The position numbers were made by a program, and so were the translations under genes. The notes below the pieces were generated by a model, which was not told the origin of the DNA, searched no databases, and was given only the letters and a program-made list of their open reading frames with translations. This document shows positions 1 to 64,000 of a stretch of 64,000 bases of DNA, in pieces (position 1 is the first letter of the stretch; each line of letters opens with the position of its first letter). The DNA lies in the NCBI GenBank assembly GCA_951406725.2, contig OX597825.1, forward strand, positions 45,384,001-45,448,000, written 5' to 3'. The DNA comes from Octopus vulgaris (taxonomy: Eukaryota).

Positions 1-736
1 CTACCGTCAGCGAATGTACCTCTCCATGGTCGACTGTGGGCCGGGCCGGCTGGCCATTTGGAGGGAGTTGAGATCGGGCATTGCTGACGAGATCGTGCAG
101 ATCCTGAACGGGATATTTTTAGAGAGAGGTCCCGTGGAAGAACTACTGATGGACAACGGGGCGGCGTTTCGTTCGGAAGCATTGAGGGTTATGCTTGATC
201 GGTGGAACGTGCGACGCTTGTTCAGAGCAGCGTATAGGCCGGGCGGTAACGGGATCATGGAGAGGCACCATCGGACAGTCAAGGCCATAGCGGAAAGAGG
301 GCACATTTCGCCGCTTGAAGCAGTTTTTTGGTACAACTTGTCTCCCCGATCCGGACAGGCTGAGGAATCTGTGCCGCAGAGAGCTGTGTTTAAATATGAA
401 TGGAGGCACCTGAGCAAAGCGCCGGAGGGTCACGAGGAAGAGAAGGGACCCGTTTGCGTGAAAATAGGGGAGGAAGTCTGGGTCAAGCCACCAAAGGCGC
501 GCTGTACGTCTCAATGGAGCAGAGGAACGGTGACGGCGATCAATTCCAGAAGCAACGTATCTGTAGATGGCACACCACGACATGTCTTGGACCTTCGCAG
601 GATTGTTGCTTCGACGGACGATGATTCGGGAGAGGGGGAGAGTGAGGAGCCCAGCTTGAAAAGATCTCGACGAGCAAGGCGTTCTCCCGGTTGGATGGTA
701 GACTACAACATGGAGCGGAGAGATCGTGATCTTTAA
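1..736 (+). CDS. Ty3/Gypsy integrase, C-terminal part of pol (runs in from the window edge)
   Basis: Open ORF 14-736 with rve core motifs (VDCGPG...LMDNG...NGIMER) and an SH3-like C-terminal GEEVWVKPP...W..G.V. CpG-rich and uninterrupted. Confidence 0.92.
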   Translation, partial: YRQRMYLSMVDCGPGRLAIWRELRSGIADEIVQILNGIFLERGPVEELLMDNGAAFRSEALRVMLDRWNVRRLFRAAYRPGGNGIMERHHRTVKAIAERGHISPLEAVFWYNLSPRSGQAEESVPQRAVFKYEWRHLSKAPEGHEEEKGPVCVKIGEEVWVKPPKARCTSQWSRGTVTAINSRSNVSVDGTPRHVLDLRRIVASTDDDSGEGESEEPSLKRSRRARRSPGWMVDYNMERRDRDL

Positions 737-749
737 GATCAGGGTGGCG

Positions 750-1058
750 TGTGGGATGACGTCAGCAGCCGGACGTCAGCAGCCGGACGTCAGCCAGCAG
801 GGTGCGTTGACCGGAAGCTGGGGCAAGCGGAAGGGGTCAGCCGTAAAGCGCGCGCAGGGGGCGGAAGTTGACCTTTCCAACGTGGGTCGTGCTGGTGACA
901 AGACGTGCGAGGAAGTCGCTAAATGGTTTGGGGCTAGCAGCTGCTATTGTTAGTGTTCGGGTAGGGCTGTGAGGAAGGACCAGCCATCTCTGGAGGATCT
1001 CCGTCACCACGAAGAGAAGGTAGGTGCATCTATATTCAAATCGCACACACTCACTACA
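750..1058 (+). mobile_element. 3' LTR of the young Gypsy element
   Basis: Purine-rich PPT-like AGGGTGGCG just after the integrase stop, then TGTGGG...CACTACA (TG...CA). Similar to the LTRs at 48350, 50048 and 62754. Confidence 0.75.
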
Positions 1059-2859
1059 TGAACCACGCCAGGGGTTTAATAAATTATCATCAAATTTACA
1101 TTCCCAATATACATAGTGTAAGGGTCCCATTAAATGATCACTTAAAGAAAAATGCAAAATGGTGCTGGACTGATAAATGCCAGAATGCATTTGATAAGCT
1201 AAAAGACATTTTAACATTGGACTTAACGTTAACACATTTTGATCCAAAGTTGGATATTATATTGGCTACAGATGCAAGTGATTACAGTGTAAGAGGCACA
1301 TGCTTCTGCACAAATATGATGATGGGAGTAAAAAGGTTATAACCCATGCATCACAATTGTTATTACCAGCTGAAATGAACTATAGCCAAATAAAAAAGGA
1401 AGTGTGAGCAAACATATTCAGTGTCAAAAAATTCCATAGATTTATTCATGGAAGAAGTTTCCATCTACAAATGGATCATCACCCACTACTGTCGATATAC
1501 TGTTCTAAAAAAAGGAATACCAACACACAGTGAATAGACTACAGTGATGGAGCTCTACATTATTGAATTATGACTACAAAATGAAATATTTACCATAAAA
1601 AAAACCTAGGGCATACAGATGGTTTGTCTAGACTATTCAAAGATATGATAATCACAGCTTTAAAATCAGAAGGAGAAATTCTTAAAAAATGTAATATGGA
1701 ATGTGGTACACAAATTTTTGGTAACCCTAGAAGACATAAAAAGAAAATGTTGAGGCAATTTCCTGTTGGACATCCTGGTATTTCAAGGATGAAAGTTTTA
1801 ATGTGTAGCTACATGTACTGGCCAAAAATGGATGGAGAAATCGAAAATTTAGTGAAAGACTGCAGAGGATATGCTCTAACAGCAAAATTACTGATGATAA
1901 AAAGTGAACCTTGGCCAAAAGTAGATGTTCTGTGGCCAATACTACACATTGATTTCGCTGGTCCTTTAAATGGTTCATACTACTTAGTGGTAATGGATAA
2001 TTTCTCTAAATGGCCAGAAATTTGTAATGAACAAGCAGAATGCTTCGTTGATACATTCAAGACAGCCCTAAAAAAGTCAAATAAGGCAGTCACAGATGAG
2101 GTAGCTCTACAATAATACTTAAGAGTATACCATGTGACACCAAATCCAAATACACCAGTAGGTATGTCACCAGCAAAGCTGATGTTTGCAAGGAAAATAA
2201 AATCAGTCTTTGACAAATTGCAACTTGCCAAGAAAAGAAAAATTGAAACAAATAATATAGCAAAATATTTCAAAATTGGTGAAAAGGTATTTGTTAGGGC
2301 ATGTAAGAATGGAAAACAAAGTTGGGAACAGGGCATGGTAACCAAACACATAGGAAAAATGCTGTACTTCGTAAAAGCAAGGAAAGGGGCATACAAGAGA
2401 CACATGAACCAACTAAAAAGAAATTTATTGAGGGCAAACCAATGGAAGAACCAATGGAATGGTTATGTGATACTTTTCAAGTACCAACACCACTACAAAT
2501 AATTGAGTTCCTGGAAGTAGAGGCAAAATAAAAACAATATTAAATGTGTAAATGTATGAAAAAACTCAAGAGAGGGAGGTGGAGGTGATATAAAGATTAT
2601 TGCTATTAAAATAATTAAAATTACACTTCCAAAGAAAAAAAGAAAGCTTAAAAGGGGAGATGTTGCGGGGATAATAGTAGTAATGGTACACCCCACCCAT
2701 GTGACAAGTGGTATGTGTTAGTCATTATAAATACTGTCAGTCAATGTCAGGAAAGAGTACAAAGTAGATGGTCATAGATAGTCATGGTCTTACTTGTCTT
2801 ACTTACTACACTACTATACCAAGATGGGTGTGATAACAGTTTGACAGAGGATTACAGCA
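1059..2859 (+). mobile_element. Degenerate Gypsy element (RT thumb, RNase H, integrase, PPT, 3' LTR at 2661-2859)
   Basis: GLINYH...THFDPKLDIILATDAS (RT/RNase H), GHPGISRMK...YMYWP (zinc-binding), LHIDFAGPL (integrase) with many frameshifts. PPT AAAAGGGGAGA precedes TGTTGC...ACAGCA. Confidence 0.88.
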
Positions 2860-3534
2860 TATATATATATATATATAGTTGAAATTTATAGAAAAACAAA
2901 AAATGAAGACAGATGTATGAACAACAAGCAGGTGTATTAGTTTGGCATTCGGGAAAATGAAAAAGTCTTTTACATTTTGATCCTATCCTCTTCAACAGAA
3001 AGGAATATGAGAAAATAAACAGAGAGAATCAAAAAAGACTTGTAGATTTAGCAATCAAGCATGGCGAATGATTACAAAACAATTTTGAAAGAAGAGGTTG
3101 AAAGAAAGGGAGATAATAAAGTGCTAGTGATCCCAAATGAAGGTGCGCATGCGCGTGTGTATGTGAGAATGGTGTGTGCATGTGTGTGAATAGGGGCTGG
3201 TGACTCAGATGTGTGTGTGTGTCTGTAAGTGTGTGGGAGTATATATTGTATGTACTTGTATGGGTGTGGGAGTGTACATGATGGCATGTGGTGTGTGTAC
3301 TGAGCTACAGAGTGTGTAGCTGCTCATATACTGGTATGTGTGGTGACACTATTGAAGATTGTGTGGATGATGGTGTGTGGGTGCTGGGAAGTGATCAGTG
3401 CTAGTGTATGTGGAGTGATATGGGTGGGCTGATGGTGTGGGTGAGTGTGGGGTGAGAGTGGTGGTGGGTGGGATGAGGGGGTATCAATGAAGAGAGGAGG
3501 TAGGAGTGAAGAGAGGCAGTAGGTGTCAGATGAA

Positions 3535-4990
3535 GAGAGAAGGGGTGTTGAGCCTATGTGGCAAAAATGAGCAAAGAGAGAAGATTAATTCCTGTTCACG
3601 GTGAAGGTGGGAGTCTAGATGGCCCTGTGCAAAAATAGTCTGAACACAGACAGATGTTGTAGTGAATGACCAGAAGAGCACAAATGGCATGAGACCAGGG
3701 TGTCATTGCCAAGTCTGATGTCTCAGAGATGATCCGTGAACCGGTCAGCCAAGCAGCATCCCATTTGACTGATGTACAGGGAAGGGCAGAAAGAGCAGGC
3801 GATGCAGTAAATTACATTACTAGAAGTGCAGGTAAAAGAGTCAGTGATGTGATAGAGACAATGATTGGTGCCTGTGGGGATGGTGGTGTTGGAGAGGTAG
3901 GATCAGGTGTGACAGCATGGGCAGGAGCAAGGGAACAAGCCAGGCTGGGAAGTGAGGTTAGGGAAGAAACTGTGGACCAGGTCACACAGGTTATGGTCTC
4001 GTTTGAAGGAGGGGAGGGGTAAGTTGGGGCAAATGTGCGAGGTGGAGGGGTTGGACTGGAGTCATCAGAAGGCTCAGAGAATGGTGCATTTGAGGGGCAG
4101 GCTGGAGGGATGGTAGGTGAGGGGAAACAGGAGACGGGCAACAGGTGGATGGGTGCAGGGAGAAAGAGCAGAGGTACTGTCCTTGGAACATGCCCTGGCA
4201 ACGGCAGTGTGGATAGTGGTGAGGGGATATCCACATAGGATGAAGTAGCAAGCCATCAATTGAAGTGATCAGTGCTAGTGTATGTGAAGTGATGTGGGGT
4301 GGTGTCATGACTAAGTCATGGTTGTCACTGTAGAGCTTGAGCAAATGGAGGAATTGGGAGTAGGAGATGGAGAGCTTGGCGTGGATAGGGTGAGAGGAGG
4401 AAAAGTTGAGGTTGGAGTGTGAGTCAGTGCGTTTATAGTGGATGGAGGTAGTGAGAGCGGAGTGGTGTATACTGACAGAAATGTCAAGAAATTCAATGGA
4501 AGAGTTAGAAATAGTGCAGGAGAATTTGAGGTCAGGATGGAAGGATTAGACAAAAGAGAAGAAGGAGTCTAGTGTTCACGGCAGAGTGAGGTCACACCAA
4601 TACAGTCATCGATATAACAACCATATAGTTCGGGAGTGGGACCAGTGAATTGTGAGAATATTTGGTTCTCAATGTAGCCAACATAGTTGGGGCCCATTCT
4701 TGTTCCCATGGCCACTACTGAGAACAGTTGATAAAAATGCCCCAGGAATGAGAAGCAGTTGAGAGAGAAAACAAGTTCAAACAGACGAAGAAGTGTGGAA
4801 GTGTCAGCTTGGTGGGGCCAGGTCAAAGGTCCAGAAAGTGTTTCAGTGCAAGAAGTCCTTTATTATGTGGAATCACCATATATAAACTCTTCATATCAAG
4901 AGTGAAGAGAAGTTTAGAGGGACAAGAAGGGAAGGAGAAAGAGTTAAAGAGATGGAGAGCATGGTTAGTGTTGTGGATGTGAGAGGGGGA
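3535..4990 (-). mobile_element. Penelope-like element remnant (RT plus GIY-YIG endonuclease)
   Basis: NCFSF.GHFYQ..VAMGTRMGPNY...YIDD RT motifs at 4569-4826. NVIYCIACSFCPSLYISQMG GIY-YIG motif at about 3760-3820. Frameshifted. Confidence 0.88.
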
Positions 4991-5316
4991 ATATATATAT
5001 ATAGGTGAGAAAGTTGGTGTGTGAAAGCACGTGGTTGGATGTATAAAAAATAGAAAAGAGTGAAAAACTACAGAAGGCTTGTATTATAAGATTAAAGAAT
5101 ATATTTAAGTCGTTATGTTAGAAAAATGCTATAAGATTTTGTGTATAGTAACATAGTTTTTGGAGAAATAACCGGTTTTGTGTAAACTTTTCAAATTTCT
5201 CAAATTTCTTTACCTACATCGTGCCATGTCTTCATTATGAAGTGTAAAGCAGAATTCCAGGCAGGGGGAGGTAATCAGAGATTTCTTTCGGTATAAGGGA
5301 GATAATCGCTTTATTA

Positions 5317-5560
5317 TTATTTTTTTTTTTTCCAATGAGATGAGTTTCTCTGTATAAGAATGTTAGGATGGTTAAGTTCAGGCTTATATTTTTCAATGAA
5401 GAATGTTTCCTTGTTTAATCTAATTTGTGTTGCCGTTCCAATAGCACATTGATAGAATGGAAAGATTAAAAATTGTGGTAGTAGGTGCTTTGCGCATTTC
5501 TCAATATGCTCGCTAAAGGGTATCATTCTGTATTCTGGGAATGCAATCTGTTGTCAATGC
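5317..5560 (-). mobile_element. Penelope-like GIY-YIG C-terminal fragment
   Basis: IPFSEHIEKC...PFYQ...RLNKETFFIEKYKPELN, a typical PLE endonuclease end. Similar to the ORF at 9817-10035. Confidence 0.75.
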
Positions 5561-5736
5561 AGAGTGCATCTGCATCTGAGTGATAATCCCAGGAGGAGGA
5601 AGAAGAAGAAGAAGAAGAAGAATCGAAAAATGACAACCCAGGAAGAGAGTGGGGAGACAGAGACAGACAGAAGTAGAGAGGGGGGAAAGGAGGAGGAGGA
5701 TCGAAAAATGACAACTCAGGTTGGAAATTCCCCCAA

Positions 5737-5782
5737 GACACCTGATGAAGGTTGGAGGGTATATCAGCCGAAACATTGTGTT
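5737..5782 (+). ncRNA. Minimal type-I hammerhead ribozyme motif (stem III G>A change)
   Basis: GACAC-CUGAUGA-A-GGUUG(10 nt loop)CAGCC-GAA-ACAU-U-GUGUU. Same family as 27019-27064. Confidence 0.7.
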
Positions 5783-5843
5783 AACAACAAACAAGATGTG
5801 GACAAATATCCATCAAATGTAAATAATGTATTCTATCTCTACT

Positions 5844-6000
5844 TCATCATCATCATCATCATCGTTTAACGTCCGTTCTCCATGCTAGCATGGGTTGGAC
5901 GGTTCGACCGGGGATCTGGGAAGCCAAAAGGCTGCACCAGGCTCCGGTCTTATCTGGCAAAGTTTCTACAGCTGGATGCCCTTCCTAACGCCAACCACTC
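5844..6000 (-). mobile_element. RTE LINE 3' terminal fragment
   Basis: (CAT)n tail followed by CGTTTAACGTC...CATGCTAGCATGG, near-identical to the 3' end at 10744-10900. Confidence 0.85.
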
Positions 6001-6854
6001 TGTTGGGGAGCTATCTGGACATAGAAATTAAAACAGATGGACACATTAGTTTAATTTTACCTGAAACCTCCAAGAAGGTAAGGAGATAGACAAAGAACAT
6101 GCTGTCTTCACTTCAACTTAGAAGCTGCTAAGGTATCAGGAAGAAAGACTTGTTTCAGATCTAGCTTGTCACTGTTTTATGGGGTCAATTTTAATTTACA
6201 GTCTAGTTTATCAAATCTTTGTATATCTAAGGCCGAAAGAACAACGAGCAGTGTCTGTTAGGAAGGGGGCTGAGGGAGTCAACAGAAATCATAGATAAAT
6301 ATTTTAAACAATATTGCCATATTGTATAAAGTTAAAATTTAGGGTTATTCAGAAGATTATTAAGAAGAATATTTTCCTCCCTCTATTGTGGTAAAAGTTT
6401 AGTATATACTCATAAGTATTCAAAAAACTTTTTATCCTTTTGTTATAATATTCTTTATACAATATGGCAATATTGTTTAAAATATTTAACTATAGTACCC
6501 CATGATAAAATTTCCTGTTTCATTATCAATGGTCTACTAGTGGCTTGCCCCTTTAATTGTCAGCTAACATCTTGATTTAAGATTTCCTTTATCAAATCTC
6601 ATTATATTGCTTCAAATTAATCTTGATAGTAATATTAATATTTCTAAGTCTCTCTAAAGAAGACTACGGCAGCGGTACTGGATATTAATAGTTATCGCCA
6701 AGTTAACATGGCAGTCCAGAAAAACAGGACGAATGCTGCCAATGATTAGCTCCAAGAGGCCATCACCTCTAGCTAGCTATGTAACACACGAACCTGTGTC
6801 CATTATAACCTTCGAACAGGGGAGGTCAGCCGCTTCCCCTTGCCGGCCTGGCAA

Positions 6855-6895
6855 CTACAGATTAGTTTCAGGGTATTTGCCCCTTATCAATGTAG
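6855..6895 (-). ncRNA. Hammerhead ribozyme motif with UUGAUAA (U3:A8) core
   Basis: CUACA-UUGAUAA-GGGG CAAAUA CCCU-GAA-ACUAAU-C-UGUAG. Inverted copy of 7182-7224 with one stem III mismatch. Confidence 0.6.
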
Positions 6896-7181
6896 AGCAG
6901 CCGAACCAGCCAGGTATCGCTACTGACCGTCTGTTCGAGGACTACATAGCTAGCTAGAGGTGATGGCCTCTTGGAGCTAATCAATGACAGCATTCATCCC
7001 ATTTTCCTGGACTGCCATGTTAGCTTGGCGATAACTATTAATATCCAGTACCACAGCTGTAGTCTCCTTTAGAGAGACTTAGAAATATTAATATTTCTAT
7101 TTTTGAAAACCAGTGGATGTATTCCACTGAATTTAGCCCTCAAACAGACGGTCAATAACGACACCTGCTTGGTTCAGTTGC

Positions 7182-7224
7182 TCTACATTGATAAGGGGCA
7201 AATACCCTGAAACTAGTCTGTAGA
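7182..7224 (+). ncRNA. Hammerhead ribozyme motif with UUGAUAA (U3:A8) core
   Basis: UCUACA-UUGAUAA-GGGG CAAAUA CCCU-GAA-ACUAGU-C-UGUAGA: 6-bp stem I, palindromic stem III, GUC cleavage triplet. Confidence 0.72.
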
Positions 7225-7926
7225 TGCCAAACCGGCAAAGGGAGCGGCTGACCTCCCCTGTTCGAAGATTATAATGGACACAGGTTAGTGTGTTACATAG
7301 CTAGCTAGAGATGATGGCCTCTTGGAGCAAATCAACGGCAGCATTCGTCCTATTTTTCTGGACTGCCATATTAGCTTGGCAATAACTATTAAAATCTTGA
7401 TAGTTTTTATGACTATACCCACTATGATTTCTGTCAACTCCCTCAGCCCCCTTCCTAACAGACACTGCTCGTTGTTCTTTTGGCCTTAGATATACAGAGA
7501 TTTTATAAACTAGACTATGAATTAAAACAAACACTATAAAACAGTGACAAGCTAGATCTGAAACAAGTCTTTCTTCCTGATACCTTAGTAGCTTCTAAGC
7601 TGAAGTGAAGACAGCATGTTCTTTATCTATCTCCTTACCTTCTTGGAGGTTTTAGGTAAAATTATACTAATGTATCCACCTGTTTTAATTTAATTAAATT
7701 CTATGTTTTTATGCAGCTGAGTATTGCTCTGCATTTAAACTGATGTAATGATTGCATTGTTCAATTAAATGGAGTTGCTTGAAATGATCATACTGCATTA
7801 CCTCTGGATATCTTTGTTGCTTATTTTGATTTTAATCACCTTATTTTAAAATTGTATGGATAATACCATATTAAATTCTGGTGTCTCAGCATAAGAACCT
7901 AATTCATCTGAATCTATATATATATA

Positions 7927-9202
7927 TCAGGTCATACCATAAGTTCTGTCCGATTTTGCTTTTTTTAAAACTAAATGAAATTTAATAGTATTTTAGAATG
8001 TTTAATGGAATTAAAAATTATTTTTATGCATTTGTGTACATTTGAACTAATTAAATATCATTTTACAGAATAATAGAATTAAAATTTCTCTGATTAAAAC
8101 CCTTTCTAACATGGAAGTATCCAAAGAGTATTTGAGGCACATGATGCTTTATGAGTACAAAAAAGGAAACTCTGCAGCCGAAGCAACTTGAAACATACTC
8201 AGTTTATGGGAAAGAATGCTTGAATGAAAGAACTTGCAGAAGATGGTTGACAAAATTCAGAAGTGGAGATTTCAGCCTTGAAGATGAAGATCGAACAGGA
8301 CGTCCAGTTGAGTTTGATGATAAGCTCCTTGAGGCATTACTTGAAGAAAATCCTGCATTATCAGTTGAAGAATCGGCAATAAAGTTTACTTCAAACCATA
8401 CAACTGTTCATCATCATCTTCAACAACTTGGAAAGGTTCCTAAATTTAGAAAATAGGTGCCTCATGAATTGTCTGAAAGCAACCGCAAATCCCAAGTTGA
8501 CATCTGCTCTTCTCTCCATTCTTGTGAACTCATTTCACCCTTTTTGGATAGACTTGTGACTGGTGACAAAAAAGGATCTTCTATCGAAATGTCAAGCATT
8601 GTAAACAGTGGTTTGGTAAAAGGAAAAAAGTTCAACAACAACTGAGAAGGGAACTTCATGGGAAAAAGGTTCTTCTCTCTATCTGGTGGGTTTGCAATTA
8701 GAGTAATTCACTTTGAATTGTTACCACCTAATGCAACAATCAATGCTCAAGTCTACTGTCAGCAATTAGAGCGTTTGAACCAAGCTTTGAAGAAAAAAAA
8801 GACCGCTTTAGTGAATCGAAAAGGAGTGGTGTTTCATCAGGACAATGTGTGACCCCACAATGCAAAGATCACATCACAGAAGATCGAAGAGCTTGGTTGG
8901 GAAAAAATTCTTCATCCACTTTATTCTCCCAACCATACTCCTTCAGACTACCATTTGTTTCATAGTTTACAAAATCATTTGGGGAACATAACTTTTGCAA
9001 GCCAGGAGGAGGTCAAAATTGACATTTGAGAGTTCTTCACTTTGAAACCAAAAGAGTTTTACATTGATGGGATTAAAAAACTTGTGAATAGATGGAAGGA
9101 TGTCATAGATAATCAGTTGATGATTAAATTTCAATTTAATATAACATTTGATCACTTGTTCTCTTTATTCAAAATTCGGACAGAACTTATGAGATGACCT
9201 GA
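7927..9202 (+). mobile_element. Full-length decayed mariner transposon (about 1.28 kb)
   Basis: TIRs TCAGGTCATACCATAAGTTCTGTCCGA / TCGGACAGAACTTATGAGATGACCTGA flanked by TA. Transposase pseudogene from 8111 with (W)VPHEL, VTGD, HQDN and YSP...SDY motifs, stops and frameshifts. Confidence 0.95.
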
Positions 9203-9267
9203 TATATATATATATATGAATAAATAAAAGAATGGAGTCGAACAAAGATGTTAGTAAAATTCCTTTA

Positions 9268-9349
9268 CTCTCGACATATGTTTCGAAGACAACATGGTTT
9301 CATTCCAAAGGAATAAAGGGTGCAAGATGCAATCTTCTCATCAGGAAAG
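9268..9349 (-). ncRNA. Type-I hammerhead ribozyme with canonical core and long stem II
   Basis: CUUUC-CUGAUGA-GAAGA...UCUUC-GAA-ACAUAUGU-C-GAGAG. All core nucleotides are present, stem III is palindromic and the triplet is GUC. Confidence 0.85.
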
Positions 9350-9469
9350 AAAGGGAGCCTCTCTCAACAAGACAAACAAAAATTTCGATGACTGCCTACA
9401 TGGTAAACAAAACGATAATAAGTGTTTTAAAAAAAACTGTTAGTAGAATTGACGTCAAAGTTAGATAGT

Positions 9470-9727
9470 AGGAAGAGAAGGGTTAAAGGAATAATAGGTA
9501 GGGAACAAGTGGAGAGGGAAGGGTACGTTGATTAAAAGAATGTCCAAAGGCTTAGGAAAGAATTTTGTTATTGAAGTGGAGTGCACGTTAAGCTAATTGT
9601 TCAAACCACTAGCTTAATGTGCACTCCACTTCAATAGCGAAATTCTTTCCTAAGCCTTTGAACATTCTTTTAATCAACGTACCCTTCCCTCTCCACTTGT
9701 TCCCTATCTATTATTCCTTTAACCCTT
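9470..9727. repeat. About 120-bp inverted repeat (hairpin) upstream of the minus-strand hammerhead
   Basis: 9478-9595 is the reverse complement of 9611-9727. Confidence 0.85.
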
Positions 9728-10720
9728 TGTGCATCAGAAAACTTAATTTATGTCTTAACATGCGCAGGTTGCAATAGGCAGTATATAAGCCATACAAAAA
9801 CAGCTTACAAAAAAGGATGGTGGTGCATAAATCCCAAATCAGAAATCCTGAATACCGGAAAATACCAGTCAGCAGACACATAGATAGATGTGCTTCAAAT
9901 AAAAATCCGAAATTTACAACTTGCCCACTTTACAAATTCAGTGACAGCGTAACCTTCACTCAATGCCAAAATAAAGAACTTTATTTCATTAAAAAATTTA
10001 GACCAAGTTTGAACACCCTGGGCCAGGAATATTAAAACAAAACATTGGTCTTCCGAAAAGAAAAATGGAATTCTACCACAACCACTACGACTGCTTCCAC
10101 TATCACTACTACTACAACCACCATGGTCACTACTATTACTATTTCGATCAACAGTCCTCCACTACTGCTACTGCTGCTACGACCATAGCTTAACTGCTGC
10201 AACCCCAACCACCACCACGGTTACCACTACTACGACCAACAGTAACTGCTACTACTGCCATTTCAGCCACTGGTCATTCTTCTGCTGCTGCTACTACTGC
10301 CACAGCTAAGCCGCTACAACCAATGAGCTGCTGCAACCCCAACCACCATCACGGTTACTACTACTACGACCAACAATCACTACTGCTACTACCATTTCAG
10401 TCGCGGGTCATTCGAACACAAGAAAGCTAAAAAACAACCACGTGGATCCTGTTGAGACTAGTAAGAAACAATTATGAACTTCTGTATTACACTCAACTTG
10501 AAATTTATAGCTATTATACCTACTACCGACAAAACACCACCACATGGATTCTATTGAGACCAGTAAGAAACAATTATGAACTTTTCTATTACACTTAACT
10601 TTTTAAAATATTTTTGATAAGGTTCGTTTTTTCAAGAACCGAAACATGTAAAATTCCTAAGAAAATTAAAATTTATTTAATATAGTGGCATTTTCAAACT
10701 TCTTTTTTACAAATATATAT
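9728..10720 (+). mobile_element. Penelope-like 3' fragment: GIY-YIG endonuclease plus pseudo-LTR
   Basis: CASENLIYVLTCAGCNRQYI...H...KELYFIKKFRPSLN, then (ACT/ACC)-rich tandem duplications at 10075-10600 and a hammerhead motif at 10610. Confidence 0.82.
10610..10654 (+). ncRNA. Hammerhead ribozyme motif with UUGAUAA (U3:A8) core
   Basis: AUUU-UUGAUAA-GGUUC(10 nt)GAACC-GAA-ACAUGU-A-AAAU. Perfect stem II, palindromic stem III, GUA triplet, weak AU-only stem I. Confidence 0.7.
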
Positions 10721-10743
10721 CCACTCGTATACGATCTACACTT

Positions 10744-12273
10744 CATCATCATCATCATCGTTTAACGTCTGTTCTCCATGCTAGCATGGGTTGGACGGTT
10801 CGACCGGGGATCTGGGAAGCCAGAAGGCTGCACCAGGCTCCGGTCTTATCTGGCAAAGTTTCTACAGCTGGATGCCCTTCCTAATGCCAACCACTCCGTG
10901 AGTGTAGTGGGTGCTTTTTACGTTCCACCTGCACTGGTGCCAGGCAAGGCTGGCATCGGCCACGGTCGGATTGGTGCGTTTTACGTGCCACCGGCACGGA
11001 AGCCAGTCGAGGTGGCACTGATTCGGCCACGATTCGGATGGTGCTTTTTACGTGCCACCGACACGGAAGCCAGTCGAGGTGGCACTGATTCGGCCATGAT
11101 TCAGATAGTGCTTTTTACGTATCTCCAGTCCAGGGGTCCTGGCATCTGCCGGGTACCAGTCATAGGATTGGTTCAATTTCGATTCCGATTTCACTTGCCC
11201 CAACAGGTCTTCGCAAGCAAAGGGGGGTTGGCATAGGTGCCTGTCGTCGGATGAGGTTCGATATCGACTTCGCTTGCCTCAACAGGTTTTTGTGTGTCCA
11301 AGGGAGGAAGGCATGCATAAGTGGGCTGGACTCACTCGTCCTGCCTGGTCTTTTCACGCACAGCATATTTCCAAAGGTCTCGGTCGCTGGTCATTTCCTC
11401 AGTGAGACCTAAATTTCGAAGGTTGTGCTTCACCACCTCGTCTCAAGTTTTCCTGGGTCTACCTCTTCCACGGGTTCCCTCCACTGCTAAGGATTGGCAC
11501 TTTTTCACATACCTATCTTCATCCATTCTCGCCACATGACCATACCAGCGCAATCGTCTCTCTTGCACACCACAACTGATGCTCCTTAGGTCCAACATTT
11601 CTCTCAGGGTACTAACGCTCTGTCGAGCATGCACACTGACATTACACATCCATCGGAGCATACTGGCTTCATTTCTCGCGAGCTTACGCATGTCCTCAGC
11701 AGTCACGGCCCATGTTTCACTGCCATGTAGCATGGCTGTTCGTACACATGCATCATACAGTCTGCCTTTTACTCTGAGCGAGAGGCCTTTAGTCACCAAC
11801 AGAGGTAAGAGCTCCCTAAACTTTGCCCAGGCTATTCTTACTCTAGCCGTTACACTTTCAGCACACCCACCCCCACTACTGACTTGGTCACCAAGATAAC
11901 GGAAGCTATCAACTACTTCTAGTTTTTTCCCCTGGAAAGTGACGGAAGTTGTTTTCTGCAGATTTTCAGAGGTTAATGCTCCCGAGCATCTGCTACATAC
12001 AAAAACTATCTTCCCAGTTAGCCTTCCTTTGACATTGCTGCACCTCTTATGTGTCCATAGCTTACACTGGGTACATCTTATAGAGTTTCTACCTACACCT
12101 TTTCTACAGATCGAGCAGGGCCATCTTCCTGAAGACATTTGTGGATTGTCTACCTTCCTACTTATTAGTACTTTGGTTTTAGCTAGGTTGACTCTAAGGC
12201 CCCTCAATTCTAGACCCTCCTTCCACACCTGGAACATCTCCTCCAGTTCTGATAGTGACTCAGCAATTAGAGC
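10744..12273 (-). mobile_element. 5'-truncated RTE-clade LINE
   Basis: RT C-terminus (LRVNLAKTK, FRYLG, LHGSETW, RRLRWYGHV, RGRGRPRKT) with a Cys-rich insert, long 3' UTR and (GAT)n tail. Confidence 0.93.
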
Positions 12274-12592
12274 AAGACACACACACACAGATAGATACAT
12301 ATGTGTATATATATATATTTAATTTATATTTATGGATTTATGGGTTACCCTTCTCTTTTTCTTATTAATATTACCTAACGTATTTATTTACCTGAAATAT
12401 GTTCTTAATTCCACATATATTATTAATTTATCAGATATATGTTCTTAATCCCACATATATTATGTAAAATACTCTTTGGTTTAATTCTTTATTATTTATC
12501 TCATATCTTAATCTGTATTGATAATAATATTTTTATTTAACAAAATTTAATGTATTATTAGTACATCCTTTCAATAGCATATTTATTATTTG

Positions 12593-13404
12593 GGATCTTT
12601 TCCTTTTGAACGGCAGTTTTCAACACAATTTCTAGTTAACTAAACACTTTTAAACTTCGTATACTGGTAGAATGTTTATAAAACATCTTTTTTTCTTGGC
12701 TTTATTGAGAAAATTCTATATGTTGTAACATATTTCGACTTTAATTTCGAGCATTTCGGCAATTTTAACCGCTGACCTCCCTTTGGGGTGAAAACATTCC
12801 GTGCTGTATGAATATGTCCCTCGTTTAAGAAACAGATTGGGTTTATTTACATTTGCGAAGAAAAAAAGATACCCTTCCCCCACCCCTAACCATAACTCTA
12901 AACCTAACTCTAAAATAGATTGAAATGCAATAGATCAATACTAGGGTTATAATTATGGGTGACAATTTCATTTGACACCGCTAGAAAAAAATCCCATTTT
13001 CCGTAGCGGTGTCGTATGAAATTGTCACCCATAATTATAACCCTAGTATCGATCTATTGCATTTCAATATATTTTAGGGTTAGGGTTATGGTTATGGTTA
13101 GGGGTGGGGGTGGGAGAAGGGTATCTTTTTTTCTTCGCAGATGTAAATAAACCCAATCTGTTTCTTAAACGAGGGACATATTCATACAGCACGGAATGTT
13201 GTTTACGTCAATGGAGGTCAGCGATTGGTCAAAATTGGCTAAATGCTCGAAATTAAAGTCGAAATATGCTACAAGATATAGAATTTTCTCAATAAAGCCA
13301 AGAAAAAAATGTTTTATAAACACATTCTACCAGTATACGAAGTTTAAAAGAGTTTAGTTAACTAGAATTTGTGTTGAAAACTGCCGTTCAAAAGGAAAAG
13401 ATCC
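12593..13404. mobile_element. Foldback/MITE DNA element, almost entirely one about 400-bp inverted repeat
   Basis: Termini GGATCTTTTCCTTTTGAACGGCAG / CTGCCGTTCAAAAGGAAAAGATCC. Flanks ATTATTTG / ATTCTTTG. Internal CCCTAA/TTAGGG-like tracts. Second copy at 46072. Confidence 0.9.
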
Positions 13405-14135
13405 ATTCTTTGTTAGGTTTAAGGTTAACTCTTTTATTTCATTTTATTTATTTAACTTATTGTTTCGTCTATTTATAATCTTTGTATAAAATTACATTTT
13501 GCATATACGTTGATCTACCTAATTAAATGCATGTTAAGTCGTATGACATACTCTAGTTAGCTTATGATAATTTAGAACTTTTGGTAAATCTCATATTATC
13601 TCCCCTTAACTGTTTTGCACAGTGTTCTACGATTCATGCTTATATATACAAAAAAGAATGGCGGAGTTTATGAACTGGCTTCATTGCGTTGTTTCTGATG
13701 TATAATTATGCTTATTTCTCAATTAGTCTTATTATTTCGTATATAATACGTCTACTTATATACGAACTATATAGTTATGCTTATACCTATTTCTTTCCCC
13801 CCACTAATTATAAGCGTTAGACTCCTCATACACATGCAGGTACATTCTCTCTCTTAATCCTGATTTATCATTAACTTTTTTATTTATCCTCACTTGCTTT
13901 TATTCATTTATTTTATATTTTATATTATATTTTGTACTATAATGTGACACATTAATAACATATTGTGCCGATTCCTAATTCACCACGTAAATACACGAAT
14001 ATATAAATTACCATTACCTAAAATTACATTTTCAGATATGCCCTATTTTAAAATTTGTTCCGGGTTTGCTGTCTTTTTTCCCTACATCTCTGCGATATAT
14101 AAAGGCATTTTATGAAATTCAATGTTATTCATTTT

Positions 14136-15277
14136 GGCGATCTTTCGTTTGTAGTAGCACGTTTCCGTCGATGATTTCCGTAAAAAACTTTTATTTTTTT
14201 TACATATGGCCTTGCGGGAACATTTGAAGTAATGAGAGCGAAAGAGACTAAGAGGAAGCGATTTTTTCCGTCGATGATTTCCGTAAAAAACTTTTATTTT
14301 TTTTACATATGGCCTTGCGGGAACATTTGAAGTAATGAGAGCGAAAGAGACTAAGAGGAAGCGATTTTACGACGAGGCTTTCGTTTGTAGTAGCACGTTT
14401 CCGTCGATGATTTCCGTAAAAAACTTTTATTTTTTTTACATATGGCCTTGCGGGAACATTTGAAGTAATGAGAGCGAAAGAGACTAAGAGGAAGCGATTT
14501 TTTCCGTCGATGATTTCCGTAAAAAACTTTTATTTTTTTTACATATGGCCTTGCGGGAACATTTGAAGTAATGAGAGCGAAAGAGACTAAGAGGAAGCGA
14601 TTTTACGACGAGGGAATTTCTTTTGAAGTTATCAAAGCATTGATTGGCAACGTTTCGGTTGTCGTAGCACAAGTTTTCCGTCGATTTCCGTAAAAAACTT
14701 TTATTTTTTTACATAAGTAATGAGAGCGAAAGAGACTAAGAGGAAGCGATTTTATGACGAGGAAGTTTCTCTTTGAAGTTACCGTCTAGGGGAAGCATTG
14801 ATGTACATGTGTGTGTGTGTGTGTGTTTGATGGGGTGTGGGAGACAAACAGTATGTTGGGTAAGTGAAGTGCTTCTGTTAGTGTGTGTGAAGAAACAGAG
14901 AGAGTAATGTGTGAAAGAGAGAGATAACTGATTTTTTACTCGGTGTGTGTGTATATGTATGTATGCATGTATATGTGTGTGTATGTATCTATGTGTGTGT
15001 GTATGTATGTATGGCTGATTCAGTGTAATTTTTTACTCGGTATATGTGTATATGTATGTGTGTATGTATGTATGGCCGATTCAGTGTAATTTTTTACTCG
15101 GTGTATATGTATGTCTGCATGTATGTGTGTGTGTGTATGTATCTACACATACACCGAGTAAAAAATTTCAGTTATCTCTCTCTTTCACACATTACTCTCT
15201 CTGTCTCTTCACACACACTAACAGAAGCACTTCACTTACACAACATACTGTCTGTCTCCCACACCCCATCAAACACA

Positions 15278-15311
<34 letters not shown>

Positions 15312-15896
15312 TGTACATCAATGCTTTGATAACTTCAAAAGAAATTCCCTCGTCATAAAATCGCTTTCTCTTAGTCTCTTTCGCTCTCATTACTTCAAAT
15401 GTTCCCGCAAGGCCATATGTAAAAAAATAAAAGTTTTTTACGGAAATCGACGGAAACGTGCTACTTTCGTTTTTAACTCGAAATAAATGTAAACATTGAA
15501 TCGGTCATTCCCGTGACCACATGAGAAAGCTTAATGGGTTGTGCGTGCGTGCTCGATCCTCTGTGTGTGAGCATGCTCATTCTTGTTTGTGTGCGTGCTT
15601 GTTCTGTGTATGTGTGTGTCTGTTCTGTTTTTTTTTGTTTTTTTTGGTGGGGGGGATTTATATGTTGTGGAATGTAGAAATAACACACAGAGGAACAAAC
15701 ATGCACACACACACCCACGCACAAACAAGAACAAGCACGCACACAAACAAGAATAAGCTCGCACACACAGGAACAAGCACGTACGCACAACCCATTAGCT
15801 TTCTCTTCCCAACTGATAATTGACAAGACAACATGTGGTCACGGAAACCACCGAATTCAATGTTAACATTATTTCGAGTTAAAACGAAAGATCGCC
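14136..15896. mobile_element. Composite foldback element with internal tandem array
   Basis: Termini GGCGATCTTTCGTTT / AAACGAAAGATCGCC. Tandem units of about 105-135 bp at 14145-14780. Inverted arms about 14680-14960 vs 15150-15465, and 15465-15555 vs 15775-15890. Confidence 0.8.
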
Positions 15897-15904
15897 TTCA
15901 GATT

Positions 15905-16456
15905 TAAAAAATAATTTCAAACTTCGGACACTGGTAGTATGTGTCATATAAAGTATCTTTTACTCTTAGCGTTTTTGAGAAAAGCTTATATTTAGGAAGT
16001 TATTTCACGTTAAAGTTCTCGTATTTCAGTAATTTCAACCAATCAATGACGTGTATTCAGCTGAAAAAAATTACTGCCGTTGTTTGTCAGCAACAACTAT
16101 CGGCGGTGTATTTTTCATTTGTCACTGTTATTTATGATATCGTTCGTGCGTTTGTACTGGTTTTAGCTTTAAGGTTAGGGTTGTCATAAATAACAGTGAC
16201 AAATGAAATATACACCGCCGGAAGTTCTTGTTGACAAATAACAGTAGTAATTTTATTCAGCTGAATACACGTCATTGGTTGAAATTACCAAAATACGAGA
16301 ACTTTAACGTGAAATAACTTCCTAAACATAAGCTCTTCTCAAAAACGTTATTATAAAAGATATTTTATATGATACATTCTACCAGTGTCTGAAGTTTGAA
16401 AGTGTTTAGTTACAAAAAATTATTTTTTAAATATGTCAGTCAAAAGGTAAAGATCT
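15905..16456. mobile_element. Foldback element related to the 12593/46072 family, left end missing
   Basis: 15905-16140 is inverted relative to 16183-16430. Shares the AAACTTCG..ACTGGTAG motif and the AAAAGG.AAAGATC end. Confidence 0.75.
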
Positions 16457-17284
16457 GGTGTAAGGATATAATATGTATTCTGATATTTTCTCTTTCCATC
16501 TTATTCTAGACTTTCTATCTATTTATTTACATTAAATTTTATTTCATTATTATTATAAACCGAAGCAATAAGATACTATTATTATACTTAGAATTAATTT
16601 ATATATATATTAACTTCAGTTAATATATAATTGCCATGGTTTGCTTCAACTTGATTTAAATTTTATCACTTCAAATTTTTTTGTATTGCAGTATGATATT
16701 ATATGGCATTATTATTTATATATACATGCATTTTTTCTTCTTTTCCTTCTTCTCAATACCTTATGATATCATAAGGTATTGTCGGAGGTTGGCGAGAGGC
16801 AAAGACATTATTCTGCTTAGCAAAGGCATCTGGGAAATGTATAACTACTGTCATTCACAGAAAAACTATTGTTTTACCGTGAGAAAAGCGTTGTTGAAGT
16901 GTTAAGTGAAATTTAGCAATCGAGGATTGAATCCACACTATGCCTGCATGAAGTCACTACAAATATGTTGTGGAATAAAAAATTTATCTACTGTCATGGA
17001 AAAAGTGTAACTGTAAAACTGCATACCATAATTATCGGAGTAATGAGCATTCAAAACAGTATGTATAGAAATGTATGAATGAAGTCTTTAGTGTTTAAGA
17101 TTCAAATTAAGGAAGTGCAATAATAATGTTTAGTAGTTAAAAACTGTGAGTAGTGAAATGCAGAATTAGGTTGGCTGATCGTGAGATCAAATATTGATCA
17201 CTTCACACCGCTTTTCCAAATATGTAGTAGATATACACTATACATACCCATACACATATATATACATATACACATGCATATATA

Positions 17285-18108
17285 CAGGGGTTGGACAAAA
17301 TAATGGAAACACCTAGCTCATAATTTTGAAATATCTATAAAACCGTCAACAGCTTGTTTATTTTCATGTTTTTTTTATTTATTATTAGTGTTGCTAAATA
17401 TGTTTTGCTAAAATTGCTGTTTCTTTTCAGATATCAGATATCAGAATCAGAAAAAGGTAATTAAAATTCATTAAAATGACAGATCTATTGGACTTTCAAA
17501 GAAGTCAAATTGTTGGTGCTCATGTGGCAGGTACTAGCGTAACAAAAACAACCGAAATGTAGTACTGTCTCGAAAGTAATGACAGCCTTTGAGAAAGAGG
17601 GAAAAACCTCCTTGTCAAAACAAAACTTTCAGATAGGGACCAAATTGTTAGAAAGGATCACAGAAGTACAGCTCTCAAAATTACTGCAGAAACCCAGTTT
17701 CTACAAAATTTGTTTGCCAGGAGCTGCACAAAGCCAGATTTTATAGGAGGGCTGCAATCAAAAAACTGCTACTTTTAAAAAACAAACGTTGCAAAGCATT
17801 TAGAGTGGAGTAAACCTACAGAATTGGTCCCTAGAGCAGTGGAAGTATGCTATTTACTCAAACATGTCATCCATTACCTTATTTCCGACCACCAGCCGAG
17901 TATATGTGTGGTGACAGCCAAATGAAGCATTTGACCCAGACTGCCTTCTTCCAACTGTTAAACATGGAGGAGGATCTGTGATGATCAAGTGGGGGGGGGG
18001 TATATATTGGAAATCCGCCAGCCCAACAGTTTCCCTTGATGGCAGAATTAACAATCAACACTATTTAAGCATTTTATCTGATCAAATTCATCCTATGGTC
18101 GCGGAACT
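17285..18108 (+). mobile_element. Tc1-like transposon, 5' half
   Basis: TA|CAGGGGTTGGACAAAATAATGGAAACACC TIR. Transposase remnants MTDLLDFQRSQIVG... and LLPTVKHGGGSVM.WG. Cut off at the RTE junction. Confidence 0.88.
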
Positions 18109-21100
18109 TGACCACATCATCCCATATCTTCCTGGGTCTACCTCTACTCTGGATTCCTTCAACTGTTTGGGAGTGGCACTTCTTCACGCATCTCTCCTCA
18201 ACCATCCGTAGTACATGACCATACCAGTGCAAATGTCTCTCTTGCATGCTACATCCTATGCTTCTTATGTCCAACATTTCTCTCAGGGTGCTTACACTCT
18301 GTCATGTGTGCACACTGACATTACACATCCAGCGGATCATGCTAGCTTAATTTCTTTCAAGCCTGTCCTCCGCAGTCATGGTCCATGTTTCACTGCCAGA
18401 ACGCATGGCAGTTCACATATATGCATCGTACAATCTACCTTTCACTCAGAGCGAGAGTCCCTTTGTCGCCAGTAGGGGTAGAAGCTTTCTAAACTTTGCC
18501 CAGGCTATTCTTATTCGAGTGGTAACACTACTAATTTCGTCACCTAGGTAGCAAAAGCTATCAACTACTTCTAGTTTCTCCCCCTGGAGTGTGATGGAAT
18601 CTGTTTTCTGAGCTTCTGTGGTATTTGATGCCCCTGTGCATCTGCTACACACAAAAGCTATCTTCTCAGTTAATCTTCCTTTGATGTTGCTGCACCTCTT
18701 ATGTGACCATACCTTACACTGAGTACATCTTATGGAGTTTCCACCTACAATTTTTCTACAAATCGAGCAGGGCCACCTACCTGAGGGTGTGTGTGACATG
18801 TTCGCCTTCCTACTTACTAGAACTTTGGTCTTTGCTACATTAATTCTAAGGACCTTTGATTCTAAACTTTACTTCCACACCCGAAATTTCTTTTCTAGTT
18901 CTGGTAGTGATTCTGCTATGAGAGCCAGGTCATCAGCATAGAGGAGCTCCCGGGGGCAACCCGTCTTGAATTCCTCTGTTATTGCCTGGATGATTATGAT
19001 GTTTAAAGAGGGCTGAGTGCTGAACCTTGGCGGACCCCAGGAATTCTTCCCTATACTCATTGCCAATCCTAACCTTTCAAACAGCCTCTCTGTATAGGGC
19101 CTGTACAGTCCTTTTTAACCATTCGTCAATCCCCAATTTCAACATTGCTCATGAGATAAGGGATCGGGGGACCCTGTCAAAGGCTTTCTCCAAGTCCACA
19201 AAAGCTAAGTAGAGGGCTTTATCTTTAACTAGGTATTTCTCCTGCAGTTGTCGAACAAGGAATATGGCATCAATGGTGCTTCTACCCAGTACAAAACTGC
19301 ACTGCATCTCATCTTATCATACTCTCTCCCTAATGAGATGGGCTATGACACTCTCCATGACTGTTAACACCTGATCCAGCAGTTTGATACCCCTGTAGTT
19401 ATTTCTATCTAGAGCATCACCTTTACCCTTGTAGCAGTTGACCATGGTGCTGCTACGCCAGTCATTGGGTATGACTCTGTTATGAACTACCTGGTTTATA
19501 ATGCAGGTGACTAGGCCATAGCCCACACCACCGGATTTTTTAGGCATCTCAGCAGTGATTCCTGATGGGCCAGGGGCTTTTCCTGGCTTCATACCCTTAA
19601 TTGCTTTATCTACAAGGGAGCTGTCTATTTGCATAGCTGGTCCCTCTACTGGGTCAACATTTGGCAGCTTCTCCTCTTCCCATTCATTCTCCACGTTCAG
19701 CAGTCTTTCATAATGGCTTCTCCAAGACTCTTTCTTTTCCGAATCATTAAAAGTAAGTGCCCCATCATCCATGCGGACACATTTCTCTCCTGTAACATCA
19801 CAATTTTCTCTCACACACTGTCTTGCAATCCGAAATGCCTCAGTTCTTTGGCCCTCACGTCACTGGACATTGGCAAACTTCTTTTCTACTTCACCCTTGG
19901 CTATGTATACCTGCTGCCCAGCCTCCCTTTTGGCTACCTGGTACAGTTCCCTGTTAATCCCACCCTTGCAGGCTTTCCAGGCCTGTTTCTTTGCTCTAAT
20001 GGCTTTGTCTACCATACTATTCCACCACCATGTAACTCTAGGTCTGGAAGGGACTTTGCATCATCCTCAGTCTTGGTCTGTGGCACTCAGCAAGCTGTCC
20101 CGTAGGAATTTCCAGTTACCTTCTATGTCTGATGCCTCCCATCAAATTTCTTGATGAGGATGTCCCTAAATCTCTGACCATGTGAAGGGTTCTTTAGCTT
20201 CCAAATCCTTCTTTTTTGAATTGGTCTGCTTCTTGGTATCCTTCTGGCCTCAAACCTAAAGTCACTAATGACTAACCTATGCTGGGGGGTACATTCTTCA
20301 CCCAGGAGGATCTTTGTGTCCCACTGTCTGGTGAAGATGAAATCAATCTGGCTAGCAGAGTTACCTGATTGATAGGTTATCAAGTGACCGTCTGGTTTCC
20401 TAAAATTAGTGTTGCAGATTAAAAGGTTACATGCATCACATAACTCCAGTAGTCTAGTTCCTTCATCGTTTCAGGAACCAATATCATGGCCCCTGTGTAC
20501 ACCAGTGAAGATACCAGATTATCACCCAACATGCCCATTAAAATCTCCAGCCACAAAGATGAGGTCATTGCCACTCGTCTTTAAGGTAGCCTGTAGAAGG
20601 GTATCATAAAAATGGTCCTTCTGATCATTTGGTAGGCCCGCTTGTGGAGCGTAGGCAGAGATAATTGTAGCTGTGTTATTCTGCAGGACTAGCCTAAGCT
20701 TAAGCACTCTATCACATACCCTGACAACCTCTTTGACTTTATCTACCCATTTCTCTGCAAGGAGTATGCCTACACCCCCCATTCCATCTGTGCTACCTTG
20801 CCAGAAGATTTTGTACTTGTGTGCCTTGCCTGTGAGGACCATAGCTGCAGCTCCTCTCCATCTTACCTCATGTATGCAGCATACATTGACACATCACCTT
20901 TCAAGCATCTCTACAATCTCACTAGACCTACCTTTCAGTGTGCCTACATTGACTGTGCCAACTCTGAAAACTGGGAAAGGAATATGGGTGAGGCTTGGGG
21001 GGGGAGAGATGTTATTCACTGCCTGAAAAGAAGAGGGAGGGTGTCATGTTCGTTTTTTAGGCATGCTTCATCTGTTCCTCACTTCCGACCTGACATCATT

Positions 21101-21240
21101 CAAACATTCAAGTGTGTTAGGATTAAGATCATAGCCCCTACTAGAGGTAGGATTAGGTGTTAGCGCCATTGTGAGTATAAGCATTATGGTCATCGTAAGG
21201 GTGGGGTGATTTCAGACACAGAGAGAGGAAGCAAGTTCAT
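18109..21240 (-). mobile_element. Near full-length decayed RTE LINE (APE endonuclease plus RT), lacking the 3' UTR
   Basis: APE motifs (ISAYAPQ, VAGDFNGHVG, SQIDFI, QHRLV) and RT motifs (KAPGPSGI, NYRGIKLL, LLYADDL, RWYGHV). Confidence 0.93.
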
Positions 21241-22244
21241 CTATATATACACACAAGCATGCATGCACACAGACACAGGCGAACAAACACACATGTACAG
21301 CCCATTAGCTGTCTCCTTCAATTGATATGTGCATGGAAAATTACTGGGTAGTTGCTAGAATATTTTTAGATGAAACGAAGGATAGTCAGTTAAGTAGGCG
21401 GGCAGCTAACCTAGTTGCGTTTTTTAGGGAGAGAGTGGGGGTGCAGATAGTATAAAGAACAGTCCAGTGAGGAGGAGCAGTGGAGAGAAGAGAATCAGGT
21501 AATGGTGGTGGGAGGAGAGAGATATCTGGTGTAGATGGTGAGAAGATAGAGATAAAGATCGGAGTAACGATCAAGATATCCAGTATTGGTGGTGGGGGCG
21601 GGACAGGGTGGGCGCACTGTGAACAAATGAGTTTAATTTGGGGAAAATGGTATGAGCATCTATCGTAAGTATCAGGGATGTTTAGTATAGTATACATTCA
21701 TAGTGTTCATGGCGGATGAGAAATTAAACAAGGGAAACGAGGAATGTGAAATTAAACAGGCCAAGAGACAAGTAATTATCCTTATTTAATTAGTTAGCTT
21801 CTGAGAAAATTAGCTGTTAGTAAAAAGTACATTTAAATAATAAACAATACATTTAAAGAGTTAATGGCGAATGAGTGGTGCGTTATTCTAAGGCCCTGGT
21901 GATAAAGTCATTTGTGGTAGATGCATTCAAAAGGAGTTTATATTTTGTGATGAAGAATGACTGACTACAAGTTGTATCATCCCTGACTTGGTAACATGTA
22001 ACCCAGTACAACCTGTTACGTGGTCAGATCATCAGTGACTAAACTGGCAACCCGACCAAGCTTGCTTAGTGAGAAAGGTAATTGCTGGACACCCTGCAGG
22101 ATAAAAAATAAAACCTGTCAAAAGGGCAGAGGAACTCATGAGTAGTCAATGCCCATCCAACAATATGTGTATATGTATATACTGTTTTATCTTATTTTCA
22201 TTTATATTTATATCTTAAATTTGATGCATTTAATTTCATATATT

Positions 22245-24102
22245 AGGGGGAAGATGAGGCTCCCTTACAATGGTGAAGGCATCCCACCTCGAAGAGGGAA
22301 ACTCTGATATAAAACTAGGTCTTTGGTTGCCAAGGGTCTCCTTAACAGGGCTGTACTATCAGCAAACTCTGACTCATAGGGTAGACTAGGCTCTCCAATT
22401 GTTTATAGTGGCTTGTCTAGGAGATGGAAACCTCTGGAGAAAAAGCCTGAGGTGTGTTGTTCTTGGTATTGTGGCACATATGTGCACCATATTTTTGCAA
22501 TCATCACTTCCAAAAAGTGTGGCTGGTTCTACATAAGCCTTCAAAACTCAAATCAAATCATATGTGTGGGTGTTCTGACAACTTACGTTTATTCATTCAA
22601 TATGACACAGCTTCAACTTGCAAAAATCAAAAAGTCCTGGCGAGAGAGTGAAAGTGGCAGGAACAGGTAAAGAATATTACTAGAAGAGCTTGTGAGTAAC
22701 TGTGCTGTCCATGTCCTCCGATGGTGACAAAGCAGGTTTATTTAGACACATCACTGCTTTCCCCAACAGAGGGAGGGGTGAGAAAAGGAGCCCCAAACAT
22801 TGCTTACTCACCTTAAACTTGTTAGCCCACTGCAGCTATTTGGTTATTCAGTAACACAGTTGAAACATGAAGAAATCTAAGAATATTAACCTTGGTTCTT
22901 GGAATGTACACGCTCTCCAAGACAGTCACTCAGCACCAGAATGAAAAACAGCACTGGTTGCTCTTAAACTAAAGAAATACAACATTGACACATCTGCACT
23001 CAGTGAAACTTGTCTTACAGGATCATCACAGTTAGAAGAAAGTAAAGATGGATACATATTTTTCTGTTGAGAAAGAAATGAGGACAAGCCACATCACTCT
23101 GGTGTTGGTTTTGCCATCAAAACAAATAGATTCCTTTTTTTCTCTACCCAAAAGTATTTCTGATCGCATCAAGACACTAACATTGGAATTTGATCACAAC
23201 ACTTATGCTATGCTTGTCAATTGCTATTCCCCAACCATGGCCACCACCGAGCAGGAAAAGGATGAATTTTACAACCAGCACCCACTTCAAACGACACAAA
23301 GCAAGGTTGTGTTATGGCTCCTGTTTTGTTTGCATTCTTCTTTTCAGTGATGGACTATTCAATCATCAGCGTTTCAAAGCCAGAATACTGCTATGCACCA
23401 GTAACATTCATGATCTACTTTTTGCAAATGATGTTGCACTAGGAGTGATCATCTTAGAGGAAGCTCAGGAATGTTAGACCAGTTTTCTGCTGCATGTAAA
23501 GCCGTTGGTTTGACCAACAGCATAAAGACAGAAGTTATCCATCAACTTTGCCCTACTCCTTAACAAATATGAAGAGTCAAGCAGAGGCCACCAGTTCACA
23601 ATTTTCCTGACACTCCTATACAGGTTGATGGAAAAAACCTAAATTATGTGAAGTTTAGCAAGTGTAAGCTTGGTGGAACTTAGAGCTTCCTTATGCAATC
23701 AGAATTGTGCTGGACTGGCCATGTCATCAGAATGAGTGACGAAAGAATACCTGGGAATGTTGGTCAACTATGGCTCAGATAGGACAAGCTGAAAAGTAAC
23801 CCCTTAGAAATGAAGATAGCTCACAACACCATTGAGCAAACAGCCTTGGAACAAACAAAACGGAGATTGTTATGTCAAAATAGTATTAGAAACTTTGTTG
23901 CAACTTACATTAACGCCTCAGGGTGCAAGGCAAAAGAGAAAAGGTCTGCACTGACCTATAATCCTCATACTTGCAGCATCTGTAGCCTTCTTTGCAAATC
24001 ATTGGTGGGACTTAAATGTCTCATTAGACATAAGCATTATAACTGACAGACAAAAAAGTACATTGTCAGAGCTAATCCATCGAAACCAACGGAAGAGTCC
24101 AT

Positions 24103-24105
<3 letters not shown>
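22245..24105 (+). mobile_element. Internally deleted RTE/BovB-like LINE of a different family
   Basis: MKKSKNINLGSWNV...YNIDTSALSET and VNCYSPT (APE), HDLLFANDVAL (RT), CWTGHVIRM, C-terminal CSICSLLCKSLVGL..H zinc finger. RTE-type 5' UTR motif CTAGGAGATGGAAACCTCTG. Confidence 0.8.
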
Positions 24106-24142
<37 letters not shown>

Positions 24143-24289
24143 ACACTCAATACAAATTACAAACCAATAGAATAAAATAAGTTTGCATTTTGAAGATTTT
24201 GAGTAAAATATCATCCGGGCCAATGGACATTAAAGAAACTACATGTTGATTGATTGAGATTTTCCAACAGTCTGTTGAAAAATTCAAGG

Positions 24290-25769
24290 TACAAGTAGGG
24301 ATTTACCAAAGATCAGTCCTCAACCCCCTCTTGTTCATCATAGTCCTCCAGGCAATAACAGAAATTTAAGACAGCCTACCCTGGGAGCTCCTCTATACTG
24401 ATAGCCTTGTTCTTATAGCTGAATCACTATCAGAACTAGAAAAGAAATTTCAGGTGTAGAAGCAAAGTCTAAAATCAAAGGGTCTTAAGAGTTAACCTAG
24501 CAAAAACCAAAGTCTTAGTATGTAGAAAAGCAGACAAATCACAAATGCCTTCAAGTAGATGGCCCAGCTCAATCTGTAGGAAAGGTCTAGGTAGAAACTC
24601 TATAAAATGCACCCAGTGTAAGCTATGGACACATAAGAGGTGCAGCAATATCAGAGGAAGGTCAAAAGAAAATAGTTTTTGTGTGTGGAAGGTGCACAGG
24701 TATAATAAGGACTAAAAATGTACAGAAAATAGACTCCATCAAATGCCAGGCGAGTAAGCTAGAGATAGTTGATAGCTTCCATTATCTAGGTGACAAAGTC
24801 AGTACAAGTGGATGCTCTGAGAGAGTAGATGTGAGAATAAGAATAGGCTGGGTAAAGTTCAGAGAGCTCCTACCTCTGTTGGCAACAAAGGGCCTCTCCC
24901 TCAGAGTGAAAGGCACACTGTATCATGCCTATGTGAGAACAGCTATGCTTATAAGCAGTGAAACATTGGCTCTGACTGTCAAGGACATGTGTATGCTTGA
25001 AAGAAATGAAGTTAGCATGCATTGCTGGATGTGCAATATCAGTGTGCATGTACAACAGAGTGTAACCGTTTTCAGAGTAAAGTTGGGTGTAAGAAGCATC
25101 AGATGTGATATGGAAGACAGGCAACTGCACTGGGATGGTCATGTAATGTATATGAACAACGGACAGCTGTGTAAAGAAGTGCCAATCTCTAACTGTAGAG
25201 GGAACATGTGGAAGTGATAGACCCAAGAAGACATGGGATGAGGTGGTGTAGCATCATCTTCAAATGTTGAGCCTTTGGTGATATGCCATGCTTGAGAAGA
25301 CCCTTCAATCCAAGTGAAATCATAGTCATGCCTGATGCCAATGTCACGTAACTGGCACCCATGCCAGTGGCACGTAAAAAGCACCTTTTGAATGTTGGGC
25401 CTCACAGAGACAGTGAGGCTGATGCTGGTGTCACATAGCTAGCACCCACACCTGAACATTGGGCCTCACAGAAGAAATGACAAATGACTGAGACCTTTGA
25501 CAATATACCATGCATGAGTAGAAAACCCAATAAGCCAAGTAAAATCCTAGTCATGGCAGATACTGGTGTCACACAACTGGCACCCATATCAGTGGCATGC
25601 AAAAACACTCACTACATTCCTGGAGTGGTTGACATTAGGAAGGGCATTCAGTCATAGAAACTATGCCGAATCAAACTGGAATCTGGTGCAGCCCCTCAGC
25701 TTACCAGCCCTGGTCAGACCATCCAACTTATGCCAGCATGGACAACGGATGTTAAATGATGATGATGAT

Positions 25770-25771
<2 letters not shown>
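24290..25771 (+). mobile_element. 5'-truncated decayed RTE LINE
   Basis: Homologous to 10744-12273 and 35570-37263. Ends GTTAAATGATGATGATGATGA. Confidence 0.9.
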
Positions 25772-25819
<48 letters not shown>

Positions 25820-26582
25820 CAAACATATATATACATTTACACACCCATATATAGATAAACACATACATATATACACATATATAGAAAACATGAAAATATT
25901 AAAATTTATATTTCCGAAAAAATATGGATACCATGAACAACTCTAGACTTTTCTCACAACATTATCAAGGTGATCCAAAATTAGTGAAATTCAAATCAAA
26001 CATCTGAAATATTACCAGTACATAAATACCTACAAAAAGAACACTTAAAGCAAATTCAACCTGAGACATTGTTGTATGGTAACATAAGCGGATAATAAAA
26101 AATAAGCATATTTAAGAAAGGCTATTTTTGAATTCAACTGTTGGTGACATCAGTGGATAATGAAATAATAAATGATTATTCTTGAGATTGCTCCAATCTG
26201 GCCAGCCCCAAGGAAAAACTAAGCTAAGAACATTAGATTCCTTGGAAGAAAGCAGCGAATGTACATAAAAACAAGGATGGAAAAAACGGACAATGTTACA
26301 CAAATATAAATACAATAAAAAATACAATAAAAATAGTAACAACAGGTGTCTTTCAACTAAGGATGAATTGAATTAAGCTGGCACATGTGGAAATAGAGCC
26401 TTATGGCAGAGAAACAAAAATTTCACAAACATAGGGAAGAATATGTTGCAAGGACCACAGTCAGACCCAGAAAGAAAGAGCGAGCAGTCTGACTGATTTG
26501 GTCACGTGGCAAGAGAAGAGAGAGGAGTAGAAGCAGAGGGACAGAAGAATTAAGGAGGGGCAAGAAAAAATGACATATATAT

Positions 26583-26686
26583 GAAGGCCTTTTTCAGTTT
26601 CCATCAACCAAATCCACTAGAAAATGTGCCACGCAGAGAGACTAAACCCAGAACCATGTGGTTGAGAAGCAACCTTCTTACCACAT
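26583..26686 (-). mobile_element. tRNA-derived SINE fragment
   Basis: Reverse complement reads TGTGGTAAG...CCACATGGTTCTGGGTTTAGTC...GCGTGGCAC, with A/B-box-like spacing. Confidence 0.5.
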
Positions 26687-26965
26687 CTATATATATATAT
26701 ATATATACATACAGCCACACCTATATATATATATACATACATTTTTTTGTTTTCATGAATTGCCTGTTTATATATTTTTGTGTATGTATATGTAAGTATA
26801 AGTACATATGTGTAGGTACCCTCTCTACCAGTCAGTGTTGGGGTTTATTTCTCACTCATGTCACCATTTTTTTTTTTCGCTTCTCAGTAAACAATTCACT
26901 TTATTTAAAGAGCTGGTTTCTAACCTAGATCCAAGGCTCCTTCATTGGGATTTCAATGACATCTA

Positions 26966-27351
26966 CAGTGTACATTATTTACATTCGATGGATATTTGTC
27001 CTTATCTTGTTTGTTGTTAACACAACGTTTCGGCTGATATACCCTCCAGCCTTCTTCAGGTGTCTTGGGGAAATTTCGAACCTGGGTTCGAATTCCTAAG
27101 GTATTTTTCGATGTTATTATTATTATTATTGTTCAGGTCACTGCTTGGAATTGAACTCAGTAGCTTGGAGTTAGTGCCATATGCCCATGGGCAATTATGG
27201 AGTGAATTTTAGGGCTTATAAATCTAATATTTTTCTATCCTTCCTTAATATTGGTTCCCATATCTGCACTTGGTCTGCTTAGGAGGACAAATATCCATCA
27301 AATGTAAATAAGGTATATAATTCCTCATCTCTTAAATATAGAACTGTATCT
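26966..27351 (-). mobile_element. Short inserted element: tRNA-like head, (AAT)n linker and hammerhead tail
   Basis: Absent from the paralogous site at about 30000-30015. ATCTA is duplicated at its ends. B-box-like GAGTTCAATTCC on the minus strand at about 27146-27157. A 27-bp inverted repeat (26976 / 27282) lies near the ends. Confidence 0.7.
27019..27064 (-). ncRNA. Minimal type-I hammerhead ribozyme with intact core
   Basis: GACAC-CUGAAGA-A-GGCUG(GAGGGUAUAU)CAGCC-GAA-ACGU-U-GUGUU. Palindromic ACGU stem III, GUU triplet, one extra A after A9. Confidence 0.82.
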
Positions 27352-28063
27352 ACGGGGTATTTTTGCGTATATGTGTGCAATATTTGGAGTCAGTGCATGC
27401 GCAGATATTTTGATGTTTTGTCTTGCATATACATATAGATTTATATGTCAAAACATACATATATATACTTAATGGTAAACTTCTAGAAATTTTAGAGATT
27501 TATACAGATTTTTACAGTTCCAGTGATGGCTTGGGTCTGTAGTTTTCAAATCAGCTTCCTCCTTTCTGGTTGTGAGAAGCCTAATTTCTCAAGATTGGTG
27601 CTTAAGCAGTGTGTTCACATATCTCACTGCCCCAATAATTACAAATATAAACCTGAATTCATAATCCAGGTAGAGTTACAGTAGACTTTTCAATAGTTCA
27701 GTGTAGGTATTTGCTTTTTACTGATCTTTAGCTTTATATTAACATTCACTGGGTAGCTGATGTCCACTACTGTGCATAGTTTCTCTTCTCTGTCCCAAAT
27801 CACTATGTCTGGTCTATTATATTTAAATTTTATTAAGGTTTTCACTGGAACAGTCCACCAGTACCCCTTTTTATTATGGGTAGCTACCATACTATGGATT
27901 CTTATTTCTTTATCCTTTCAATGGATCTCATTATAAAGTGTTTTGGCTACATCATATCTCATCAGTAGATAATACCGTGATGACATGTATATATGTATGT
28001 CATTATTCAGTTTTATTTCAAGATTTCTTGTCAACAGAGAAAGAGCCAGTTTCTAACCTAGAT

Positions 28064-29971
28064 CAGGCACGTAACTACGGCGGGGCTATGGGGTGCTCAG
28101 CACCCCCAGTTAGAATCTCAGCCCCTCCACCCCAGTATGAGAATTTGTTTTATCCACTTTTGAAATAATACATTGTGGCCACCTTTTTTTTTTCTCATAA
28201 GCAATATCTGAAGTTGCTAAAGATGCAATAAATTGAATTTCTTTTGTTAGTGATATGAAAATGTGGGTAAACTGGTTAAAGTGTTTGTTGTAGCTGTAAT
28301 TGTCATCGCAGAATTGGCTGCTGACCCAGTCATCAACTGTGGGTTGAATTAAGGAGTGGGTGATGCTGGATCAGTTGTTGTTGTTGTGGTGTTCGTGGTG
28401 GCGATGGCAGTGCTGATGATTGTCCTTGTTGCTGTTGAAAAGTATGTGAAGAATTGTTGCTGTAGTTAGAGATTTATGGTAATAAATGCATCACTACACA
28501 CATATATATATGAACAGAGATGGACATTAAAAAGTCATTTTATTTCCACTACTCAGAGAGGATTATTATTCACAAAAAAGGAAAGAAAAGTTTTGAAATT
28601 TCCCAAAATATACATCTTTGAACAAAGTTTATACTGAAATTATTTTGTGCTTAACTAAAAAAGCATAACTTTGAAGAAATTGAAAAAAAAAATTGCTTGA
28701 ACTGAAATCTCTTTCGAGTTTAATTTAAAAATACATAAATTTTAAGAAATTGTTACTCTTAACTATGATATTCTATCTTAGAATTAATTATTGCAAATAT
28801 CGGTGCCCAAAAATAATGAATCACTATTGAAAAAGAAAACTGAAGCAATCATTGCTGAATTTCCAATCTGATTCATCTAATAATGCTAAACAGAAGAGAA
28901 TTGCAAACAAAGTTTCGCAGTTCAAGAGAGGTCTTGCAAAGTCTTTGATACCCTCATTGGATGATCTAGGACAGGTCGACTGCCAACCAGTGCAGCCAGT
29001 TCTAGCAAAGTTTGATCTAAAAATTTATGAAAATCAGAGACGTGACTTCTCGTCAAGTTGGTATACTGGTCATTTATGGTTAGAGTATTCTCTTTCAAAG
29101 AAAGCCTTGTTTTGTTTTGCTTGTCAGCACTTTTATACTTCTGCTCAAGCTGATACTTGTTTTATTAAAAATGGATATTCTAATTGGCATCATGCAAAAG
29201 AAAAAAACAAAGGTTTAAATATGCACACAAACTCTGCATCCCATATCCAAGCTATGGTAACATGGAAGGAACGCCAACAGCATTTATCCACAATAACATC
29301 CATGTCTTCAATCTTGCAAAATGTTCAGTTGAGCAAAAACCGTTATTATATCAGTTCCATTGTTGATATTGTTCATTTTCTTTGTGCAAACGAATTGCCT
29401 TTTCGAGGAAGCGAAAATGAAGCTTTTCAGGATCTTTATTCAGAAAATGATACGTAGCCTTGTGATCTTTTTATGAAATTATTCCAGTACACATTAGAGA
29501 AAGACTCAAAGCTAATGGAATGTTACAGCACGATTCCAAAAAATGCGACCTATACCTTAGCAGCAATGCAAAACAAAATCATTGAATTGTTGAGAAGACA
29601 CACTGTATATAAAAATAATGTTAAAGATTTGGCTGTTATCTCTAGCATGTAGAAAGACCTTTTAGGCTTAACTATGTGCTTGTTGAAAATCATTTTTAAA
29701 ATATTGGAATCGATACATTCGACTAAAAATTCTTCGAGGTGATGCCACAGCATGGCCTCAGTTTAATGATTGCAACAAGTAAAATGAAAATAAAAACGAA
29801 ATATATCAGAAGTTTTGACCAGGTTAGGCGTCAAGAAATGTGAAAAAAAAATGAAAAAATAGCCGAAAAATATAAGCATGGGGCCTTTGTCCACTTTCAC
29901 ACTTTAAGTAGGAGCTTTTGTCCATACCCCTGTTCAGCACCCCCAGTTGCAATCGGCTGGCTACATGGCTG
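28064..29971 (+). mobile_element. hAT transposon (ZMYM1/TTF-zinc-finger type), internally deleted
   Basis: Perfect 8-bp TSD ACCTAGAT. Imperfect CAG..CTG TIRs. ORF 28852-29457 has RDFSSSWY...WLEYS...FCFAC...H and LPFRG motifs. Confidence 0.92.
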
Positions 29972-30600
29972 ACCTAGATCCAAAGCTCCTTCATTGGAAC
30001 TTCAACATCAACGGGGTATTTTTGTATGTATGTGTGCAGATTTGTATGCTTTGTCTTATGTAAATATTCTCATGCATATAGTTGCATACCTAGACATTCA
30101 TATATATATACTTAAATGATAAACTTCTGAAAAGTTTTACAGATTTTTACAGTTCCATTGATGGATTGGATCTGTAGTCTTTGAATCAGCTTTCTCCTTT
30201 CTGGTTTTGGGAAGACATTCCATCAGTACTCCTTTTTGTAGCTATGGCTTCCACCATATTGTGGGTTCTTATTTCTTTGTCCTCGGGGTAATCATTCTGA
30301 CAGATCTTGTTATACAGTGCCCTAACTACAACATCATGTCCCATCAGTAGATAATACTGTAATGACATTTTCAGACAATTGCTTAAGATATGGGTAATAT
30401 CTTTGGTGTTAACTGCACAAAGTCTGCATCAGTTGTCACATTTTGCTGCTTTTCCTGCATCTCTGTCCCTTTTGTGCATCAGGTATTTGATATTTCCTGA
30501 TCCTGAATTGCAAACACATACCCTTCAAAGTAGGAAGTAGTAATCTGGTTGTTGGTCCATGATAGATTGCTTTGTTGATCAATGTTACTATCATCTCAGA
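29972..30600 (-). mobile_element. Second R4/NeSL-like non-LTR remnant (host of the hAT; left part at 28030-28063)
   Basis: CRLC...DITHILSNC...HDVV CCHC-type motif. The 3' region matches 26900-26960 and 27352-27570. Confidence 0.7.
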
Positions 30601-30682
30601 GCTTTCTGCTAACATACCCATGCATGGTCTTCTGCTGATATACGTGTGTGTGTGTGTGTGTATGTATGCATGTATGTGTGTG

Positions 30683-30755
<73 letters not shown>

Positions 30756-30772
30756 TTATGTGTATGTGGCTA

Positions 30773-31485
30773 GAGCTCATTCTTACCTGCTGAATCTGTG
30801 TATGTAAAATCCAAGGTTAACATGCACTTCTGTGTTGTAAGTAAAAGTAAGTATTTCAGAGAATTATGGGTTTTTCTCCTGTTTCTTGAAAGTTTCACAC
30901 ACGCACCCAAACCACCCAACATAAAGAGTGAAAATATGGCATCTTGGACAATCTGTTTTCTAATAGATGTGTTATCTATTAGAATTTAGTTGGTGATGTT
31001 ACAACACAGGAAATACTTTTATGAATTTCATAAAATGCATTACACAGTATTATCTGTTTAATTTACCATACCAAAAATGTTTTTTATGAATTTCATAAAA
31101 TGCATTAGATAGTTTAACAGATCCAGTTTAACTTAGTTTTAAATTAATTGAAATCAATAATGCCATTTTACATCTATGTATTTCCCATTTTCAATAATTT
31201 ACATTTCTTCCATGCATATTGCAATATTTTGGATCTTTGGTAGTTCCAAGAAACAAAAAGAATGATTTACAACTTCATCTCTTATAAATTAATAAGGCAC
31301 TAAAAGAGAATGACTCTCCCCAGACACAATAAAATAACAACAACAACAAGTCATCTGTTATCATGACTATATTGTCTTTTTTTGACACAGGTCCTGTTGT
31401 CTCAGAAATTTTCACAACACAGAAATGCATGTTAAACTTGGGTTGGATTTTACATACACGGATTAAGCAGGTAAGAACAGAGCTT
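30773..31485. mobile_element. MITE-like element with about 70-bp TIRs
   Basis: GAGCTCATTCTTACCTGCTGAATC...CTGTGTTGT is inverted at 31412-31485. No ORF. Confidence 0.65.
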
Positions 31486-31519
31486 ATAATATTCTCTTCT
31501 TCTATGGAAGGAAGAGTAT

Positions 31520-33520
31520 ACTGTAGTTGATTTCTTGAATGTTATCTTAGATTTGAGTACAAGTAGGTACCAACCATTCTATAAACCCAGTGACAACCTC
31601 AAGTATATCAATTTTAACAGTCATCACTCCAAAAGTATAAGGAAATCTATAGTCAATAATATTTCTACTCGCATCTCTAGATTATCTGTGATTGAAGAGA
31701 TCTTTAGAAAAAAGAAAAAAATTTTTAAAAATGTGTATATGAATGAAACTGGGATGAATATAAATATAAATGGAAGGCAGAACAGTAGTTAATGAGACAG
31801 GGAATAGTAGTAGTAACTAAAAAAAAAAAATTTTTAACAACCAACCGCAAAGTGGGCAACTTAAGCAATAATAATAATAATGTCAAACCCGCTAAAGAAA
31901 ATATAGTTAAACTCCCTAGCAAAAATTATAGCATAAGCAACAATTGACCAGGTATCAGAAATAGGAACGACCCCCTCAGAAATAAGAAAATACTGAATAT
32001 GGGTAATGCAAACAAGAATAATAATATCAACCCCAGGGGTAAACACTGCAGTAGAAAGAATTGCTCTCACAAGATAATATATAATATAATGAAATTATTG
32101 CATACAGTGCTCAGGTGCACCACAACTTGTCAAAAAGTGCGTATAAAGTATATGCAGTAATGTACAAATGTCTGGAAAGCGAACAGTGTTTGAGTCAGAT
32201 ACATGCTTGCATGTGTATGGAGGGGGAGAAAGTCAGGTGTAGTGTTGGCGAATCTCAAGAAGCATGGAAGTTTTGAAGGATGCAGTGCTCCGACAACTAA
32301 CAACTGATGCCGGCAGTCTGTTCCATGTTTCAGCAACTCTTAGTGTGAAAAAATGTTTCCGAAAGTCATGGGAGCTGTGCTGTTTTCTGACTTTGTAAAC
32401 ATGTCCACGGGTGTTATACAGGTGGAGTTTGAAAAGGTGCTCAGAGTTATTGTTTGTAAGATGGTTAATAATTTTATAGGTGTCTGCCAAGTCAGCTGCC
32501 AGACGTCGGAGTTTCAATGTGTCCATGCCCAGGGAAGTAAGGCGTTCAGATTAGACCAACTACTAATAATAATAGAACTAATAAATCAAGGGCTACATTG
32601 TGGTATAATGCAATTCCAGGTAAATTTTTCGCTACTATAGATAAACATTTTCGTAAATTGGATATATACCATAAAATCTTTAATAGACACATTATCAGAT
32701 AGGTCTTTTCTGCCATCAAAAACTTAGCACAAATTATATTAGAATACTAGAGACAGCAATAAAGTAGTTAGTAGAAATGATAGTAATAGTACTCTTAATG
32801 ATAACAACCATGAACATATAGCCAGCCTGAAAGGATCTTGAACGCCACAATTACAAACAATCACAAGGAAACAAACACGCAAGAGAAAGCAGGTAATGGA
32901 AGGGAGACAACTGTTACATTTCTTAGAGAAACTAGACCAGGTACAGTAAATCGCTAGACATAATAACATGGGGACCCAAGACAATAACCAGAATGTGAAC
33001 AATAGTAGATCAATAGATACAGAAACAATAAGCGTATTTAACTCTGGTCCAATTAACATAGGTAGGATTAGAAAGAAAAAAAATCTTTCATTGTGGAAAA
33101 AAAATTGTTTGCCTTAACTACTGAATGTATAAGGAAAAATTTAGTAAACCAATGTAAGATTCCTTCAGAAAGATATTCACACTTCTATATTGGTACATGC
33201 CTGATAAACTTCAAGGCAAGACTGTCAAACCATTTAATTTCATTTAAGGATAGCAAGAAAATGCATAACACTAGCTTGAGTGCATTCATCTGGTCAGTTA
33301 AAAACAAGAAAACTAGCTTCAATATACAATGGGGAAAAATTGCCATAGATATGTACCTTATATAACAGGAGGAAAAAGATGGAACTTACGAATAGAGGAA
33401 ATACTCTATATTTTTACATCTAAACACCAATTGCCTAACAGTAGACAGGAACAAACCTTAAGATAATTGCACCTACATAGGAGAACTTTTAAATACTTTC
33501 ATGCAAGGACTGTATGAGTT
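31520..33520 (+). mobile_element. Penelope-like element remnant (RT thumb plus GIY-YIG), interrupted by a CR1 fragment
   Basis: FLNVILDL...YQPFYKP...YINFNSHH...RISRLS (thumb) and FYIGTC..FKARLSNH..SF...TSLS..IW (GIY-YIG). Confidence 0.8.
32075..32550 (-). mobile_element. CR1/L2-clade LINE 3' fragment
   Basis: LRRLAADL..TYKI...TRGH..K...RKHFFTLRV..WNRLP..VV....FK, the CR1 ORF2 C-terminus, followed by a 3' UTR and AT-rich tail. Confidence 0.88.
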
Positions 33521-35569
33521 AGTATCTTCCACACAAATAGGAGGTGTTTGTGTTTATAGGATAAATATCTAGTTTGACTTTCAAGTAGCAATCAGTCTTC
33601 ACATTAAATCAAAATATCATTGTAATAAATCATAGCGCATATAGGATACAGAAACTGCATATAGTCAAAAACTTGATTGCACAGAAACATTTTCAACTGC
33701 TCCCATAAAGAAGTTTTTCATAGCACATACATCTAATAGAATTTAATTTGATTTGATTCAATTTCATTTAGCACCTAGCTATTGTACAAAACATGAAAAA
33801 TAACAAACTCATAATCCAACTAAGAATACACTTTCACCTACATAGGGATTAGGACTCATTTCAAACCTAAACCTGAGGTCGGGATGAGGTCAACCACATA
33901 GTAATTTTTATAGCCATATCAAGTTTCTAAATCTACCCATCACTTCCTTTTTTTCACTCAAAAGCCATAGCAACCTAGCACAATATGCTAACCACGCATA
34001 AATTCACTCATTCCACTTTGAACTACATCTTGGATCTTTTGTCTGGCTTTCACTTTTTGATTCTTTTAATTCTCTTCCAACTGATATCAAATTTGGTGTA
34101 TTGATATAGTTTTGTATGCTAATTGTGGAAATGAAATTCATTTTTGCCATAAATTGATAAATGAAAAGTTAATAGCTTTTAAAGCTGGCAAATTTGAGAT
34201 AATTTTAGCCAGTCATAAGCCACAGACACATTGGTGCCTGTTTCCATTGTAACAAGTCAAAGTTATTGTCTGCTTAATACTACTACAATCATTACATACC
34301 TATATACTGAACTTTCACTTTTTATTTTCATAACAAAAAATGTATCAATTGTTTTTGTCAAACTTGGAATACTGATATCATTTTTCACTCTGAATCTGAT
34401 TTTGTTACTGATTTGTTCCAGAAAAACTTCAGAAAAATGTTCACTAAAAATATGTTACTAATTGATTAACCACAGGTCATCCAATGGTCAGACTGACAGT
34501 AAATGCCAACTCTACACCGTAAGTTTAACCCTAGACATTCATTCTAACCCTAGTAGCAGAAGTATGTTTATCATTCGGCTGTCGAGTGTCTACCCCTAAA
34601 TACCCAGAAATTGGCTCATACTTGTTTTCTACAAGTGGTCACATAACCTGTCACATGATGGTCAAGTCCTAGCTTTACATGGGCTATCCAATTCCATCAC
34701 ATGACAGACCAGTCTAGGGCAAGAAATTATGTTGGTTCGCTGGAGCCCACCCACATGCTTAAAAAGAGGAATTTTTCCTACTTTTCTCCAGTGAGGTAGG
34801 AAGAACAGTTGAGTTCAGATCTCGGTAGAGAGAGGAGAGTTATTTTACAGTTAGCTTTGATGCTATACTTCTGTTCCTGTCTGCCAGCAAGAAGTCATGC
34901 TACATATTTCTGTTCCTGTTCTACCCTGCACACATCGCCAAATTCCAACTGCATGAGAAACAATATGTATATTTTCTTCAGACAGTATCATTCAAGATGT
35001 ACCAACATTTTCTGTACTGATTCATTTAGCGGTTGAATAAAGTGTGGCAGTCAATTGCAACTTGTTTTCTTGTATTTCTTTCCGTTGTTATACCTGATTC
35101 ATTGGAATCAAGAAAGTGTAGTTATACCAGGGCCAGAGCTATGTGCAACAAACTCACTAAAACTGGTGACCTTAGACCTATAACCAAGCTACAACCAGTT
35201 TTCATCTTATATAATGCTACTACTTCATTCTTTCACTGGGAAGCTAAATATTTTTTTATTAACAAAACCCTTCACATTCTTGAATTATTGTCTGGGTTCA
35301 AGTGTTTAGACCATTATATGCAGTTGCACAAGAACTTTTTCTAGTTGAAAACACTGCCACAGAAACTGTTTTCTATCTTCAAGGGTTCTGCATGCAAAAC
35401 AATGTTGACATTCAAATATTATCTCCTCCTACTACTCCTGTGCCTGTATAGTGTCTTCTACTTGCTCAAAATAGCAGTCAACCTGCCAGTAGAATTCCTT
35501 CATGCTAAGTATTTACCGTCTTTTGTGCTACCTTTTTAACCTGTCTTAACATCAGCAGTATGGCATTTA

Positions 35570-37263
35570 CCTTCAGCCCCCTCCTATTTATCATAGTCCT
35601 CCAGGCAATAACGGAGGAATTCAAGACAGGATGCCCCTGGGAGCTCCTCTATGCTGATGACTTTGCTCTAATTGCTGAGTCACTATCAGAACTAGAGAAG
35701 TTTCAGGTGTGGAAACAAGGATTAGAATCAAAGGGCCTTAGTGTCAACCTAGCTAAAACCAAAGTCCTAATAAGTAGGAAGGCAAGCAAACCACAAATCC
35801 CTTCGGGTAGATGGTCCTGCTTGATCTGTAGAAAAGGTATAGGTAGAAACTCTATAAGATGTACCCGGTGTAAACTATGGACACATAAGAGGTGCAGTAA
35901 TATCAACTGGGAAGATAATTTTTGTATATGGCAGATGCTCAGGAGCAATAAACACTGAAAATGTGCAGAGAACAACTTCCGCCACATTCCAGGGAGAAAA
36001 ACTAGAAGTAGTTGATAGCTTCCGTTACCTAGGTAACCAAATCAATAGCGGGGGAGGGTGCACTGAAAGTGTAGCTGCTAGAATAAGAATAGCCTGGGCA
36101 AAGTTCAGAGAGCTCTTACCTCTACTGGGGACAAAGGGCCTCTCGCTCAGAGTAAAAAGTAGACTATATGACGCATGTGTACGAACAGCCATGCTACATG
36201 GCAGTGAAATATGGGCTGTGACTTCTGAGGACATGCGTAAGCTCACAAGGAATGAAGCCAGTATGCTCCGATGAATGTGTAATGTCAGTGTGCATACTCA
36301 ACAGAGTAAGTACCTTGAGAGAAAAGTTGGACCTAAGAAGCATCAGATGTGGTGTGCAAGAGAGACGACTGCACTGGTATGGTCATGTGGCAAGAATGGA
36401 TGAGGATAGCTGTGTGAAAAAGTGCCACACCCTAGCGATTGAAGGAACCTGTGGAAGAGGTAGACCCAGGAAGACCTGGGATGAAGTGGTGAAGCACGAC
36501 CTTCGAACATTAAGCCTCACCGAGGCAATGATTAGTGTCCAAGACCTTTGGAAATATGCTGTGCTTGAGAAGATCCAGCAAGCCAAGTGAGACCATAACC
36601 TTGTGGCCTATGCCAGGGGTGTAACCAGCCCACTTATGTGTACCTTTCCTTCACTGGACACTAAACTCTGCTTGCGAAGACCTGTTGAGGCAAGTGAAAT
36701 TGGAATCAAATTCAATGACTGGTATTCATGCTAGTGGAGCACTAAGAGCACCATCTGAGCGTGATCACCAGAGCAGCTAACTGGCTTCCGTGCCGGTGGC
36801 ACGTAAAAGGCACCATCCAAGCGTGATCATTACCAGCGTCACCTTACTGACACTTGTGCCAGTGGTACGTGAAAAAACATTTGAGATCCTGTACAGGTGG
36901 CATGTAAAAAACACCATTTGAGTGTGGCCGTTGCCAGTACCGCCTGACTGGCCACATGAAAAAACATTCGAGCAAGGTCGTTGCCAGTGCCGCTGGACTG
37001 GCTCCTGTGCAGGTGACACATAAAAAACACCATTTGAGCATGGCCATTGCCAGTACCACCTGACTGACCCTTGTGCCAGTGGCACATAAAAGCACCCACT
37101 ACACTCTCGGAGTGGTTGGCATAAGGAAAGGCATCCAGCTGTAGAAACTCTGCCAGATCAGATTGGAGCCTGGTGTAGCCATCTGGTTCGCCAGTCCTCA
37201 GTCAAATCATCCAACCCATGCTAGCATGGAAAACGTACGTTAAACAATGATGATGATGATGAT
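35570..37263 (+). mobile_element. 5'-truncated RTE LINE nested in the LTR element
   Basis: LLYADDFAL, FRYLG and RRLHWYGHV motifs, repeat-containing 3' UTR and (GAT)n tail. Confidence 0.93.
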
Positions 37264-38107
37264 ATCCATTCCCATTTTGCATTACAGTTTTTCATGTTTT
37301 CACATCATTATCCTTCAATCTGGCCGAGTTGGTTAAACTTGTTTCTGTGTAGGTGTTAGCTTTTGCATGGGAAGTCGTTTTCCCAATTCTCACAGCCAGA
37401 GAATTGGGGAATGCCAATATTTTCACCACACAGCAGTTTTTTATCTCACATTTTTTGTCCTGTTTAAGCTCCAATCGGATTAAATCTCTGACTCAGATTT
37501 GGCAGTTTGCTGCCTTTTTCTCCCACTATGGCATTCATCTTGAGGCAATGTTTCTCATCAGTACTTTAGCCATGCACCACATTCAACTCGACAATTGTCA
37601 TTTTTCTGCTACTTCAACTTGGGGATTTCACACTTATGTGCACCAGATATCAACTTTGATGAATGCCTGTAACCAACATTACTTCACCACCATTTTGTAA
37701 CTTCAGGATTTTGCCATCCTGATGCCTGCAAACATTTTCCTTTCAACCTGTTAACCTGGGGAGCTTCATGTCCATTTTACGACCACCGTTCACATCCTTT
37801 TTTGCAGCAAGTTACAGCAGCCAGCTACTCATCAGTTTTTTTGTCACAGCTTATATCTCTTACTATTGCCTTCCACCAACACATTGCTCGAAATAGCAGT
37901 CAATTCTCTACATCATTCAACAAGAAATTTTTTTACATTACAGCTTACAAACAACCAGTATATATCTTTTTATATCTTTTTCTGCTCACTGAAAAGACAT
38001 TTTTCCATGCTTTTTCACCTTGTCTCAAGCCAGAAACTTTCATCTACAGGACCTTGTTATTGGTCATGTGGAATGTAGACAAGTTTTTATGGTTTAAGCG
38101 AGTACAG

Positions 38108-40839
38108 CAGTGATTCCCAACCTTTTTATAGTCGCGACCCACTATTTATCACACCAGTTTATGACGACCCACTTAACTCTCCTGAGTAAAAACATTAATG
38201 AAATTAACAAATTTATTTCAGCTTACATCTTCAGTGAGGCCTGTGAGAAGGATGAGCCTGTTTCTTGCTACGCTCAATAATAGAATTAACATCAGGTTCA
38301 ATGTGTGATAGTTTCAGGCGTAAAGAATTTGAGAGCTGCAGTTTATTTCGATATTTGCTTTTAATCCCAACCATTGCTGAAAATCCAGCTTCACAAATAT
38401 AAAATGACGTGAAAGGGAGAAGTACTTTTAATGCTTCAGTGGAAATGATTGGGTACGAGGTTTGAAGAGCCGCCCAGAACTGTACCAATTTTCGGGTGTT
38501 AAAAATCATTTTCAAGGAAGAGTCTTCAGATAAATCCTCATCGGCTTTTGTTGATATTCCAGTCGTCACGTCAGGCTGAAAGGAGTTCATAATCCATCTT
38601 TTCTGTTGCATAGTATTCATTTCTTTATGAAAATAAAATTCAAAACTCTCATTTAACTTATTCAAGTGTTCAGATATCTCAATGATTATACCATCATCAA
38701 CTTTTGCTTTATTCTCCATTACAAAAGTTTCAAAACAGTCATAATTTCGGTTGTTAATACGATTTTTCCACAAGACAAGTTTTTTCATAAAACCTCGAAT
38801 TTTCTCTTGAATTGCAAATATACTGATACCTTCTGTTCCTTGTAAATACAAATTCAGGTTGTTTAATTTCGAAAAAATATCTGCCAAATATGTAAGCCTC
38901 AAAACAAATTATTCGTCGCGCAAATATTTCGCAAAATCGCTTTTATCTTCTAAAAATATAGCTACTTCTTTGTGGAGTTCTGCAAGTCTTGTTAACACTT
39001 TTCCCCTAGAGAGCCATCGTAATTCTGTGTGCAAAAGAAGTGATTTATGATCGCTTCCCATCTCTTCGCAGAACTTCTCAAATAGGTGCGATTTCAAAGG
39101 CTTTGACTTAATAAAGTTCACTATTTTGACTGAAGTATTCAAAACATTTTCAAAATTATCAGATATATGTTTTGATATTAACGCTGCCCTGTGAAGGTTA
39201 CAGTGAGTCCATGATGCATTGGGATTAAGCTCAAGTATTCTGGTCACCACACCATTTCTACTGCACATAGCCCGTGCGCCGTCTGTACATATTCTGACAC
39301 ATTTATGCCAATCAAGATTTTTTGCTCTAATATAAGTATCAACTGTATTAAAAATTTCATCGCTGGTACTTCGACTGACAGGTTCACAGAACAACATATC
39401 TTCATGAGGTACAAAGTTCCATATGTAACGTACAAAAACAAGTAGCTGGCACAAACCTTGTACGTCAGTAGATTCATCGAGTTGTAAAGAAAAAAAAAGA
39501 CTTCCACAAATCCGTTCAATAACTTGATTTTCTACCCATTGAGACATTTCATCGATTCTACGCGTGACTGTGTTATTAGAAATAGGAATTGATTCAATTT
39601 CTTGTTCACTCTTATCACCAAAGAAAACTTTAACTGTATCTTTTATAGCTGGAAGAACTAAAGTCTCCCCAATTGTGTGTGGCTTACCAGTTTTTGCAAT
39701 TCTTAAACTGATCAAGTAAGACACATACAGAGATTTTTCATTTACTTTGGTGTAATGTTGCATAACGCTCTGTCCTATCTTTAACTTGGTTAACATTCAC
39801 TCAAAAAAATCGAGAGGCTTGTCTTTTAAGAGGTGCTTAGTCTCAAAATGACAATGCAATTTGTTTGGATGCATGCTTGTTTGGACATTTGCAAGTTGTT
39901 CATAACAAATGATGCATCGTGGTTGTGGATCTTCTTCAACTCCATTCCATGTAAATCCCATTTTTAAGTACTCATAATCATACTTTCTTAATACTTTTCT
40001 TCACTTTGACTGGCTTAGTTTTGATTGATTGGTCTTTTCTTTGTTTCGATTCACTGAAGACTTATCGTCATCAGCTTCAACTGACTTTTTTAACCATTTA
40101 TTCATAATATGAAGGACTGAGTAAATACGAAAAAATCGAATTTAGAAGGACAGATAATTTTGACTTAGCGAGAGATTTGACAGAATTAAAATACAACGTT
40201 TGGGATCATGCGAACTTCTACAATTAATGATAAACGTCATTTCAATCGATGTGATGCTATTTAAACCGTTTATCTGATAGACTCTATTGATCTATCTACC
40301 GTCTAGCTGCTGTCTATTCCAATCATTTCATAGGATAACCTCCTGGTGATCACTCCTATACTTTTTAAATAATTTATTAACTTACTAGTGAAATCCATGT
40401 CTTATTTATTTAAATTTTTTGCTATTTATATATTAAATGTGAAACAAAACGTTTTATAACTGTTTCAACGTCTCTATACCCTATGTATAAATACTAACAC
40501 TAATACAAAACCTTGAAGTAGTAACTGTTATCGGCTCGATCAGTGTTATACTTCGCCTAGTTAAAGTTCTCTATAAATAGGTAAAAACAGACCTTTCCTT
40601 TTTACGATTACGTACAAATAAATAACTTGAGAAAATGACAACCTCTGATTTGTTAAGTTCATGAAAAAGCCTATTGCTTGATAAAACAACAAGTCTGGTA
40701 TTGAAAACATAAGTCTTGAACTATCTCGATAGACAGCAGTTAATCAAAGCTAATGCGTAATTTTATAACTTTTTGCGACCCACTAAGATTCCGTTCGCGA
40801 CCCATCTGTGGGTCGCGACTCATAGTTTGGGAACCACTG
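38108..40839 (-). mobile_element. Full-length hAT transposon of the Buster/Charlie type
   Basis: TIRs CAGTGATTCCCAA / TTGGGAACCACTG. Perfect 8-bp TSD GAGTACAG with central TA. Confidence 0.96.
38231..40105 (-). pseudogene. Buster/Charlie hAT transposase (BED finger, DDE, dimerisation domain), disrupted
   Basis: FSLQLDESTD, CTDGA, HCNLH, RWLSRG and YICEAGFS motifs, split by stops and frameshifts into three pieces. Confidence 0.92.
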
Positions 40840-42961
40840 GAGTACAGTATTTTCTCTCATTTTGTTCAACATACACTACTTGGTCGAGTGTTACAAGCTA
40901 CATATCTCACTATGTGTACGCTTGTACTCAGCTTCTTTTGTTATATTTCAATTCCTTCTTCTCTAGCGAAATTACAAAATTTTCTTGGTGTGATTAACTT
41001 CGATAGAAGTTTTATCCTACATTGTGCTATGGCATTGCTTTACATACAACTGATTCCATTAACTTGCAGCATTAAGGCCGTGAAATTTTTTGAATTTTTG
41101 CATTTTCAAGTTATTGGACTCACTTTTTTGAGACTTTCTATCCCTGCAAGTCTTATACTGGCCCACTTTGGCCAACCAAACAGTGCATACACACTATTTA
41201 AAAAAATTTTTTTTTTTTTTTTTTTTCATTTTGACTGCCTGAACTGTTTTCAATCATTTTTAAAGAACTTTTGATTATTCTCATATCGGTTGATTTACTG
41301 TAAATTTTTTATTTGATATTGTTTTGCTAATTTTTCATCCCTTTTTCATTGGATTTCCTTTTTGTACATTTTTCCTTCTTGGTACAGTTTTTTTGTTTGT
41401 ATTTTTGTGCCTTTCGCGATGAATCTACGGGTCTGAGGGTAGTTGTAGCAGAAGTATGTTTGCGTTAAATACCCAGAAATTGGTTCATACACATGATTTC
41501 TACAAGTGATCACATGACCTGTCACATGATGGTCAAGTTTTTCTGGCTTTATGTGGGCTATCCAACCCTATCACATGACAGACCAGCCTAGTGCAAGAAA
41601 TTATGTTGGCTTGTTGGAGCCCACCCACATGCTTAAAAAGAGGAATTTTTCCTACTTTTCTCCAGTGAGGTAGGAAGAACAGTTGAGTTCAGATCTCGGT
41701 AGAGAGAGGAGACTTATTTTGCAGTTAGCTTTGATGCCATACTTCTGTTCCTGTCTGCCAGCAAGAAGTCATGCTACATATTTCTGTTCCTGTTCTACCC
41801 GGCACACATCGCCAAGTTCCAACTTCATGAGAAACAATATGTATATTTTCTTCAGACAGTATCATTCAAGATGTATCAATGTTTTCTGTGCCAATTCATT
41901 TAGCAGTTGAATAAAATGTGGCAGTCAATTGCAACTTGTTTTCTTGTATTTCTTTCCACTGTTACACCTGACTCATTGGAACCAAGAAAGTGTAGTTATA
42001 TCAGAGCCAGAGCTGCACTTAGCAAACTTGCTAAACCCTAAACACTAATTCTAACCCTAAACTGTAATTCCACCCCTAAACCCTAACTCTAACCCTGGTG
42101 TATCTCAAACTTTAGTTTTTGAATTCTCACTATTGGCCACCTGAACTGAACTACAGTAGTATAACGTACAGTTTGTTTTATTGCAATTTAACATAGTTTT
42201 GTCATTTTTCATTAAAAAATTTCATTGAGGATTTCCTTCTCATATTGCCTGTTCCAGCATTTCACATGACTTTATTCCTTTATCCTAATAATACTAAAAC
42301 TCTAGAGATGTTTGTGTGTACCCGAAATATCTCAGAAATATTATATTTTATCTTAATCTTTTTTGCATATTTATTTTCATACTTACCTTCAGCAGTGCAG
42401 TATAATTTTTTGTGATATTAATGAAAATGATTGAACACAATTTTTGTTTATTTCTTGAAAAAAAAAACATGGCCTACGTGACGTCAACACACACATATAA
42501 TGAATGTCATGGCTTGTCAGTCAACACAAACACACGTCTGCTATCTGTGACATACACACACACATAGTATGTACATGTAAATGAAATGGATGTATGTGTG
42601 TGAAAGAGAGAGAATGAATGAAGGGGTGTGTTGTCATGTAGAGTACATACATCTATACATTTGCATACATCTTTTTTTGTATGTACGTGTGCATGTGTGT
42701 GTTCTTATGTATGTGTAAGTGGCACTCTGTCTCTCTCTCTCACGCGCGCGCGCGCTTCCATTTCATATATACGATCGTGTCTCTTTCACTTTCTTCTCTC
42801 TTTCACTTTAAAACAAAAGTAAATAAAAAAATTATGGAAATTAATTAACAAAACCAGCTGGTCCGGATGACAGTTCTGAGAGTTAGAGCAAAAGATTGCT
42901 TCAAGGGAATACCATTACAAAAAATTTTTTGAGTGCATTTAATGAATCTCAGTCCCAAAGA

Positions 42962-43070
42962 CTTGGCTGTTGTTTCTAGCACGCTCTGCTACCACGTAAC
43001 AGCTATTTGCGATAACGGACTCGAAATACCTGTTACATGGTAGCAGGGCGTGCAAGAAATAGCAGCCAAA
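42962..43070. repeat. Short hairpin (about 40-bp arms)
   Basis: TTGGCTGTTGTTTCTAGCACGCTCTGCTACCACGTAACAG vs CTGTTACATGGTAGCAGGGCGTGCAAGAAATAGCAGCCAA. Confidence 0.7.
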
Positions 43071-43913
43071 TCTTTCCTTTGTTGGGGAAAAGAGCAGTTT
43101 ACGCATGATTTTGATGTCACATTCGTTGAAAGCATGCGAAATAACCAGAAGAAAAAAACATGAAACAAAACTCCGTTGTTGGGAAACTTCTAGAACAAGT
43201 GAATAACAATAGCAGATCCAGCGTAAACAATTACATCAATACACCAGATTTGAAATTTTTCGCTTAATTTTAAAATTTCAAAAAGTGAAAGACAAACAGA
43301 AAAGATCTTAGACTTTGAATAAAGTTGCATAATCTAAAATACTGGATATAAATATAATTGCTAGTTCTCTATGCAGCAGAAACAAATGTCGGTGATATTA
43401 AACCAATTACGCTGTTATAATTAACTGTAAAAAAAAATGTAGATGTACCAATCTCCGTATTCATTGTAATTGCATGTGAGAGAGAGAGAGGGGTGGAGAG
43501 AGACTGGCGCAGAAAATAACGATGTTCAACAAAATGAAGATTTAAACTTTTTTTTAACTTGGCCTACACCATAGTATAGAAAGAATTATATGGATGGAAA
43601 AATGATCTGACTTATGAGTAAAGTGTGACATAAAATTTCATCAATAATTGGGTGGGGTGGGGTTTCTGGTATTTTTCAGGTACGGGATCAGAGCCAAAGG
43701 GACTTCTGAATTACTCTTTGAGTCTGAATGTTTGGTTGTGAGCGCATGTACGTATGCATATAAAAATTTTTCCACAATTTCTTAGACAGAAGCGGAAACA
43801 ATATTCAAATAATAAAAAATCGTACGTAAAAGTACTTCTGTTTAGAAATTATATAAACTGATTTTCATCATTAATTAGATAACATGTTCTGAAGTATGCC
43901 ATTCTTAATCCAG

Positions 43914-44192
43914 ATACAAGGAAAATATCTTTAAACTACAATATCTACCTCCTCATGATGCAACTGTCACACACGTTGGACCTCTTGGCAAAGAAACGTA
44001 GTGTATGTTAGTTTGTCTCCAAGATTTGCACAGTACTTTCGATTTGTCGCCGATTTCAATATTTTCAGTTTTTTCTTCTTACAATTTACGTTTTTGATCC
44101 ATCACAGAGACATTCTGGGGGATTTCTGTACCAAACGCCACAAATTTGCAAACCGAACAACCAGGACTGCCCCGGCCAAACAGAGATGTGCG
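43914..44192 (+). CDS. Candidate host exons 43914-44002 and 44108-44192 (small Cys-rich product)
   Basis: AG/GT boundaries (CCAG|..|GTATGT and ACAG|..|GTAAGC) join in phase to give TRKISLNYNIYLLMMQLSHTLDLLAKKRS-RHSGGFLYQTPQICKPNNQDCPGQTEMC, in apparently non-repetitive DNA. Confidence 0.3.
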
Positions 44193-45004
44193 GTAAGCTT
44201 ATATTATCATAGATACATACATACATAGATACATACATTCGTATTTGTGTGTGTGTGTGTAATGCAATGCTAAATAAAGTTTTTGGTATATGTATATATA
44301 AGGTTAGATGAGTTTATGAGATATACCGGCATAATTTCGCCTGCCGATATACTTACATAAATATGATATGCAGAATGAGAATAAAATAGAAGAGAATTTA
44401 AAGCGGTTAATATATTGTCAATAGAGTAATTTAAAAATTACATGTCATAATACAGGGTTAATATATTGTCAATAGAGTTGTTTAAAAATTACCTGGACTA
44501 TTATATCACTGATACTTTTGTGTGTGGATGTCATTCTTTTCTAAATAAACGTTTAGTTCTTGTGAGACACAAGCAAGCAATTTCATAACATTCCAACATG
44601 TAAATTAACACCGCCAGGCGTGTTTGATTAACTAGCATGTTACCTAGCAACTGATATGGCTACCAAATATGTGACGTAGAATACCATTTTACTTGTTTTG
44701 CTTATATTTTCCTCCTCCTTCTCTTCTCGCCACTTTTGTTCTTAATTAGTCCCTTGTTAACTTTAATCAAACGTATCCAAGATGTTTCTGTCGTAACAAT
44801 CCGATCTTTTATTTAGATAATGTATCTAGAACTATATTATTGCCCTTGTTTAATTGGCGAAAAAATTACCATCCCCAAGTATAACAACGAATTTAAATTT
44901 ACTTACATGTGGACAAAACAGAGAATTCGACTGAAAAATTAAAAGAAAAAAGAGAAGAAAAAAAACAAAACAATTCACCACCGGGAAACCTCTCTAATAA
45001 CTAT

Positions 45005-45210
45005 TGAGACATGCCAGCAAGCTTGCAGCGTTGCTGCGGGTGATGGCGAGGCTGATGTGCTGGAACAGCCAAACGCCCTCACAAGCCTCACCAATTACCT
45101 CTAATCAACATATCAAACCTATGCATACGTAAGCTCCCACTCTGAGGGCTATGGAGACACGAAGTTCGTTCAATCTGAGCAGACCACCAACATTAGCCAC
45201 AGTCACCTGA
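45005..45210 (-). mobile_element. CRE-like non-LTR retrotransposon C-terminal remnant
   Basis: Minus-strand translations ELRVSIALRVGAYVC and EGVWLFQHISLAITRSNAASLL resemble CRE-clade RLE C-terminal motifs. Confidence 0.6.
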
Positions 45211-46071
45211 GTATTTGGCGCTAGCAGACAGTAAGTGGCACCTTAAAAAGTGGTCTGACTGGATTAAGAGGAAGTCGAAGGTGAAGACAATGCTAAGTTA
45301 TTTGAAAGTGATTAAGCAGTTTTTTCAGGGTTGTTTAACTCTGACTGAATGCCTTGCCCATATCTTTTGTATATACAGGAAGAGTACATTGTCCTATATG
45401 CCCTTTCGTTGAGGGAAATTTGACTGCTATTCCTAGCTAGTCAATTGCCTACATGAAAGACTCTCTCATTGGTTTGAGATCTGTGAAATTGAAGAAACAG
45501 GACTGTTAATAATGTCTAGACTTCTGGGTGTACATTAGAGCAATGTTTTTTATCAGAGCAGGGAGCTGTAACATTTAAGGAGGAATGGAGAAATTGCTAT
45601 GTTAAATTAAAATGGTTTTAACCTTTAAACTTATTCATTACTATGCACAAAACAGTATTATATTGGTTGCAAACTCGTTTTATTTTCTCATTAATAAAGA
45701 AGCAAAGGTAGGAAAATTTTGCTAATATTTGATGGGGACAGCTAGTATTTATTATTTTGAGAATCATTGAATCAGAGGTTTGCTATATGTGCAGTTGGTG
45801 AAAATATGTCCCCACTCTCTCAGTATGTAACAGTCATCATCTGTCGCAAATGCTTGGAGAAAAAGGACAGTGGCTATCAGGCTCATTGACCAGCTGTTTG
45901 GTGGTTTGAACGACTGAGAATCCTTAGATTTGGTTTTGAATCTAAGCTTGGAGAAGGAAGTGTTAATTTTTACAAGTGCATATGTCAATGGCTTATGATC
46001 TGAAAAATTGTAAAATGTTGCCCTACTAAAAAATGTTGAAAAAGTTTCAGAACTAAATAAGCAGCTAAGAG

Positions 46072-46918
46072 GGATCTTTTCCTTTTGAACAGCAGTTTGT
46101 AACATAATTTCTAGGTAACTAAAAAATTTTAAACTTCGTATACTGGTAGAATGTGTTTATAAAACATCATTTTCTCTTGGCTTTATTGAGAAAATTCTAT
46201 AGATTGTAACATATTTGGTCTTTAATTTCTTGCATTTCAGCAATTTTAACCAATCACTAGCGTCCATTTAGGTAAATAACATTCTGTGCATAATGAATAT
46301 GTCCCTCCTTTAAGAAACAGATTGGGTTTATTTACATTTGTGAAGAAAAAAGATACCCGTCTCCCACCCCTAACCCTAACTAACCCTAACTCACCCTAAC
46401 TCTAACCCTAAATCTAAAATAGATTGAAATGCAATAGATCGATACTAGGTTATAATTATGGGTGACAATTTCATACAACACCGCTATAAAAAACTTAGTG
46501 GTGTCATATGAAATTGTCACCCATAATTATAACCCTAGTATCGATCTACTGCATTTCAATCTATTTTAGATTTAGGGTTAGAGTTAGGGTGAGTTAGGGT
46601 TAGTTAGGGTTAGGGTTAGGGGTGAGAGAAGGGTATCTTTTTTCTTCACAAATGTAAATAAACCCAATCTATTTCTTAAAGGAGGGACATATTCATTATG
46701 CACAGAATATTATTTACATCAATGGAGGTAATTGATTGGTTAAAATTGCCAAAATGCAAGAAATTTTAGACAAAATATGTTACAACCTAGAGAATTTTCT
46801 CGAATAAAGCCAAGAGAAAATGATGTTTTATAAACACATTCTACCAGTATACGAAGTTTTAAATTTTTTTGTTACCTAGAAATTATGTTGCAAACTGCCG
46901 TTCAAAAGGAAAAGATCC
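46072..46918. mobile_element. Foldback/MITE element, second copy
   Basis: Same GGATCTTTTCC...GGAAAAGATCC termini, about 420-bp arms and TTAGGG tracts. Flanks GCTAAGAG / ACTAAGAG. Confidence 0.92.
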
Positions 46919-48349
46919 ACTAAGAGTTCTTTTACAAAGCTGCTGTATCTATCGTTTCTGCTGGTTTTAAATGTTTGGAAGGTGAAAAAAAAAAAAAAGA
47001 AAATGGTGTAGGAGATCGCTTTCCTCTGCTCAGCTGAGATTCAAAACCAAATCCACACACCAGTTGCTTTTCAGACAAATGTTTGATCCTTTGTGTCTTA
47101 TGTCTATGCTGGAAGATATGTGGTCGTGGAACTGTCAATCCTTTGTTTTAGGTTTGACCTACTTCCTGGCTAAACCTTATATAACCAAATGAGGTCTTCG
47201 CTTCTTTCTCTTTGGTTTTCAGCCAGCTAGCGAGAGTATCTTTTGGCTGAATGGGAAAGGTCAATGCAATTCTTACCTTTCTTCCTCTCAGACAGCAGAC
47301 TGTTAACTTGGCTTCCATATCCTACTTCTGACACTCACTAAGAGCTTGCAAACAGCACACATTGTTGTCATTGTCACTTACTACAATTACTGCTTTGTTT
47401 GTGTCACAGACCACTGCTGGCAAATAATGTCTGTGGATATAATTCTTTTCTCTTCGATGTTATTATAGTTTCATCCTACTTTTGACCATCTACATATAGC
47501 TACCCTGATGCAGAACAAGAAATGCTATTTCTACATCAAGTAACTTCTCATTTGTACACTACAATTGATGACTCCAGCGTAAATCCACATCAGTATGTTA
47601 CAGTGGTTGCCAAGCATTTTGAACAAATCAATGCAATTCCACTCTGATTCCAATGCCAGATGCATCTACCATCAATGATAATGGCGCATTTGGGATCAGG
47701 TAGGCTAAAAGTGAAGCTTTAGTTAACTTGTCTTTGATATCCTCGAAAAATTGCAGTTCAGCCAAATTTAATGATATTTCATTAATTTTTTAAACAACGT
47801 AATAATTCATTTAGAGGAAAAATTGTTTCAGTACAGGGTGGAATAAATTTTCTGTAGAAGTTAATAAGGCCAAGAAATTCTCATAACTTCCTTAACGAAG
47901 CAGGAACTGGAATATCAAGAATAACATCAACTTTTTCTTTTAAAGGACTAATTCCATTTTTATTAATGACATGTCCCAAAAATGTGATGGAAGAAACACC
48001 AAATAGACATTTATTGGGATTAACTATTACACCAAATCGAGTAAAAAGTTATTCCAAATGAAGAAAATATTACTCCTCTGTAGTGCTAGTAATTAATAAG
48101 TCGTCAATGTAGGAAAAAACAAAATCTAAAAAGTGAATGACTTCATCAATAAACCTTTGGAAGATATTAGCAGCATTAATTGAGAAGATTGCTTATCGGC
48201 TAAGAAATTTGAAAAGTCCAAAAGCTGTTGTAGCTGTTTTAGGAATGTCAGCTGATTTAATTGGAATTTGGTTGTAGGTATGTACTAAATAAAACTTCGA
48301 AAAGACTGTGCTGTAAAAAAGCTGAAAAGTCATAAATATGTGGAATAGG

Positions 48350-50313
48350 TGACGTCAATGGTTAAGGGACTAACCAGAAGAGAAAGCATGAAAGGGGAGA
48401 GAGGTGAACATCAGCCTACTTTTACCTGCCGGAGGCGTCGTGAACAGATGTCAGGGAATTTGCACTCAGGTTGGTTAGGTAGCAGCTGCTTACACTGGGT
48501 GACAGGGGTAGTGTAGGATCGCTGGAGAGATTACTACTAGGCAGGCCTCAACAAGAGGCAGGTGAGACTCTTTTCATTTCCCACACATGACAACTTATTT
48601 CAGCAATCGTATACAGATATCGTTGTCCTCTAATATATGATGGCAGTGAAGATAAAGATCAGCAATGATGTCATCATCCCTTTCTATGGTGAAGGAGACG
48701 TAGTAGCTTGGATTTGAAAGGTCAAAGTTGTGGCCAGGTCACAAGGCATTGAAGATGTAGCAAGCCTCATGGTGCTGTATTTGGAGGGGAGCACACTGGC
48801 ACTGTACCTCGAAATGAATGAAGAACAACTGAGCATGGCAAAGATTGAGCAGCACTTGAGAGAGGCTTATACAGAGAGAGAGTACACTGCTTTTGCTAAG
48901 CTGGAAACCTCATTTTCTTCCTCTTCCTCATCTCCACAATCATCATCTGATGAAGCGACAATCCTACAAACATCTAAGACATGACACAGCATTCCATCCA
49001 CAGAGATGTTGTTTTTGGAATTGACAGCCATCACTATTCTGTTCCACTGAGTTGTGCAACGTACCTTTGATGGCTTGACCCAGACTTCATCACCCCACTC
49101 CACAGGGCATCTCGATGGTTTACTCGGATGCTGCCATTCATATTTGAATATCGCTCTATGTGGCATGGACTCTTCAGCCTGACCTGATCAGGACGACATG
49201 TACCAGAATACTGCTTCCAACAGCAAGACATGTCCCCTCTCTGCCATGACCTTAATTGTTCAATGATGTCTCTTCACAATCCCATCTCCTTCAGTGCTTC
49301 TGAACGAAATGCTGTGCTGTTGTCCATCAGCAATTGTCTACAGGACCCCTCTATAAGAATACATACATTTTTGCCTGCTGGAGGCACTGCAGACGAGATG
49401 GCACATATTCTAAATGAGGTATTCTTAGAGTGGGGCCCTGTGGACAAATTGTTGATGGACAACAACAGAGCGTTTTGTTTGGAGGTGCTGAAGGAGATGC
49501 TTGACAGGTGGAAAGTGTACCACTTTTTCAGAGCAGCATACAAGCCAAGTGAAATGGAATTGTGGAGAGACATCACTGAACAATGAAGACCATGGTGGAG
49601 AGGGAACATGTCTCACCACTGAAAGCAGTATTCTGGTACAACATGTCACCCCAATCAGGTCAGGCCAAAGACTCCATGCCACATAGAGCAATATTCAAAT
49701 ATGAATGGCAGCATCCGAGTAAACCATCGAGATGCCCTGTAGAAAAGAAAGGGCCTGTCTTCATGGAGGTGGGTGATGAAGTCTGGGCCAAGCCACCAAA
49801 GGCATGCTGCACAACTCAGTGGAACAGTAACAGCTGTCAATTCCAAAAGCATTTCTGTGGATGGAATGCCATATCATGTCTTAGATGTTCGTAAGGTTGT
49901 TGCTTCGTTGTATGATGATTGTGGAGAAGAGGAAGAGAATGAGGTTCCCAGTTTAAGAAGATCTCAACATGCAAGGCGCTCACCCAGGTAGGTGGTAGAT
50001 TTCGACATGGAGTGAAGTGAGGAGGCGATCTTTGAGATCAAGTGGCATGTGGGGATGAGCCAGAAGAAGAGGGTCATGACATCAAGGGGCTGACCGGAAG
50101 AGGAAGTGGGGGAGAGAGGCGAGTATTGGCCTCTTTTTGCCCACCGCAGGCATCATGAATTGACATCAGTGAATTCATTCCCAAGTTGGTCAGATAGTAG
50201 CTGCTTATACTAGGTGACAGGGGTAGGGCAGGATCGCTGGAGAGATTACTGCTAGACAGGCATCGATGAGAGAGGAAGGTAGGTGAACCTCTTTTCATTT
50301 TCTTCACACAACA
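48350..50313 (+). mobile_element. About 2-kb deleted and rearranged Gypsy element nested in the older pol
   Basis: 5-bp TSD ATAGG. LTR-like ends at 48350-48592 and 50048-50313. Gag N-terminus (PFYGEGDVVAW...LYLEG) and integrase C-terminus in both orientations. Confidence 0.85.
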
Positions 50314-52530
50314 ATAGGATACTTATCTGGAACTGTTAAGGCATTTAAACACCTGTAATCTCTGCAAGAACACCAATATCCTTCAGACATTTTCAGGACT
50401 AAATGTAGCAGAGAAGACTAGTTACTGCTAGAAGGTTGAATGACCAAATTCTTCCTTTGCAATTTTAAGCTTGTCTATGATGAGACGTCTTGGTCAAGAT
50501 GAGACAGGAGATCCCTTTGTAATAATATACTGAATAACAGAGTGCCCTAGACTCTTGTTATTAAAAAAATAGTATGAGTGATACTCAGAAATTTCTGAAG
50601 AACCTCATGGAAACAATTGAACACTGATGGAACAAAGAAAAGCGAACTGACAGTTGGCTTTGAATACACACCCTATGGTGATTTCTCGGTTTCTGAATCA
50701 ATCAATCACCTGTACTTCAAATCAACAAGACCAAAATGATGCAAGAAGTCGGCACCAAGGATAGGATACTGTAGGTTGGCAATGACAAATATCCATTTGA
50801 ACTGTTGCTTTAAATTGAGGTCCAGATTTAAAGAAAGTAGGAAAAGGAGGATGATTTACAACTTGCAGGATGATGGATGGTGGCTTACATGAATCAGGTT
50901 ATATGCGACAAGCTGCTCCAGTGTCAACTAATAAACATTACCTGAATAAGGTGTAGACAAAAAAGACATGACAAACTGATAATCCATTCAGAGATCTAGT
51001 CACATTTCATCTCTGGCGACGGTGTTTTCCCAGTGTTGAACAGCTGACTTTGTGTTCATCCATTCTGAAACGAATGTGATACCAACAGAAAGTTCAAGAA
51101 ATTTCTACAAGGGCTGAAAAATCGCTTTCTTGAAATTCTCCTGCCATGGGAATTTAAATGCAGGTAGAACCGTGGAAACTCTTACTGCTTCATCTTGTCT
51201 TGCAGTTTCTCATCAGTTGACTTACAGAACAAAGAAGATAAATTTCAGTATTACTGATATTTGGAGAAGAAATATCCATAATATTGTCTGCTAATTCCTC
51301 TGATTGGTTAATAAAACTCTACTCCCTTGTGGTCATTATACCAGCTTGCATATTAGGTGGAAAGTAGGAAAAGAAAAGTTGCTGTAACATAGATTCAAGT
51401 GGATTGTCTTCAACCAAATCATACATTCTTCTCACTAGTTGAGAAGATCGTTTATCACCTAGAGTTTCCATATGGATGAGTTGATGAAGTCTCTTCTGCT
51501 TGGACATAGAAGCATGTTTCAAAATTTCTGCCTTTATTCTTTGATACAACAGGTGGTCCAAATGACTAGTGATCAAGTCCTTAATTTCACTACTCAAATC
51601 AAGTGGCAAAACACTGACTAGTAAATAGAACTGACATGTATCAGAAGATATTTTGTTAGCTGCAAAGTTGGGTTCAAGTTGCAGAAACCAAATCGAAGCG
51701 TCCTCTGTCCAAGATGGCGATGTGAATGATAATGCTGTTTTCTGAGGAAATTGAAGGAACAAAAGAAGATGCCATAATAGGGTCAATAAGAAATGAAAAA
51801 ATATAGAAAGACAAAACTACTGAGCTGGAAAAAAAATTCTTGATGCAGTCACCCAGATTTAACTACTATTTCGAGGGAAAATGAAAATAGCCAATAGTAG
51901 TTTCCACTAGTGTTTGATACGATGGTGGAAATGAGGTGGTAAGGAAAATATGTTGTAGGCTTCTCGTGCTCTAATTTGATTTGGTTGGTCTGTTAGGTTT
52001 TAAATACCTTCAGTTAGCCTTTCCTGAATGAAAAAGCAGCCAAAATGATTTGTTAAGAAGGTCAGTAGGATTGTGTTTAGACATTGTTTCTGGAAAGTAG
52101 AAGGGATTCACAATTCAATTCAATAATTAGTCATGATAGCTGGATATTAGCTTTGTCATTACTAGTGTCACTAATTTATTTGTAGGTAAGGTTGCATGTG
52201 AAAACAACAATACTTTGAAAACATTTAATAGTAACTTTTATTTCACCACACAAGTAGTTTTCAGGTTAGTCAGTCATGAATTAGAAAGTCTCCATAAATC
52301 AGCACAATTAAAAGAATAATTTTGTAGCATTCATAAATACTTGATTACAAAAGCTTTGTACTTAAGCTTGCCAAGACGGGAGACAAATATACACACTAGA
52401 TTCATATTGGCCAACTATAAGGACATATCCAGAGCCATAGAAACTTCTATTATAAACAGCAAAAGAGTGTGTGACTGGGCCATGAGTTGTCACACACTGA
52501 AGATTGGCACTAAAAACATTCCTTTTTATA

Positions 52531-52636
52531 ACCTGGAGCCTGGTGCAGCCCCTGGCTCCCAGACCCCGGTCGAACCGTCCAGCCCGTGCTAGCGCGGAAA
52601 ACGGACGTTAAACGATGATGATGATGATGATGATGA
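52531..52636 (+). mobile_element. RTE LINE 3' tip
   Basis: CTGGAGCCTGGTGCAGCC...GGACGTTAAACGATGATGAT, matching the other RTE 3' ends. Confidence 0.85.
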
Positions 52637-53319
52637 ACCCTAGTACTGAAACGTTCCAGAAGACTCTAGAATGATCTATCTCGTGAAGTCTGGCTGCTGA
52701 TTGGTCCTTAACTCAGCCTCTCAAGTGAAAAAGGTTGTACTACATCACAATCTGATGACTCAGTTTCAAATCTTGCTACACCTGTATTTCCTATTTCCTC
52801 TATCAACAAGGAACTAACTATGCCTATCTACAGAATCAACATGCTGACAGTGACTTAGATCCATAAGATGAGGGAAAAGATCAGCAGAATCTATAGAACT
52901 ACAGATATACTCCACAGACATTGCCTTGGGATCATACTAAAAAGTTCTAGGAACAAATGCATCACAAATGAAAAATTCCTAAAATACTACCAGTGTGAGA
53001 CAGTAGAAGCTCAATAATGTAGTATGCATACCCATGAAGAATGGAAGTCAGAGATGGAGCATAGATGTTTGATACAATGGTGGAAATGGGGTGGTAAGGA
53101 AAATATGTTGTAGGCTAGTTGAGGAAGATGGAGAACATTGCAAACATGGATGTGATCGGGGAAACCTTGATTTAAAGCAGAGAGAAGCAGGTGTTGAAAA
53201 TGCTCAATTTTTCTACTTTGCACACCATCATTTCAAAAATGATATACAAAAGTTGTAGAGAAAGAAACAAGCTACAAAAAACATAAAATATTACAATAAA
53301 AATATTTTCATGTTTATTC

Positions 53320-53460
53320 ACTGGAAAGAAACAAATGAATTTATCTGACAACCTAATAGGTCATGGTGCTGAACAGCTTGTTTGAAGTTTATTTGACGTT
53401 TTAAAGGAAAATGACATCAATATAAAAGGATGCCATAGCAAAAATTATGACAGTGCCAGT
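53320..53460 (+). mobile_element. hAT transposase fragment
   Basis: GHGAEQL...LKENDINIKGCHSKNYDSAS resembles the hAT CRGQxYDNA motif. Confidence 0.5.
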
Positions 53461-53667
53461 GTAGCGATGATTTGAAAGCTAACTGCTAGATAATCAGTCA
53501 GACTTCATGAGTGGACCACCATAGTTTTACATGATTGGTCTATTAACTACCAATCAGTTTGAAGTGATGGCATGGACAGGTTTTCTCAAACATTCTGGAA
53601 TTCTACTTCTGGTCCTCCTATAAAATCCATCTGGCACGTATTTTTACCAACCAGATAACACAGAAAG

Positions 53668-56046
53668 GCAGATGACACAGATAGATGACAGGAACTAAGA
53701 CAGATGGCACAGATAGATTACAGGAACTAAGACGGATGGCACAGATAGATGACAGGAACTAAGACAGATGGCACAGATAGATGACAGGAACTAAGACGGA
53801 TGGCACAGATAGATGACAGGAACTAAGACGGATGGCACAGATAGATGACAGGAACTAAGACGGATGGCACAGATAGATGACAGGAACTAAGACAGATGGC
53901 ACAGATAGATGACAGGAACTAAGACGGATGGCACAGATAGATGACAGGAACTAAGACAGATGGCACAGATAGATGACAGGAACTAAGACAGATGGCACAG
54001 ATAGATGACAGGAACTAAGACGGATGGCACAGATAGATGACAGGAACTAAGACGGATGGCACAGATAGATGACAGGAACTAAGACAGATGGCACAGATAG
54101 ATGACAGGAACTAAGACGGATGGCACAGATAGATGACAGGAACTAAGACGGATGGCACAGATAGATGACAGGAACTAAGACGGATGGCACAGATAGATGA
54201 CAGGAACTAAGACGGATGGCACAGATAGATGACAGGAACTAAGACAGATGGCACAGATAGATGACAGGAACTAAGACAGATGGCACAGATAGATGACAGG
54301 AACTAAGACGGATGGCACAGATAGATGACAGGAACTAAGACAGATGGCACAGATAGATGACAGGAACTAAGACGGATGGCACAGATAGATGACAGGAACT
54401 AAGACATGGCACAGATAGATGACAGGAACTAAGACGGATGGCACAGATAGATGACAGGAACTAAGACAGATGGCACAGATAGATGACAGGAACTAAGACG
54501 GATGGCACAGATAGATGTCAGGAACTAAGACGGATGGCACAGATAGATGACAGGAACTAAGACAGATGGCACAGATAGATGACAGGAACTAAGACAGATG
54601 GCACAGATAGATGACAGGAACTAAGACGGATGGCACAGATAGATGACAGGAACTAAGACGGATGGCACAGATAGATGACAGGAACTAAGACAGATGGCAC
54701 AGATAGATGACAGGAACTAAGACAGATGGCACAGATAGATGACAGGAACTAAGACAGATGACAGGAACTAAGACAGATGGCACAGATAGATGACAGGAAC
54801 TAAGACAGATGGCACAGATAGATGACAGGAACTAAGACGGATGGCACAGATAGATGACAGGAACTAAGACGGATGGCACAGATAGATGACAGGAACTAAG
54901 ACAGATGGCACAGATAGACGACAGGAACTAAGACGGATGGCACAGATAGACGACAGGAACTAAGACGGATGGCACAGATAGATGACAGGAACTAAGACGG
55001 ATGGCACAGATAGATGACAGGAACTAAGACGGATGGCACAGATAGATGACAGGAACTAAGACGGATGGCACAGATAGATGACAGGAACTAAGACAGATGG
55101 CACAGATAGATGACAGGAACTAAGACAGATGGCACAGATAGATGACAGGAACTAAGACGATGGCACAGATAGATGACAGGAACTAAGACAGATGGCACAG
55201 ATAGATGACAGGAACTAAGACGGATGGCACAGATAGATGACAGGAACTAAGACATGGCACAGATAGATGACAGGAACTAAGACGGATGGCACAGATAGAT
55301 GACAGGAACTAAGACAGATGGCACAGATAGATGACAGGAACTAAGACGGATGGCACAGATAGATGACAGGAACTAAGACGGATGGCACAGATAGATGACA
55401 GGAACTAAGACGGATGGCACAGATAGATGACAGGAACTAAGACGGATGGCACAGATAGATGACAGGAACTAAGACAGATGGCACAGATAGATGACAGGAA
55501 CTAAGACAGATGGCACAGATAGATGACAGGAACTAAGACGGATGGCACAGATAGATGACAGGAACTAAGACGGATGGCACAGATAGATGACAGGAACTAA
55601 GACAGATGGCACAGATAGATGACAGGAACTAAGACAGATGGCACAGATAGATGACAGGAACTAAGACAGATGGCACAGATGGATGACAGGAACTAAGACA
55701 GATGGCACAGATAGATGACAGAAACTAAGACAGATGGCACAGATAGATGACAGGAACTAAGACGGATGGCACAGATAGATGACAGGAACTAAGACAGATG
55801 GCACAGATAGATGACAGGAACTAAGACGGATGGCACAGATAGATGACAGGAACTAAGACAGATGGCACAGATAGATGACAGGAACTAAGACGGATGGCAC
55901 AGATAGATGACAGGAACTAAGACGGATGGCACAGATAGACGACAGGAACTAAGACGGATGGCACAGATAGATGACAGGAACTAAGACAGATGGCACAGAT
56001 AGATGACAGGAACTAAGACGGATGGCACAGATAGATGACAGGAACT
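53668..56046. repeat. 32-bp minisatellite, roughly 74 units
   Basis: Unit GATGGCACAGATAGATGACAGGAACTAAGAC(A/G), head-to-tail with no spacers. Confidence 0.98.
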
Positions 56047-56535
56047 TCCATCGTCATGAATATAGCACAGTTGTTTCCAGTTATGTTGGATAATCCACAT
56101 GTTGCCACACCAACAGCTTGCTGCAAACTCCAAGCAGTACCTCTCTCCTGGTTTGTAATTATTGCTGTTATTTGTGAAAGGCCAATGCAGTTTGTCTTTA
56201 TATGCAATAATAAAATCTGTTAAATGTTCGCAGATGTTGTTCAGTTACTTCCATAGGCAGTCCAAGAAGTGCAATAAAGGGTATTTTTAAATGAAACTTT
56301 CTACATAGGTGCAGGTATAGCTGTATGGTGCTTTTATGAATTCTATATATCATTGGTAGTGAGATTGCTATTAATATAGCTTCTGTTGCTAATATTTATG
56401 TTTTATATAAGATAGCTGGCTTTTGCTGACATCAATAATTGAAAAGTCACTGGAATTCTAAATATCACTGACAGTGAGATTTTGCTATGTGGTAAATGAA
56501 CAGCTGTCACTGAAGAGGTTCAGTACATTGAAATC

Positions 56536-58533
56536 GGTGACCAGAAAATTCAGTCCCAGAAATTATTCATAAACCACCCATGAAAAGATCAATTAAACAA
56601 ATTTTTAAAAATACATAATTAAATAGAAGAGTAATTTTATTGAAAAAAATAAATAAACCAATGTATAAGACAGCAAAAAATTTATTTATAATATTACCTT
56701 TTATCAGACATGTTACACAGGAAATTAGGAAAAGTGGGTCCGAGAAAAGTCAGTCCCAGAAAATATTGATCCCAGGCGTTACTAATATACTTCTCATGTA
56801 AACACTGATCTAACTAATCAGTATAAATAAAAAAACAAAATAGAATAATAATTTTATTTATAAAAATATAAAAATCACATGTCTAAACCAGCAGAAAAAT
56901 AAGGTTAATTCATGTTTAAACCATCAAAAAATACATATATGATATTTCCTTTTATCAAACATATTAAACAAAAAATTAGGAAAATAGGTCTGGGAACATT
57001 CTGTCCCTGAAAATTAAATCAAAGAATTTAATGAATGAGAAATTGCCTTTAGGAAAGTTAATTTATCATTACTACCAAAAGATTGCGCAAGGATCTATTG
57101 ACTGGTATTTTCTCTTTTTCTGTGGATTATCTCCTCTTTGGGCATGAATTATTTTGGCCTGTGTAAGGGATTCTTCTTTTCAAAGAGCATCAGTAAGCTT
57201 CAAGATTTTTAGGTGATTGCTTATTGATGTGCTCAACACTGAGTGAACCCCTCAAGAGCATTGTTTTTCTGAGGCAATTCCTGAATTACTCAACTGCAAA
57301 CATTACCGGATACAAGGGCTCTTCTTGTCTGTCTCGTCTTCTTCTCTTTGGTCCAATGTATGTCAGCTCAAAATAGCTTATATAATCTATTGGAATTGAT
57401 TTGTCCTCACAAAGATCTTCATAAGTATCAATTACTTCTGGTGGCAAAAGAACCATCAGTACTATATTGAACTTTATATCCAAGTTAGCAAAATTTCCTA
57501 TTAGCTGTCTGGCAAAAATGAAATAAACAACCTACACTGGTGCTTCCAGTAAAGTTATGGTAACAGCTGTTACAAATTACCCGCTCGAAGTTAAATATTT
57601 GACGAGGTTTAGTATTGGGCTGCAATTTTTATATTTCAAGAAGTCTTGTCATATGTTGCTTGTGTTTTGTCTGGTGGTAGAATGAAAGCTCGAGGATAAG
57701 ACCTACCATTTATGATAGCTTGAATGGTGGAAAATTGATACCATGCACTAGGTGATGAATTGTATGTGCCATCCATTCCTAAAAATGAGGTGTTTTCCAG
57801 TTGTTGAAGACCTTCGTTAGAGGCAAAGATTAAAATCCTCTTTTCATCATTACTGCCTGTGTTGTATTACAGGAACAAATCATTGCCTTCCAAATATTTA
57901 AAAGACTCAGGCACTTGAAATCCAGTTTGATGAAGAGGTAACCAAAAGCTTTATTGTGCCAGTTTGTAATACTTCTAGAAACTGTTTGCAACAGTGGTTC
58001 ATATTTCGCATTCTCATTAATATCATTTGTAGTTTCTGAAATAAGCACTCAAGTACTTGTTTCAACTCCATCTTGCAACTTTTTTCTTAATGCTGAAATG
58101 GCGAATCATGCTTCCACTGCATTTCATGTTGGTTCGTGATATTGACTATTGACTATTGAAATAATTATAGGTTCATCTGGTTTATTCTCTGTATGAACAT
58201 GTGTATTGCAGACCTCACAGTACCACAGTTTCTTTGTCTCATCAGAACTAAACTTATGAAAGTAGTAAACATTATTAACTTCATCAATTAATTTGTTTTG
58301 TTTTTCTCACTTTTAAAATATTTTGCAGCCATATCAGGGTTTCTTAAAATTGGAAATATTTGTTATCCTGTGGGTGAAATGACATGTAGGCAACCAGACC
58401 CCATCATGAGCAAAATGACGTGTGGGCAAACGGACTCTTTCGTGGGTGAAATGAACTGGATACCAATTTGAAAAATTGTCTGGGACCAAATTTATTGGGA
58501 CAGAATTTTCTGAAACAAAATTTTCCTAGCACC
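56536..58533 (-). mobile_element. Mutator-like (MULE) transposon, full span, decayed
   Basis: Perfect 9-bp TSD ATTGAAATC. Ends GGTGACCAGAAAATT / AATTTTCCTAGCACC with subterminal GTCCC/GGGAC repeats. DGTYNSSPSAWYQFSTIQA...FILPPDKT..TY MULE motif at about 57650-57775. Confidence 0.88.
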
Positions 58534-59094
58534 ATTGAAATCACACGATCTGACAGTTCTGGTGTCCATAATAGACTTGCCTTAATAGATTTTTGCCTGC
58601 CAACGATATAAATATGTATGCACCATGCGTCCATATGAGAGGTTCCTCTCAAGGTGATTACCATAGTATTTGGTGTTGTAACAAAGCGTCCAAATTAATT
58701 TGGATATAAAGATTGCTTTGTGTGAGTGTGTGTGATCAGGGCCAGATTTATAGGGGATCGAGAAGGGCAATTTGCCCCAGGCATCAACTTGATATAGGGC
58801 CCTCCTGCTATGAAGGATATGTAGCACTTAATACAGGGAAGCCCCACTTCTCAGCAATCTTGCATGCAGAGGCTCTCTTTCAATAAACAAATATATCTTT
58901 AAAAATGTAATAGATCCTCTTTTTTGATAAATAACCATAGTTTTAACTACATTAGGGACATCAATTCATTCAATTAAAAACACTATCCATTCCCAAAGCA
59001 GACACAATTCCCATGGGAATTAATTGTAGTTTCTTTTGGGACATTAACAGAAAACAACAAAACATTCCAAAAAATGTGTTTGTATGTGTGATCG

Positions 59095-59125
<31 letters not shown>

Positions 59126-60408
59126 CTATGGATGTATATAAAGATAAAGAGATTAATAGAAAGAAGTTATTTATTGTCTCTAGTTCAGATTCCTTCTTTC
59201 AATGTATGACTGAGCACAGTAACCTTAGATTGACCACTGGCCATTAAAGACACCTACACACCACAAATATGCACACACATACATTGCCATTGTGAACTTC
59301 ATTATTTTATTGGGGCATTGAAAACTGGTTTTATTTTATGAAAGAGCAAGTCAGTAGTATGTTACAAAATTTAAATTTTGAATTTAGGTTTAATTATAAA
59401 ATTACATCTCTCAACAGCTCAAAGCATTTTTTTTTTCCAGCTTTAGAATTATTGATTTTATGCTCACATGCTTTCTTGAAACCGAATCTTTTTCTTTCTT
59501 TCTTTTTTCACTATTTTCGTTATTTTGTCAAATGAAATAACTACAGTGAAGTGGGGCAAAATTGGTAACTTGGACAAAATGAGTCATTATCAATTTCTTG
59601 TTACTTTCTTACTACCAGTTTGAAACCATTACATTGCAAGTATTACATTATCATTTTGTACTCTTGCATCATTGCAAGTAAATATTGGCCACCATTGTTG
59701 TTTTTGCAGCTGAGGCAGTTTCAAGCCATCAAGTAACAGGTACTTTATTTCCAAGAAAATTTCCCTCAATTTTGACCCAGTTGTAATTGAGGTTCCTAAC
59801 AAAATATTTAGATAATTTTGGGTGTTCAACAATCCAAATTCTTTCCTGTGTTGGGTTCCAAGTCAATTTTTTCCCACACTAATTGCCTAATTTGATCATT
59901 TTCAAATTTCAAAAACTCATGTCTAAACTGAGGCAAAATGTGTAATGACTAATTTCAATATCTTCTGTTTAACTGCATGGTGCATAAATGTATGAGAAAG
60001 AGAGTCAGGTGGAATTCTGCTTTAAGTACTCCGTATCACATCTTATAACTTTTTCTAGTTTTTGGAATTTTCAGAAAAGTTTTGTGAATTTGTATTCTCA
60101 CATGGGAATTCATATGACTATGAAAAAACAAAAACAGAAAATCTTTTTTTATCTGATCTAAGGGTTATTTAGCTGTTACTTTTCGTACATCTCACAACCA
60201 CCCGATACCTTCCTTGTTTCTTTGTCACTTGACCCCAAGCTGGCCTATCTGCCTATCCACAGCTCAGAGAAGTTGTGGAAGTACCAACTAGTGAGGTACA
60301 TGGGGCAGAACGTACTACCTGACTTGATCATTTTCAAATTTCAAAAACTGATGTCTAAACTGGAGCAAAATGTGTAATGACTAATTTCAATATCTTCTGT
60401 TTAACTGA

Positions 60409-62975
60409 GTTTGCACCAAAGATCATGGCGAAGGTCTTTAAGGCAGTTTTGACCAAAGAGGCCAAAGTCAAGCAGGCTACCAGCTCATATGTCAATGATA
60501 TCCTGGTAGATGAGAATGTGGGATTGGCTGAGGAAATCGTAGCTGACAACAATAACACTAGAGGCTATAGAAAGAGGTACTGCATTGGACCTCAGGCTTA
60601 AAAGAAACAAAGTGGGTAGGATTGTGTTTCACAGAGGAAACATGATCCTGGACCTAAATCAGGATATGAATAGGCGAGGGCTGTTCTCAATGTGTGAGAA
60701 GCCAGTGGGTCACTACTCTCTTTGCAGGATGGCTCCAAATGGCATGCAGCTATGTCAAAAGGCAAGTAGATGGAGTGATAAAGTGGGAGAGAAGACTATG
60801 GCAATGATGTAAGAGGTCTTGGAGAGTGTGTGAGCAGAAGATCCAATGAAGGGTAGCTGGTATGTGCCTGACACAAAGAAAGGGATCATGTGGTGTGACA
60901 TGAGCAGCATAACATTGGGAGTCATGCTAGAAATAGGAGGTGTTGAGGTGGAAGATGTGGCATGGCTTAGGAAGACGGACAACTGCAACCACATCAATGT
61001 AGCAGAACTGGATGCTGTGTTGAAGGGTGTCGACCTAGCACTGAAATGGGGACTGCAGACCATCGAGGTCTGACTGATTCTGCCACTGTGCGAGGGTGGG
61101 TGGAATCAGTGATCACCAACTGGAAGAGAATTTGCACAATAGATGCCACAGAAATGGTGATTAAGCATCACCTGGGAATCCCAAGTGACCTAGCAGCCAA
61201 GTTCAATTTGGAGTTGCATTTGGTTTTTGTGACCTCAGGAAAAAATAAGACGGACGTTCTAAACAAAGTGAAAAAGCATTGATTGAAAACAGCAGAGGAT
61301 TTCCAAGTAGGGTAGCAGCGGTTTGTCAGCTGAAGAGCACAGAACTAAGGAGGTTGCACAACATGCACCACATGGGGATTGACAGGATGTTGTTTTTGGT
61401 TAGGACAGTCAACCCCGATGTCACCAGGGAGAGCATTTGGAGGACAGTGGGGAAATGCAACAGGTGCCAATCGATTGATCCTGCTCCAAGAACATACAAA
61501 CCAAGATAGAAGAGGCTAGCCATTGACATGACGCACTATAGGGGAAAGGTGTACCTTTCAATGGTCGACTGTGGACTGGGACGAATGGCTAATGTGGAGA
61601 GAACCCAGGGTGGAGACTGCTGCCAAAGTCATGGAAGTGCTGAATGTGGTGTTCTTGGAAGATGAGCTATTGATGGACAGCAGGCTGGAGGTGTTCAACA
61701 ATGACTGTCTCCGCCACATTCTTCACTGCCGACACATTGATTGGGTTCCTACAGCCAGTCTTCATCATCGCCTGAATCTCCGGCCCCTCCCATCGGTGCT
61801 TCTACAATGACACTTGAGGTGGTTTGGTCATGCGGCCCGGCATCCAGAGGGTGAGCTGATTCGTGATGTCCTCCTCCCACCTCCACTTCCCAACTGGTGC
61901 AAACGCATGGGTGTAAACGCACGGGTGTAAACGCACGGGTGTAAACGCACGGACGGGCAGCTGAAGACCTGGGTAACGACGATAAAGGAGGACCTCTCCG
62001 AACTCTCAAGTCCGCAGGTGGTCGGTCTGCACAGATGGAACCACGAATGGTTCACTATCTCCAGTGACTTCGCACAGGGCTGCCATGGTTCGTGATGCCG
62101 TCAGGACCAGAGAAAAAGCCAGCTCAACTTGCCCTGGGTGAACGCCATCACAAGTATAAGTACAAGTAAAAGAACAGTTTTTCACTCAGAGCAGCTGAGA
62201 GAGATGCTTAAAAGGTGAAGCACATGACACTTCTTCAGAGCTGCATACAAGCAAAGTGGAAACGGGATTGTGGAGCACAAACAGCATACAATTAAAGCCA
62301 TGGCTGAGAGGGGACGAATGTCCCCCATGGAGGCAGTCTTCTGGTACAACATGTTGCTCAACATAGGGAAAGCCAAAGAGTTGATCCCACAAAGGGCCAT
62401 ATTCTGGTACAAATGGAGACACCCGAGCATGGTGCCGAAGCACCCAGAGGTAGAAGAGGTTACATCTGTGCAGGATGGAGATGAAGCGTGGGTGAAGCCC
62501 CTAAACGCTCAGTGCACAACACACTGGAAAGAAGGAAAGGTAACTGCAAGCAGTACTCCCAATAATGTATCAGTGGATGGAATGCTGTGTCACATCCTGA
62601 ATATTTGAAGGGTGCTTAGCTCATCCAAAGGGGTGGGAGGAGTTGGCTCCGTGACCATACGGAGATCTCAAAGGGGATATCACTTCCCACCCCAGGTGGA
62701 TGGACAATTAGGAAACAGAACAGGGAAATAATGATCTTTAGATCAGAGGGGCATGTGGTGGAAGGGTAACTGACCGGAAGGGAGTGGGAGAGACAGTGCA
62801 TGGTAGAAGGGTAATTGACCAGAAAGGAGAGGGAGAGACAGAACAAGAAGACTGGAAGGGACAAGATAACATCATGTTGGTGAGCAACAAGGGAAGTTTC
62901 CCTCTTTTCTATGTGGTCAACGGTAGAGGCCGGACATGATGTGAAGAGATCAGTCGAGTCAATATGTGATAACAA
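60409..62975 (+). mobile_element. 5'-truncated Gypsy pol (RT, RNase H, integrase) plus 3' LTR from 62754; relative of the element at 1-1058
   Basis: FAPKIM...SSYVNDILV, WCDMS...HINVAELDAV, HNMHHMGIDR...C..CQ, YLSMVDCG and EAVFWYN. PPT AGAGGGGCA precedes TGTGG. Confidence 0.88.
61680..62170 (+). mobile_element. GC-rich RTE-type LINE 3' fragment inserted in the integrase
   Basis: RLEVFNNDCLRHIL...LRWFGHAAR and a (CAAGTA)n-like tail at 62150-62168. The integrase resumes at about 62180. Confidence 0.8.
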
Positions 62976-63579
62976 CTGAACAATCTGCTGGTGGTACCTG
63001 ATTACCTTTAAACCACAGGCTAAATATCTGGAAAATATTTTTTTCCTTGCATCATTTTCATTTATGACTCTTGTCATTGGGTCTATGAAAGATAAATGAC
63101 TGAAATCCGCAAATTTTGAAGGGTTTTATTTATTCTGCACAATTTCTGAAAAAAATTAATTTTAACTTTTGTAAAATCTTCAAATCTTGAGGAATTTCAT
63201 TTATTTATTTTATCTAAGATCAAATTTTAAATCCACTCATCACAAATTACAAAATAAAGGTGATCATAATTTCAATTGGAGAGCTATAATTTTGTGTGTG
63301 AGCATGGCATATGGAGATTTCTAATGAATTTTTTTTCTTTTTCTCTCTAAATTTCAACTTTTCACACCTATTTCAATGTTGATGTCAAGCCACAAATTAT
63401 TTTCGTGTTGTGTATACAGTATATAGAAATAACAAATAATTTGTATGGAAATATTACCCAATCAAAATTGTATTGAATTATGGTTGAGTCATAACGAACC
63501 GCCCACTTTCTATCTCTCTCTCTCTTCTCCCTCTCCTCTCTCTCTCTCTCTCCTCTCCACCCTCTCTCTCCTTTCACTT

Positions 63580-63790
63580 GGCTTGCCGGGTCTTCTCACA
63601 CACAGCATATTTCCAAAGGTCTCGGTCACTAGTCATTTCCTCAGTGAGTCCTAATGTTCAATGGTCATGCTTCACCACTCATCCCAGGTCTTCTTGGATC
63701 TAGCTCTTCCACAAGTTCCCTCAACTGCTAGGGTGTGGCACTTTTTCACACAGCTATCCTCATGTACTCTCGCCACATGACCATACCAAC
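63580..63790 (-). mobile_element. RTE LINE fragment
   Basis: Homologous to 11340-11550. Confidence 0.85.
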
Positions 63791-64000
63791 ATATATATAT
63801 ATATATATATATATCAGTTTTATAATAAATCAATCTCTGTTTCAACATCTCTCCATTTTTTTAATACTTGTTTATGGTATATTCTTATACCTATAAAGAA
63901 TCTCCGCAAATATCACCTTTTTTCTCTTTTTGGATCCCCCAAAAAGTTTGAATTGTTCTTTTTGAACTTACCTTTTCTCATATATGGATATATATATATA

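Follow-up and report, generated by a model that had tools for sequence, protein, structure and literature searches.

The window analyzed here is a 64,000-nt stretch of the Octopus vulgaris genome (contig OX597825.1, positions 45,384,001 to 45,448,000), and it carries a 381-bp insert at 26967-27347 that is probably a 5'-truncated insertion of a Penelope-like element (PLE), composed of a pseudo-LTR and an inverted arm, in which the pseudo-LTR has captured a tRNA-derived module. The insert is a real copy of an abundant, dispersed high-copy family. Its membership in PLEs rests on four features that it displays, namely a hammerhead of the PLE type, a tail, an inverted arm, and a target-site duplication (TSD). 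Truncated PLE insertions are in themselves ordinary, and the sole unusual feature of this one is the likely tRNA-derived segment in its terminal repeat.

Insertion site and family ends

Four of 24 listed public runs were used to place reads and contigs on the window. Twenty of the 24 contain the insert stretch or part of it, nine contain at least half of its words, and the runs containing the stretch bear five organism labels and include one metagenome of small share; X20, an insect metagenome (share 0.06), was left out. X23 and X24 are RNA read sets from one study, about 6% of each was covered, and 9356 and 7750 reads, respectively, were placed. The two DNA contig sets gave 31,502 and 45,203 placed records. 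Depth in the contig sets is no measure of copy number, and in the RNA sets it reflects host transcripts. The results below draw on the best 40 of 189 variants, 15 of 258 joints, 24 of 1662 loose ends, and 16 of 77,452 pieces.

An earlier reading made from the sequence alone (the sequence-only reading) had described an insert of about 385 bp that is absent from a paralogue at about 30005 and bounded by ATCTA duplicates. The alignment of the flanks bears this out, with the insert proper measuring 381 bp between two 6-bp ATCTAC duplicates on the plus strand (26961-26966 and 27348-27353). The flanks align to 29969-30005 and 30011-30037 of the paralogous empty site (29969-30037, plus strand), and the insert is absent there. 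The empty paralogue reads ATCAAC where the duplicates read ATCTAC, and most host-repeat reads also have A at 26964 (7/7 in X23 and 22/22 in X24). Both duplicates thus share a private T, which favors a true TSD, and a short TSD is a feature of EN+ PLEs. The left flank (26907-26956) is itself a piece of a high-copy repeat, and in the DNA contigs other copies of this repeat join the left and right flanks without the insert.

Family reads terminate at two alternative 3' ends, 26971/26972 and 27348/27349. Among the loose ends listed, the letters beyond 26971, 27348, and 27349 are mixed and AT-rich (agreement 0.39-0.50), as expected of dispersed insertions; the exception is 26972 in the RNA runs, where the flank agreement of 0.7-0.8 perhaps reflects one expressed locus. 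Read ends and depth delimit a main arm at 26969-27282 on the minus strand, likely the 5'-truncated PLE end (pseudo-LTR), with a tail-less 3' end at about 26971. At 26969, 541 reads of X23 and 395 of X24 run on into the tail, and the 30-base consensus of the letters past this position is the reverse complement of 27318-27347. The listed loose ends before 27283 carry on as element sequence. These continuations show that 27283-27347 is an inverted 3' end plus a 31-bp tail, joined head-to-head to the main arm. It comprises a further truncated plus-strand copy of the element 3' end (27283-27316), in which 27284-27315 match 26971-27002 at 30 of 32 bases, and the optional 31-bp tail (27317-27347, plus strand), which is absent at the 26971 end and in the second family copy of the window described below. 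The inverted repeat had been recognized from the sequence as a repeat of part of the AT-rich tail; the arm also holds 31 extra bp of family sequence.

Toward the 5' side of the main arm the X23 depth falls, from 4253 at 27007-27027 to 1569 at 27112-27132 and 540 at 27133-27153, and the second copy is truncated in this same region. Depth drops about threefold at 27259-27279. One contig piece of X1 crosses the inversion junction (27193-27320, with 18 differences and 7 gaps). In the parts of the literature available, PLE insertions have an optional 30-40-bp tail and an inverted truncated copy (PMC8557442, Figure 2 legend), a PLE tail of 31 bp is described (PMC3846280), and the tail of an anole PLE is the stretch between two internal start sites of reverse transcription (PMC11167929). 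The motifs of the insert family were not found among the supplementary PLE sequences of PMC8557442 that were available. A 20-base 3'-end motif had no matches in prokaryote contigs, and a single metagenome match shares nothing beyond those 20 bases and is attributed to chance.

Other repeats of the window were recorded alongside. The segment 6025-7691 is a complex inverted insertion with nested inverted and direct repeats of about 90% identity (6025-6294 versus 7691-7422, and 6626-6947 versus 7396-6943). Related long palindromic elements lie at 12592-13405, 46071-46919, and 15909-16407, and the copy at 46071-46919 has TTAGGG-like runs on both arms. A young tandem array at 53665-56046 consists of about 74 copies of a 32-bp unit with a strong A skew. 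On the minus strand, 38231-39796 holds two consecutive frames of 295 and 225 aa with one stop between them, which we take to resemble a hAT-type transposase.

Hammerhead motif and RNA evidence

The minus strand of the insert contains a minimal type I hammerhead motif at 27019-27064, with a predicted cut between 27024 and 27023. Read from 27064 to 27019, it consists of a 5-bp helix I, the core CUGAAGA, a single additional base, a 6-bp helix II, GAAA, the palindromic AACGUU, and the GUU cleavage triplet; the sequence-only reading had placed an intact hammerhead at these positions. A hammerhead descriptor matches the window twice, at 27059 (minus) and 5741 (plus). The same descriptor gives a mean of 0.015 matches in 200 shuffles, with at least one match in 3/200 and at least two in 0/200, and a simple chance motif was rejected on this control. 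Rfam returned no match for the hammerhead or the insert at the gathering score, and weak unrelated matches or none at E up to 10. The folding energy of the motif is by itself unremarkable (z -0.87). A 21-base hammerhead motif had no matches in viral, metagenome, or prokaryote contigs. The extra base before helix II, the long helix II, the short helix I, and the palindromic helix III match the minimal type of PLEs, for which the available text of PMC4209133 gives the same traits and also reports thousands of solo PLE hammerheads in animal genomes.

The reads show how the motif varies across the family. The free core position N7 differs in 2836 of 3318 X23 reads (85%) and is the listed majority change in the core. 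In addition, 28% of the reads are altered at position 15.2 and 9% lack three bases at 27025, which argues against a hammerhead that is intact throughout the family. The second family copy (5700-5830, plus strand) comprises the hammerhead and the 3' end, without the tRNA-like part and without the tail; 109 of its 118 bases are identical to 26971-27088, and it starts at a purine-rich microsatellite. At 5620-5720 (plus strand), the stretch just 5' of the hammerhead of this copy is present twice, about 80 bases apart, and each duplicate is preceded by a purine-rich microsatellite in place of (AAT)n.

The RNA reads of X23 and X24 are equal on both strands. In the roughly 6% of these two ordinary RNA-seq runs that was covered, neither the cleavage site nor any other place shows an accumulation of RNA ends. 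Ordinary libraries of this kind can miss circular RNAs. Neither a same-strand back-joint nor a head-to-tail tandem joint is found among the best 15 of 258 joint rows, and both window copies are solo (0/2 tandem), though a few tandems may exist elsewhere. Strand-equal reads that lack discrete ends are as for copies within host transcripts or for an unstranded library. The earlier suggestion of a retrozyme-like element was rejected because no tandem units are seen: the insert is a solo copy, and its inverted arm has no hammerhead. In the model, the dimer is not favored, with a predicted dimer helix of -22.3 kcal/mol versus -24.0 kcal/mol for two monomers. According to the parts of the papers available, the anole PLE likewise has no RNA ends at its cleavage site and its hammerhead needs protein (PMC11167929), and single minimal hammerheads failed to cleave in vitro (PMC4209133).

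The tRNA-like segment and coding traces

Upstream of the hammerhead lies a tRNA-like module (27136-27186, minus strand) that follows the class I register through positions 1-11 and then 34-73, with the D-arm and A-box half absent. In the tRNA numbering that we assume, 27186-27176 correspond to positions 1-11 and 27175-27136 to positions 34-73, and the spacing from 34 to 73 is exactly that of class I. The read majorities give G57 at 27152, a pyrimidine at 48 (27161), and a purine at 46 (27163); of the four majority changes listed for 27152-27169, three move toward the tRNA consensus. The T-stem pairs in just 2-3 of 5 positions even with the read majorities, and the acceptor stem is also poorly paired. 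ARAGORN and Rfam (E up to 10) found no tRNA in the head, and BLAST of the head against phage records gave no match. The B-box-like motif noted earlier is present, but it does not exceed chance (1 match versus 1.36 expected in the window), and a search for the A-box motif found none within the insert, in agreement with the earlier observation that this copy has no clear A box. The order of a tRNA-like segment 5' of a hammerhead is present in this copy, and a tRNA-derived origin of the segment, which neither Rfam nor ARAGORN scores, is likely from its register and read majorities. An (AAT)n microsatellite at 27114-27130 (minus strand), where depth also steps, is likely the tail of the captured module.

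The break at 27174-27176 is not common to the family; about 22 nt were probably deleted in this copy alone. The reads counted at 27174 number 6 in X23 and 2 in X24, versus 221 and 229 at 27169 and 508 and 309 at 27187, and this near-absence indicates a junction in the present copy that differs from that of the family. It has likely lost its A-box half privately, a loss that we infer from the counts, with the missing letters lying outside the rows listed. The head begins 96 nt inside the main arm. The depth ratios of bin 27175-27195 to bin 27154-27174 are 1.6, 1.1, 2.5, and 1.45, and this side of the break being as deep or deeper in all four runs shows that the head is not where the family begins. 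Five variants within 27192-27244 occur in about 35-40% of the X23 reads, 13-25% of the X24 reads, and less than 3% of the DNA contig depth; being linked, they likely mark one strongly transcribed copy or subfamily. When the linked-variant reads, about a third of those there, are set aside, the X23 ratio of upstream to downstream depth is still about 1. Since this copy is broken at 27175, read placement cannot show starts at tRNA position 1, and a minor head-initiated subfamily may exist. Among the best 16 of 77,452 pieces, no contig piece spans both head and hammerhead, the longest ending at 27136, and the family is presumed to be continuous across the break. A one-off chimera was rejected, both sides of the head being common to the family. 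The tRNA-like head of the sequence-only reading thus holds as to its motifs and gains from the read majorities, but its position at the 5' end of the element does not.

Coding traces lie on either side of the module on the minus strand. The stretch 27216-27285 is likely the 3' end of a PLE ORF, with 9 and 15 codons in two frames and a stop at 27218-27216. An 11-nt insertion behind 27258, which occurs in 33 of 481 X23 reads (7%), 9 of 272 X24 reads (3%), and no contig of the two DNA runs, would place the two pieces in one frame. The joined upstream frame resembles the C-terminus of a PLE endonuclease. Protein searches with the likely ORF end confirmed no relatives. Four long unrelated proteins that matched this query were dismissed as chance, three matching mainly in the inverted-arm part and one having no listed stretch. 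The plus-strand frame, used as a proxy query for other copies, found none in protein searches. The available alignment of PMC8557442 ends before the C-terminal stretch that a comparison of the ORF end needs.

On the other side, 26971-27093 is a stop-free frame of 41 codons that runs through the hammerhead into the tail and is likely an ORF start. The ATG at 27093 is found in 2081 of 2148 X23 reads (97%) and in the second copy, and the frame from 27093 is open through hammerhead and tail in 3/3 window pieces; the chance of such an open frame is about 0.1-0.2. A protein atlas search with the likely ORF start gave no usable match. The stop codon lies 29 nt 5' of the head and the start codon 93 nt past the first base of the head, and this succession of stop, untranslated part, start, hammerhead, and tail corresponds to the layout of a pseudo-LTR. 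PLE pseudo-LTRs include the ORF start in the available accounts (PMC11167929; PMC3846280), and the frame at 27093 is tentatively taken as the likely ORF start carried in the pseudo-LTR. The coding capacity of the insert amounts to about 24 codons of the likely ORF end and 41 of the likely start, and no RT or GIY-YIG domain was found in it.

Alternative explanations, mechanism, and relation to known elements

The order of head, (AAT)n, hammerhead, and PLE-type end is that expected of a stand-alone tRNA-headed SINE or retrozyme, which would start at the head, self-cleave, perhaps circularize, and move with borrowed PLE enzymes. The tRNA register and read majorities favor the tRNA origin that it needs, SM-alpha offers a precedent in the available descriptions, and starts at tRNA position 1 would be invisible in a copy broken at 27175. 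This was in essence the proposal of the sequence-only reading, which had inferred a non-coding Pol III element, and we now consider it improbable: the DNA 5' of the head is common to the family at equal or greater depth in 4/4 runs and resembles the end of an ORF, both copies in the window stand alone, the flanks past the 3' ends are mostly mixed, and neither an RNA-end pile-up nor a same-strand back-joint (among the best 15 of 258 rows) was found. We used the definition of tRNA-derived SINEs given in the available part of SINEBase (PMC3531059), which calls for a 5'-terminal head with an internal Pol III promoter, for transcription by Pol III, and for reverse transcription by a partner LINE. 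The head of the insert lies 96 nt inside with no A box in this copy, and the insert shows alternative ends and an inverted arm and no simple-repeat tail; it falls outside the definition because its head is not terminal. The link to PLEs in that reading is strengthened by the hammerhead type, tail, inverted arm, and TSD, but "borrowed" is too weak a term for what appears to be a PLE pseudo-LTR itself. At the other extreme, the insert could be a plain truncated PLE end that resembles a tRNA by chance, in keeping with the chance frequency of the B-box motif in the window, the absence of Rfam, ARAGORN, and BLAST matches, and the badly paired acceptor and T stems. However, the class I spacing of 34-73 is exact, positions 1-11 continue across a break that was placed independently by reads, and three of the four listed majority changes at 27152-27169 go toward the tRNA consensus, and we regard this as the least probable of the explanations.

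A short non-autonomous PLE derivative is a further alternative. Such an element would lack an ORF, measure a few hundred bases, always begin at about 27282, carry a tRNA-type Pol III promoter internally, and be mobilized in trans by PLE protein. The threefold depth drop at 27259-27279 is compatible with it, and the X1 contig piece over the inversion junction could point to a short unit that always starts near 27282 instead of being truncated at random. Non-autonomous PLEs are also known (available parts of PMC8557442; bioRxiv 10.64898/2026.07.22.740005), and a TTTT terminator is absent between head and tail, which is also likely by chance. The 11-nt indel at 27258 accounts for the depth drop as well, though; moreover, the 5' piece ends like an ORF, and an internal promoter would start RNA at the head, not 96 nt upstream. 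We judge this derivative to be quite unlikely.

Under the preferred reading, a 5'-truncated PLE insertion with a captured module, a PLE protein with RT and GIY-YIG endonuclease would nick AT-rich DNA within the host repeat. Reverse transcription would start at either of two internal RNA sites, one of which accounts for the end at 26971, which has no tail, and the other for the end at 27347, which has one. It would halt some 310 nt on, shortly after entering the ORF end. A second short copy would be added head-to-head, and repair would then duplicate 6 bp. The tRNA-like piece and (AAT)n would likely be a short SINE-type insert that became established between the stop and start codons of a master copy and was then carried along by the family, with the A-box half later lost from this copy. 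Cleavage by the hammerhead would require a dimer or the help of protein, as shown for other animal PLEs. It is also conceivable, if unlikely, that the module is a working Pol III promoter in the pseudo-LTR, the transcripts of which are copied by the PLE protein, with a PLE-dependent SINE budding off. In that case, head-to-tail transcripts of about 220-250 nt would hold the hammerhead and both start sites of reverse transcription.

Among known elements, the insert is closest to EN+ PLEs of the Penelope/Poseidon type. As described in the available parts of PMC4209133, PMC3846280, PMC8557442, and PMC11167929, they share with it a minimal hammerhead near the 3' end, a tail of about 31 bp, an inverted truncated head-to-head copy, a short TSD, 5' truncation, AT-rich flanks, an ORF start apparently within the repeat, and no RNA ends at the cleavage site. 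The insert differs from them in the tRNA-like segment and (AAT)n in the untranslated part of the repeat, and RT and endonuclease are not seen in it. The hammerhead listed for Hydra-1_Obim differs from that of the insert. In the annotation of Octopus vulgaris, PLEs account for 6.83% (supplement of PMC13282606). Elsewhere in the window, an open frame at 31490-31792 (plus strand) looks by eye like RT7/thumb of Hydra-clade PLEs and another at 3991-4545 (minus strand) like the RT of Neptune-clade PLEs, both by comparison with the part of the PMC8557442 alignment available; the former, which belongs to a different PLE family from the insert, has no significant Pfam match, and the latter has no Pfam match.

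In the schistosome elements SM-alpha and Sj-alpha, too, a type I hammerhead comes after a tRNA-related segment (as summarized in PMC2770079 and PMC6765202). SM-alpha is described as a unit of promoter and ribozyme that is often tandem, whereas the copies of the insert family seen here are solo, the head sits within a longer PLE-type end that includes a likely ORF remnant, and the hammerhead is of the minimal PLE type. Animal non-LTR retrozymes, as far as described in the available text of PMC7229834 and bioRxiv 10.64898/2026.07.22.740005, resemble the insert in their length of about 300 nt, low GC, type I hammerhead, and relation to PLEs, but have at least two tandem hammerhead units and circular RNAs, neither of which is seen for the insert. 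The closest analogy for a Pol III function is provided by the Helenus/Cassandra TRIMs, which have a small-RNA-derived Pol III-type module in the terminal repeat; these TRIMs (PMC10886601) are non-autonomous LTR elements that possess a PBS and a PPT and have no pseudo-LTR, tail, or inverted arm. Our literature search, which covered few subscription papers, found no account of this family and none of a PLE pseudo-LTR that contains a tRNA-like module. Repbase, Dfam, or the O. vulgaris library of PMC13282606 may already list the family or its donor SINE.

The two natural 3' ends of the family provide a second system for the internal-initiation model, which stands on in vitro work for the anole PLE. 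The tRNA-like module sits between the stop and start codons, the expected place for the promoter of a pseudo-LTR. Should the module work as a Pol III promoter, an autonomous PLE could give rise directly to a hammerhead SINE with a tRNA head, and a single high-copy family would allow tests of where SM-alpha-like elements come from and which partner they use. The family would then represent a living intermediate toward SM-alpha-like hammerhead SINEs and retrozymes.
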